Part shown: one piece after another, positions 1 through 64,000 of the stretch
Layout of the letters: the number at the start of each line of letters is the position of its first letter
Position numbering within the stretch: the stretch's first letter is position 1
NCBI RefSeq assembly: GCF_016432865.1
Contig: NC_067400.1
Span: forward strand, 612,746,001 to 612,810,000
Length of the DNA: 64,000 nucleotides
Direction: 5' to 3'
Origin: Antechinus flavipes
Lineage: Eukaryota
Made by a program: the position numbers and the translations under genes
The notes under the pieces: generated by a model
Told to the model about the DNA's origin: nothing
Seen by the model: the letters and a program-made list of their open reading frames with translations, nothing else
The model's database searches: none

Positions 1-784
1 CTGGGGGCTGGGAAATTCCTTTCCAGGGTTGGCTCTCTCTCTCTTGAGTTCACTTCTTTGTTGTCAAGGATCCTACATTTTGAAGCTTCTAATGGCCTTG
101 AGTGACTGTGAATCTGGGTTCATGCCGTCTCAACTGCCTTTGCCCTCTTGATTGTGTCTCTAATTATCTTAAATTAATTCTGTGATTGCTAGAAGTGTTT
201 ATTTCTTAGAAAATAGCTGGTTCTTGATGCCATGGCTAATTCTAAGGAAGAGAAAATTCCCAAATCCACTCAATTCCCATGCTCCCTTCATTCTCCCTTG
301 ACTCATCCCTAACTATCCAATGAGAGGGTCATGACATTGATTTATCATCCACAAGTCTTCCACTTCCGTAGTCATGAATTCAAGCTTTACCTATTCCTTA
401 TGATACCAAACCAATTTTCATTCTCCCTCGATTTTTTTGCAGACCACAGCTCTTACAACATCTCGGCATTCTTCTTGCTTCTCTCTTTTGGCCCCTAGAA
501 TCAGGGGCCTAAATTCAATTCAAATCTAAACTGTCCTCTAGTCTCAAATTAGAATTAACCAAATAAAAGCTAATAATTCCATGATACAATGAAAAATATT
601 AAAAAAACAAAATCAAAGGAGTGAAAAAATAAAGGCTGTAAGATCTCATAGCAAAAAAGAATGATCTATAAAACAAAAAGAATAGAAATTATTTAAGAAT
701 TATCAGGTGGTCTGAAAATCATGAGTTAAAAAGACTTGGACAATCTATTTCAAGAAATCCTAACAATTAATGGCCGAGATCTCT

Positions 785-985
785 TGGGCAGCTAGGTGGC
801 GCCATAGTGGATAGAATGTTGGACCTGAACTCCGGAAGACTTATTTTCCTAAGTTCAAATATGACTTCAGATACTTACTGGGCAAGCCACAAAATCCTGT
901 CTGCCTCAGTTTTCTCATTGCTAAAACGAACAAAATGGCAAACTACTCCATTATCTCTGCCAAGAAAACCCAAATGGGATCTTTG
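785..985 (+). mobile_element. CORE-SINE, Mar1-like
   Basis: tRNA-like head GGGCAGCTAGGTGG, core TGCCTCAGTTTTCTCA, tail GGCAAACTACTCC...TGCCAAGAAAACCC. Confidence 0.7.
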
Positions 986-1199
986 ATCCAAGAGACAGGT
1001 GGCCAATTGACCAACCTTTTATTGAAATGCCGGCATTTTTAAAATGATTAAATTACCCAGAAATTATTTGTTTCAAGCATTACCTCAAACTTTTGTTAAT
1101 ACCACAGTTATGAAAAACCATGAAGGGATTTTGCACTCCATATTCTTGACAAAAAAAATCCTCCATGTATCTTCAATCCATTTGGAGAGTTCTCTGTTA

Positions 1200-1470
1200 G
1201 TGATTTTCTTTTGTAAAAGATAAGCATCTTGGCCGATGAAACCATTCAATGATTTTTATTCATTGTCTTGCAGCCAGGTGTCCCAAAACGGGCACCAACG
1301 TCAGATTTTTTATACCCCATCCCCGAAACACAAGTACCTCCCCTGACTCTTCATTGGCTGGGGACTACAGAGGTTACAATCAACCCAGAGTACCTAATTC
1401 CCCCACAGTGGGGACTCTGAGTGCAAGCCCCCACCCCTGATTATATTTCCCATTCCCCACATTTCAGTAA
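1200..1470 (-). mobile_element. Possible solo LTR fragment
   Basis: On the minus strand CCAAT (1357-1353), TATAAAA (1314-1308) and AATAAA (1260-1255) occur in U3-R order; no termini or TSD found. Confidence 0.35.
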
Positions 1471-1758
1471 CCCCTAGCTCTTATTTTCTTTTACTTTTAT
1501 TTGGATGTGTATATATCCCTTTTGCATCTAATAGCATGTTTCTCATTCTAATTTATGGCCTCCCTTTATACATTTCCTTTCCTTTGTTCCACATCAGCCT
1601 AACATTTAGGTTTCATTTCTTAAGAGTTGTTTCATTTCTCTCATTTAAGTTTCATTTCTCTGATTTATTTTTTCCCATAACTCTATGGAAACTAAACCCT
1701 CACTCATTCAATTCTCATCTTTTACCACTAATTAAATTTTATTCAAGTAAGTTTATAT

Positions 1759-1930
1759 GTCCACTGTCTATCTTTTTCTTTAATGCTACAGCTCTCTAAT
1801 TTTCACTCTTCTCACTAGCAGAGCATTCACTTGCACAGACCACACGTCCACTGTGTATCTTTTTCTTTAATGCTACAGCTCTCTAATTTTCACTCTTCTC
1901 ACTAGCAGAGCATTCACTTGCACAGACCAC
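1759..1930. repeat. 87-bp direct tandem duplication
   Basis: 1759-1843 repeated at 1846-1930 with one mismatch. Confidence 0.9.
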
Positions 1931-2469
1931 AAGGACAGAGTTTGCAAGCAAATGAAATTCCCAAAGAGGGCTGCTTTGAAAAGAAGTTCTTCCCTAAAAT
2001 TGAGTTTTGGGGTGTCAGCAGAAATGTGGGAAGCTGTCGAAGGAATTTTGGGGTCCATTTTGAGACTCCTGTCTCGCCATTTCAGTTCTTTTTTTTTTTT
2101 AAGAGTTAATAAGCAGGTGTGGTCCAAAATTTTTTTGTAGATAAAACTTTCATTAAGAGCCCTGGGTTGATAAGAGGACTCAATGAAATAGGCAAGCTGT
2201 GAGGGTTCCAACTCTTGTAAAAACTATGAATTTTAAGGAACAAATGAGGATTGAGTATGGTTAAAATTCTTAGGGTTTCAGGCAGAGATGTGTCAAGGAA
2301 ATTAGGTCAAATATAGAATTGATTGAATGTGATGATGTGGTCATAAGAATTAGACAGGGTCAATTTAAAAAAAGTTCTCTCAAGAACATAGTTTTCATCT
2401 CAACTTTTGATTTCTGTATGTTTTTGTCTGTTTTGTCTTTGTCTTTAGGATATGACCTTCATGGAAAGG

Positions 2470-3150
2470 GTTCTGTATGTGCAAGAATGTTTGTGGCAGC
2501 CCTCTTTGTAGTGGCCAGAAACTGGAAACTGAATAGATGCCCATCAATTGGAGAATGGCTGAATAAATTGTGGCATATGAATATTATGGAATATTATTGT
2601 TCTATGAGAAATGACCAACAGGATGACTTCAGAAAGGCCTGAAGAGACTTACACGAACTGATGCTGAGTGAAACGAGTAGGGCCAGGAGATCAATATATA
2701 CTTCAAAAACAACACTATAGCTGATCAATTCTGACGGACCTGGCCATCCTCAGCAATGAGATGAACCAAATCAGTTCCAATAGAGCAGTAATGAACTGAA
2801 CCAGCTACGCCCAGCAAAAGAACTCTGGGAGATGACTAAGAACCATTACATTGAATTCCCAATCCCTCTATTTTTCCCCGCCTGCATTTTTTGATTTCCT
2901 TCACAGGCTAATTGTACAATATTTCAGAGTCCGATTCTTTTTGTACAGCAAAATAACGGTTGGTCATGTATACTTATATTGTATCTAATTTATACTTTAC
3001 TATATTTAACATCTATTGGTCATCCTGCCATCTGGGGGAGAGGGTAGGGGAAAGGAGGGGAAAAAATGGAACAAGAGATTTGGCAATTGTCAATGCCGTA
3101 AAGTTACCCATACATATAACCTGTAAATAAAAGGCTATTAAAATAAATTT
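2470..3150 (+). mobile_element. LINE-1 3' end (ORF2 C-terminus, 3' UTR, A-rich tail)
   Basis: MFVAALFVVARNWKLNRCPSIGEWLNKLW, G-rich tract, AATAAA tail. Confidence 0.85.
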
Positions 3151-3669
3151 AAAAATTTTTTTTAAAAAGGATATAATCTTCATTTGCTGAGAATGGGGTG
3201 GAGGTGGGGGAGATGAGGATGACTAAAAAAGCAGGGTGAGGCTCGCCTAGGCTATAATATTTAGAAAGGGGTAATTTTAATTTTGACTGTAAGTTCACAG
3301 TTGTAAAAGTAGAATCAGAGATCTCTGTAAAAATGCCAAGTTTTTTTTTTCTTTCGATTTGGCAGTGGATAAAGATGTAGACCAAGCAGCCAGAAGATTG
3401 CAAGGGTTGATTAGGGAAAGTTAAGAAAAGGGATTTTTAAAAGAAAAGATAAGGGTAAGTTAAGTTAGAAAAGGGAATCTGAAGCATGAGGAGTCAGACA
3501 TGATTAAACAATAACAAATAAAACTTATATTCAATAAAAGGCCAGTGAAGAAATGCCTAAAAATTAGTTCGAGACTAGATAAAGTAAGCCCATAGAATTG
3601 GTGGGTCAAAAAATGAGTCAAAGAAACATTCGATAATTTCTTTAAAAATAATAACAATGAGACAAATAC

Positions 3670-4280
3670 CAAAATTCATGAATTGAAACCAAACTAGTCC
3701 TTACACATGTAAACAATTTCAGCAATAAAAGAGCAAATTAACAAATTGGGCATGAAACTAAAAAACAAACAAACAAGTATCAAAATGAACAAATTGCAAC
3801 ACACAAATTAAATACCAAAATAAAAATCCTGAAAATAGAAGAGGTTATTAGCAAAACTGAAAGCAAAGAAAAATTCATTTAACAAATAAATCTTGGAACT
3901 AGTTTTTTAATCAACAAAATGGATAAACCTTGATTAAAATAAAGAAAACAAATCGCCAGTATCAAAAGTGAAAAAAAAATTCACAAGGAATGGGAAAAAT
4001 TCATATGATAATAAAATCGAACATTTAATTGAAATGAATTAATATGTACAAAAATATAAAATCCAGATAAATAGAATAAAAATAAAGGACTTAACACAGA
4101 CTTTTAAAATAGTATTTTATTTTTCCAAATACATGTAAAGATAGTTTTCAAAACATTTTTTGTAAAACTTTTTAACCCAGGTGTAAAAAGAAGAAAGAAA
4201 AGAACAAGCCATAAGTGATATCCCAATAGAAAAAACTTCTGGACTAGATCAATTTACACTTGAATCCTATCAAACATTTA
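3670..4280 (+). mobile_element. Degenerate LINE-1 ORF2 fragment
   Basis: A-rich L1-like sequence ending in CTGGACTAGATCAATTTACACTTGAATCCTATCAAACATTTAA (PGPDGFT.EFYQTF-like). Confidence 0.6.
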
Positions 4281-4289
4281 AGAGTTCTT

Positions 4290-5030
4290 CATAACCACTG
4301 ACCATTTCTTGGTTACCCACAACAGCTCTTTCTGATCCTTTAAAAACCTTTGTTTGACCCTACCATGTCCTCATCTTATATCTTGCTTTCCCAGCCAAAC
4401 TTCGTGTGGTTTTGAATAGAACTGGAGGAAATGACAAAAATGGATAGACTGATCCCACTACAAATTTACTTTTTAATCTGAGCTGGACCCTCCCTGCTCC
4501 ATAGCAATTATTCTACTCCTCCCTGACTGACTACACTACTCTCCATAGTAGATGCTCTGATCCTCTGTCTCTCTTCAGATTTCTCATGGCAACCCACCTT
4601 ATACTTTTCTACACACGAAAGCCATCTTGAAGCCATCTGGCATGAGTTCTTTCTTCTTCCTCCTCGTTTCACATCACTCTGACATCTTCCTCCATCATAC
4701 CCCCTTCACTCTTGTTTCTGATGGAAAGATAGTCCTTCTTGCAAACCCTTCTCCAGCAGTCTTTGACCTCATCCACTTCTTTGTCAGATGGCCTCTATTA
4801 TCATTCCCGCTTTCTCTTTTATCTTCAATTTTTCCCTATTTGTTAGATCTTTTCCTATTGCCTAACTGCTCTGCATTCTGGTTTCTAATCTTTTCTTCAG
4901 GCTCAACCTCTCTGTGACATTTGTCTCTCCTGATCACCTTCCTCTCATAGTCTCTCTTCCCTTTGTCACAATGGTTTTCCATTAGTCTGACTGTTCTCCA
5001 TCTCCCTTTGCTGGTTCTACATCCTGCTCA
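4290..5030 (+). mobile_element. Old LINE-2-like fragment
   Basis: C/T-rich degenerate sequence resembling L2 ORF2; no intact frame. Confidence 0.45.
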
Positions 5031-5229
5031 TGCTTTTGGGTGAGAAATGTATTCTTTTTATTTAGATTTTTTAGGGGATGGATTATTAATCAAATTAAAA
5101 GAAAAACTATTATAAAAGATAACTCTGATAGCATAAACCTAGAGGGGGGGAAATTCTGCCCCCACAAAAAAATTAACAAGCCTGAGATAAGGAAAAAAGT
5201 GGAAGAATGAAGAAAAAAATTGTATTAAA

Positions 5230-6470
5230 TTTCTCTGGAGAGATTTTATATATATATATCAAACAATTAACATATAAAACAATTCCCAAATAGTGTTAGC
5301 ATTAAAGATAATGAATAAATGGCTCTCCAAATAAGAATTACAAACTAACAGCCACATGAAAGAATACCCCAGATCGCCAAGAAGAGAAGGCAAATTAAAA
5401 GAGCCCTAAGGTTTCACCTCACACTCTGTAAATTAATAAAATGATAAAAGATGTGACTTGCCATTGTTAAAGAGTTTGGGGAAGAGAGGTGTGCCAGTGC
5501 ATTGCTGGTGGTGTTGTGAATTAGTATGACCATTTTGAGAAGCAATTTGGGATTATGCAAATAAACTGACTAAAATGTTCATACCATTTGACCCAGAGAT
5601 CTCATTCTTAGCTTTAAACCCCAAGAAAGCCACTGATAAGAGGAAAATGTACACATACGCCAAAATGCTTAGAGTAACACTTTCTGTAATAGGAATTGGA
5701 AACAGGAAATTCCAATTGATTGGAGAATAGCTAAACAAATCATGGTGTATGACTCTAATAGAATATTACTATGCTATAAGAAATGGAAAATGTGATTAAC
5801 ATAAAGAAACGTGGAAAGACCTGTGTGAATTGATATGGTAAAAAAAGTAAATAGAACCAAGAAAAAAAATTGTATGAAGTGAATGCAACAATGTAAATGA
5901 AAAGAACAACTACACAAATGTACGTATACAAAAATCAAAAGTATATGTAAAATTATAAAGAACTAGCGTGGCTCTAAAAAAGAGAAATTTACCCTTTTAC
6001 AGAGTCAGGAGATCCACAAGTGTTACACATTGCATATATATATTCAGGTTTTTTCAATATATTGTTCAGTTGTGTTGATCCCCCACCATTTTTTTTTTTG
6101 TTTGTTTTAAAAAAATACTATTTCTTATATGGAATGACCATCTGAGAGTAAAGAGAGGGATATTTGAAAAAACCATAGTCATGTAAAGAAACAAAATACA
6201 TCAAAAAAAAAATTAAAAACAAGTAAGAGAACTAGAGGAGAAAATGGGAAAAGAAATTTAAAATTTGAAAGAAAGATTTGAGAAAAGAATCAAAAGCTTG
6301 AAATAATAGGTACAACCCCCTTCTTTTTTGAGAACAAACCCCATGGAAAGTAGAATTAAGCAAATATAAGCCAATGACTTCATGATACAAAAAATACTAA
6401 AACAAAGTCAAAAGATTGAGGGGGAAATAGAACGAAATGTGAAGTATCTCCCAGAAAAAATAAATGTTAA
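5230..6470 (+). mobile_element. Old LINE-1 3' and ORF1 fragments
   Basis: CATTGCTGGTGG...GTGAATTAGTATGACCATTTTG, ACCATTTGACCCAGAG, CCAATTGATTGGAGAATAGCTAAAC. Confidence 0.65.
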
Positions 6471-6477
6471 GAAAAAA

Positions 6478-6725
6478 TGGAGGCAACTAGATGGTCCAGT
6501 GGTTACAGTGCTAAGCCTGAAGTCAGGAAGACATCAAATTTGACCTTGGACCTTATTACTGTGTGACTTCTTGTAAGTTATTTAACATCTGCCTGCTTCA
6601 GTTTCTACAACTATAAAAATTGGAATAATAATAGCACCTCTATCGCAGGATTTTTGTGGGAGGAATTGGTGAAATAATATCTCTAAATTACCTGTTACAT
6701 AGTTGGCATTATGTAAATGTTAACT
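6478..6725 (+). mobile_element. MIR-type CORE-SINE
   Basis: Head GGCAACTAGATGGTCCAGTGG, core CTTCAGTTTCTACAACTATAAAA, tail ATAATAGCACCT. Confidence 0.65.
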
Positions 6726-7299
6726 GTTTTTTAATTTATATTTTGTTCAGATTTATTTAGACTAAAGGGGCTAAATTGAGGTTTCCTATTCATACTTTTT
6801 ACTACTTCTTTCTATAATTCATTAATCTTTTCCTTTAAGTACTTAGACATTATGCCATTTGGTGAATATATGTTTAATATTGATAATAACACATTATTTA
6901 CAGTACTATTCAGCACAATGTCATATCCCTGTTTATTTTCTTTAGCTTCTTTTTTTGCTGTTTTGTCTGAGAACATATTAACACCTCTGCCCCTTATTTT
7001 AACTGTAGCTTTCTTGTTTCAAGTGTCTTTATTTTATCCTCTTACAGTCTATGTGTCGGTTTTTACCATTCCCGTACAGAATTATGACTGTTCATTTTGT
7101 ATTTTCTTCCATCTTATTGTCTTCTGCTTTTTTTGTTTGTTTGTTTGTTTGTTTGTTTGTTTCCCATTCCCTCATAAAGAAGAGGACGCTAGGGGACAAG
7201 GAGTGAACTCTGTACTTGTACTCACATTTCTGTTACCTTGTCCCATTTCTCTTTATTTCGCTGGAATAACTAACCATTTTGGAAAATTGGAACGATGCC

Positions 7300-8680
7300 C
7301 CAGAAGCTGTAAACTATGTATATACTTCAGCCCAGCAGTATAGCTACTAGATCTATACCCTCAATGAGATAAAAGAAAGAGATAAAAATAGCTCTTTGTG
7401 GGTAGAAAAAGAAGCCTTTGGAAACCAAAGGCTTGCCCATCAGCTGGAAAATGGCTGAATAAGTTACAGTATGAAAATATGATGAAATACTATATGTTAT
7501 AAAGCTAAAGAAAGAGAAAGCTTCAGGAAAACATGGGGAAACTTGCATGAAATGATGGAAAATAAAATGAGCAGAACCAGGAGAACAATTTATACAATAA
7601 TAACAATATAGCAAAGATAATCAGCTTTGAAAGACTTAGGAATGTTTTGTATCTAATTAAATGATAGAATCACAAGAGATAAAATGAATAATTTTGATTT
7701 AGTAAATTAAAGAGATTTTGCACAAACAAAACTAATTCAGCCAAAATTAAAAGAAAAGCAAGAAACTGAGGGGAGAGCACATTTTTACAACAAATTTCTC
7801 TAACAAAGGTCTTGCTTCTTCAATATGTGGGAAATGGAGCCAAATTTGTACAAATAAGAGCCATTCTCCAATTGTCAAAGAATACGAACAGGCAATCTTC
7901 CGAAGATGAAACTAGTGCTATCAACAGTTGTATGAAAAATACTCCAAATTACAATTAGAAAAATGCAAATTAAAACAATTCTGAAATATCACCTCATACC
8001 CATCAGATTGGCTAACATGACAGAAAAAGGGAAAGGTATGCTAATGTACTTGGGATGAATTGATCCAAACATTCTGAAGACTATAAAGACTATAAAACTA
8101 TATATATTCTTTGACCCAGCAATACTTCTACTGGATCTATATCCCAAAGAGATGAAAGAAAGGGGGAAATCGTTCTAGCAGTTCCTTTTATGGTAGCAAA
8201 ACTTAAAATTGAGGGAATGTGCATCAATTAGGATTGTCTAAATAAGATTATGATGAAATACTATTGTGCAATAAGAAATGACGGAGATGGTTTCAGAAAA
8301 ACCTGGGGATACTTATGTGAGTTAATGCAAGTGAAGTGAACAGAAAGAGTAGAACACTATACACAGTAACAGCAATATTGTACAATGATCAACTGTGAGA
8401 GACTTAGAAACTCTGACCAATACAATGATCCATGACAATTCAAAAGAATTCGTGATGAAAAATGTTATACAACTACCTCCAGATATAAAGCTGATAGACT
8501 CATGATGCACACTAACGTATATATTTTTTCTTTATTTTTTGACATGAATAATGCGAGAATTTGTTTTACTTGATTAGGCACATTAATAACATTTTGATTT
8601 TTTTTGTCTTCTCAATGGGAAGGAAAAGGAGACGAGTTTGCAACTGAAAATAAAATTTAACTTTAAATATAATGAATTAA
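7300..8680 (+). mobile_element. Old LINE-1 3' fragments
   Basis: GAAAAATGCAAATTAAAACAATTCTGAAATATCACCTCATACCCATCAGATTGGCT and other L1 ORF2/3' UTR motifs. Confidence 0.7.
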
Positions 8681-8784
8681 AATGCATTTTGAGGTTAAAA
8701 ATACAGAAGCAAAGACAGTCCTCAATCCCAAGAAGCTTACATTCAAATGAGGAAAGTAAAGGGTGAAGGGATGGTAAAAATGGA

Positions 8785-9045
8785 GAAGCACTTTGGTCTG
8801 AGTTTATTATTGTTTTTTTTGGTGATGTTTCTCTTTTTTTATATTTTATTTTATTTTATAATAACTTTATATTGACAGAATCCATGTCAGGGTAATTTTT
8901 TTTACAACATTATCCCTTGCACTCACTTCTGTTCCGATTTTTCCCCTCCCTCCCTCCACCTCCTCCCCTAGATGGCAAGCAGTTCTATATATGTTAGATA
9001 TGTTGCAATATATCCTAGATACAATATATGAAGCACTTTGGTCTG
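8785..9045 (-). mobile_element. 5'-truncated young LINE-1 3' end with 16-bp target-site duplication
   Basis: GAAGCACTTTGGTCTG at 8785-8800 and 9030-9045 flanks an antisense L1 3' UTR with a T-rich tail. Confidence 0.85.
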
Positions 9046-9542
9046 GAAAGTTACTGAATTGCTGAGTAGGGCTATACAGGAATAAGTTGACACACCCCAT
9101 CCAAGGACATTGACAGAATTGGTTTGATTCTTGGTTCCAGATCTGGCAAGAGAAAGTGCAGAACACTGGATTTGGAAGAACTAGGCTACAATTTCAACCT
9201 TTTCCCCTTTTTTTCCCTGCATATCCCCAGCCTAGTCTTTTACTTCCGGGGTTCAGTTACAATACTTAATTCAATTACAATATTTATTTAGCATTTGCGT
9301 TGCACTAGATTTTGTGGGAGGCATAAGGGATACAAAAATTAAACCAAGGTCCCTTTATACAAGTGCCACCTCCTCTGTGAAGCCTTCCCTGGGCCTCTCC
9401 CTCAGGTGAAAGTTACAGAATCGAGGATCCATCCAAGACGTAAGAGACCATGAGTGCAATCTCCTCCTTTTAGAGGGGAGAATCACAAAGGTAACTTGCC
9501 CACGGTCACCTAAGGATGGGATTTGAACCTGAGTCTTGAATT

Positions 9543-9810
9543 TAGGGGTCAGTTAAAGGGCTCAGTGGATAAAGTGCCAAGTCTGGACTTCCAAGGACCT
9601 GAGTTCAAAACCAGCCTCAGACACTCACTATGTGACTGTGGGCCAGTCACTTCACTCTATTTGCCTCAGATTCCCCATCTGTAAAATGAACAGGAGGTAG
9701 AGGTTAGTATAGATGGAAAAGGAAATGGCCAATCCCTCCATTATCCAGTTTTCTTGCCAAGAAAACTTCAAATGGGGAACATGATTGAACTTGAATCCAA
9801 GACTAGTACT
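9543..9810 (+). mobile_element. CORE-SINE, Mar1-like
   Basis: GGACCTGAGTTCAAAACCAGCCTCAGACACT, TGCCTCAGATTCCCCATCTGTAAAATG, GCCAAGAAAAC. Confidence 0.7.
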
Positions 9811-10529
9811 TTTTCTACTGTGCCCCATGACCCCTCTCTCATGAAATTTCAATTTCTCTTAACGCATTGATTAGACTTCATCCCACTCTCTCATATCCAT
9901 TTGAGTGCTAGAGTCTGCTCCTGCCTGGATCTGGAATCAGAAAGTGCAATCAGAGTGCAATGGCAGAGTGTTTTGTATGTATTGCATTACATTGAGAAAG
10001 AACATGGCCAAACAGAACAGCTTCCTGCTCCTGCCCCTGCTCCTGCTCCTGCTCCCTCTCTTACTCTCACAGATCCATCCTCAAAATATGACACCCAAAA
10101 CCAAATGTAAAAGATCAGTGAGCACTACCACAACCATGCAAGTGGAAGTCAACTAGATACCTTTCATTCTCCCTTCTATGTGTCTAGTGTTGAGAGTCAG
10201 TCAACAGCAATGTTTCCCTCATCCAGGATCTTGAGCTCTCCAAAATGACTGCATCTACTGGTTAATGTGGCACAGAAACAAAACCAAGAGTCAACGCCAT
10301 GACCCCACCCACTTTATTGGAAAACCTTAAATTTATTGGCACATTGGTTCTAGAGAAGATCTCAGACTGATTTCTTACATATTGAATAATCTGAGAAGAA
10401 TCTGCATGACTTCAAGGCAATGAATGACAGTGGATTTAACTCAGTGTTGAAACCAGTTGGAACTTCTCTTTTATGGCAGATCATTCATTCCATTCCACCT
10501 CTTCTTTTCCCTTCCTCACACGATATTTC

Positions 10530-12790
10530 TTGCTCACCTCCAAAATCGAAACTCCTACATCCAAAACTTCCAAAAAACAAAAAATAAATAAGAATTGGCC
10601 TCAGGCCATGGAAGGGCTCAAAAGGAATTTTGAAAATCAAGTAAGACAAGTAGAGGAAAAATTGGGAAGAGAAATGAGTAATGCAAAAAGAAATACAAAA
10701 AGCCAAAAGAGGAGAAGAATGCTTTAAAAAACAAATTTAGCTAAATGGGAAAGGAGATAGAAAAGCTCACTGAGGAAAATAATTCATTAAAAATTAAAAT
10801 TGAGCAAATGGAAGCTGATAATCTTATGAGAAATCAAGAAACAATAAAATAAAAGCTAAAAAATAAAGAAATAGAACACAATGTGAAATATCTCAATGGA
10901 AAAACAACTGATCTGGAAAATAGTTAAATGATTGCTCTACCTAAAAACCATAATCAGAAAAAGAGCCTGGACAGCATCATGAAGGAAATTATCAAGGAAA
11001 CCTGTCCTAATAGTTTAGGACCAGAAAGTAAAATAAAAATCGAAAGAATCTACTAATCACCTCCTGAAAGAGATCCCAAAATAAAAAAAAAAAACCAGGA
11101 ATATTACAGCCAAATTCCAGAATTCCCTGGTCAAGGAGAAAATATTGCAAGTATCTGGAAAGAAACAATGCAAATATAGTAGAACCACAGATATGTTAAC
11201 ACAAAATTTAGCAGCTTCCACAGTAAAGAATCAGAGACCTTGGACTATGATATTCCAGTGACCAATGCAACTAGATTACAACAAGAATCAACTACCCAGC
11301 AAAAATGAATATAATATTTCAGAGGAAAAGGTGAGCATTTGATGAAATAGATGACTTTCAAGCATTCCTGATGAAAAGAACAGAGCTGAATAGAAAATTT
11401 GACTTCCAAATATAGGACTTAGGAGAAGCAAAAGGGAAAATCAGAAAAAGGAAACCATAAGGGACTTAATAAAATTAATCTGTATATATTCCTACATGGG
11501 AGGATGATACTCATAACTTGTGAGAACTTTCTCATTATCAGCACAGTTAGTTTATATAGATTGAGGACACAGATATGAGTTGAAAACGAAGGGAAAATAT
11601 CTAAAAAAAATTAAGGGGTGAATGAGAAATGTAGTGGGAGAAAGGGAAAGGAAGAGGTGGAATGGAATGGATTATCTGCCATAAAAGAGGGAAGAAAAAG
11701 CTTTTACAGTGGCAAGAAAAGGGGGAAGGGAAGAGGAATGGATGATTCCTCTCATCAGAATTGGCCCAAAAAGGAAAAAACATATACAGCAAATATGAAA
11801 TCTATCTTACTCTTTTGGAAAGTAGAAGGGGAAGGAAATATGAGAAGAGGGGAAGGAAATATGAGAAGAGGTGAGGGGGCAGAAGAGAGAGCATATTGGG
11901 GGAGAGGAAGGTCAAAGGCAAACCACTTTTGAGGGACAGGATGAAAGGAGGAATAGGATGAACAGGGAGAAATACAGTTAGCAATAGTAATTCTGAAAAG
12001 AATTTTGAAGCAAGTTTCTTTGATAAAAGCCTCATTTCTCAAATATATAGGGGATTGAGTCAAATTTATTTGTAAAAAAAAGCCATTCCTCAACTGATAA
12101 ATTATCAAAAGATATATGAACTTTGCCCAAATGGTTATGACATTTGCATATGCTTTGATCTAACAATTAGTACTAGGTATGAATCCCAAAAGAGATTTTT
12201 TAAAAAGTAAAAAGACTTATATGTATTAAAATATTTGTAGTAGTTCTTTTCTCAGGGCAAAGAATTAGAAATTCTCAGAGTAAAAGAAATCCATCAATTG
12301 GGGAACGGCTGAATAGATTATGGTATGTGATTATGATGGAATATTATTCGATAAGAAATGGTGTGCAGTATGATCTCAGAAAAAAACCTGAAAAATCCTC
12401 CATGAACTCATAGTGCAAAATAATAGCAATGTTGTGGGATGATCAGTTGTGAATGACTGCTAATTCTCAGCAATACAATGATTCAAGACTACTCTGAAGA
12501 ACTTAAAAAGAAAAATGCTACCATTCTCAAAGAACTGGTTGTATCTGAGTCCAGATAGAATACATTTTTTTTCCCCAAGTACCTTTTGAAAAGATTGCAT
12601 ACTTTTTTTACTTCATTTTTCTTGAGGGTTTTTTTTTTTTGGTGGGGTGAAGGGAGAGCTATTTTTTTTCCGCATGACATTTATGGAAATGTTTTCTGTA
12701 ACGTCACATGTGCCTTCTCCATTGGGCAGGAGAGAGGAAAGAAGAAAATCTGGATCTCAAAGTTTTAAAAACGAATGTTTATATGTAACC
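10530..12790 (+). mobile_element. Internally deleted LINE-1 (ORF1 remnants joined to 3' region)
   Basis: KNWPQAMEGLKRNFENQVRQVEEKLGREM (L1 ORF1 coiled coil), further ORF1 motifs to about 11450, then ORF2 3' and UTR motifs from about 12000. Confidence 0.75.
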
Positions 12791-13572
12791 CAGGAAAATT
12801 AAAAAAAAATTTTAAATAAGGTATCACTATTCTCATAAGATCTAAATTCTTCTGAGTCTTTGGGCTCAACATAGCATTTAAATTGTTATACCGCAAATGA
12901 CATGTGGCAGAGTAATGATGGGTTACAACCTTCTCTCAATGAAAGTAGAGTAAATCTGGTTTTCACAATATTCTGTAGAAACTAGATATTCCCATTACGC
13001 CCCCAACCAACAAAATGTTAGATTTCATCGGCTACTTTGCTTTCCTTAATTCCAAAGATCTTTGAAGTTTGCAGCCTCTTAAATGACTTTTTTCTTAACT
13101 TATTCCAATTACATGTAAAGAGAGTTTTCAACATTCATTTTTGTGAGATTTTTGAGCTCCAAAAAAAAAATGTTTCCATCTCTTCCTTCCCCCGACCCAA
13201 GACAGCAAGCAATTTAGGTTACACGTGTACAGTCATGTCAAACATATTTTCCACATTAAGTTGTGAGAGAAGATTGAGTAACTTTCAAATAATGGTACAG
13301 CTCAAATAATTACCAGTTTTGATGATCGTTTCAAAACAAGCTGATTGTTTCAAAATCTCAAAATGCCAAACAAGATAAATTGAGTTTGGGGAACTTAAGG
13401 ATTGGGAGCTTCATTGCATCATTTTAAGTTCACAAGACTTTTGTTCTATTTTTGTAATTTTCTGTTTAATCTTTGGGATGTTTAACAGATCAGAATGGTC
13501 ACCATCTCAGAGAGGAAGAAGAAAAGGAAAAAATTTGGAATTTAAAACTTTTTTAAACGTTTAAAAATGTTT

Positions 13573-13657
13573 TTACATATAATTGGGGAAATATATATAT
13601 ATATATTTTGCACTCATAGTGCAAAATATATATATATATTTCCCCAATTATATGTAA
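13573..13657. repeat. Near-perfect inverted repeat (42/40-nt arms, 3-nt loop)
   Basis: TTACATATAATTGGGGAA(AT)8TTTGCACT-CAT-AGTGCAAA(AT)7TTCCCCAATTATATGTAA. Confidence 0.92.
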
Positions 13658-13887
13658 TATATATATATATATATTTTACCTCTGTGAATCAGAGGAACTT
13701 ACAACTGAGACTTGCCATCTAATATTTTTTAGATACTAGAATCTTGGGACGAAGAATAACAAGCCTGATCCATTTTGCAGCAGAATAGTCCTTTGAATGT
13801 TTGAGGACAGCTCTCACTTCCCCATACCGGCCTCCAAGTTTTCTCTTGTTCAGGCTAAATATGCCCAATCCCTTTCAAGCAAGAATC

Positions 13888-14070
13888 TACTGGTAGATAT
13901 TTAACAACTGCCTCTCCAAAAGAAAAAAAAAAAAAAACACACAAGACACACTTTTAAGTTTAATTTGTATTATTAATGTTGCCTCCAGCACTTTAAGTCT
14001 AGACTATCAATAAAATGATAAATTAAGCTCTAATTTGTAGCATTTGCCAACTTCCGAGGTTTAAGTGCTG
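13888..14070. mobile_element. hAT DNA transposon fragment, MER63-like
   Basis: GTAGATATTTAACAACTG...AAGTCTAGACTATCAATAAAATGATAAATTAAGCTCTAATTTGTAGCATTTGCCAACTTCCG resembles MER63 as I recall it. Confidence 0.5.
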
Positions 14071-14574
14071 CCAATTTAATTAACTGCAATGATGAGCTGA
14101 CTCCAGTCTAGTCTTGCTTCATTTGGGTACTGAGAGACTGGCAATGGGAACACAAAAATGGGAATTCCTCGGCCTTCCAGAGTGTAGCCAATGCCAAGGG
14201 CCAAGATTCTGAGGGCCCTTCGTGTGGGCCCCTAGATTAGTAAATTAGAACAGGGCCTGCCGATGGACTTTTGGAAACCAAGTGCTCTGTGACAGCCAAC
14301 AAAAACCAGGCAGGACAACTGAGGAGATTCCCGGGGAAGAAATCCAAGAACAGTCCCAGCTGGGGGGATAAGGGAGGGCAGAAGTGGCCTAAGCCAGATT
14401 AAAATGAAATTGGGAAATAGCTAATAAAATAAAATAAAAAATACAATGATACATAATGTTAAAATATGGTTTTCTAAGACAATATGAAGCCTCCATGGAT
14501 CCTGGGATGGTTTCTATATGAGATTGTGACCAATTGGCCAGAATGTCCCCTAGAAAGAGGGCTCACACTCCATC

Positions 14575-14775
14575 CGTTTGTTATCGTTGTACAATCATGT
14601 GGGACTTTTCACAATCACATTTGGGGTTTTCTGCCCAGAGTCCTGGGGTGGTCGGCCATTTTCCTTTTCCAGCTCATTTTACAGATGAGGAAACTGAGGC
14701 AAACGGGATGAAGTGACTTACCCAGAGTCACACAGTTAGTAAGTGTCTAAGGTCAGAATTTGAATTCCAAGCCAA
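14575..14775 (-). mobile_element. CORE-SINE, Mar1-like
   Basis: CATTTTACAGATGAGGAAACTGAGGC...GTGACTTACCCAGAGTCACACAG. Confidence 0.75.
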
Positions 14776-15452
14776 AAAAAAAAAAAAAAGAAAAAATGGC
14801 TCTACTTACTTAGTCATCTAACTGCCTAGAAAAATGGTGTTTCCTGGCCACAGAAGAAGGGAAGAACCTAATTCCTTTAGCTATCATTACTATCATTCTT
14901 ATTATCCCCATTTTGTAGTTAATCATAGAAAATTTGTAAATCTTTACCTTACATTGGATTATGGCACAAGTGAATGAAAATGACGGCCTTTTGTAACTGA
15001 CTCCAAGGATGGGGTGGAAGTACTTGGCCTTTAGGCTGCCTGCCCCTGGGCCCATCGTCCTCCTGTGCAGCGCCCCGGGGTCCGAGGCAGCAGGAGGAGC
15101 GTTGTGTCAGGGCCAGGCTCCCAGAGCCTCCCACGAGGATACCTGCGTCCTCCAGCCTTCGCCCCCATAAAGCACCTTTCCTGCTTAGAGCTTCCAAGCC
15201 CAGCTCTCCTAAATCTCACAGGATTAACAACTGTAAGGAGCCAGAGGGTCTAACCCCTTTGTTATACAGACAGGGAAACTGAGGCTCCGGGAGGAAATCG
15301 CCAGGCCCACAGTAAGAGGCCGGAGCTGGGATCCCTGAACGCCACGTCCTGTTCCCCTTCCGCGTACATCCCGTACTGCCTCTCTCCCCGCTTTAAATAA
15401 AGACAGACAGAAGGTAAAAGGCGCACACTTGTTACATCTCTCCCCCACGGTG

Positions 15453-15520
15453 CCCAGCAGCCATCAAGGAAGGACCCAGCTTCTGAGGTATTTTCCATCT
15501 TTCCTGTCATTAAGCTGGAG
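15453..15520 (-). promoter_or_regulatory. SECIS element (form 2-like) in the 3' UTR of the selenoprotein gene
   Basis: Minus strand CUCCAGCUUA-AUGA-CAGGAAAGAUGG-AAAA-UACCUCAGAAGCUGGGUCCUUCCU-UGAU-GGCUGCUGGG. AUGA at 15510-15507, unpaired AAAA 11 nt after the UGAC quartet, 3' GA at 15465-15464. Helix II (AGGAAAGAU with GUCCUUCCU) and helix I (CUCCAGC with GCUGGG) pair by hand. Confidence 0.85.
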
Positions 15521-15704
15521 CCGGGAGGGGGGGGGGGGGGGGAAGGACTTGAGAGGAGGAAGATGGAAAAAGATAACCTGATAGGAAGTTGAGCAGGAGA
15601 TAACATTCCCAGGCTCCTCTCACCCCTGTTCCCCAGGGTTCGAGTCCTGTGGGGTTGGGTGGGGGGAGCCTTCCATCCTCATCTTCATCTGTTCAGCTGT
15701 GAAG

Positions 15705-18009
15705 TTACAAGTCTTTCAGCACTTCCTGGATCTGAGCCACGACTTTGACCAGTTTGGGCTCATTGAAGTAACCATCCAGAAACCCATCTCCTCCCTGGGA
15801 AAGCAAGAGGAACAGCCTCCTGAAAGCTCCCCCAGATCGGCCTTCCCCGGCCTCAGCCCCCCACCCCCAGCCCTCCCACTGCTTCCGCCGGGAATAAAAA
15901 ATAATCCTAAAAACTCCCATTTAAAATTCGTAAAGCATTTACCCCCTAGCAGCACCGGGGAATTAGTATAGTATCATCTCCGTTTTCCAAATTAGGAAAT
16001 CGAGTCCGGGAGATGTGAAGGGCTTGTCTTGGGTCACGCTTTGTGGCCCAGCTGGAAAGTCAAACCCGCGCCCTTTGACTCCCGAGCCAGAGACTTTCCA
16101 GATCCAGTCTCACCTTTTTAGAATGCACCAGCTTGCCCGCCACAAAGACCTCAAAATCCTCACAGGGCTGGGGTAACTGCTCTTCCACCTAAGTCAGAGA
16201 CGGGGACGGGGCTCAGGGCTGCAGTGCCCCCCCCCCAGCTGCCCGTGGTGTGCCCGACAGACCCCCACCACGGAGGGAAGGGGATGGCCTCCGCCAGCCT
16301 GGGAGGGGTCTACTCACAAAGACAAGGCGTGAGGGGAAAATTTCATTCAGCTGCTTCTTCAGTCTCTTGAACTAGAAATGGGGAAGAGGGATCAGCGGGA
16401 GAGGGGGGGAGCCTCTGCCTCCTCCAAAGGGCCTCAGATAGGATCTTCTTCTCCCCCTCCTCCACTCCCCCCACCCATTTCCCAGGAGAAAACTCACTCA
16501 CCCGAAAATGGTAACTTCAGGAGTTGCTGGAACAGATGCAGAGACAGATTCAAAGACATAAAGGCAGACTCAGACAGGAGAGTCCCCGCGCAAAGATACA
16601 GCCAAGGGGGGCAGAGATGTTCCCCAGGTTGGGGGAGAAGAGACACAGATAGACGGGAAACACCCGAGATGGAGGAGAAAGAAAGAAGAAATAGACATTG
16701 ATAGAANNNNNNNNNNNNNNNNNNNNNNNNNNNNNNNNNNNNNNNNNNNNNNNNNNNNNNNNNNNNNNNNNNNNNNNNNNNNNNNNNNNNNNNNNNNNNN
16801 NNNNNNNNNNNNNNNNNNNNNNNNNNNNNNNNNNNNNNNNNNNNNNNNNNNNNNNNNNNNNNNNNNNNNNNNNNNNNNNNNNNNNNNNNNNNNNNNNNNN
16901 NNNNNNNNNNNNNNNNNNNNNNNNNNNNNNNNNNNNNNNNNNNNNNNNNNNNNNNNNNNNNNNNNNNNNNNNNNNNNNNNNNNNNNNNNNNNNNNNNNNN
17001 NNNGGCAGAGATAAAGTTATCAATAAACAATAAATCAAAAAATCAGACTCATTTATATGTCACCCTTTCCCCCGTTTAATAAATAGAGACCAGTTACTTT
17101 ATAGATTTGCAATCATTATAAATATATTATTGGATTCAACCTTTACAACAACCCAGTGAAGTGTGAAACAGATGCTAGTGTTAAACTCCTCATTCTCAAA
17201 AAGGGGAAACTGAGTCTCTGAGAACTTGTTAACGAGATAGCGTAGGCAGCGAGAGTCGGGAAGGGGATTCCAGCTCCCCACGCTCNNNNNNNNNNNNNNN
17301 NNNNNNNNNNNNNNNNNNNNNNNNNNNNNNNNNNNNNNNNNNNNNNNNNNNNNNNNNNNNNNNNNNNNNNNNNNNNNNNNNNNNNNNNNNNNNNNNNNNN
17401 NNNNNNNNNNNNNNNNNNNNNNNNNNNNNNNNNNNNNNNNNNNNNNNNNNNNNNNNNNNNNNNNNNNNNNNNNNNNNNNNNNNNNNNNNNNNNNNNNNNN
17501 NNNNNNNNNNNNNNNNNNNNNNNNNNNNNNNNNNNNNNNNNNNNNNNNNNNNNNNNNNNNNNNNNNNNNNNNNNNNNNNNNNNNNNNNNNNNNNNNNNNN
17601 NNNNNNNNNNNNNNNNNNNNNNNNNNNNNNNNNNNNNNNNNNNNNNNNGAATCCCAGCCCCGGCCGGCGAGCCAAGCGCGCCCGCACCCGTCCCTGCCCG
17701 GAGAAAGTCCCTCCTGACCCGGGACTGGAACTTTGCCTCGCGCTGAGCCCCGGGTGGGGACCCTGAGGCAGAGAGAGGAATAAGGAGCGCGGGGGAGTCC
17801 GAGAGAGGGGCCAAGGGCTCTAGCGCATCTTCCTCCGCCCCGCGGGACACGGGGAGCCCCCTGCGCCTGCCCGCAGTTCGGCCCCCGGCTGGGAGGCGGG
17901 GCCGGAGCCTCGTTTACCCGAAAGCCACCCGGATCTGGATTTGAGCGAGCGGTTCGGGTTCGCTGAGGGGGGGGCCCGGGCCTCCGGGCTTGCAGGGATC
18001 GGTTTCCAT
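15705..18009 (-). CDS. SELENOV: SELENOV/SELENOW-family (Rdx thioredoxin-like) selenoprotein, 5 coding exons, 111 aa (143 aa if the in-frame ATG at 18105 is used)
   Basis: Exons 18009-17918 (92 nt, gccATGG start), 16526-16502 (25 nt, in-frame TGA at 16519-16517), 16371-16318 (54), 16188-16114 (75), 15794-15705 (90, TAA). All GT-AG with compatible phases; 25/54/75 are the SELENOW/V internal exon sizes. Protein: METDPCKPGGPGPPLSEPEPLAQIQIRVAFGNSUSYHFRFKRLKKQLNEIFPSRLVFVEEQLPQPCEDFEVFVAGKLVHSKKGGDGFLDGYFNEPKLVKVVAQIQEVLKDL. USYxxR, FEVFVxGxLVHSKK and GDGF are SELENOV-like, and the position 3' of DLL3 on the same strand matches human SELENOV. Exon 1 is less certain because two gaps lie in intron 1. 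Confidence 0.88.
16707..17003. other. Assembly gap (N run)
   Basis: 297 N. Confidence 1.
17286..17648. other. Assembly gap (N run)
   Basis: 363 N. Confidence 1.
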
Positions 18010-18340
18010 GGCCCCGGGGGACGGCGTCGCCCTTCTGACAGCGCCCGCCCGCCCCGCCGCCTCCGTTCCGACTCGGGATTCGCTCACAAGAGGGAACGGT
18101 TCCATCTCTGTTCGGCTGCACTCGCCGCCCCAAGGGAGCTGGAGGGGGCTCCCGGCCAGTCCCGCCCGCCAAGGGGACCCCTCCAGCCCGCTGGGAATCA
18201 CGGGACCGCGGACGGGGAATTAAGAGGGACTTCGGCCCATTATTTTGGAGGTTAAGAAAGAGACCTCAAAGGGGACAAATCCTCGCGGGAGGCTCTCCAG
18301 GTAATACCTGCCGGGGGCTGGACCGCGACCCAAGCCCCAG
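17650..18340. promoter_or_regulatory. CpG island / promoter and first exon of the SELENOV-like gene
   Basis: CpG-dense, GC-rich segment containing the ATGs at 18009 and 18105 and GC boxes. Confidence 0.65.
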
Positions 18341-19454
18341 GATGCCCTTCTACAGTATTACTTTGACTCAGGACTCCCCCTCCCCCAATTCTCTGTGTTC
18401 TCTATCTCTCTCGGTATCAGTCTTTCTCTCTCTCTCGGTGTCTCTGTCTCTGTCTGTATCTTTGCCTCTCTCATTTCCCTCCTCCAAGATGGTCTCAGAA
18501 TCCCCAATCTCCAAACAGCAGCTAGGCAGAGGAGGGAGAAGGGATTAAAGACTGTGGAAGCTGGGAATGGCAAAGGATTTTTAAGGATATTTCATAAGAA
18601 CCCTATAAAACCATTTATTATTATTAGAATCCAAATGAATCCTCTCTTCCTCAAACCTGGATGCAGCCATTGGAGGAGGGGAGTTTTGGACCCTTGGAGC
18701 CCAAACTAGAACCCAAGCTTTCTGGAAAGACTGGAGATGAGGAATAAAGGAAGCATCAGGGGAAGTGGGGGGAACTTTTAGCAGATGGCCTGTTCTCCCT
18801 CCATGTCTGGGTGGTCCTGCCTCAAACCCCCTTGCATAGAGCTACAGTCAGTGTCAGGGGCTGAAGAAAACCTCAGGCCCGCTTTCTGGCCTCCTGCCTT
18901 TGGCCCACCTTTTCCAGGACGCTGCCGCCCCACACCCCCCGAGATTCTCCAGAACCAGTGTGGCGGCAAGGGGATGGTGTTGGGATTTCTAAATCTTCTG
19001 TCCCCCTTTCTCCCATTTCCCACTGAGTGCCATTAGTCTCCACCTCTCCCAAGCCCGGACCGAGAAGTCTGCCCTAGCGGGATCCTGGGGCCACGACCAA
19101 TAAATAAATACTGAGTAGAATAAAAATCATTCACATATGAATCCGGAGAGATGAGGAAGGGGAACTGTTGTAAATATTCTTTTTACACAAGTCAGAGCGG
19201 GAGGTGAGGTCCTTGACTCCCCCCAATCCAGAACTCCTGAGTTGATCGGGAAGAGGCGCCCCGAAGTGGGCTATCAGGGCAGCTCCCTTTCTCCAGGTGA
19301 CTTTTCCTGCCTGCTGCAGGCCTCGGTTTCCTCCTCCCTTGAGTGTGCCGGGAGGAAGAGGGGAAATGTCTGCACAAACAGCAGCAGCGGAATAAATATG
19401 TTAATGTCTCTGTCTACGAGGAATCTTGAGTGTGAAGTCCATGGAAAGGTTGAG

Positions 19455-22400
19455 TCAGACCTAGAACAAAATGAGAAGCCTGGAGCGGTCGTGGAGGAGA
19501 CCCCGGCTTGTGTCCTCCCCCTCCTGAACCACCCATTTTCCAAAGGAGGAGAAAAAGAGCTTCAGCCTTTTCCCCTTCTTCCCCCGCCCCAGACAAGTAA
19601 AAGGGGGAAACCAGAGGCTGAGGGCAGCTAGGAGAGAATCGGAGGGTGGAGTCTCGAAGGGAGGGAAATGGGAGGACACTGACCTCTCTGCCACAGAGGG
19701 AGCAGTCTGGGATGACGTAAATGGGTCGGGGATCTCTGTCCTCGGGAAAGCACCAATCTTCAGCCCTGACGGGGAAGAAAATGGGGTTGGAGGGAGGAGG
19801 GCCCCAGGCTCACCCCGCGACTGAGAAGGCGCCCTCAGAAATTGTGGGATAACTCCCTGGAAGCTCGAAGGGGCCCTTCAAGCCCCGGATCCACTTCCTC
19901 CTAACCCCGCAAGCCTTTTCTTTCCCCTAATCCTCTAACCCGATGCCCAGCTGTTCCCCGGCCCAGCAAAGAAACCCGACGGGAGAACTAAGCGATGGGC
20001 CCCGCCCCACCCGTCCGAGAGAATGGGCGGAAGGGGAGAAGACTTAGTCACCTCATCCCCGACGGGTACTCCAGCAGTCGCTGCGTCCGCTCGCACTTGG
20101 GCGCTTTCAAGTTGCCGGGACCCTGAAAAAGGGGCGCCGAGGAGCCGCCGTCGTGAGCCCGGAGATTGTTGAGTGCGTCCGCTGGAGGCGGGGGTGGCGG
20201 GACGGGGTCCGGGGAGGAAGGAAGGGGCCGCGCCCCCGGACTCCGCCGCCGGGCCCGGGCTCTGACCAGGAGGGCGGCGCCTCCCGCCACGATAGCCAGC
20301 AGTAGCACCAGAGCGAAGGGAAGCCCCAAGGCGGGGGGCAGGGGCACGTGCCTGCGTCGGGCCGCCTCTGGGGGCCCGTGGTGGGGTCCGGGCGGGGGCG
20401 GGGCGGGAGCAGGCGGGAGCTCCGAGCCCTCTCCGTCCGCCGGTCCGGGATTCACGGGGAACTCACAGCGCGCGCCCATGTAGCCCGGCGCACAGGAGCA
20501 GACGTGGCCGGAGAAGTGCGCGTAGCAGCGGCCACCGTGCGCGCAAGGCTGGGGATCGCAGGGGTCTGCGCGCTCCCGACAGTCGCGGCCCCCAAAGCCC
20601 AGCGTGCACGAGCAGCGGAAGCTGTGCGCGCCGTCCACGCACGTGCCCCCGTTGGCGCAGGGCCGTCCGGCGCAGTCGTCCAGGTCGCGCTCACAGCGCG
20701 GGCCCCCGTAGCCGGGCCTGCACCGGCACAGCACGGCCCGGCCCAGGTCCAGGCAAACGCCACCTGCCAGGGAAAAAGCCCCGCGCGTCACGGCCCCTGC
20801 TCGGCCCGGCGGAGCCTCCTCAGCCCGGCCGTCCCTTAGGGCGCCACGCTGGAGAAGCCCAGATCTCACACCGGGAGACTGGGATCCGAGTGGGAGAGAC
20901 CTCCGAGGGCGCGCGGTCCCTTCTCCTCAGCATGATTTTCTCTTCCAGATCCCGTCCCTCTCTGCCCTCCTTTCCCGCCTCCAGCTACGCCCCCTCGATC
21001 CCCCGTCGCTGCTCACGGCTTGGTCTTCCCCAACCCTGCTCTCCCTCTCCCTCCTCTTGGCTCCCCAATAAAGGAAAGAGCGAAGGACTCTGGTTTCTAG
21101 GTCCTTCTGCCGCTGCCCCTGGCCTCCTGGTCCCTTTGCCCCAGACCTCCCGCCCACGGCGCAATGGGAAGATTTGAAGGGCCTGGATTCGAGTCCAAAC
21201 CACCCCTGACCTTCGGAAACTGACTCAACTCAAGCTCTCGGGGCCTGTTTTTTCCCTCTGACTTCTCATGGGACCAAATCGTTTCCAGTTTTAAGCCTAT
21301 CTATCACCCAGGTATCTTTGGGCCTCAGTTTCCACTTTATTAGACGAGAGTAATGGGCTGCACCATCTTGAAGACTCACCGTTGCGACAAGGCTGGAGGC
21401 TGCAGCGATCCATCTTCTTCTCACAGTTGGACCCATGGAAGCCTGGTGGGCAGCGGCAGGTGTAACCAGCAGGGGTTCCGCCATCCACACAGGTGCCCCC
21501 ATTGAAGCAGGGCCCATCAGCGCACGTCATCCCGATGACCTCACATCGTTTCCCATAGAAGCCCCGTGGACATGTACATTCGAAGTCCCCGGCCACCTCC
21601 TGGAAGCGGAAGGGGTGGGGGTGAAATCTTGGCCCTGCTACCTATTATTATCTTCCCTCTTCTGAGTCTCAGTTTCCTCATCTGTAAAATGAGGGGACTG
21701 AATAGATCCCTAATTGATCCCTTGTCCATTGCCCACCCAAGGGCATCTCCCTGTTTCCCTCCCGTCCTCCTTCATTCATCTTCCACATTTCTACCAGAAA
21801 AATCTTCCTAAAGCACAGCTCTGGTACTGAATGGCTCTTCTCTGCTCAGAAAACTTCAGGGACTTCCTCTTGCCTCTAGGATAACTCCTCAACCTGGCAC
21901 TTCCCTCTCTTCCTAAGCTGAGATGCTGCTCCTTGAGGCATCTTTCTAAATATTTCCTTTTATGGAGTTTCCTTCTAGATGCTGCCCTTCATGGTATCTT
22001 TCTAGATACTTAAGAAATTCGGGACTCAAAACCAACTGAACTTGTGACTTTTCCCTAAACTCGAAGTCGCATCCCACCTCCACCTGGGAATTCGCTTCCG
22101 ATTCTCACCTCTCCAGGTCTGTCTTGTCTTCTGTCAAGTCTCAGCTGAGGTATTGCCAGCTGCTTTAAATCCTCCCCAGCCCACTTCCCACTCCCCTTCC
22201 TTGCTAGTGCTTCCCTCCTGCTCCACCTCTCTCCAGGTGACTTATTCCTATACCTTTTCCCTCCCGTGTAAACCCCTCAAGGGACTTTAATTTTTGTCTT
22301 TGTCTTCCCAGAGCATAGCACAGTGACCTGCATCCTGTGGGTGCTCACAGTGACTTGGATCCTGTGGGTGCTGAATTAAACTGAGTCTAAGCACCATTCC

Positions 22401-25400
22401 TATTCTTAGCCCTGGGATGCCCTACTTGTGTCCTCAGGTTGATTCGTCCAATTTCCCTCCCATTTTATAGATGAGTAAACTGAGACTCAAAGGAAGATGA
22501 AGGAACTCTCCCCCTTTCTCTGGCCCTCAACTCCCAAGGTCTTTCAGTCCTGTTCTCTGAACTTTGCCTCCTGCATATATCCCTTCCTCTCCATGCTCAT
22601 GGCCTTCATCCCAATTCCAAGGCCTGGACCCAGATCCAGCACAATTCTAGATAATCAGAGGACTGAGCGACAATTTGCTGATGGATTGACATCAGGGATC
22701 ATCATGATGACATAAAAAGTGTCCTGGATTCCAGTTAGGCAAACTGGATTCAGGTCCTGATTCTCCCACTAACAGGCAGGTGACCTCTCTGAGCCTCAGT
22801 TTCCCCAGCTGTCAAATGGGAGTACCGATCCATGTAATAGATGGACTGTCAGGAGGCAGGACTTTAAGGTTCCCAAAACACTTTCTGCACGCTGTCCTGT
22901 ATGAAGTATTATCCTTATCCCCATTTAAGAGACAGAGAAGCTAAGGTTGTTAAGGGAAAAGCCACTTGCTATTCACACGGCTAGCAAGTATCAGAGACCA
23001 TATTTGAACTTAGGTGTTCCCGATTAATTCCAGTACGCCGTGCTGTCCCGCACGTTGTAACCTTAATGTTCTCTAAAGCCTCAATTTTAGAGCATATGGG
23101 AAAGGGACACGGGAAGGTCAGAGGGAAGGTCAGAGGTCAGGAGAGCAGGGCTCATACTAACACTGCAGCTGCCACCGTTGGTACACGGGTGCTCGTCGCA
23201 CAGGCCAGCTGGGAAGAGGCACCGGCGGCTGGAGAATCCTGGGAGGTTGGAGCAGGTGGCCCCGTTGGCACATGGCTGGAGGCTGGAGCAGTCGCCGCCG
23301 CTGGGGGCCCGGATGGTGCAGAGGGGGCCGGTCCAGCCTTGGTAGCAGTGGCATTCAGCAGGTCGCTCACAGTAACCGTGCGCAGCGCTGCAGCCTGACT
23401 GACAAACGGCTGGAGGGGGAAAGGGGCCCAGTAGGAAGAGGGAGCAAAAGGAGGGAGGAGGCAGAGGGATGGCCAGAGACAAGAGCGGAAAGGCATGAAG
23501 GTTTGGAGCAGAAATATTGGGCAAGTGGGGGGAGGAGAAAAAGAGAGAATCAGTCTGGGGAGGGGGAAGGGTTAAACCCCAAACTCGAGGTGTTGGGGGC
23601 TGAAAGTCCACATCATTCCGGGGGGGAAAGAGAATAGGGCTTGTCCCTTAGCGGGAGGTAGGGTCCCGGGCCCCGCCCCCTTCCCCTGGTTCGCTCACGC
23701 CGGGCGCACGTGCTCCTCAGCCCGGTGCGCACCCCCCTCCCCCGCCACCGAGCCAGCCCTCTCACTCACGCCGGGCACACATGTCTCCAGTCCAGCCGTC
23801 CATGCAGACGCGCTCCCCGTTGGCGCCGCAATGGAAATGGCCCAGGGGGTCGTCCCGAGGGCGGCACAGGCGGGCACAGGCGGGACCGTAGTAGTGAGGC
23901 TCGCAGCGGACCCGGTAGGAGAAGAGCAGCTCCCAGCCCCCGGCCTGCCGGGCATCCCGGGCCCAGGGTCCGCCCACCGCCAACCTGTGCCGCCCAGCCA
24001 GCCGACTCAGCAGACTCCGATCGGGACCTGCCAGCAGAGGGGCACGGTGACGGGGACCTGCGGCCTCGGCCAGCCCCATCTGTGCCCCGAGGCTGGCCGC
24101 GGGCCTCCCCCCTCGCAGATTTGGGAGCTCTCCAGAACCCAGCCCCTCCCCCCAGAAAGAGTCCCCATAAATCAGCTCCATAAGAAACCTCGAAATAACC
24201 GCCCCGCCCACCTCCCACCTGGAACCCCGTAGTATCAGCCCTGCCCAGTCCCACCATCCTCCCAGCTGCGATTCGAGACCGCAGGGTCCCGGGAGGCTCT
24301 TCGAAGCAGACGCAATCTCTGACCCGGCGGCTTGGAGCCACAGAACTCCCTATTAGGGCGCAGACCTGCCGCCCCCTCCTCCTGCTCGGTCCCTCTCCCA
24401 CAGGGAAACTTCTAGATACCCAGTTCCCCCGCCCCTCGGAGATCGTAGGCCACGCCCCCTATCGAGGCCGGAGGGTCCCTGCCCCGCTCCTTGCTCTTTG
24501 GTCTCCCCCGCCCCCGCCCGCGCGCTCCCCATCCCACCCAAGGGCCTCACCTGGAAGCTTCTCCCCCGACTCTTCCTTGCTCCTGGATTCAAGTTCCTCC
24601 CTCCAGGACTCGATGATTAGCGAGAAAGTCCCCTGGAGGAGAAGGGCAGAAGGGACGGGGGGAGGGGGAGAGAGTGTTAGCAGCGGGGCAAGGGGCATTC
24701 GAGGAGGCGAAAAATGATGGTGTGAGAGAAGGGAGCTTTCCTAGTTAACGGGGAGAGAGGCGTTGGCGCGAGGGGAGAAAGGGTCCCCAAAAGTTTTAAA
24801 AAGAGAGCAGAATGCTGGGGAGACATGAGCCTGAAGGAAGAAGGCGCTGCTTGGGGGAGAGAGGATCTTAGGGTCCCGGGGTCAGCAGCGAGGGTCAGGG
24901 GGGCGCTGACCTGGAAATGGGGAGAAGAGGCTGTGTCTGCTCGTCCCCAAGGAAACAGGAGCCCATGAGGAAAGGAGCCCCGGGACTGGGCAGCGGGGGC
25001 TTCCCGGATACCAATCTATCGGGACAGGGGCCGTTTCTGGCGGGGGGAGGGGGGGGATGAGGAGGGGAGGTTTGGGAATGGAGGTCCCTCAGAGTTTCAG
25101 AATTAGAGTCTGGGGAGGAACGGGGGTCCGTCCTGCAGGACCGCAGCATCTTGGGAGATGGGAGTCTCCGAGTTCTGGGGATGGGCTTCGTCCAGCGTCT
25201 GGGGAAGGCGGCTCCATGGGATGGGAGACCCGGGGAGGACATTCCTGGACACCTGAGGGCGGGACTTCTGTGGAACTGGGCGGGAGGGGGGGACCAGGGG
25301 CGCTGGTGGGAGCTGATATGGAGATCTTTATATGGTGAATGGGGGGGGGAGCGGAATCTAGGTCCTAAGGCTCTTGGGGAGCGGGAATTCTCTCGGTTCA

Positions 25401-25871
25401 GAGGACTCCTCACCGGCCAGGCGGTACGGAAGGGCACACGGATGAGGCCGTCAACCAGGGAGAGCTGCGGTCCGGGATCGGTGGGGTCCTCGGAGTTCGG
25501 GGCCTCCGGAGAAACGAGCGCCGCTCCCAGGACACACGGCAGCTCTGGGCTCCGATCTGGCAGCGCCGGTTTCAGGCAGACACGAAAGACGAGACGGCAG
25601 GAACCCTGAGGGCCACACGGGGAGTTCGGGGTGCCCGGGGACCCTGGGTCGGGCCGGAAAGAGTGGATTTGCAGTTCGAAGACCCCGGCGCAGCGGACCT
25701 TAGGGAGTAACAGAGGGATAAGAGGTCAGAGTCCCAAGAATCCCCCCTTCTGCCCCAGTATCCTGCCAGCTCTTCTCCCCTGGGGCCACCCCATGCCCCC
25801 ACCTTGCAAAGGCAGAGCAGAGAGACCAGCGCGGCCAGGAGCCCGGCGGTCAGCGGCCGCCTCGAGGCCAT
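19455..25871 (-). CDS. DLL3: Delta-like 3 Notch ligand, 9 exons, 653 aa
   Basis: Exons 25871-25803, 25698-25414, 24632-24551, 24027-23770, 23409-23162, 21599-21380, 20763-20052, 19765-19684, 19460-19455 (GTC TGA); total 1962 nt, all GT-AG and in phase. Signal peptide, C2/MNNL ([19 protein letters not shown]), DSL, six complete EGF repeats, TM ([20 protein letters not shown]), DALNNLR and IYVI motifs. Synteny with TIMM50. Confidence 0.95.
22700..23050. mobile_element. MIR fragments in opposite orientations in DLL3 intron 5
   Basis: CTCTGAGCCTCAGTTTCCCCAGCTGTCAAATGGG (plus) and CCCCATTTAAGAGACAGAGAAGCTAAGG (minus). Confidence 0.55.
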
Positions 25872-25907
25872 GGCGCAGGGTCTGGAGGCACCCGAGGCTT
25901 GGAGAGC

Positions 25908-25913
25908 TTTATA
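25908..25913 (-). promoter_or_regulatory. TATA box of DLL3
   Basis: TATAAA on the minus strand, 37 nt upstream of the DLL3 ATG, with a GC box (GGGGCGGGGC) just upstream. Confidence 0.6.
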
Positions 25914-25979
25914 ACTCGAGGCGAGGCCCCGCCCCCAAGGAGACCCCGACCCAGCTCCGGGGGAGGGAGAAATGCGAGT

Positions 25980-26430
25980 GTGAGAGAGACTGAAACAGAG
26001 AGAACAGCGACGGGGGGGGGGGGGGGGACACAGAAGGAGGGAGAGACAGAGAGAGCACAGAGAGGGAGGGACAGAACAGAGAGGGAGGGAGAGACAGAGA
26101 CATAGAGACAGAGAGGAGGGGGACACAGAGGGAGGGGGAGAGAGAGAGAGGACAGAAAGGAAGGGAGAGAGAACACAAGAGAGGGAGGGAGAGACAGAGA
26201 GAGGGAGAGACGGAGGGAGGGAGAAACAGAGCACAGAGAGGGCGGGAGAGAGAGAACACAGGGAGGGAGAAAGAGAGACAGAAAACAGAGAGGGAGGGAG
26301 AAAGACAGAGAGGACAGAGGGAGGGGGAGACGGAGGAGGGAGAAAGACACAGAAAACAGGCAGAGAGGGATGGGGAGACACACACAGAGACAGACAGAGA
26401 TAGAGACAGAGGGAGGGGAGAGACAGCCAG
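25980..26430. repeat. GA-rich low-complexity polypurine tract upstream of the DLL3 TATA box
   Basis: About 450 nt of GAGA/GGGA/CAGA-type units. Confidence 0.85.
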
Positions 26431-27035
26431 AGATGGTCTGGTTGTCTCTCCGTGTAACAGGCGGGTGTACTTGTGGGATCCCTTAGGCTTCGCCAGCTGG
26501 GTTACTGTGGGTTCCCGGGTCTCCCCGGTCATTGCTCCCCGGGTACCCGAGTCTCTGCTTTCGCCCCAAGAGCCCCGGGCCGCGGTTGAGCGGACACCTC
26601 CTCCCTCCTCTCCCTCCTCCCCCCTCCCCTCCTCTCCCTCCTCCCCTTAACGCCGCTGGTGTCCGCAGAGGTGGCAATGTGGGCGTGTTCAAGGGGACCG
26701 CTGGAAGCCGGGGAGAAGGGCCGGGAGAAGAGGGCCCGGGGTGGGCAAGCAGGGGAGAATCGCAACTGGAGGGGAGTGCCCACATCGGAGAGCGCGGGAC
26801 TCTCAGGAACCTGCACCGGTCTTTGTGACCACGTGCGGGACGGGGGGCCTGCGGGTGGGGGTCTGTGCCCGGGGCCCTTTGTCTAGGCGCAGGGAGCAGC
26901 GTTTCCCCCCAACTCCCTCTCCCGGCCTCTCCTCCTCGCTGGGGCAGTCTCTGGGTCTCTCTGGGCAGCGTTGGGGTGGGGGGCAGGGCGGCGCGGAAGG
27001 GAGCAGAGGCAGCCTGTCACCAGGCTGGGGCTTAC

Positions 27036-27050
27036 CAGCTGTATGTAAAT
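27036..27050 (-). promoter_or_regulatory. Ascl1(Mash1)/Brn (POU3F) composite E-box-octamer element
   Basis: Minus strand ATTTACATACAGCTG matches the consensus ATT[A/T]NCAT[A/T/G]CAG[C/G]TG known from Delta gene enhancers; about 1.17 kb upstream of the DLL3 ATG. Confidence 0.7.
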
Positions 27051-27829
27051 CCGGCCATCTGCCTCCCAGGCTGCCCACGCCGAGCCAGCCCCTCCTTTCC
27101 CGGAGGCCCCCCTTCTTTCTTCGGTCTCCCCCCCTCTGGCTTTATGACTTGGGGGGAGGGGTGTTTCCATTTGCTCCAGAGGAGGTGTGAGCAGCAAACG
27201 GACAGGAAATGTCCCGGCATTACGGCGGCAGGCACCTGGGAACCAGCTGGCCCGAGAGGGCGCTGACCCAAGCCAGCTCGGGCTCCTCGGGCACATCCCG
27301 AGCTGATCGGACCCCAAACTTCTCTTCGCAGCCTTCCACACTCTCCCCTCCTGCTCATGACTGCACATTCACCTCTTAGGGTCTCAGGGAGGGATCTCGG
27401 GAACGTCCGGCTTCAGGGCGCCCACCGCTCAGCTCAGCCGGAGAACTGGCTTCTCTAGGGGCTCCTCCAGCGCCCCAGTTCCCTGCCTCCTTGGGCAGCC
27501 CGCCCCACAGTGTGTCCACAAGTAGGCAGCCCTTTCTTACAAGACACTGAATGCGGCGTCCTCCAAGTGGCCCTAATTGACTCTGGGGATCCTTTCCCAG
27601 AACCCCTTGCAGGTTCTGGGAGACTGTAGCCATGTCCCTCCAAGTCAACATTCCTCAAGCTAGAAGTCTTCCCATTCCCTAGGTCTGCCGTCCACCTGCG
27701 GGAATCGGGATATTTCTAGTCAACTCTTCCCCCTCCCCCACCAAGTCTCTCCTCTTTCCAAAGTTTCTAGCTTAGGGGGGGTGAGTAGAACCAGGAGAAC
27801 ACTGTGCACTGCAACAAGGTCATGGGGGG

Positions 27830-28430
27830 ATCAATTCTGATGGACGGGGCTCTCTTCAACAGCGAGGTGATTCTGGCCAGTTCCCTTGGACTTGTGATGG
27901 GGAGAGCCGTCTGCACCCACGGAGAGGACTGTGGGAACTGAGTGTGGATCGCAACAAAGTGGTTTTTGTTGTTTGCTTTTTTTCTTTTTAATCTGATTTT
28001 TCTTGTGCAGCGTGGCAAGTGTGGAAATATGTATGTGGAAACATATATTGGATTATTTGCTATCTAAGAGGGAAGAGGAGGAAGAAGGGAGGGAAAAAAA
28101 TTGGAATACAAGACTTTGCAAGGGTGAATATTGAAAACTATGCATATATTTTGAAAAGAAAAGGCTAAAAAATAGTTTCCTACTTATTGCTTTGTCTAGA
28201 GCTCTCTGTTCCTTAATTTCTCTCCATCTTCCCATCTCTTGAGCCCTATTTCCTCAGTTCAGTCCATGTCTTTGTTTTCTTTTTTCTTTCATTCTTTTCG
28301 ACTTCACTATCATTTGCTCCCTCCACCCCAGAAGGGATGGAGAAAAATGTGGAACTCGAGATTTTGCAAGGATGAGTGCTGAAAACTACCTTTGCATGTA
28401 TTTTGAAAAACAAAACAAAACCAAAAAAAT
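27830..28430 (+). mobile_element. Two LINE-1 3' UTR fragments
   Basis: CCCACGGAGAGGACTGTGGGAACTGAGTGTGGATC, GAATACAAGACTTTGCAAGGGTGAAT, second tail GAGATTTTGCAAGGATGAGTGCTGAAAAC. Confidence 0.7.
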
Positions 28431-29869
28431 AATCTCCCTCCACTCCCAGGATGCTCTCTAGTACAAAGCACAATCATGCCAAATAGATGTTAATCACCCC
28501 TGTGCCTTATGCCCAGTGTGAGCTGGTCTCTGGTCCTGGTATTGGGAGACCAATATGAAAATTACTAACAAACATATTCCGAAATCACTCCCAAAAGTGT
28601 ATGTAGCCCCGCTGGGCCCCCAGAAGGAACACTTGTTCTGTACGCTGTTCCTTGTTCTGTACGCTGTTCCTTGAACCCAGGTTAACCAAATTGCTGTTCT
28701 GATAAAACTGCTGTTAGCAGAGCCCGTGGCTAGGCTACTGGCCAAAAAAAGATTTGTTTTCAGTCACCTTAGTATCCCTGACATAGCTGAGAGCCAAAAT
28801 GTTGGTATAAAAGCTTTCTTCCCCCTGACTCTAAAAGCCAATTAGCTACCCATGCTATCTGGCCCGGCGCTTTTGCCAAAATAAGGCTCTGACTTAAACA
28901 GAATCCTGTGCCAGCATTCTCACTCCGACTCCGAACCAAACCGCTCAGTCCTGCCGCAGCAGGACTGATCATGCTTATAGATTTAAAGTCAGGAGGACCC
29001 TGGGCCAACCAGCATGTGCCAGGCACTGTGTTTCTGGGCACCAGGCACATAACCACGGTCACTGCTGCAGGAGCTCCTCGTCTGTAGGCCATCCAGTCCT
29101 GTGCCCTCATTCCACGGGCGAGGATGTGAGTGCTGAGTCTGCCACCCCGCAGCCGGGACTGGGACCTGACTCCAGACCTCGTTCCCCCGTGGCACCTCCC
29201 TGCCTCTTGCTGCTGAATAATCTAGAACCAGCTCCTGCAGGACTGATGTGTTCAGGACCAAGGTTCTCAATACGAGTTTGGGGCCAGAATCGGTCGACCT
29301 GCCCTCAATGGGAGTCAGAGGATGGCAGAGTCCTCTCCAGCATCACACTGCACTAGCAGGGAAAAGGGCCGACCCTAGTGGGGGTCTCACCTTCACACTG
29401 ACGTGGGGGAGGGGCCAGATCATTTTAAGGGTGAGAAAATAGATTCAGGGAAAGTCAGGGAGTATCATAGCCAGCATTTAACTGAACTGAAGGATTTTCA
29501 TTCAAAATATTCCCTATCCTCTTCCCCCAGCCAGGCTGTTCCCAGGAGAAAGAGACAAAGAGAAGCTCAATGTCCTTTAACAACTGAAATGATCTTCCTC
29601 CTCACAGCTAGTTCGATGGAGAGAATGCTGGGAGTCAGAAAACCTGAGTTCAAATTGAGCTTCCAAAACTTAAATGTTTGACTCCAGATGACTCTTTGCC
29701 TTGGTCTCAACTGTGAAATGGGAATAACAACATCTACCTTGCAGGTTGTAAGCTTAGCATTGTGCTTGGCACATAGTAGGCCCTTTATAAATTATTATTC
29801 CCTTTCTGCTCATACCTCAGATATTTCAGTCCAGGTCCTCACCACCTTTTGCCTGGATGAGATACTTTT

Positions 29870-30850
29870 AGAAACGAATAGACAATTTTTAGAAGAAATT
29901 AAAACCATTCCTAGACATATGAAAAAGTACCGTAAATCACTATTAAACAGAAAAACGCAAATTAAGACAACTCTGAGGTACCTCTCAGGTTGGCTAAGAT
30001 GACAGGAAAAGGTACGACAAATGTTGTGGGAAAACTGGGACACTGATGCATTGTTGGTGGAACTGTGAGCAGATCCAGCCACTCTGGAGAGCAGTTTAGA
30101 ATTAGGCTCAAAGGGCTATCAAACTGTGCACACTCTAATCCAGCAGTGTTACTCCTGGGCCTCTAGCTCAGGGATCTTAAAGGAAAGAAAGACACCCACA
30201 CGTGCAGAAATGTTTGTGGCAGCCCTTGTTGTAGTGGCAGGAAACTGGGAACTGAATGAACGTCCATCAATCGGAGAATGGCTGGGTAAATTGTGGTGTA
30301 CGAATGTGATGGAATATTCTTGCTCTGTAAGAAACGAGCAGCAGGAGGATTTCAGAGAGACCTGGAGAGACTTACGGGAACTGATGCTGAGGGAAATGAG
30401 CAGGACCAGATCATGGTACACGGCAACAAGATTATACGATGACCGATTCTGATGGACGTGGCTCTTTCCAACAATGAGATCCAGGCCAGTTCCAAGGGTC
30501 TTGTGATGAAGGGACCATTTACACCCAGAGAAAGGACTGTGGGGACTGAGTGCGGATCCCAACATAGCATTCTCACTCTTTTTGTTGTCGTTTACTTTCC
30601 TTTTGTTTTCTTATTCCCTTTCTTTCTTTTTTGATCTGCTCTTTCTTATGCAGCAAGATAACTGTACAAATATGTTTACACACATTGGATTTCACATATA
30701 TTTCAATATGTGTAACATATACTGGATTACTCTCCATCTGGTTGGGGGAAGGAGGGGAAAATTTGGAATACGAGGCTATCCAAGGGTCGATGTTGAAAAA
30801 TTATCTCTGCATGTTTTGAAAATAAAAAAACTTTAATAAAAAATAAATTT
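29870..30850 (+). mobile_element. LINE-1 3' end
   Basis: EMFVAALVVVAGNWELNERPSIGEWLGKLW, 3' UTR, A-rich tail near 30835. Confidence 0.85.
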
Positions 30851-32484
30851 AAAGGATAGCAGACCTTTAGCAGAGATATTTGATGCAGTTTCTCTCCACC
30901 CCCCATTGAAGTTCTTTTCTTTACAAGATCGGAGAAAAAATTGGAAGGAAGCACATACAGACCACCTAGCCCCACCTCCCCCCATTCTACAGGTAAGTAA
31001 ACTGAGAACTAGAGGTTAAGCAATTTGAAAGCACACTGATTTTGTTCATACGAATCTCTCCTTTATATGACTAAATTGCCTACTTTGACTTTGGTGACTG
31101 CCTCTGTCCCTTCTTTGGTTATGAATTCTCCCCCAAACCACAGACTTGAAAGGCAGCTCCTTTCACTTTCTATTTTCTTGCCTTTTGCATAAAAATTGCA
31201 CATTTGGTCTTTATCGTGACATATATGAAATATTGGTCTAATTCTTCCCAAATCGATCCCCAATTTACTCAGCAGTTCTCGTGAAATGGGGAGATCTCAC
31301 TCCTCAGTGACGGCTACTTTGGGGTCAATCACCGATGGGTGATTTTGATTGTGTCTGGGTCTAAAGTATTCCACGAAGCCACTTTTCCCCCAACCAGGAC
31401 TAAATAGTGCCAACAATTCCTGCTGTTTAGGTCTGAAATCTAGAAGTCCCAAGCGCCCTTCACTGCTCCCCTTGAGCTTCGTGACCATTTGCTCCTCCAC
31501 TCGCTCCTTACAATTGTTCCCTTCTATAAAGTAGCCCTTTCCCAGACAGGTACGATGCCAAGTGTTAAGGACCTTAGCTGCCACAAAGGGAAACAAATGA
31601 AGACCTACTGTGTGCCAGGTGAGTGCTTTACAAATATTATCTCGCTCCTGATCACCTTAGGAGGCAGGTGCTGTTATTATCTGCATTTTGTAACTGAGGA
31701 GACTGAGGCAGAAGGGACACGCTAGGGAGTTTCTAAACTGACTTCCCACCCGAAGAACCTCCGTTCTATCCACAGCCCCGATCATCTCCCCAGCGGTCTC
31801 TCCCCGTTTCTGTCGGGGGTTACGTGAGTCCTGGATAGGCTTTCAAAGGCTAATTCTCAGGGAATTCCTAGATTTTGCAGTTATTCGGGCATTTTCTCCC
31901 CCCCGGCTGGGGTTGTAAGAGGAGCACACCAGATGACCTTGGGGGGTTTCCCTGGGGTCCTACTGGGCTGAAGCTGCGAACCCCTGGGAAGCAAGGGGGA
32001 ACCTTCATGGTCCAAGCTTATTCCCTCAATTCCTTTCTCAGGGCACGACAGCCGACGTCTCCAGGATTAGTCGGAGAACCCCTGGCGCTCCGGGGCCCTG
32101 CTCCTCTCGGCTGCCCCGTGGGGCGTGCCCACCCAGAGCCTGCCCAAGGGGTCCACGGCACACACAGGGTCAGAGACCTTTGACTGACAGAATCGGGGCC
32201 TCTGAGCGAGGAAGGACCTTCAGGACAGAGAAGAGCCAGCCAGAAAAGGGGCAACTGAGGCCGAGAAGAGAAGGAACTCGACCCCAGTCATTGATGCGAA
32301 TGGCTGAGCTGGGACCAGACCTCCTATCTCCTGGGGAGCCCCCGATAATCTCCTCTCCTTCCCCTGCGCCCCAAAATGAGAAACCTGCGGACAAGGTGGC
32401 TCCAGGACGGACTTTATTGTCAGGCTGAGCGTGGCCCAGGGGAGGGGCAGGGGGCCCCCAGGCCAGGGAGGCAAGGACAGGTGG

Positions 32485-38779
<6,295 letters not shown>

Positions 38780-39924
38780 CTTGCTCGGACGCTACCGCCG
38801 CCGCCTCCAAGCCCCGCCCGGTTCGACCCTCTCTCACGGGGACCAACCAATGAGCTCACGGAGCGGGCCCGCACTTTGACCAATGAAGAAACACAATTCC
38901 TCTTCTCCCCGCCCCTTCAAGAGCAGCCAATGGGCTTTGAGAAGGGCCGCGGCTTCCACCAATGAGAGGCCTTCGTCTTCTACATTTCTCCCCCTTCCCC
39001 CAATTCGGACCTCTCTTCTCCCTCCCCTAAACCACCTGCGTGCTAGTAGTATGAAGTTGGTCGCGACGGGACCCAGAGAGGTTCAAAAGAGCTTCGGGCG
39101 GGCGAAGCGAGCGAGTTCACGTGTTTGCGGGGCGCCGGAGCACGGATAAGGGCTCTTCCCACGCCTGGGCTGCGGGGGCCGGGCCTCCACCGCGAGGCGT
39201 TGATGAATGGCCTTGTGAGGGGGCGCGAAGCCAAAGGGAGGCGACTTAGCGAGCGTCCCGGGGCAGGCGGGGTGGGCACCGAGGGCGGCGTTGGGAGCTG
39301 GGGATAGGAAGGGCCTTGAGCCCTGGGGGAGTTCGGACCGGACGCTGAAGGCCTCGGAGCCCCCGAGTTGAGAAAGAGGCAGATGAGACTCCCAGATGAA
39401 GTCCTCAGGCGGGAGAAGAGGGCGCAGGCCCGCTCTGGGGCTGCCCCTTGAGCAGAAGGCTGATTTGGGGGAGGAGCCACTTACAGGGTCAAAGATATCA
39501 AGGGAGATCCACAGTCAAGGCCAGGAGGGCGCCCTTGGGCCAATGATCTGGACCACTAAGAGGTCCTCGTGGAGGCCCGTTTGTCCACAAGAGGCAGGAG
39601 AGGGACCACATGGAGGAGGGATGGGGCAGAGATCCTGGGGAGGGGGCTCCCAATCTTCTGGTCTTCTCCCCCCACCCCTCCTTGACCTTCCCCAGATCCT
39701 TAACCCCCCCCCACCCCCCATCCTTCCAGACTCATGAGGACAGTAGTGATCAAACCATCTTTTATTCAGAGCACAGACGGGGCCAGCTGGGTGGGGGCTG
39801 CCTGGGAGGCTCCAGGCCCTGCCTTGGGCAGTGGGAGGCGGGCAGAGACTCTCCAAAAAGGGACAAACAAAAATAGGGCGGGCTAGGTCTCCCAGGGTGG
39901 CTGGTTGGGGGGCGTCTGGCTCCC

Positions 39925-50235
<10,311 letters not shown>

Positions 50236-50979
50236 CTTCTGGGTCTTTAGGTCAGACTGGGAGGGGGAAGGTCTGAGTCAGGGCCAAGGGCTCCCCAGGA
50301 CCTCATCCCCCCAGGGGGCCCTCAGCCGATCCTCATGCCCCTTCTGTGTCCCATTACCCACAAATCCCCATTTTCTGCCTCCAAACACACAAAGTTACCA
50401 TTGAGGACCGCCCTGCCCCCCCATATACAACCAGGCCCAAGGCGCCCCCCTCCCCATGTACGAAGAATAGCAGCCAGACACAATAGGAGCAAAAATAAAC
50501 ACAAAGTAACCCCAAGTTATGGGGGAGGGGATGTTGACAACTGGGCCAATCAGCAAAGGCTGTCCAGAAGGGGGAGGGGAACCTTTTGGGGAGCAGAGGC
50601 CAGAAGGAGGCCCCAAACTAAGGTTGATTGGTCAAGGCGAAAAGGACCGGGGACCCTACGATGGGGGGGGAGAGAGAGGAGGTCAGGTCAAGGGTCTTGG
50701 GGGATGGCCAGGTGCATCATCTCCAAGAGGGGGAAGGGGGCCCTGCACCCCCACCCCCCCATTTGCCCCTTCTTCCCCTTTCCATCATCTTAGGGACTCT
50801 CCTGGACCCACACCCTGCCTTGTAAGCTCCCCCCATGCACACACACATCAGGACAACAGGCTGTGACCCCATCCCTCTTGCACACTTCCCTGCACACCCT
50901 TACCTGTAAATTGCCCCTTTACACACTTGCTCTTACTATGAGCTTACTCTGGAGCACTCCCCATCTCATCCTAACAGGC

Positions 50980-51540
50980 TCCCCCAACACACTCGTCCTT
51001 GGGGAATCCCTAATAAGCTTCTCCTTACACTCCCCTGACACACTTGTCCCCACACACCCATCCCTCTCAGGCCCCCCGACACACTTATATTTACACTAAT
51101 CCTGACACACTCGCCTTTGCACAATCACAACACACTTATCTTTACACACCCCCTCGCAGGAATCCCTAATACGCTTCTCCTTACACTCCCCTGACACACT
51201 TGTCCCCACACACCCATCCCTCTCAGGTCCCCCTGACACACTTATCTTTACACACACCCTCGCGGGAATCCCTAATACACTTCTCCTTACACTCCCCTGA
51301 CACACTTGCCTTTACACATCCAATGCTCTCAGGCTCCCCTGACACTTATGTTTACACTAACCCTGACACACTCATCCTTGCACAATCGCTCCCGCGAGGT
51401 CTCCCTGACACACTTATTTTTACACTCCCCCGACCCCCGCGCCCTCCCCCGACCCACTCATCTTCGCACGATCGCCCCCGCGAGGTCCCCCTGACACACT
51501 TATTTTTACACTTCGCCGAACACACTCATCCTCAGCCCCT
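50980..51540. repeat. Degenerate composite tandem repeat in SUPT5H intron 1
   Basis: Recurring blocks GGAATCCCTAATAnnCTTCTCCTTACACTCCCCTGACACACTT (near 51003, 51159, 51265) and CCCTGACACACTTAT(C/T)TTTACAC. Confidence 0.75.
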
Positions 51541-51559
51541 CGCCCTCACGGGGTCGCCC

Positions 51560-52150
51560 TGACACACTCGCCCTTACACACGCACACGCACAGCTCCGCC
51601 CGGCCCCTCCAGCCACGGGCCTTACCCCCGGGCGGGTCAGCGTCGCTCACTCCCGGGTTGCGCGGCTTCGGCTCTGGCTCCGGCGGACGCGACGTCAGAC
51701 GAAGCGGCGGCGACGGCGACGGCGGCGGCGGTGACTGGGGCGGCTTATCTCTCGAGAATTCGCGAGAACCGGAACCGCGACCGCCACCTTGGGAAAGGCA
51801 GAAAACAAGCCCGACTTCCGGCCGAAGGGCGCCATCTTAGGAGAGGCATAGGAGACAGGATGTGACGCATTGAAAGGAGGCGGGGAAAGACGGCGGGGTG
51901 GGAGAAGTTGGAGCCGAGGAGGAAAAGACTTCTGAACGTGCTGGGGAGCGCACGTGGGCTCTGGAGCGAGGGGGGGAGGGGTGCCCGTGACGTCACAGAA
52001 GGGCCAAACCCCCCCCCCGGGGGGGAGGGGGCCGAGGGGCCCGAAGTGCAACTTCGCGTGCGGCGTCCCAGATGGCGGAGCCCTCCTTTTGTGCATCGCC
52101 GCTTGCTGAGAAGCTGTTTGCCTTTCCTTTCTCAAAAAACGCTCATGCCC
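51560..52150. promoter_or_regulatory. SUPT5H CpG-island promoter and non-coding first exon
   Basis: Candidate donors after 51651 (GTGAGC) and 51626 (GTAAGG); ETS CCGGAAGT near 51814-51821; YY1-type AAGATGGC 51838-51831; full CRE TGACGTCA 51988-51995. Next exon acceptor at 50256. Confidence 0.75.
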
Positions 52151-52289
52151 CTCGTACAACTAGTCCTAACTTCGGGCCAAGGAAAATGACATCATTATTT
52201 CATCTTCCATTTTACAAAAAAGGAAACTGAGGCCGAGAGTGTGACCGGCCAATAAGCAGCCCGTGGCTTTGGGGGTGCTTTTTTGGGTT

Positions 52290-55200
52290 ATGTTTTCCAT
52301 TTTTTTCTAGCAAGCATTTTTTTTTTCCTCCCCTTGCATTGGGAAAAAAAAAAATTGGAACAAACTTTCCTACTCAAGCAAAACAAAGTGCTGCAATGTC
52401 GTGTCAAAAATGTATATCTTTTAAAAATAGTATTTTGCTTTTTCCAAGGACATATAAAAATAGCCTTCAACATTGCATTTTTGTAAGGTTTTGAGTTCCA
52501 AAGATTTTTCTCTCCCCCTCCCCCCCAGCACACAATCTGGTATATGTTATGCATGCATAATTATTTTGAACATATTGCCATATTAGTCACGTAGTGGAAA
52601 AAAAAATCAGAACAAAGGGGTGTGTCTAGCTGACAGCTAGATGGTGCAGTGTTTGATAAAGCACTGAAGTCCCCAGGCCGAGAGATCAAATCTACCCGCA
52701 GACGCTTAACATAGATCCTGGGCAAGTCCCGGAAGCTAGAGGGCCTAAAAGAAAAACAAAAAAATTACGTCTCGGTATTGTAAGTCCTGAATGTCCTGTC
52801 ACGAGGTTGGTCGGACCATCAGAGATTTGGTCTCTACGATGCTGTTATCATGATGTAAATTAATATTTCCATTTAATTCTGCATCAGCTTGTACAATCCT
52901 TTCTCAGAAACTCTGTCTTGTCATTTCCTATGGCTCACATTGATAGGCTTGTAGGGGTTCTTCTCTTCCTTTGACTTCTTTGGGAGCATCCTGGGTGTGT
53001 ATGTATGTATCCAGATGGCCTGAGCTCACAGCTCTACCAAGAGTGCATCAAGTGTCCATCTTTTCCTGAAGCTCCTTCAGTATTTGTCACCTTTGCCAAT
53101 CTGATGAGGATGTGGGTTGGCACTGCAAAGTTAAATTTCTTAATTATTAATTTGGAGCATTTATTTTTCCAAAACATTTTCTTTTTAATAACCTGGATTT
53201 TTTTTTCCCATTGAAAATTGAGTTTCACATCCTTTGGCCACTTATCTATGGGAGAAAAGCTCTTGTTCTTATCGATTTAAATGAATTCCTGTATATCTTA
53301 GAAATATCAAATACATTTTATGCAAAGATTTTCCCCCAATTAACTTTCCCTTCTAACTTTAACTATATTGATTTTGTTTGTGCAAAAGTTATTTCATTTT
53401 ACGTAATCAAAATTTCCCTTTTTATCTTATTTTGTTTCATCTCTTTATCTTCATTTAAATTTTTTTTCTATTCACATTTGATCATAAACTCTTTCCCCAG
53501 ATCTGAAAGCAAATTTTTTCGTTGCTCCCCCAATTTGTTTATAATGTGACATTTTCTATTTTAACACATGAATCTATTTAGTGTTTGTTTACCTTGATAC
53601 ATGATGGGACGTATGGGTCTAACTAAGCCTGGTTTCTGCCAAACTTCCAGTTTTGCCAGTATCTTTTCCCAAACTGTAAGTCTATCATTATTACACCAAT
53701 GTTGCTCGGTGGTATCCAACTCTTCATGACCCCGTTTGGGAATTTTCTTGGCAAGGACACTAGCATGGTTTGCCATTTCTTTTTCCTGCTCATTTTACAG
53801 ATGAGAAAACTGAGGCAAACAAGGTGAAGTGAGTTGCCCAGCATGATACAGCTAATCAGTATCTGAAGCTGGGTTTGAACTGAGGAAGATGAAATTACCT
53901 GATTCGGGGCTCAAATTTCTAATACAATATCAAGTAAGAGTGTTGATAATAGACTTTATCTCTGATTTTACTAGAAAAGCCTCAAGTTTATTTTCATCAC
54001 CTATAATATGAACTCTTGGGGACAGCAAAATGCTATTTACCATATTAAAGAATCCATTTTTCCTATATTTTTTAGTATTTTTAACAGAAATGGGTGTTGT
54101 ATTTTGTCAAAAGCTCTTTCTGCATCTATTGCTATAATAATATTTGTTTTTTCTTGTTCTTCATATGGTCTATTAAAATTTCCTACTATTGAACAAATAC
54201 TGTACTTACAGTAGACACACAGCTCGGTCAGAATGTCTATCCTTTTTACTATGACATTGAAGCCTCTGTCAATGTTTTCTTCCCAATTTTGCATCTATAT
54301 TCATTAGGAAGTTGCCTATAATTAGCTTTCTGTTTTGACTCTCTTTGGTTTAGGCATCAAGATCATACAGACTTACATAGTAGAAGAGATTTCTTTAGTA
54401 TCTCATATTTTCCCATACTATTAATATTATAAATATATTTTGAAATTTCTGACTCAATCAGTAAACATTTATTAAGCAACTTTTATTCTCAGGTACCCGT
54501 CAGTCCTTGCCTTCGGGGAGCTTATCTAATGGAGAAGAGAATATGTAAAGAAATATATGCAATTTTTGTTTTTCTTTCCGAGTTGTTTTTACCTTCTGAA
54601 TCCAATTCTCCCTGTGCAACAAGAGAACTGCTCGGTTCTGCACACATATATTGTATCTAGGATATACCGCAACATATCTAACATATATAGGACTGCTTGC
54701 CATCTAGGGGAGGGGGTGGAGGGAGGGAGGGGAAAAATCGGAACAGAAGCGAGTGCAAGGGATAATGTTGTAAAAAAATTACCCTGGCGTGGATTCTGTC
54801 AATATAAAGTTATTATAAAATAAAATAAAATATTAAATAAAAAAAGAAATATATGCAAAATAAGATATATACAGGATAAATAGGAAATAAAAATTAACTG
54901 AGGGAAACTGGAACTTAGGAGATGTTAGGGAAGGCTTTCTTTATTATTATTATTAATGCTTTTTATTTACAAAACATATGCATGGGTAATTTTTTTCAAC
55001 ATTGACTTTGCAAAACCTTTTATTCCAAATTTTCCCCTCCTCCTCCCCCACCCCCTCCCCTAGTCAGCAGGCAGTCCCATACATGTTAAATATGTTAAAG
55101 TATATGTTAAATCCAATATATGTATACATAGCTGTATAAATTGCTGCACAAGAAAAATCAAATCAAAAAGGAAAAAAATGAGAAAGAAAATAAAATGTAA

Positions 55201-56700
55201 GCAAACAACAACAACAGAGAGAGTGAGACTGCTATGTTGTGTTCCACAGTTCCCACAGTCCTCTCTCTGGGTGTAAATGGCTCTCTTCAACACAAGATCA
55301 CTGGAACAGGTTTGAATCATCTCATAGTTGAAGAGAGGCACGTCCATTAGAATTGTTATTGTTATATAGAATGATCTCCTGGTTCTGCTCGCTTCACTCA
55401 GCATCAGTTCCTGTAAGTCTCTCCAGGCCTCTCTGAAATCGTCCTGGTGGTCACTTCTTAAGGGAAGGCTTTCTACAGAAGATGGGATTTTAGTTGGGAC
55501 TTTAAGGAAACCAGGGAGGTCAGCAGGCAGGTAGATCACCTGGTATTCCAGACCTGGATTGGAGTTGGGGGTCAGGGTACATAGCTAGAAAGAATGCCTA
55601 GAGCCTGCAAATGAAGTGTCTTGTTTTGTTGTTTTTCCCCTTGAGTGTCACTGGATTGAGACCCAATGAGGGGGTGGAGGGAGAGTAAAGTATAAGAAAT
55701 CTGCCAAGGTAGAAAGGGGCCAGATTATGAGGCTTTAAGGCCAAATAAAGATTTTGTGTTTGATCCTAGAAGCAATAGGGAGCCCCAGGGGTTTATTGAG
55801 TGAGGGTGATGGCTCCACCAGGCCCTCGCTTTAGGAAGATCACTGGTGGCTGAATGGGGAATAGATTGGAGTGGGGAGAGACCTGAGGCAGACCTCCCAC
55901 CCCCACCCCCCACCCTCAGTAGCAATGGCAATAATCCAGGCAGTGTCAGAAGAGAAATTGACAGGCCACAACTTCGATGAGGGGAGAGGGGAATGAGGTC
56001 TGTTCAATTTGTTTTTCTAAGATTATTTACATTATTTATATTCTCTACTTATTTTGTTGGTCTGGGCACTTTATATTTTTGTAATTATCCATATCATTTC
56101 AATTGTCAGTTTTCTTGGCATATATTTGGGCAAAATACTTCCAAATAATTCCCTTTATTTTTTCTGAGTATTCTCCTTTATCATTTTAGTTACTGGTAAT
56201 TTGGTTTTCCTATTTAAAAATTTCAATGAGTTTTTATTCCGGTAACTTTAACTTTCAATGCTGATATTAGTAATTAAACGGGGTTTTGCTTTCAATTCTA
56301 TTAATCTCTTTGATTTCCGGAATTTTGGTTTTGGAGCTAAATTAGGCTCATTAAATTCGGTGGTTTTCTAAGGTTTGTTTTACTTGCATGCCCATTTATT
56401 CGACTGTCCTCCCTTTTGTTGATCTGTGTTTAGAAAGATATATTTTTCCCACAGGGCCGTTTTATCTGTATCCTAGCAACTTTGATATATTGTCCCAGAG
56501 TGGTAATGAAATGATAAGTCATTTCCATGATTTACTCTGACTCATAAATTCTTTGGTTCCCAATTGATCCCACTTGCCCTATAATTTACTGAAGAAAATT
56601 TGTCATTCAATGGTCAATAAAGATTGTGTTCCATATTTCAGCATTGGCGTATTAACTTTGCACCAGACCATGAGTCAAAGTACCATCCTCATCCTGCACA
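52290..56700 (-). mobile_element. Nested repeat cluster: antisense LINE-1 ORF2/3' pieces with inserted SINE, L1 and L2 fragments
   Basis: Antisense L1 motifs at about 52290-52620, 52770-53680, 53900-54450, 54940-55460 and 56000-56700; Mar1-like SINE about 53680-53900; L2-like about 55460-55980. Confidence 0.65.
54547..54858 (+). mobile_element. 5'-truncated young LINE-1 3' end with 16-bp target-site duplication
   Basis: AAAGAAATATATGCAA at 54547-54562 and 54843-54858; body closely similar to the element at 8845-9030. Confidence 0.85.
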
Positions 56701-57199
56701 GAGCCATAAATAAATGGATCATTGATAATTGAGTCACTTTGTCAAAGCCCTACCCAGAAGCTCTAATCCTACTTGGGGAAATGAAGGGATGAAAGGGGAA
56801 GAAACAATGAGGAAGTCTGGCCTCCCTTGAGTGATGGTGATGTGAAACTTCCTAGCTCATTCTCAGATCAGTTCTCCCAGCCCTGTCTGAGGGTATAGAA
56901 TGATGAGAAAGAGGTGGAAACCCTTAATCAGGTCATTCAGCCTCCATTATCTCAGTGACACGAGGCAGAAATTCTCGATCATATGCTCTCAGAGGCTGTG
57001 GTGCAGGGTATGAGCAGTTAGGTCTTCACAGATATTGTCAAAACAGGATGGAGGGTGAAATATCTGGTTAAGAGATCTCTAACCAATCACCCAGTGAGCT
57101 GTGAACTGGCTAAGCAACCGATGCTGACAAAGGGGCCCGGGCCTACACAGGCTAGGGTGAGTACAGGGCCACCAAGGGGACTGCAGGTCCGGCAGTGCC

Positions 57200-57648
57200 A
57201 CTTTGTAATCCGGGCCTTGAAGGGGGGCTGGCCGGCTCCCACATTCAGAGTGTCTCGCCTGGGAGAGTCACCCTAAAGGAGTGACACTGCTCCCGGACAA
57301 GCTTGCAACTGGGGAAGCGGCGGGCTTGCTCCCCAACCCTGCTGCATCCCAAAGGGCCTTTTTGAGAAGACCATCCAGTCAGTGTCTTTTGGGACAAACC
57401 TGAAGGGAACTTCATTTTTTTCAGGCTATCTCTGGGACAAACTCCACATCTCAATACACATCCTTGTTACTCCCGGATCCTGCTCCCCAGCTATAAAGCT
57501 ATAAAGCCTCATTCAGTATGGCTGCCTTTGCTATTTGTACTTGCTTGAGCCCATGAAGCTGTTTCACATAAAACTCGTGAATCTTTGATAGGCGCCTACC
57601 TCACGCCTTGTGTCGGTTGAACCTTTGTGCTCTCCCAAATCTACTTCA
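57200..57648 (+). mobile_element. Possible LTR-like fragment
   Basis: Duplicated CTATAAAG near 57491, CATAAAAC near 57567, ends ...CTACTTCA; no TSD found. Confidence 0.3.
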
Positions 57649-57729
57649 TGTTATCGCTTCTGGTTTTTTTTTTTTTTTTTTTTTTTTACCACTTTGGTGC
57701 CATTCACAGCTTGACTGTGCTCACAGTAC

Positions 57730-58030
57730 CCAGAGCAAAGCAGAAACCAAAGCCATCTCTCAGGGTCAAATCTGGCCTTGGCACTGAATAGCTGTGTGAC
57801 CTGGGCAAGCCCCTTCACCGTTTGCCTTGGTTTCCACATCTGTAAAAACAGCTCTCCACCCAGGCCCACCCAGCCAAGAGCTTGTCCTGGAGCCTCCTCC
57901 CTTTACCGCAGCCACAGTAGTGCAAGTTCCCAAACTTCAGGGACAATCTTTGTTTTTTTCCTATTTGTATCCCAGGACTTAGCATTTAAGAGTGAGGCAC
58001 TTAGTAGGTGCTTAATAAAGATTTATTCAT
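57730..58030 (+). mobile_element. MIR and L2 3' fragments
   Basis: GCTGTGTGACCTGGGCAAGCCCCTT...CACATCTGTAAAA and GCACTTAGTAGGTGCTTAATAAA. Confidence 0.6.
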
Positions 58031-59632
58031 GGACTGACAAGGTTAGAAGGAGTGATGATCCTTAGAGCAATTAGATGGAATCACCATCCATAAGGGCAGT
58101 GACCCCGGCTCTGGACAGGGACTCCACCTTTGGAACCTTGTCCTGGGGAGGATGGCATGACCTGCTGGGGCTCCCTCCGGGGGCATCTGGCAAAAGTGCT
58201 AGGCCATGACAGTGGCCCAGCTAGTTAGGTGAACTGGTTGTCTCCTCCCTCCCGGCTCCGGTGCCATGATCGCTCAGGGTAAACAGCCACAGTGGGTTCT
58301 AGGGGGGCGGCCCCTGGGGACTCCCTTATGGCCCAGCACAGGCTTGGCACTTTAGAAAAGGGTAAGGGCACCTTTCCTCCACCTCCTTCCTTCCTGCTCT
58401 TTGCTATCCTAGGGCCTCTTGATCTGGCCTCCCCACAGTATCAGAGACAGCCCCTAAACCTGGGTGACCTCGTCAGCCTCGCTCTTCTCTCCCCCACACA
58501 CGTAAGGCAGCATCCCATCCTTCCCACCCCCAAAAGTCTTGGGCAATAATTCCAGGATCCCGGGGACTTTTGTCCCCTGTGAACTGAGGGGAACGTTGTT
58601 TTGAAACTGGTCAATTTGGAAGAACAGTGATAACTGGGAGGAAAAATAATTGCTTTGTGTGGGCTTCAGAAACGAGCCCCCCTAAATGTGATTTTCCACG
58701 TGTCCACGCTTGCTGGGTCAGTCACAGTGAAGGCCCGGCCTCCAACCACAGTCCAGGAGGCAGGACAGGACGGGAGGAACCCACTCGGCAGCCTGGTAGC
58801 CTCGGCAAAGGCCCGGAGAAGGCAGGACGGTCGCAGGAGGACTTGTCCAGGGTCCCTCAGCGAATCCCAGAAGCCCAGCCTTCTTTCCACTCCAACACGC
58901 CGGGCTTCGAAGGACGAGTGGGTGAGATGTGGACAGGGAGAGTTAAGTTAGCGGGGGTCACTTGAGGAGGAACCCGGAGGGCAAGGGAGCTGAGGCGGGA
59001 ACCCTGGCACCCCCTTTGGGGAGGTGAGCGGTGCGGCGTGGCCGGAGGGAAGAGATGGGAGCAGGAAGGAGCTAGGGCAAAGGAGAGATCACTCCTGACA
59101 CTTAAGTGCCAACTCAGTGCCTCGCCGAGCGCCGGGGGCTCGTGAAAAGTGGGCACAAAGGGGCACTGGAGGAAGGCCGCGGGCAGAAGGAGAGGGCGAT
59201 GGCAGTCACAGCTGCCTGTGGACAGGGCCGGGCTCTGAGCTCAAGCCCACTCCTCCTTCTCGCCAGGGAACAAGCCCCTGGTCCCCGAGCTCCGCCTCCG
59301 GCCCCGTCTAGGACCCGAGGCCCTCCCTGCAGGGGTGGGTGCCCCATTCACCTCCTCTCTCTTCTCTGGGACTTCCCTAGTTCCCACCCGCCCTCGGGCC
59401 TGCTGGCGTTCCAGATGTAGAAGCAGTGACGGGACCCCAGAAGCCGAGGCTTCTAGAGCCCAAAACTAAGGGCGGAGGTAAAAACTGGGGTGTCAAGACC
59501 GGATTAAGGGAGACCCTTTTCATTCCCCCACTTCCGTCCCCTCCCTGCTTCCCTGAGGGATACCTGGGGACGTCTCCGGGGAGCGGAGGGCTGTGCGCTG
59601 AGGAGGGTTGGGGCCGGCTTGGCCATGGCCCC

Positions 59633-60573
59633 TCACCCAGGCTGATGGGCTCCAGCACAGGCCACCTGCAGCAGCTCCAGAAGTTTGGCCAAGAACTGGG
59701 GGACAGGCCTCTCGGGGTGCCCCTCGCAGAGGGGGCAGGGTCCCGAGGCAGCTCCCCCCCTGGGTCCCCACAGGTGGGACCCCAGGTGTTCCAAGGAGCG
59801 CTTCAGCCGGTTCACAGTCCTCCCTGTCAGTGGACCCTCCTCGTAGCCAATCACAGACAGTTCCAGGGCAAAGCAGTGCAGAACCTCCTTTGGGCACACC
59901 TACAGAGACCGCCATCTCCGTCCTGCCCTGCGGCTCCCCGGGCACAGCCCCAGCCCCATCCCATTCTGCGGCCTTCCCCTGGCGGGCCCACCGCCTCCAT
60001 CCTGCCCCGGGGGGCTTCTAGCAGAGACGCCCGACTAGCCACGCCCTCCCGAGGGGCCCCATCATGGGCCCAAACAGCGGCTCCTCAAAATGTGCCCCCC
60101 AAGACCCCAAACTGCCAACTTGAGGCACATCCCCTCCCAAGGCAGGGGACTCCAAGGGAAAGGGTGGGGGGGGCGGGGACACTTGCCTCAGACCCCCCAG
60201 GGCCAACAGGTTTGCCTCTTCTTAAGGGCCCTTTCTCCTCCCCCCCAAATATCAGAGAGAAACGAGGGTCCCCCAGGGGAAGGGGACAAGGCCGAGCATA
60301 CTCACAGAGAGACTGTCCGGAGTATAGAGGGTCCCATCATTTCTACTGCCCTGGGATTGGAGGGGGCAAGAGCTGGCCACCGGAAGGTCCAGGCTTCGCT
60401 TCCAACGCGCCTGCCATCCCTCGCCCCCTCCCGGCCCCACCAGCCTGCCCACTCACTAGGTCCTCCATGATAGCTACGAGTCCCTCGAAGGGCTCCCAAG
60501 GGCAGCTGGGGGGCCCCAAATCGGGGCCCCCCACGGAATGAGTCAACACAAGGAAGGCCCAGAAGAGCCACAT
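59633..60573 (-). CDS. IL15L: Interleukin-15-like cytokine (IL-15L), 3 coding exons, 142 aa, intact ORF
   Basis: Exons 60573-60457 (117 nt), 60350-60306 (45 nt), 59899-59633 (267 nt), phase-0 GT-AG introns. Protein: MWLFWAFLVLTHSVGGPDLGPPSCPWEPFEGLVAIMEDL-GSRNDGTLYTPDSLS-VCPKEVLHCFALELSVIGYEEGPLTGRTVNRLKRSLEHLGSHLWGPRGGAASGPCPLCEGHPERPVPQFLAKLLELLQVACAGAHQPG. Signal peptide; D.TLYT, C...CF.LEL.VI..E.G and C..CE......FL motifs of IL-15; the 45-nt exon equals the IL-15 D.TLYT exon size; location next to SUPT5H/RPS16 fits the known IL-15L locus. Confidence 0.92.
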
Positions 60574-62172
60574 GAGGGGTGGCAGGGAGGGGAGGGCCAC
60601 CCATCTCCCCGGCCTAGGGAGCAGGGAGACTCAGGCACCTGGAGGAGACAGAGGGGAGGGACAGGGTTAGAGTGCAGGGGGGAAGGGCAGCGTCCTGAGA
60701 GCCTGCGGTGCACAGACGCCCCCAAACCGCAGGCGGAGGTGTGCCGGGGAGACCTTAGCTTCCGTGCCCCCCCATCCCGTGTGCCAGGTTACCTGCCACA
60801 TGTCGGCCCTGGTTCAGGCAGCCGAGGCATCTGGGAGGGCAGGGGAGAGAGCCCCCTCCCTAGCGGGAGCACTTGCCCGCCTCAGTTTCCTCCTTTCACC
60901 TGGGGGGGGGGGTCCTACTTGGGCTGGGCTGTGCAAACCTTCCTGCTAGCTCTTCTGCACTGTTTGGCTCTGCGTCCTCTGTCAGCCCAGGGCTCACCAG
61001 GCGGGGGCCCGGCCACCTTGGGGTCCCTTTCTCTCCCCTCCCCACCCCGTCACTCACTCATCCTTGCATCTAGGGGGCTCCTCCGCTCGGCTTCAGCTAG
61101 GAATGACAAGTGGGCGGTTTCTGGCTGGACTTGGAGGCAGCCCCTCCCCAATCCGGCCGGGCAGCCGGAGAAGGTGAAGTGCCGGACGTCATCGGGGCGC
61201 CAGGGATACATGGACACACCCCCTCCTACCTTTGACCTCCCTGGGGAGAAGAGTAAGCTAGGGAAACTGAGGCGGCTCAGAGGAAGAGGTGCCCCCCTCC
61301 CCCCGACCGAGCAGCAGGGACGGGAAGGGCTGGCAGGCTTCTTGGGGGGAGGGGCTCGGAGGGGGCTAATTTGGGAAGGGAAGACCTAAGTGAGTTTGGG
61401 GAGAAGGGTCTTGGGGGGGACTTGAGGAACTCTAAAGCGATGGGAGACGAGGAGGAAGGAATCTTAAAATGGAGAGGGTCCGGAGCAGGGAGGCGGTCTT
61501 GAGGGAGGAGCCTGGAAAGGTCTGGAGGCAAGTCTTGGGATCCGGGGTGTGGGGGGAGTCTTGGGAGCAGGGGGAGGGAGGGGCCTGGGAGGACTCGGGA
61601 GTGTGGAATGGGGGGGAAGAGAAGCTGGAGGCAGAAGTCTTGGGGTTGGGGAGCTGGAAGAGGCTTGGAGTCTTAGATTGGAAGAGTTGGGGTGCGGATC
61701 GGAGGTGGAGGGGTAAAGGAATCTTGACGGGGGGAAGGTTGGGGAGAGAAAAGAGAGAGCAAGGCAGGAGTTGGGACTGATGGGAATCTGGGAGGGAGGG
61801 AGTCGGCTAGGATTGGAAATGGTAGGGGGCGGGCTCAGGAGGTAAATGATGGGAGACTCAGCCAATAAGGACCGACGTCACTTCACGCAGCTGGGTTATT
61901 GGTTCCTCCTTCGTATAGAAAGGTCAGGCTCCGCCCCTACCGTAAAGTGCCACCGCCGTACTTCCCAGGCCCTGCCCTCTTTCTCCGCTGACTGGCTTTG
62001 CCGAGTGTCTGCGCCTGCGCAAACTCTGGAAAACAGCCCTCGCCTCCGCGCCCGTTCCTTTCGTGCTTCGGCGCCGCGCGGGTGAGGAGCTCACGTCTCC
62101 AGCTTCTGTCGCCGCCGCCACCGCTTCCGCCGCCTCCATCCCTGCTCTGCGCCCGCGTCGCCCATCGACAGC

Positions 62173-63797
<1,625 letters not shown>

Positions 63798-64000
63798 TGA
63801 CTCCTTTAGCTCTCCCTTCATCTCTTTTGGGAAGAGAAAAGGCAAAGGCAACCCCAGCTCCCTTGCTTTTTTCTGCTCAGAGTGAGGGGGGCGTAGCTGT
63901 ACCTTCTGTTAAGACATTGAGCTAGAGCAAGGTGGCCCTCTGTGCTTATGAGCTAATCAGTGGAAGACATCATTCCTCCACTTACTCATTACCTTTGGAA

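What the first reader, a model, noticed from the sequence alone, without database searches (positions are those of the whole stretch)
19455..20250. DLL3 intracellular domain keeps lysines and a terminal valine
Seen: the ICD contains DALNNLR...[10 protein letters not shown] (Lys codons at 20105-20107 and 20096-20098) and ends ...[14 protein letters not shown], with V* alone in the last exon. Established: placental DLL3 ICD lacks lysines; Mindbomb ubiquitylation of ICD lysines is needed for ligand activity; DLL1 ends in ATEV. Inference: an intermediate ligand that may be ubiquitylated, while REV lacks the -2 S/T of a class I PDZ motif.
Basis: partly seen in the sequence, partly recalled or inferred. 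Interest (0 to 1): 0.72.

Follow-up and report, generated by a model that had tools for sequence, protein, structure and literature searches.

The report
Marsupial DLL3 tail keeps two lysines
The Notch-ligand gene DLL3 of the yellow-footed antechinus encodes a cytoplasmic tail with two lysines and a final valine, which nearly all marsupials share and placentals lack. These look like leftovers of a tail that is shedding lysines, not proof of a working signalling ligand.

Summary
On the minus strand the last three coding exons of DLL3 give a 99-residue intracellular domain (ICD). It has Lys codons at 20107-20105 and 20098-20096 and ends ...CGRE|V*, with GTC TGA alone in the last exon. The window is 100% identical to the Antechinus flavipes assembly, and the public NCBI model XP_051846827.1 has this same tail, so the gene is already annotated.

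- **Lysines:** both are kept in 11 of 12 marsupial species across five orders. Only the Tasmanian devil lost them (K>Q, K>R), on a branch with 32 AT>GC against 2 GC>AT changes.
- **Origin:** they sit in a conserved block inherited from the lysine-rich, ATEV-ending tails of amphibian and reptile DLL3/DeltaC. Placentals lack that block.
- **Weak case for function:**
  - The lysine columns are no better conserved than the average ICD column.
  - The ICD lysine share, K/(K+R) 0.13, equals that of the ectodomain (0.12).
  - The Mib1 N-box is absent.
  - The devil manages without the lysines.
- **C-terminus:** That change predates the marsupial-placental split.

No RNA reads could be obtained. I read this as an evolutionary intermediate; ubiquitylation is untested.

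The parts
20264..20329 (-). Transmembrane segment of DLL3 ([22 protein letters not shown]), within exon 7
   Evidence: Translation; hydropathy scan; aligned with the TM of other DLL3/DeltaC proteins.
20052..20263 (-). Intracellular domain, part 1 (3' end of exon 7). It runs from RARARRR to ...EYPSGM plus two bases of a split Arg codon.
   Evidence: 100% identical to NCBI model P0140; donor GT at 20051-20050 conserved in four marsupials.
20162..20170 (-). NNL tripeptide (AAC AAT CTC) within ADALNNLRA. This is the di-asparagine motif shared by DLL1, DLL3 and DeltaC tails.
   Evidence: invariant in 12 marsupials; NNL in Dll3 and DlC described in PMC3241720.
20069..20110 (-). Conserved block [14 protein letters not shown] holding both lysines (AAA 20107-20105, AAG 20098-20096). 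It corresponds to the tetrapod DLL3/DeltaC block FK(V/I/M)xN(K/Q)...K(R/Q)KLL(D/E). In placental models the first lysine's position holds another residue and the stretch from the second lysine onward is missing.
19766..20051 (-). Intron 7 (GT...AG)
   Evidence: Reading through gives a stop right after ...SGMR.
19684..19765 (-). Exon 8: last base of the split Arg codon plus [27 protein letters not shown]
   Evidence: tblastn with four marsupial DLL3 models; conserved splice sites.
19461..19683 (-). Intron 8 (GT...AG). It stays open in frame if retained, but it is not conserved as coding sequence.
   Evidence: read-through translation; indels between dasyurids. Only the old opossum model P0050 reads through.
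19455..19460 (-). Coding part of the last exon: GTC TGA (Val, stop)
   Evidence: TAG|GTCTGA conserved in Antechinus, Sminthopsis, Sarcophilus and Dromiciops. Models of eight marsupial species end in REV: seven at their C-terminus and Gracilinanus before its SELENOV fusion.

Best explanation
This is the already annotated DLL3 orthologue of Antechinus flavipes. Its intracellular tail is a partly eroded DeltaC-type tail. The ancestral tetrapod tail was lysine-rich (7-15 K), carried an NNL motif and an FKVxNK...KRKLL block, and ended in the PDZ ligand ATEV. In the therian stem the -2 Thr became Arg (AREV/GREV) and most lysines were replaced, largely by arginine, as the whole gene became very GC-rich. 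Marsupials kept one ancestral block with two lysines. In placentals the first lysine was replaced, the stretch holding the second is missing, and most changed the final Val to Ala. The two lysines and the valine are therefore retained ancestral residues. The block they sit in is under moderate purifying selection, but the lysines themselves show no extra constraint, and the devil lineage lost both through AT>GC substitutions. Shown here: the sequence, the gene model, the conservation pattern, the composition and the substitution bias. Inferred: that the lysines have no lysine-specific selected role such as Mib1 ubiquitin acceptance.
For: - Identity and gene model.
- Lysine counts and C-termini by clade. 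Fish, amphibians and squamates have 7-17 K and ATEV. Marsupials have 2 K and REV. Placentals have 0 K and mostly AREA. Birds have 0 K and ATQV/ATRV.
- Both K are kept in 11 of 12 marsupials and lost only in Sarcophilus, as AAA>CAA and AAG>AGG.
- The devil tip has 32 W>S against 2 S>W changes in exons 7 and 8, and 19:1 in the ICD. GC is 80% there against 73% in Antechinus.
- ICD dN/dS is 0.28-0.43 against 0.01-0.04 for the EGF repeats.
- The K columns take 1 parsimony step each, against an ICD mean of 1.31; 65 of 99 columns have 1 step or fewer.
- K/(K+R) in marsupial ICDs (0.13-0.20) equals the ectodomain value (0.12-0.19; Fisher OR 0.99, p=1). Amphibian ICDs are enriched (OR 3.1, p=7e-6).
- Placental and bird ectodomains hold only 1-4 K, so a K-free ICD is the expected outcome there.
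- The N-box (L/I/V)KN(T/I)N is absent from the marsupial and tetrapod DLL3/DeltaC tails checked, but present in a Dll4 control.
Against: - Both lysines have survived since the marsupial crown ancestor in five orders, inside one of the four best-conserved ICD blocks. That is compatible with a function.
- The ancestral ICD-specific lysine enrichment was lost, so the ICD lost more lysines than composition alone predicts. This could reflect selection for a low-ubiquitin tail that stopped short of zero.
- The devil replacements could be slightly deleterious changes fixed by biased gene conversion.
- Mib1 is reported to interact with Dll3 despite the missing N-box (PMC3241720).
- There are no expression or biochemical data for any marsupial DLL3.
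Confidence: 0.6

Rival explanations
1. The two lysines are working ubiquitin acceptors. Marsupial DLL3, which also keeps an intact DSL domain, would then still be a Mib1-regulated ligand able to be endocytosed and to activate Notch in trans. The change to a pure cis-inhibitor would be a placental event.
For: - Two K are conserved in 11 of 12 marsupials over five orders.
- The NNL motif is invariant.
- The ICD is under purifying selection (dN/dS 0.28-0.43).
- There are Pfam DSL hits on the Antechinus and other marsupial models, and a canonical-looking DSL sequence appears.
- Mib1 acts solely through ICD lysines (PMC11887331), and in mouse Dll1 a single lysine is the main site.
Against: - The devil lost both lysines while its EGF repeats remain tightly constrained.
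- The lysine columns are no more conserved than average.
- The N-box, the main Mib1 docking site and the location of Dll1 K613, is absent (PMC3634445).
- The lysine share equals the ectodomain background.
- The PDZ ligand is already broken.
Confidence: 0.17
2. The block [14 protein letters not shown] is conserved as a binding or sorting motif, for example a leucine-based trafficking signal or a partner docking site inherited from DeltaC. The lysines would matter as part of that motif's charge pattern, not as ubiquitin acceptors.
For: - The block is one of four conserved ICD islands in marsupials.
- It lines up with FKVxNK...K(R/Q)KLL(D/E) of amphibians and squamates.
- The devil keeps ER-T-x-RLL(D) and swaps the second K for R, a charge-conserving change.
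Against: - Placentals do without the block.
- The acidic residue is one position off the canonical [DE]xxxL[LI] spacing (read).
- No partner is known.
- The first K became Q in the devil, which is not charge-conserving.
Confidence: 0.18
3. The lysine segment or the V* ending is an annotation artefact. Real transcripts would use other splice sites that skip the lysines or end the protein elsewhere.
For: - No RNA reads could be examined.
- Four of twelve NCBI marsupial models end differently: Macrotis, plus Trichosurus, Dromiciops and Gracilinanus fused to SELENOV.
- An in-frame cryptic GT lies inside the second lysine codon (exon end 20097).
Against: - No in-frame GT upstream of both lysines exists in the ICD part of exon 7.
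- All twelve species' models, including isoforms, contain the lysine segment.
- The real donor, both acceptors and GTC TGA are conserved across dasyurids and Dromiciops.
- Intron 8 carries indels that rule out coding.
Confidence: 0.04

Closest known systems
Placental DLL3 (mouse Dll3 and other placental DLL3 models)
   Same: It is the orthologue. It has the same MNNL-DSL-EGF-TM layout and the same ADALNNLR motif. The (D/E)W..PED..(I/V)Y(V/I) island and the ...ARE + one-residue ending are shared, and the -2 position is already Arg. The selenoprotein gene lies downstream on the same strand (earlier finding s1-208916).
   Different: Placental ICDs have 0 lysines in the 73-75 residue form. The first lysine's position holds another residue and the stretch from the second lysine onward is missing. 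Most end in Ala rather than Val. Placental models also show no Pfam DSL hit, whereas the marsupial ones do.
Non-mammalian DLL3/DeltaC (amphibian, squamate and fish 'delta-like protein 3' or 'delta-like protein C')
   Same: They share the NN(L/F) motif, the hydrophobic-Lys start of the block (FKV.. against LKAP..), the ..LL(D/E) end of the block, the PIY(V/I)(I/L)P island and the terminal Val.
   Different: Those tails carry 7-17 lysines, with K/(K+R) of 0.44-0.74, and end in the class I PDZ ligand ATEV. Antechinus has 2 lysines, K/(K+R) of 0.13, and ends in REV.
DLL1 / DLL4 (canonical Mib1-dependent activating ligands)
   Same: Single-pass DSL ligand with an NNL motif and a C-terminal Val (PMC3241720, PMC1807952).
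   Different: DLL1 and DLL4 have the (L/I/V)KN(T/I)N N-box, which holds the main ubiquitylated lysine of mouse Dll1 (K613), and an intact ATEV PDZ ligand. Both are missing here (Dll4 control positive; PMC3634445; PMC11887331).
Bird DLL3
   Same: The tail is strongly lysine-depleted and the whole protein is lysine-poor.
   Different: Birds shortened the tail to 32-40 residues with 0 K, yet kept Thr at -2 and Val at 0 (ATQV/ATRV). This is the reverse combination to marsupials.

Membership tests
DLL3 orthologue group | Best sequence match to annotated DLL3 proteins | tested here: met
   Exons 5 to 8 are 100% identical to 'delta-like protein 3 [Antechinus flavipes]' XP_051846827.1. The window DNA is 7101/7101 nt identical to that assembly.
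DLL3 orthologue group | MNNL - DSL - EGF repeats - TM architecture | tested here: met
   Precomputed Pfam hits MNNL, DSL and EGF on the product at locus L002; exon map by tblastn; TM.
DLL3 orthologue group | Conserved neighbourhood (selenoprotein V-type gene directly downstream) | tested here: met
   The SELENOV-like C-terminal part of the fused Dromiciops model maps to window 16371-16114 and 15797-15696, on the same strand just downstream. This agrees with earlier finding s1-208916. Placental synteny is from general knowledge and was not tested.
Placental-type (divergent, non-activating) DLL3 | Intracellular domain devoid of lysines | tested here: not met
   There are two Lys codons at 20107-20105 and 20098-20096. 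Placental models have 0.
Placental-type (divergent, non-activating) DLL3 | No C-terminal class I PDZ ligand | tested here: met
   The protein ends G-R-E-V, with Arg at -2.
Placental-type (divergent, non-activating) DLL3 | Degenerate DSL domain | tested here: not met
   There is an unmarked Pfam PF01414 DSL hit on the Antechinus product, and the sequence [38 protein letters not shown] appears. Placental DLL3 entries list no PF01414. This was examined in more depth by earlier finding s1-208920.
Mib1-dependent DSL ligand tail | Acceptor lysines in the ICD | tested here: met
   Two lysines. Whether they are modified was not testable.
Mib1-dependent DSL ligand tail | N-box (L/I/V)KN(T/I)N that docks the MZM domain | tested here: not met
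   A regex scan finds none in the marsupial or other tetrapod DLL3/DeltaC tails checked. The Dll4 control has LKNTN. PMC3241720 says the same for Dll3 and DlC.
Mib1-dependent DSL ligand tail | Di-asparagine (NNL) motif | tested here: met
   ALNNLR at 20170-20162, invariant in 12 marsupials.
Mib1-dependent DSL ligand tail | C-box bound by the REP domain; actual Mib1 binding and ubiquitylation | not testable with these tools
   The C-box is too loosely defined for a pattern test, and this question needs biochemistry.
Class I PDZ ligand (S/T-x-hydrophobic-COOH) | Ser/Thr at -2 | tested here: not met
   Arg at -2 in all marsupial and placental models. Thr is found in non-mammalian orthologues and in birds.
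Class I PDZ ligand (S/T-x-hydrophobic-COOH) | Hydrophobic residue at position 0 | tested here: met
   Val, encoded by GTC at 19460-19458.

The most novel reading that the evidence does not exclude
Marsupial DLL3 combines an intact DSL domain with a tail that still offers two conserved lysines next to an NNL motif. On this reading it is still an endocytosed, Mib1-regulated ligand that can activate Notch in trans. The conversion of DLL3 into a lysine-free, purely cis-inhibitory protein would then be a placental innovation, perhaps produced by loss of the 3' end of exon 7, and the devil would be a second, independent loss.
Probability: 0.12. Interest if true: 0.65.

Novelty: new variant of a known kind. 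Interest (0 to 1): 0.35.

Why it matters
DLL3 is the odd Notch ligand. In mouse it cannot activate Notch, acts in cis, and its lysine-free tail is often given as one reason. Marsupials offer a natural intermediate: two lysines, an ancestral tail block and a terminal valine, on top of an intact DSL domain. The Tasmanian devil offers a natural K-less control within the same family.

The compositional result may matter more than the lysines themselves. In placentals and birds the whole protein is almost lysine-free. A lysine-free tail may therefore be a by-product of GC-driven lysine loss across the gene and not a selected property. That bears on how the mouse data are interpreted.

Tried and rejected
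- **First word search:** searching with the terminal exon found only fragments and non-marsupial proteins because of the length window. A second search with the platypus fragment still missed marsupials, whose models exceed 682 aa. The third, using the old opossum model P0050, found them.
- **Genomic DNA:** for Macrotis, Notamacropus, Petaurus, Vombatus, Monodelphis, Trichosurus and Gracilinanus it could not be fetched (files too large; P0131 not on record). DNA-level tests therefore rest on four species.
- **Spliced model:** the joined spliced protein was never built or searched. Exons were handled apart, by reference.
- **Intron-8 retention isoform:** rejected as coding. Its start, VSVLPFPSL, resembles the read-through opossum model, but the dasyurid alignment has frame-breaking indels.
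- **Acidic dileucine motif at RLLE:** rejected as canonical because the spacing is off by one.
- **Literature:** searches for marsupial DLL3 found nothing relevant.
- **Not used:** the large representative protein search and structure prediction. Neither would inform a disordered tail.

Full report
**What is there.** Reading the minus strand of 19300-20500 and translating the pieces gives the 3' end of a Delta-like gene. Exon 7 (20764-20052) encodes EGF repeats, a proline-rich linker, a transmembrane segment (20329-20264) and the first 70 residues of the tail: [70 protein letters not shown]. It then runs into a GAG|GTGACT donor. Exon 8 (19765-19684) completes an Arg codon and adds [27 protein letters not shown]. 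After a GT...AG intron, the last exon contributes only GTC TGA (19460-19455). The Lys codons are AAA at 20107-20105 and AAG at 20098-20096.

**Whose gene it is.** Word searches and a cluster look-up returned annotated DLL3 proteins from twelve marsupial species. The Antechinus flavipes model XP_051846827.1 (P0140) is 100% identical to the window over exons 5-8 and ends CGREV. Its genomic locus (L002, GCA_016432865.2) is identical to the window at 7101 of 7101 bases. So the window is yellow-footed antechinus, and the gene and this tail are already in the public annotation. I found no paper in the held library that discusses marsupial DLL3.

**Gene model.**
- tblastn with four marsupial models places the exons.
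- A DNA alignment of Antechinus, Sminthopsis, Sarcophilus and Dromiciops shows three conserved features: the exon-7 donor (GGGATGAG|GTGA), the exon-8 acceptor and the TAG|GTCTGA mini-exon. The exon-8 donor is conserved in the three dasyurids.
- In Dromiciops that donor reads GC. This probably explains why its NCBI model skips on into the downstream selenoprotein gene.
- Intron 8 has indels that rule it out as coding sequence.
- Inside the ICD part of exon 7, no in-frame GT lies upstream of both lysines. The only upstream in-frame GT sits inside the second lysine codon.
- All twelve species' models, isoforms included, contain the lysine segment.

**The premises.**
[quoted passage not shown] 2008).
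- Mib1 activates Delta solely by ubiquitylating ICD lysines, and mouse Dll1 has one major site, K613, in the Mib-interaction motif (PMC11887331, PMC3634445).
- ATEV is the PDZ-binding end of Dll1 (PMC1807952).
- Eight placental DLL3 models checked here have 0 K in a 73-75 residue tail. Seven end in xxEA (six AREA, one APEA), and one bat model ends AREV.

**Comparative pattern.**

| Clade | ICD length | Lysines | C-terminus |
|---|---|---|---|
| Fish, amphibian, squamate DLL3/DeltaC | 105-135 | 7-17 | ATEV |
| Birds | 32-40 | 0 | ATQV or ATRV |
| Marsupials | 89-100 | 2 (devil: 0) | (A/G/V)REV |
| Placentals | 73-75 | 0 | AREA (mostly) |

- The platypus model is too uncertain at its 3' end to use.
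- The alignment shows four conserved islands in marsupial tails: ADALNNLRA, (L/F)KA(P/S)[10 protein letters not shown], RAEDWCLPED.DP..IYVIPD, and REV.
- The first, third and fourth islands are shared with placentals.
- The second island carries both lysines. It lines up with FK(V/I/M)xN(K/Q)...K(R/Q)KLL(D/E) of amphibians and squamates.
- In placentals the first lysine's position holds another residue, and the stretch from the second lysine onward is missing.
- The first lysine aligns with the ancestral FK lysine.
- The Thr>Arg change at -2 is shared by marsupials and placentals, so the PDZ ligand was broken before they split. The valine is simply retained.

**Are the lysines conserved?** Yes, in 11 of 12 species spanning Didelphimorphia, Microbiotheria, Diprotodontia, Peramelemorphia and Dasyuromorphia. 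The one exception is the Tasmanian devil, a relative of Antechinus. It reads SFQAPRSERTPRLLD, with AAA>CAA and AAG>AGG.

**Is that more than background?**
- By Fitch parsimony on the species tree, each lysine column takes 1 step. The 99 ICD columns average 1.31 steps, and 65 of them take one step or none.
- Nei-Gojobori dN/dS is 0.28-0.43 for the ICD and 0.01-0.04 for the EGF part of the same exon.
- The tail is therefore moderately constrained, and the lysines are typical members of it, not outliers.

**Composition.**
- Exons 7 and 8 are 71-80% G+C.
- In marsupials, lysine makes up 0.12-0.19 of basic residues in the ectodomain and 0.13-0.20 in the tail (pooled odds ratio 0.99, p=1).
- In amphibians the tail is enriched about three-fold over the ectodomain (OR 3.1, p=7e-6).
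- Placental and bird ectodomains hold only 1-4 lysines in about 440 residues. With 6-11 basic residues in the tail, zero lysines is the most likely count there.
- On the devil tip, changes polarised by the other three species are 32 AT>GC against 2 GC>AT (ICD 19:1). Both lysine losses are of that kind.
- This is the signature of GC-biased substitution. The devil's EGF repeats stay under strong constraint (dN/dS 0.02), so the gene is alive without tail lysines.

**Mib1 docking.** The (L/I/V)KN(T/I)N N-box is absent from the marsupial and other tetrapod DLL3/DeltaC tails I scanned, but present in a Dll4 control. This agrees with PMC3241720. The NNL motif is invariant. The same paper states that Mib1 interaction has been documented for Dll3, so docking cannot be excluded.

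**Reading.**
- *Most likely (about 0.6):* the lysines and the valine are ancestral residues surviving in a tail that lost its ICD-specific lysine enrichment and its PDZ ligand in the therian stem, under relaxed need and GC pressure. Placentals finished the process by losing the block, and the devil did so by point substitutions.
- *About 0.17:* the lysines are working Mib1 acceptors and marsupial DLL3 is still an activating ligand.
- *About 0.18:* the block is a binding or sorting motif in which lysine is incidental.
- *About 0.04:* the pattern is an annotation artefact.

**Limits.** DNA-level tests rest on four species because other genomes could not be fetched. Human and primate-looking hits (P0019, P0003, P0004, P0092) were set aside.

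Noticed in passing
L001:10700-11557 (Sarcophilus DLL3 exons 7-8) against window 20764-19684: The devil branch shows 32 AT>GC against 2 GC>AT private substitutions in these exons, and the exons are 80% G+C. It also has a 33-nt deletion in the juxtamembrane linker. This looks like strong GC-biased substitution in the region.
   Followed up: partly
window 20095-20098; placental fragments P0002, P0005-P0007, P0010, P0023: An in-frame cryptic GT lies inside the second lysine codon (CCC AA|GTGCGA, exon end 20097). Placental exon 7 appears to end at about the homologous place: read-through fragments end ...GP-R-stop, as from CCN AG|GTGA. The placental loss of the stretch could be a donor shift at this codon or an internal deletion. 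No placental DNA was available to decide.
   Followed up: no
L004:9060-9070 (Dromiciops), and models P0132, P0142, P0145, P0136: The NCBI DLL3 models of Dromiciops, Trichosurus and Gracilinanus run on into the downstream SELENOV-type gene, and Macrotis has another foreign tail. In Dromiciops the exon-8 donor is GC rather than GT, while the TAG|GTCTGA last exon is intact.
   Followed up: partly
whole DLL3 protein (P0140 and orthologues): Lysine depletion affects the entire protein, not just the tail. Ectodomain K/(K+R) is about 0.3-0.6 in most fish (one 0.2), amphibians and squamates, 0.12-0.19 in marsupials and 0.02-0.10 in placentals and birds.
   Followed up: yes
bird DLL3 models P0114, P0120, P0123, P0015: Birds independently reduced the tail to 32-40 residues with no lysine and no NNL, yet kept Thr at -2 and Val at 0 (ATQV/ATRV). 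This is the opposite combination to marsupials.
   Followed up: no
window 19414-19683 (minus strand): Intron 8 stays open in frame for about 90 codons if retained (VSVLPFPSL...). An old opossum model (P0050) reads through in the same way (VSVPPLPSF...). It is not conserved in frame among dasyurids.
   Followed up: partly
window 28979-29110 (minus strand): The first 44 residues of the devil DLL3 model (P0134, 792 aa) match an ORF about 3 kb upstream of the Antechinus DLL3 start. That model lacks the GVFEL start of the MNNL domain, so its N-terminus is probably mis-annotated.
   Followed up: no

Follow-up and report, generated by a model that had tools for sequence, protein, structure and literature searches.

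DLL3 of Antechinus flavipes combines an intact DSL domain with the EGF lesion of placental DLL3 and a lysine-poor tail

Introduction

DLL3 is an odd Notch ligand: vertebral segmentation needs it, it does not activate Notch, and in small-cell lung cancer it serves as a clinical target. Work on the mouse protein found several lesions, each of them sufficient to prevent activation, and left unsettled the order in which they arose and how a protein carrying only part of them would behave. EGF1-3 are required for DLL signalling.

Lesions in the DSL domain, in EGF1-2 with its spacer and in the transmembrane-intracellular region (TM-ICD) are each enough on their own to abolish activation, and in activating ligands a lysine-rich intracellular domain (ICD) is needed for ubiquitin-dependent endocytosis (PMC2171428, PMC2064846). 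When DLL1's N-terminus and DSL domain were grafted onto DLL3, neither Notch binding nor activation resulted; DLL3-type EGF1-2 with the spacer abolished activation, and the DLL3 TM-ICD did likewise (Ladi 2005, PMC2171428; Geffers 2007, PMC2064846). Altered EGF spacing in DLL1 gave no activation, mutation of YY or GWxG abolished DLL1 function, and the DLL1 DSL aided surface presentation of DLL1/DLL3 chimeras (Geffers 2007, PMC2064846). Here we describe a DLL3 gene of A. flavipes in a 64,000-nucleotide stretch of contig NC_067400.1 (the window).

Results

A DSL domain on the minus strand

The minus-strand translation of positions 23777-23905 is exactly the 43-residue peptide given, with no strand named, in a preliminary description of this DNA, while the plus strand of the same interval yielded no meaningful peptide. 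Its six cysteines occupy DSL positions 1, 10, 14, 26, 34 and 43, a spacing of 8-3-11-7-8, and the motifs YYG (as HYYG), RPRDD, GH and GWTG were found. The peptide matched the Pfam DSL profile (PF01414) at 66.6-66.7 bits (E ~2e-18; 44 of 46 profile positions covered; gathering threshold 24.2 bits). DLL1, Delta and DLL4 structures aligned to it without gaps, those of DLL1 and DLL4 (4xbm, 4xl1 and 5mvx) at E values of 1e-19 to 3e-24. In the alignment with human DLL1 (4xbm; E 2.6e-24) we counted 25/43 identities, which agrees with the earlier estimate of about 25/43. The match to the DSL domain is far beyond chance, and the domain, cysteine spacing and motifs stand as first described.

Gene model

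The A. flavipes gene is an intact open frame of eight exons in which every junction is GT-AG (Table 1). Exon 2 alone scored 25.2 bits against Pfam MNNL (cut-off 22.5) and had a tblastn match to fish DeltaC, and exon 3 aligned with the GTFSLIIE of all orthologues. The first ~175 nt of exon 4 aligned gap-free to the cat DLL3 exon; as exon 4 is 258 nt long and runs from phase 1 to phase 1, the reading frame would survive its skipping. Exon 5 scored 28.6 bits against Pfam EGF_DL_JAG, and exon 6 was 70% identical to fish DeltaC. The exon 7/8 junction and the 3′ end are predictions from genomic sequence, the true 3′ end being uncertain; exon 8 has no stop directly after GREV, and a search of the locus for a cat-like terminal micro-exon found none.

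Table 1. Features of the A. flavipes DLL3 locus, in window positions
Feature	Position	Strand	Remarks
NIF-domain exon of upstream TIMM50-like neighbour	32952..33713	-	same strand as DLL3; Pfam NIF 58.3 bits
Exon 1	25803..25871	-	ATG at 25871, 23 codons; signal peptide, hydrophobic and leader-like; GT donor after 25803
Exon 2	25414..25698	-	first part of N-terminal C2/MNNL domain; AG/GT sites
Exon 3	24551..24632	-	C2-domain linker; AG/GT sites, phase 0 to 1
Exon 4	23770..24027	-	C2 end and DSL; AG acceptor, strong GTGAGT donor
DSL domain	23777..23905	-	residues 187-229 of the gene model, within exon 4
Exon 5	23162..23409	-	EGF1 (23318-23404), relic of ancestral EGF2-3, start of next EGF with O-fucose consensus CTNGGSC
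Spacer, 39 residues	23201..23317	-	ancestral EGF2 deleted, EGF3 truncated to a relic
Exon 6	21380..21599	-	end of DLL3 EGF2, EGF3, start of EGF4; Pfam EGF; splice sites
Exon 7	20052..20763	-	EGF4-6, transmembrane helix (20264-20323), most of the ICD
Intracellular relic segment, 21 residues	20066..20128	-	holds the only two ICD lysines
Exon 8	19414..19765	-	conserved EDWCFPED...PIYVIPD...GREV (19681-19725), then read-through to stop at 19414-19416

Orthology and neighbourhood

The gene fell inside the DLL3/DeltaC clade with support of 99/99, and the topology (platypus,(A. flavipes,placentals)) was recovered with support of 100/99. AU tests rejected the alternative topologies (p 0.002 and 0.013). 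The A. flavipes branch measured 0.2 and the placental stem 0.6. A. flavipes and placental DLL3 have in common the EGF2 deletion and the derived exon 4 residues GGPWARD, CEP and ACARLCR. The neighbourhood agrees as well. In cat, a NIF-domain gene lies upstream of DLL3, as in A. flavipes, and the last exon of that cat gene gave a tblastx match at 32485-32634; within the conserved arrangement TIMM50 - DLL3 - SELENOV, the TIMM50 side matches at the A. flavipes locus. These sequence comparisons support the gene as the DLL3 orthologue and the sister of the placental genes, platypus lying outside the pair. The preliminary assignment to DLL3 is thereby supported, the tree placing the gene within the DLL3 clade and apart from DLL1/DLL4.

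EGF repeats and intracellular tail

A. flavipes DLL3 has six EGF repeats, the first separated from the second by a spacer. Like its placental counterpart, it lacks the ancestral EGF2 and has a truncated EGF3; an intact EGF1-3 block with native spacing next to the DSL was not found. Both ancestral repeats are kept by every aligned non-mammalian orthologue (turtle, lizard, snake, caecilian, Xenopus, coelacanth and smelt) and by the partial platypus sequence. Of the consensus positions in the four EGFs closest to the membrane, 74% are retained, and the O-fucose consensus sites are retained too. About 40% of the C2 consensus positions are changed.

The ICD lacks the lysine-rich character of activating Delta ligands. 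It contains two lysines, whereas cat and bat have none, ancestral-type orthologues 9-16 and a DLL1-like protein 15. The relic segment that holds both lysines aligns to an ancestral lysine-rich segment that is deleted in placentals. The NNL motif persists in the tail, and the ATEV-type end is no longer terminal in the modelled protein, where GREV is followed by read-through.

The DSL domain across orthologues

The Pfam DSL score of the A. flavipes domain (66.7 bits) is close to those of the turtle (69.4), lizard (71.0) and Xenopus (70.8) orthologues. No Pfam DSL match was present in the cat DLL3 exon, the mole-rat Fukomys, the placental fragment P0140 or one bird. Because the A. flavipes domain is intact, non-mammalian domains are canonical and placental domains have no Pfam match, the data support DSL decay on the placental side, after the marsupial-placental split, for a sample in which all placentals are boreoeutherian, the marsupial side is one sequence and the platypus sequence is partial. 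The same dating had been put forward in the preliminary description, and the comparison upholds it.

We also considered a frameshift origin of the placental domain; the other frames of the cat exon were unlike the A. flavipes DSL. At the DNA level, exon 4 of cat and A. flavipes differs by many small indels in its second half, where the alignment is GC-rich and unreliable.

In a search of representative proteins with the DSL exon, most matches were DLL1/DLL4-like DSLs or invertebrate proteins with several DSLs, and P0140 was the sole DLL3-type match. Searching proteins with a 292-aa stop-free stretch around exon 7 recovered placental, platypus and bird partial sequences and no marsupial one, and a metagenome scan for host-derived contigs found none. 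In a turtle-query search restricted by region, eight-EGF proteins ranked above the six-EGF mammalian type. The literature searched contained no description of a DSL-intact marsupial DLL3; marsupial DLL3 proteins are probably already present in public databases as automatic predictions.

Substitutions and constraint in the DSL domain

Relative to the orthologue consensus, 21/43 residues of the A. flavipes DSL are changed, so that the wording "fully canonical" in the preliminary description holds for the cysteines and motifs and overstates the remainder. Identity to non-mammalian orthologues is 22-24/43, whereas those orthologues share 30-40/43 among themselves. Over the first 17 residues, 12/17 are the same as in cat and 10/17 the same as in the ancestral consensus. 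Amid the 21 substitutions only 2/20 family-invariant positions are affected (hypergeometric P 1.6e-6). One is the equivalent of JAG1 F207, where Phe is replaced by Leu; at the other, Met replaces a Tyr conserved at 94%.

On the Notch-binding face defined for JAG1, the equivalents of R201, R203 and D205 are kept and those of F199 and F207 are both Leu. Leu at the F199 equivalent occurs in ~21-25% of DSLs, DLL4 included. F207A abolishes JAG1 binding. Among 243 single-DSL proteins, the F207 equivalent is Phe in 215/243 and Leu in 20/243, the latter including teleost DeltaB; catfish DeltaC also has Leu there. Thus, Leu at this position would not be disabling by itself. Selection is centred on cysteine, glycine and motif skeleton positions, and the surface has changed freely. 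By these substitution counts, the fold and motif skeleton of the domain are intact and held by purifying selection, and its variable surface is heavily altered.

Discussion

Our preferred explanation, which we consider reasonably probable, is that A. flavipes DLL3 represents an intermediate in the change from an activating DeltaC-type ligand to the non-activating placental DLL3, with an intact DSL, a mainly cis role and poor trans-activation. It would be a therian DLL3 from a lineage that diverged ahead of the sampled placentals, most simply a marsupial one. EGF2 loss, EGF3 truncation, a nearly lysine-free tail and a non-terminal ATEV would already have been present while the DSL was intact. 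The comparison thus suggests an order of lesions in which EGF2 loss and tail decay preceded the marsupial-placental split and DSL decay came afterwards. Since the DSL skeleton has been kept for a very long time, some DSL-dependent function is implied and trans binding may persist, which counts against this explanation. Contact with Notch probably still occurs through the C2-DSL module, and the protein would work chiefly in cis, modulating or inhibiting in the DLL3 manner; it may reach the surface better than mouse DLL3 does. Efficient trans-activation appears improbable because activation needs an EGF1-3 geometry and a ubiquitin-acceptor tail that are missing here; an intact DSL accompanied by the other DLL3 defects is what points to an evolutionary intermediate and probably not to a working signalling ligand.

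An alternative is that the canonical DSL leaves A. flavipes DLL3 able to bind and activate Notch in trans, like DeltaC/X-Delta-2, the loss of signalling being specific to placentals. The domain scores as high as in signalling-type orthologues, its skeleton is under selection, it has the YY and GWxG that are essential in DLL1 (Geffers 2007, PMC2064846), and it retains the R201, R203 and D205 equivalents, with a Leu at the F207 equivalent that is found also in teleost DeltaB. The two lysines and the NNL motif left in the tail speak for this alternative and are a point against the preferred explanation. However, the protein is missing the ancestral EGF2 and has a shortened EGF3, two lysines stand against 9-16, the PDZ motif is not terminal in the predicted protein, and 21/43 DSL residues and ~40% of C2 consensus positions are altered. 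Moreover, chimeras with DLL1's N-terminus plus DSL on DLL3 neither bound nor activated Notch, and DLL3 EGF1-2, altered spacing and the TM-ICD each abolish activation (PMC2171428, PMC2064846). We therefore regard a trans-activating protein as unlikely. The narrower proposal that marsupial DLL3 is exposed at the surface and binds Notch in trans, even if it activates weakly, is doubtful to the same degree. The preliminary description had proposed that the protein may still bind Notch in trans; its premise of an intact DSL holds, but the step from there to trans binding is weakened by the EGF and tail lesions and the chimera data. If trans binding did occur, the complete loss of trans-activity would have arisen in placentals, and DLL3 would serve in DeltaC-like cell-to-cell coupling during marsupial somitogenesis.

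The DSL may instead have been kept for a role apart from Notch, such as folding, ER exit, surface or Golgi trafficking of the ectodomain or contact with another partner, in a protein otherwise equivalent to placental DLL3. Placentals and birds do without the DSL altogether, so the other parts of the protein can fold in its absence, and the R-x-R-D-D residues of the binding face are kept exactly. The DLL1 DSL was nevertheless necessary for surface presentation in DLL1/DLL3 chimeras (Geffers 2007, PMC2064846), selection acts on the cysteine, glycine and motif skeleton while the surface is free to change, and of the two conserved positions that changed one lies on the Notch-binding face. On balance we think such a role quite improbable.

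That the gene is a DLL1/DLL4-type paralogue, or a decaying pseudogene with an accidental open frame, can hardly be correct: its DSL is no closer to its own orthologues (22-24/43) than to DLL1 (25/43) and the gene model is predicted from genomic sequence, but the tree and AU tests, the TIMM50-like synteny, the EGF deletion and residues in common with placental DLL3, eight open exons with canonical splice sites, retained O-fucose consensus sites and a non-random substitution pattern contradict it.

Under the preferred explanation of an evolutionary intermediate, A. flavipes DLL3 offers a natural protein, tested by evolution, in which the DSL lesion is separated from the others. With it, one could directly test whether binding is in cis or in trans and what the DSL contributes to trafficking.

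Comparison with known Notch ligands

Placental DLL3 (characterised in mouse, rat and human, and sampled here from cat L002, Fukomys P0296/L001 and bat P0294) is the sister of A. flavipes DLL3 in the tree and has the same upstream neighbour. The two are alike in their six EGFs with the EGF1-EGF2 spacer, the shared derived exon 4 residues, the O-fucose consensus in DLL3 EGF2 and EGF5, the NNL and IYVI tail motifs and the absence of a terminal ATEV, the A. flavipes 3′ end being predicted. They differ in that the placental DSL is without YY and GWxG and has no Pfam match, whereas that of A. flavipes scores 66.7 bits; in the EGF3 relic, which is still recognisable in A. flavipes; in the tail, where A. 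flavipes has a 21-residue ancestral segment with two lysines and placentals have a shorter tail with none; and in the A. flavipes branch, which is ~3x shorter.

Non-mammalian DLL3 (DeltaC/X-Delta-2; turtle P0162, lizard P0166, Xenopus P0199, coelacanth P0176, fish DeltaC P0114) belongs to the same orthology group. These proteins resemble A. flavipes DLL3 in DSL cysteine spacing and motifs, in having a C2 domain and in the four EGFs nearest the membrane; unlike it, they possess all eight EGFs, carry 9-16 lysines in the ICD and end in ATEV. DLL1 and DLL4 are other paralogues and differ by their eight EGFs, by tails rich in lysine and by Phe in place of Leu at the F207 equivalent; DLL4 shares with A. 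flavipes the Leu at the JAG1 F199 equivalent.

The chimeras D1NT-D3 (Ladi 2005) and construct A (Geffers 2007) combine a canonical DSL with DLL3-type EGF1/spacer/EGF2 and a lysine-poor tail, as A. flavipes DLL3 does. The chimeras carry the C2-DSL of DLL1, whereas the A. flavipes C2-DSL has diverged, and they were built from mouse or rat DLL3 parts, the EGF3 relic and tail of mouse DLL3 being more decayed than those of A. flavipes and the A. flavipes relic less decayed than the placental one. They showed neither Notch binding nor activation; the A. flavipes protein is known from its gene. With these differences, A. flavipes DLL3 would be in effect a natural version of the D1NT-D3 and construct A chimeras.

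Identity and structure of the gene

The preliminary description had reported a DSL peptide of 43 residues, with regular cysteine spacing and motifs and about 25/43 identity to human DLL1. We found that this peptide is the exact minus-strand translation of its interval, whereas plus-strand translation of the same interval gave no meaningful product. The peptide contained six cysteines spaced 8-3-11-7-8 together with the YYG, RPRDD, GH and GWTG motifs, as described, and scored 66.6-66.7 bits against the Pfam DSL model, for which the gathering cut-off is 24.2 bits. The DSL exon matched the solved human DLL1 structure (E 2.6e-24) as well as those of fly Delta, rat and human DLL4 and JAG1/2, with the DSL aligned gap-free; a manual count on the DLL1 structure alignment gave 25/43 identities, in agreement with the earlier estimate. 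The domain is real, far beyond chance.

Features of the DLL3 region (window coordinates)
Feature	Position	Strand	Description
DLL3 gene	25871 to about 19414	minus	eight exons, all junctions GT-AG, frame open
Exon 4	23770-24027	minus	258 nt, phase 1 at both ends
DSL domain	23777-23905	minus	in exon 4
Open frame past ...GREV	19414-19680	minus	88 further codons
NIF-domain (TIMM50-like) gene exons	32485-33713	minus	NIF exon 58 bits; upstream of DLL3, same strand
Low-complexity tract	25900-26530		long, CT/GA-rich; directly upstream of the DLL3 start codon
N run	about 16700-17000		assembly gap or masked sequence, downstream of DLL3
N run	about 17230-17650		assembly gap or masked sequence, downstream of DLL3

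The gene contains no N runs and encodes, in order, a signal peptide, a C2/MNNL domain (exon 2 alone, 25.2 bits against Pfam MNNL), the DSL, EGF1, a 39-residue spacer, five more EGFs and a transmembrane helix followed by an intracellular tail. The model is least secure at its 3′ end: no stop codon directly follows the conserved ...GREV in the window, and a search there for a cat-like terminal micro-exon found none. Because the first 10 residues after GREV loosely resemble the cat read-through tail EVATHLYPL, the sequences suggest that the ancestral stop after ATEV was lost before the marsupial-placental split. Skipping of exon 4 would be in-frame and yield a protein with no DSL. All or most of this exon is missing from several gene models of placentals (cat P0280, P0295 and bat P0294), which may reflect genuine alternative splicing or else a failure of gene prediction where the exon is degenerate. 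Open reading frames on both strands of the upstream tract are runs of L/S/P or E/R/G, and a promoter-proximal polypurine/polypyrimidine tract is one possible reading.

The best full-length relatives were fish, amphibian and sauropsid proteins named delta-like protein C or delta-like protein 3 by NCBI. In a maximum-likelihood tree with DLL1-like and DLL4-named outgroups, the window protein fell within the DLL3/DeltaC clade (support 99/99), and not outside it. Birds joined mammals in this full tree, most likely through long-branch attraction. Without birds the topology was (platypus,(window,(bat, cat, mole-rat, marmot))), with window plus placentals at 100/99; AU tests rejected platypus plus placentals (p 0.002) and window plus platypus (p 0.013). 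Placement among therians but apart from the placentals sampled suggests a marsupial. Path length from the window protein, the single non-placental therian sequence, to the placentals, all boreoeutherian, was about 0.9, against about 0.1-0.2 among placentals. In cat, too, DLL3 has this NIF-domain neighbour, and the gene order is unchanged. Over its first ~175 nt, exon 4 aligned gap-free with the cat exon, and the derived states GGPWARD, CEP and ACARLCR are common to window and placentals versus all non-mammals. Tree, AU tests, synteny and shared residues agree, and we regard DLL3 orthology and DSL integrity as very probable. In the full tree, teleost DeltaB (P0244, P0250, P0266, P0274) branched within the DeltaC clade of ray-finned fishes (100/100), the position expected of a teleost duplicate.

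Conservation and loss of the DSL

The DSL was less than fully canonical, the term applied to it in the preliminary description. Non-mammalian orthologue DSLs are 30-40/43 identical pairwise, whereas the window DSL matched any of them at 22-24/43 and differed from their consensus at 21 positions. Despite these differences, of 20 positions with at least 85% conservation in a set of 243 single-DSL proteins, the window DSL had changed at just 2 (hypergeometric P 1.6e-6), which argues for purifying selection on the skeleton and turnover of the variable surface. By comparison with the non-mammal consensus, conservation of the DSL (22/38) did not exceed that of the other domains of the gene (59-74%). 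The Notch-binding face of JAG1 comprises F199/R201/R203/D205/F207, and F207A abolishes Notch-1 binding. Equivalents of R201, R203 and D205 are retained, F199 is Leu as in DLL4, and F207 is also Leu; since Leu occurs naturally there in teleost DeltaB and catfish DeltaC, it is not disqualifying. Leu for F207 is one of the two changes at conserved positions; in the other, Met replaces a Tyr kept in 229/243 single-DSL proteins.

Pfam DSL scores were comparable in the window (66.7 bits), turtle (69.4), lizard (71.0) and Xenopus (70.8). There was no match in the cat genomic exon (L002:8543-8785), even at E 10, in the mole-rat Fukomys (P0296), in a Logan placental fragment (P0140) or in guineafowl DLL3. 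The 25 placental residues read at this position lack YY and GWxG, in agreement with the state of rodent DLL3 (Ladi 2005, PMC2171428; Geffers 2007, PMC2064846). The platypus entry, a partial without the N-terminus, lay outside this comparison. By parsimony, the distribution supports an intact ancestral DSL that would have decayed on the placental side after the marsupial-placental split, as had been proposed, for boreoeutherian placentals and one marsupial sequence. DLL3-named proteins of ostrich, guineafowl and quail (P0289, P0290, P0291) have no recognisable DSL, are missing EGF1-4 and retain of the EGFs just the four nearest the membrane, with a short tail that has no lysine and ends in ATQV; this degeneration looks independent of the placental one.

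Other lesions of DLL3

Chimera work located DLL3 lesions, any one of which is enough to abolish activation, in the DSL, in EGF1-2 sequence and spacing, and in the TM-ICD. In the window protein the DSL is intact, ancestral EGF2 is wholly gone and EGF3 is cut to a relic (a 16-residue stretch). Turtle, lizard, snake, caecilian, Xenopus, coelacanth and smelt retain both EGFs. So does the platypus partial (P0281), unlike window and placentals, which places the loss after the monotreme split; P0281, which lacks the N-terminus, apparently leaves out parts of two later EGFs, and its annotation is probably imperfect. Placental DLL3 shares the EGF deletion of the window protein, and its spacer has decayed further. 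The intracellular tail of the window protein has two lysines, where non-mammals have 9-16 and the models for cat and bat none. Both window lysines lie in a 21-residue remnant of a Lys-rich ancestral stretch, deleted in placentals. Ancestral ATEV aligns to GREV, which is non-terminal. O-fucose consensus sites, required for mouse DLL3 function, are found in the window protein and are also ancestral. Tail decay and EGF2-3 loss may have occurred by the therian stem; the DSL would then have decayed on the placental stem, where tail and spacer degenerated further. Full-text searching of the literature turned up no article dealing with DLL3 in marsupials or monotremes, nor any on the sequence in which these DLL3 changes arose; what appears new is a DLL3 combining an intact DSL with the therian EGF deletion, seen in one sequence.

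Predicted function

The preliminary description had allowed that Notch binding in trans might be kept. A true trans ligand would draw on the intact DSL and its retained arginines and aspartate, in a protein without EGF2 and with EGF3 a relic, when DLL signalling requires EGF1-3; we consider this unlikely. Retention of the DSL for trafficking or another partner is more doubtful still, although surface presentation of DLL1/DLL3 chimeras did need the DLL1 DSL (Geffers 2007, PMC2064846). For all its divergence, a gene with an open frame inside the DLL3/DeltaC clade is hardly credible as a paralogue or pseudogene.

DLL1 with DLL3 EGF1-2 was inactive whether or not the spacer was present, as was the DLL3 TM-ICD under the DLL1 ectodomain (Geffers 2007, PMC2064846). 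The N-terminus plus DSL of DLL1, placed on DLL3, gave neither Notch1 trans binding nor activation in the hands of two groups (Ladi 2005, PMC2171428; Geffers 2007, PMC2064846). The window protein is a natural analogue of these last chimeras and, by that analogy, is probably a mainly cis-acting, DLL3-type Notch modulator whose C2-DSL would still engage Notch, possibly more surface-exposed than mouse DLL3 and not an efficient trans-activator.

What the first reader, a model, noticed from the sequence alone, without database searches (positions are those of the whole stretch)
59633..60573. Intact IL-15-like cytokine gene
Seen: a 142-aa ORF over three phase-0 exons, with four IL-15-type Cys, an extra Cys pair (SCPW, VACA) and IL-15Ralpha-contact-type residues (TLYT Tyr, LEL Glu, YEE, CEG). 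The helix-D Gln is present, while Leu replaces the helix-A Asp that IL-2/IL-15 use for IL-2Rbeta. No intron separates the helix B-C and helix D coding regions, unlike IL15. Established: IL-15L is a third IL-2/15 family member, inactivated in human and mouse and intact in some mammals. It is easily missed by annotation; I cannot tell whether it is already reported for this species.
Basis: partly seen in the sequence, partly recalled or inferred. Interest (0 to 1): 0.8.

Follow-up and report, generated by a model that had tools for sequence, protein, structure and literature searches.

The report
Marsupial IL-15-like cytokine gene, already known

Summary
On the minus strand, three phase-0 coding exons (60573-60457, 60350-60306, 59899-59633) with canonical GT/AG sites give a 142-aa secreted-type protein. 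It is 91% identical to a Tasmanian devil protein built from the same three exons, and 63-65% identical to rabbit and pig proteins named "interleukin 15-like".

It sits where IL-15L is defined to sit, between RPS16 (next to PLEKHG2) and SUPT5H. It has the tetrapod-specific fused exon 3/4, the two family cysteine pairs, the IL-15L-specific extra pair, and the Tyr/Glu/Glu residues that contact IL-15Rα.

dN/dS against the devil gene is 0.13 (p 2e-9). Contigs from two small, RNA-like public runs of the same organism join the exons exactly at the predicted splice sites. Four samples show only one coding variant, and it is synonymous.

Dijkstra et al. 2014 (PMC3894449) already described all these features and showed opossum, wallaby and Tasmanian devil IL-15L. 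The gene is therefore already known.

Minor new details: a conserved out-of-frame upstream ATG that overlaps the weak-context start codon, and a conserved intron in the 3'UTR starting 69 nt after the stop. I did not establish where the transcript ends.

The parts
60457..60573 (-). IL15L coding exon 1 (CDS part): signal peptide, first Cys of the IL-15L-specific pair (SCPW) and helix A, 39 codons; donor GTGAGT at 60456
   Evidence: the joint 60350|60457 in run X4 ends exactly here; same exon in the Sarcophilus protein P0002
60574..60638 (-). 5'UTR part of the first coding exon. The exon starts at 60638 after AG at 60640-60639. It holds an out-of-frame upstream ATG at 60604-60602 in strong context (GAG ATG G), which opens a 51-codon uORF that overlaps the weak-context main ATG
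   Evidence: loose ends at 60638/60641 map to upstream exons; uORF computed; ATG, spacing (-31) and acceptor are conserved in Sarcophilus
60306..60350 (-). IL15L coding exon 2, 15 codons (GSRNDGTLYTPDSLS) carrying the LYTP motif with the Tyr that contacts IL-15Rα
   Evidence: joints on both sides in RNA-like contigs; amino acids identical to Sarcophilus; aligns to IL-15 DATLYTESD
59633..59899 (-). IL15L fused 'exon 3/4' (CDS part, 88 codons plus TGA): helices B, C and D, four family Cys, the second Cys of the extra pair (VACA), and the LEL/YEE/CEG Glu and LLQ Gln
   Evidence: joint 59899|60306 in X2 and X4
59564..59632 (-). 3'UTR stretch of exon 3/4, ending at a splice donor (CAG|GTATCC, GT at 59563-59562) 69 nt after the stop
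   Evidence: a contig piece spans exactly 59564-59899 in X2 and X4, with a loose end beyond it; the donor is identical in Sarcophilus
58905..59563 (-). intron within the 3'UTR (659 nt)
   Evidence: the loose end at 59564 maps uniquely to 58877-58904; AG at 58906-58905
58840..58904 (-). start of a downstream non-coding exon; its 3' end is unknown. It lies in a block 96.7% identical to Sarcophilus
   Evidence: flanking non-coding identity is 79-87%
60793..60852 (-). alternative 5' non-coding exon ending at 60793 (donor GTAACC); start not determined; contains two further upstream ATGs
   Evidence: loose end at 60641 in X2 and X4, sequence read, uATGs, donor conserved in Sarcophilus
61058..61117 (-). 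alternative 5' non-coding exon ending at 61058 (donor GTGAGT); start not determined
   Evidence: the loose end at 60638 in X2 maps to 61058-61084; 90% conserved in Sarcophilus, donor included
62173..63800 (+). neighbour RPS16, head-to-head with IL15L: exon 1 starts [16 protein letters not shown] at 62173, and a second exon lies at about 63660-63800
   Evidence: in Sarcophilus a Ribosomal_S9 gene holds the same position and orientation
41947..45755 (-). neighbour SUPT5H, downstream on the same strand; sampled exons carry the KOW5 and NGN domains
   Evidence: SUPT5H follows IL15L in Sarcophilus; the loci are colinear

Best explanation
This is the orthologue of interleukin 15-like (IL-15L), the third member of the IL-2/IL-15/IL-15L family, in a marsupial that is closer to the Tasmanian devil than to the dunnart. 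Shown here: an intact 142-aa ORF in three coding exons, the defining genomic position, all family and IL-15L-specific sequence marks, purifying selection, and spliced transcripts. Inferred from published work on cattle and trout IL-15L: the protein is a secreted short-chain four-helix-bundle cytokine. It probably binds the sushi domain of IL-15Rα through the conserved Tyr/Glu/Glu patch, depends on IL-15Rα for stability and export, and is presented to a type I receptor pair, probably one containing the common gamma chain. In trout this drives STAT5 phosphorylation and type 2 (IL-4/13) responses. No mammalian function has been found yet. Output is probably held low after transcription, by a strong out-of-frame upstream ATG overlapping a weak-context start codon and by an intron in the 3'UTR.
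For: Gene model and splice sites. Homology: exon 3/4 alone matches solved IL-15 at E 1e-3 and Pfam IL15 at E 1.3e-3. A family profile matches IL-15 at E 2.6e-8, ahead of IL-21 at 1.6e-3. The Sarcophilus orthologue passes the Pfam IL15 cut-off, 30.1 against 28.5 bits. Orthologues: Sarcophilus 91%, Sminthopsis 85%, bilby 'interleukin-15-like' 75%, pig 'Interleukin 15-like protein' 65%, rabbit 'interleukin 15-like precursor' 63%. Synteny: DLL3 and TIMM50, SUPT5H, then IL15L, then RPS16, with the same order in Sarcophilus. IL-15L is defined as lying between PLEKHG2 and SUPT5H with a fused exon 3/4. Cys pattern and IL-15Rα motifs. Selection: dN 0.039, dS 0.304, ratio 0.13, bootstrap 0.05-0.26, Fisher p 2e-9. 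Of nine single-base variant positions seen in four samples, one is coding and it is synonymous (60306). Transcription: joints 59899|60306 (X2, X4) and 60350|60457 (X4) with GT..AG ends on the minus strand, absent from the genome-sized runs X1 and X3. Fold: the model has four main helices and its eight best PDB matches are all IL-15. Function in relatives: bovine IL-15L binds IL-15Rα; trout IL-15L with IL-15Rα induces IL-4/13 (abstract).
Against: No protein-level or receptor-binding evidence exists for any marsupial. No function has been found for bovine IL-15L. Runs X2 and X4 are not on record as RNA. I infer that they are RNA from their small size, uneven depth and canonical joints. Introns are also covered in them, at about a quarter to a half of the depth over exon 3/4. 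The start codon context is weak and lies behind a strong overlapping uORF. The dominant form has an exon junction 69 nt after the stop, which by the usual 50-55 nt rule (my knowledge) would favour nonsense-mediated decay. The structure model has low confidence (pLDDT 61.7) and the Foldseek E-values are weak, 0.14 and above. dN/dS rests on one species pair.
Confidence: 0.93

Rival explanations
1. The exons are transcribed mainly as part of a leader or run-on transcript of the neighbouring housekeeping gene SUPT5H, as in the human IL-15L-pseudogene/SUPT5H hybrid cDNA. Under this reading little or no IL-15L protein is made, and the ORF is a relic on its way to the pseudogene state seen in many placental mammals.
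For: Exon 3/4 splices onward from a donor 69 nt after the stop to a conserved exon at 58904, in the direction of SUPT5H. I saw no AATAAA or ATTAAA in the roughly 240 nt read after the stop. The 5' exons start within about 1 kb of the RPS16 start. A strong overlapping uORF precedes a weak start codon. A human hybrid cDNA and non-coding rabbit transcripts are on record.
Against: dN/dS of 0.13 with p 2e-9, and 55 of 56 conserved columns kept, show selection on the protein itself. The ORF is intact in at least eight marsupial and monotreme species. Polyadenylated IL-15L mRNAs exist in cattle and rabbit. Upstream ATGs are normal for functional IL-15 and IL-15L. Continuation into SUPT5H was not observed; it was simply not tested.
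Confidence: 0.05
2. It is IL-15 proper, or an IL-2 or IL-21 paralogue, rather than IL-15L.
For: The nearest solved structures and the only Pfam family hit are IL-15.
Against: Identity to IL-15 is only 23-30% over the structural alignments. The locus is the IL-15L locus next to SUPT5H, not the IL15 or IL2-IL21 loci. The fused exon 3/4 and the extra Cys pair are IL-15L marks. All close hits are IL-15L orthologues.
Confidence: 0.01
3. It is a chance ORF, or an artefact of the reader stitching exons together.
For: None beyond the GC-rich context, which produces many long spurious ORFs on both strands.
Against: Independent annotation in Sarcophilus uses the same three exons. Spliced contigs confirm both introns. 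E-values reach 1e-49.
Confidence: 0.01

Closest known systems
Mammalian and reptilian IL-15L (Dijkstra et al. 2014, Immunogenetics 66:93, PMC3894449; rabbit JX271583 and cattle JX271582 transcripts)
   Same: Same locus next to SUPT5H. Same coding structure of three exons with a fused exon 3/4. Leader peptide, six Cys including the IL-15L-specific N-to-C pair, LYTP, the LEL and EE Glu, CEG and helix-D Gln. No N-glycosylation sequon, as in bovine IL-15L. Upstream out-of-frame ATGs and a poor Kozak context at the start. 60-65% identity to the placental proteins. That paper's Fig. S2 already shows opossum, wallaby and Tasmanian devil sequences and states that intact IL-15L may be common in monotremes and marsupials.
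   Different: Only lineage-level details differ. The C-D loop is four residues longer in marsupials (GPRGGAAS against VTGQ), and there are two extra residues after the leader relative to Sarcophilus. The 3'UTR intron and the downstream exon were not compared with the published cattle and rabbit transcripts.
Annotated marsupial orthologues: Sarcophilus harrisii ACOB8E_018593 isoform 1 (P0002), Sminthopsis crassicaudata LOC141564392 X2 (P0003), Macrotis lagotis and Notamacropus eugenii 'interleukin-15-like' (P0005, P0019)
   Same: Same exon structure, same splice sites and same flanking genes. Identity is 91%, 85%, 75% and 71%.
   Different: The exact protein of this window is not in the protein collection that was searched, so this species' copy may be unannotated there. 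Sarcophilus also has an annotated isoform that skips exon 2 (P0001); no such joint was listed here.
Teleost IL-15L (trout IL-15La/b; Yamaguchi et al. 2020, PMC7658486)
   Same: Same family, same IL-15Rα-binding motifs and the same dependence on upstream-ATG-rich leaders. This is the only IL-15L with a demonstrated function (type 2 cytokine induction, STAT5).
   Different: [quoted passage not shown] The sequences are very diverged and no fish hit appeared in the searches here. Whether the function carries over to mammals is unknown.
IL-15 (PDB 2Z3Q, 2PSM, 4GS7)
   Same: Four-helix short-chain fold, two disulfides, and the Tyr26/Glu46/Glu53/Glu89 IL-15Rα contacts and Gln108 are matched in alignment.
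   Different: Different chromosome locus. About 21% overall identity (published figure). IL-15 keeps the intron before the helix-D exon, lacks the third disulfide and has long-leader isoforms.

Membership tests
IL-15L (interleukin 15-like) | Gene maps between PLEKHG2 and SUPT5H (PMC3894449) | tested here: met
   SUPT5H exons lie downstream on the same strand and RPS16 lies immediately upstream. Sarcophilus has the same order, with a further 1109-aa gene beyond RPS16. PLEKHG2 itself lies outside the window and was not identified by name.
IL-15L (interleukin 15-like) | [quoted passage not shown] | tested here: met
   One 267-nt exon (59899-59633) encodes helices B, C and D. The rule is stated.
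IL-15L (interleukin 15-like) | [quoted passage not shown] | tested here: met
   Cys24 and Cys135, plus Cys56/63/109/112. All six columns are conserved across 16 orthologues. The feature is described. The disulfide bonding itself was not tested.
IL-15L (interleukin 15-like) | Family motif LXTP, F44, D/E89, Q108, and the IL-15Rα key residues Y28, E47, D/E54 (numbering of PMC3894449) | tested here: met
   LYTP, HCF, CEG, LLQ, LEL and YEE are present and placed on the IL-15 equivalents by the profile alignment, and are kept among conserved columns.
IL-15L (interleukin 15-like) | Closest sequence relatives are proteins named IL-15L on experimental grounds | tested here: met
   Rabbit 'interleukin 15-like precursor' at 63% and pig 'Interleukin 15-like protein' at 65%. 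IL-15 itself is only detectable at E 1e-3.
IL-15L (interleukin 15-like) | Intact ORF under purifying selection, with transcription | tested here: met
   dN/dS 0.13. Spliced joints in X2 and X4. The RNA nature of those runs is inferred, not recorded.
IL-15L (interleukin 15-like) | Protein binds IL-15Rα and needs it for surface display or secretion | not testable with these tools
   Shown only for bovine and trout proteins.
Pfam PF02372 IL15 domain | Score at or above the gathering cut-off of 28.5 bits | tested here: inconclusive
   The window's exon 3/4 alone scores 19.3 bits. The full-length spliced protein could not be submitted by reference. The 91%-identical Sarcophilus protein scores 30.1 bits, and 13 of 17 alignment members match.
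IL-15 proper | IL15 locus and an intron separating the helix-C and helix-D exons | tested here: not met
   The locus is RPS16-SUPT5H and there is no such intron.

The most novel reading that the evidence does not exclude
In dasyurid marsupials, IL-15L may be expressed from the CpG-rich region it shares head-to-head with RPS16, as a transcript under conserved double post-transcriptional restraint. The first restraint is a strong-context uORF overlapping the weak start codon. The second is a conserved 3'UTR intron 69 nt past the stop, an NMD-type architecture. The downstream exon is more conserved than its surroundings and may link the transcript to SUPT5H. This would be a gated or bicistronic arrangement that has not been described for this cytokine.
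Probability: 0.15. Interest if true: 0.4.

Novelty: already known. Interest (0 to 1): 0.2.

Why it matters
IL-15L is one of the few ancient cytokines with no known function in mammals. Humans and mice lack it, so species with a constrained, expressed copy are the only place to study it. This window adds one more marsupial with an intact, selected and spliced gene. That agrees with the published view that non-placental mammals retained IL-15L, and it changes nothing conceptually. Its practical value is for annotation: the gene is small, GC-rich and easily mis-modelled. The opossum and wombat UniProt models appear to miss exon 2.

Tried and rejected
1. DNA for more marsupial orthologues, for a multi-species dN/dS: the Sminthopsis and Notamacropus proteins are not on record by exact sequence, and the bilby locus came back without DNA. 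Selection therefore rests on one pair.

2. RNA runs: none is recorded as RNA. I used the four listed runs anyway, and two behaved like RNA assemblies.

3. Structure: the AlphaFold model of the Sarcophilus proxy is low-confidence (pLDDT 61.7) and the Foldseek E-values are 0.14 or weaker. I use it only as consistent with an IL-15 fold.

4. Helix-A Asp question: HMMER alignments do not reach helix A, and the OCR of the published alignment is too corrupt to count residues. I rejected it as evidence of a lost IL-2Rβ contact, because the 2020 paper reports a conserved acidic helix-A residue in IL-15L and the invariant EPF Glu is present here.

5. The full 142-aa spliced protein was not sent to Pfam, PDB or structure tools because it has no single reference. 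Pieces and the Sarcophilus orthologue were used instead.

6. IL-15 proper, IL-2 or IL-21 identity, and a chance ORF, were considered and rejected (see rival explanations).

Full report
**What is there.**
- Read on the minus strand, the interval 60573-59633 holds an ATG-to-TGA reading frame split over three exons: 60573-60457 (39 codons), 60350-60306 (15 codons) and 59899-59633 (88 codons plus stop). All junctions are phase 0.
- Both donors are GTGAGT. The acceptors are CCCAG and CTGTAG.
- The product is 142 aa. It has a hydrophobic leader, six cysteines at 24, 56, 63, 109, 112 and 135, and no N-glycosylation sequon.

**Is it real?**
- The last exon alone matches solved IL-15 structures (E about 1e-3) and Pfam IL15 (19.3 bits, below the 28.5 cut-off).
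- It finds marsupial proteins at E 4e-49.
- The best hit is Sarcophilus harrisii P0002 (140 aa). It is built from the same three exons, with the same splice-site sequences in its genome.
- A search with that protein returns the rabbit "interleukin 15-like precursor", the pig "Interleukin 15-like protein", bilby and tammar "interleukin-15-like", and wombat, opossum and platypus proteins.
- Full-length identities of the window's protein are 91% (devil), 85% (dunnart), 75% (bilby), 60-65% (placentals) and 52% (platypus).
- It keeps 55 of 56 columns that are at least 90% conserved in the family. The one change, Q87K, is shared with the devil.
- A profile of the family hits IL-15 at E 2.6e-8, ahead of IL-21 at 1.6e-3.
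- The devil protein passes the Pfam IL15 threshold.
- A low-confidence AlphaFold model of the devil protein (pLDDT 61.7) has four main helices, and its eight best PDB matches are all IL-15.

**Which family member?**
- Dijkstra et al. 2014 (PMC3894449) define IL-15L by its position between PLEKHG2 and SUPT5H. In tetrapods they add the loss of the intron between family exons 3 and 4 ("exon 3/4"). [quoted passage not shown]
- In the window, SUPT5H exons (KOW5, NGN) lie downstream on the same strand, followed by a TIMM50-type NIF exon and DLL3-type EGF repeats.
- RPS16 exon 1 starts at 62173 on the opposite strand, 1.6 kb from the IL15L ATG.
- The devil locus has the same order: a 1109-aa gene, RPS16, IL15L, SUPT5H. 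It is colinear with the window at 79-87% non-coding identity.
- All the sequence marks are present. The family-profile alignment pairs TLYT Tyr with IL-15 Y26, LEL Glu with E46, the first Glu of YEE with E53, the two Cys of CPLC with C85/C88, CEG Glu with E89 and LLQ Gln with Q108.
- This is IL-15L, not IL-15.

**Selection and expression.**
- Against the devil coding sequence, dS is 0.304 and dN is 0.039, giving dN/dS 0.13 (bootstrap 0.05-0.26). The excess of synonymous change has p 2e-9.
- No run is recorded as RNA. Four runs from one study of the same organism hold the locus.
- Two of them (X1, X3) are genome-sized and contiguous across the introns.
- The other two (X2, X4, about 0.1 Gb of contigs) show uneven depth peaking on the exons. 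They contain contigs that skip 59900-60305 (both runs) and 60351-60456 (X4), with GT..AG ends on the minus strand. These are exactly the two predicted introns. I take these two runs to be RNA assemblies; that is an inference.
- Among the four samples, the only variant inside the coding sequence is 60306 A>G, a synonymous TCT to TCC change. All other differences and indels fall in introns or flanks.

**Extra anatomy from the contigs.**
- The first coding exon begins at 60638, behind an AG acceptor. It is joined to either of two upstream non-coding exons, ending at 60793 (donor GTAACC) and 61058 (donor GTGAGT).
- Exon 3/4 does not end in a poly(A) site. It ends at 59564 at a CAG|GTATCC donor, 69 nt after the stop, and joins an exon beginning at 58904.
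- Depth drops to intron level beyond 59564, so this is the main form.
- The donor is identical in the devil. The 121 nt around the acceptor are 96.7% identical, against about 84% for the surroundings.
- An out-of-frame ATG at 60604 in strong context (G at -3 and +4) opens a 51-codon uORF. It runs over the main ATG, which has C at -3 and T at +4. The ATG, its distance of 31 nt and its frame are conserved in the devil.
- Upstream ATGs and a poor start context are already reported for IL-15L and IL-15.
- I could not determine where the transcript ends, or whether it runs into SUPT5H as the human pseudogene hybrid cDNA does.

- The statement that Leu replaces the helix-A Asp used for IL-2Rβ depends on matching MEDL to IEDL.
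- HMMER does not align helix A at all.
- Exon 2 has the same number of residues before the conserved Tyr in both proteins. By my own reasoning on the sequence, an ungapped alignment anchored at the exon 1/2 border therefore puts a Glu on the Asp position. Matching the hydrophobic periodicity instead puts Gly there.
- The 2020 paper calls these alignments "quite speculative". It reports that an acidic helix-A residue, a helix-C Arg and a helix-D Gln/Glu are rather well conserved in IL-15L.
- The window has the invariant EPF Glu, the RL(K/Q)R Arg and the LLQ Gln. A lost IL-2Rβ contact is therefore not shown.

**How it most likely works.**
- Shown here: the gene is intact, constrained and spliced.
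- Inferred from cattle and trout work: the protein is a secreted four-helix cytokine that binds IL-15Rα, needs it for stability and export, and is presented to a type I receptor. In trout this gives STAT5 activation and IL-4/13 induction.
- No function has yet been found for any mammalian IL-15L.
- The uORF and the 3'UTR intron suggest low, regulated protein output. This is inference only.

**Comparison and novelty.**
- That paper's Fig. S2 shows opossum, wallaby and Tasmanian devil sequences. It states that intact IL-15L may be common in monotremes and marsupials.
- The 2020 paper lists a bandicoot transcript. Current annotations of the devil, dunnart, bilby and tammar contain the gene.
- The exact protein of this window is absent from the protein collection searched, so this species' copy may be unannotated. 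That is still only an additional orthologue.
- Verdict: a correct reading of an already known gene, of low interest. The conserved 3'UTR intron and the possible link to SUPT5H are the only loose threads.

Noticed in passing
window 58840-58960 (minus strand); L001 11496-11616: The block around the acceptor of the exon downstream of IL15L is 96.7% identical to the Tasmanian devil, against about 84% for the surrounding non-coding DNA. It may be a constrained exon or regulatory element lying between IL15L and SUPT5H.
   Followed up: partly
window 60602-60604 and 60574-60638: A strong-context, out-of-frame upstream ATG lies 31 nt before the weak-context IL15L start and opens a 51-codon overlapping uORF. 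Position and frame are conserved in Sarcophilus. The alternative 5' exons add two more upstream ATGs each.
   Followed up: yes
window 61058-62173: IL15L and RPS16 are head-to-head. Their start codons are 1.6 kb apart, and the IL15L 5' exons begin within about 1 kb of RPS16 exon 1, in GC-rich DNA. A CRE-like TGACGTC sits near 61190 on the minus strand. They may share a promoter region.
   Followed up: no
proteins P0004 (Monodelphis) and P0006 (Vombatus): These UniProt models lack the TLYTPD exon 2 and begin exon 3/4 three codons early, with SLQ, which is what the end of the intron translates to in Sarcophilus. The 2014 paper shows that opossum has a normal exon 2, so these models look mis-spliced.
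   Followed up: partly
protein P0001 (Sarcophilus isoform 2); window 60306-60350: An annotated devil isoform skips exon 2 in frame and so removes the Tyr that contacts IL-15Rα. No such joint was listed in the contigs of this species.
   Followed up: partly
alignment A1, columns about 111-118 (window protein residues about 99-106): All marsupial IL-15L proteins have a C-D loop four residues longer than the placental and platypus proteins (GPRGGAAS against VTGQ).
   Followed up: no
window 51030-51570; L001 19430-19850: Several overlapping BLAST matches at 68-74% identity point to a tandemly repeated, GC-rich stretch just upstream of the first SUPT5H coding exon in both species.
   Followed up: no
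window 58010-58040: A MIR-like SINE fragment (…AATAAAGATTTATTCAT on the plus strand) supplies an AATAAA on the minus strand at 58027-58022. This is the first canonical poly(A) signal I saw downstream of the IL15L stop. It was not tested as a real 3' end.
   Followed up: no
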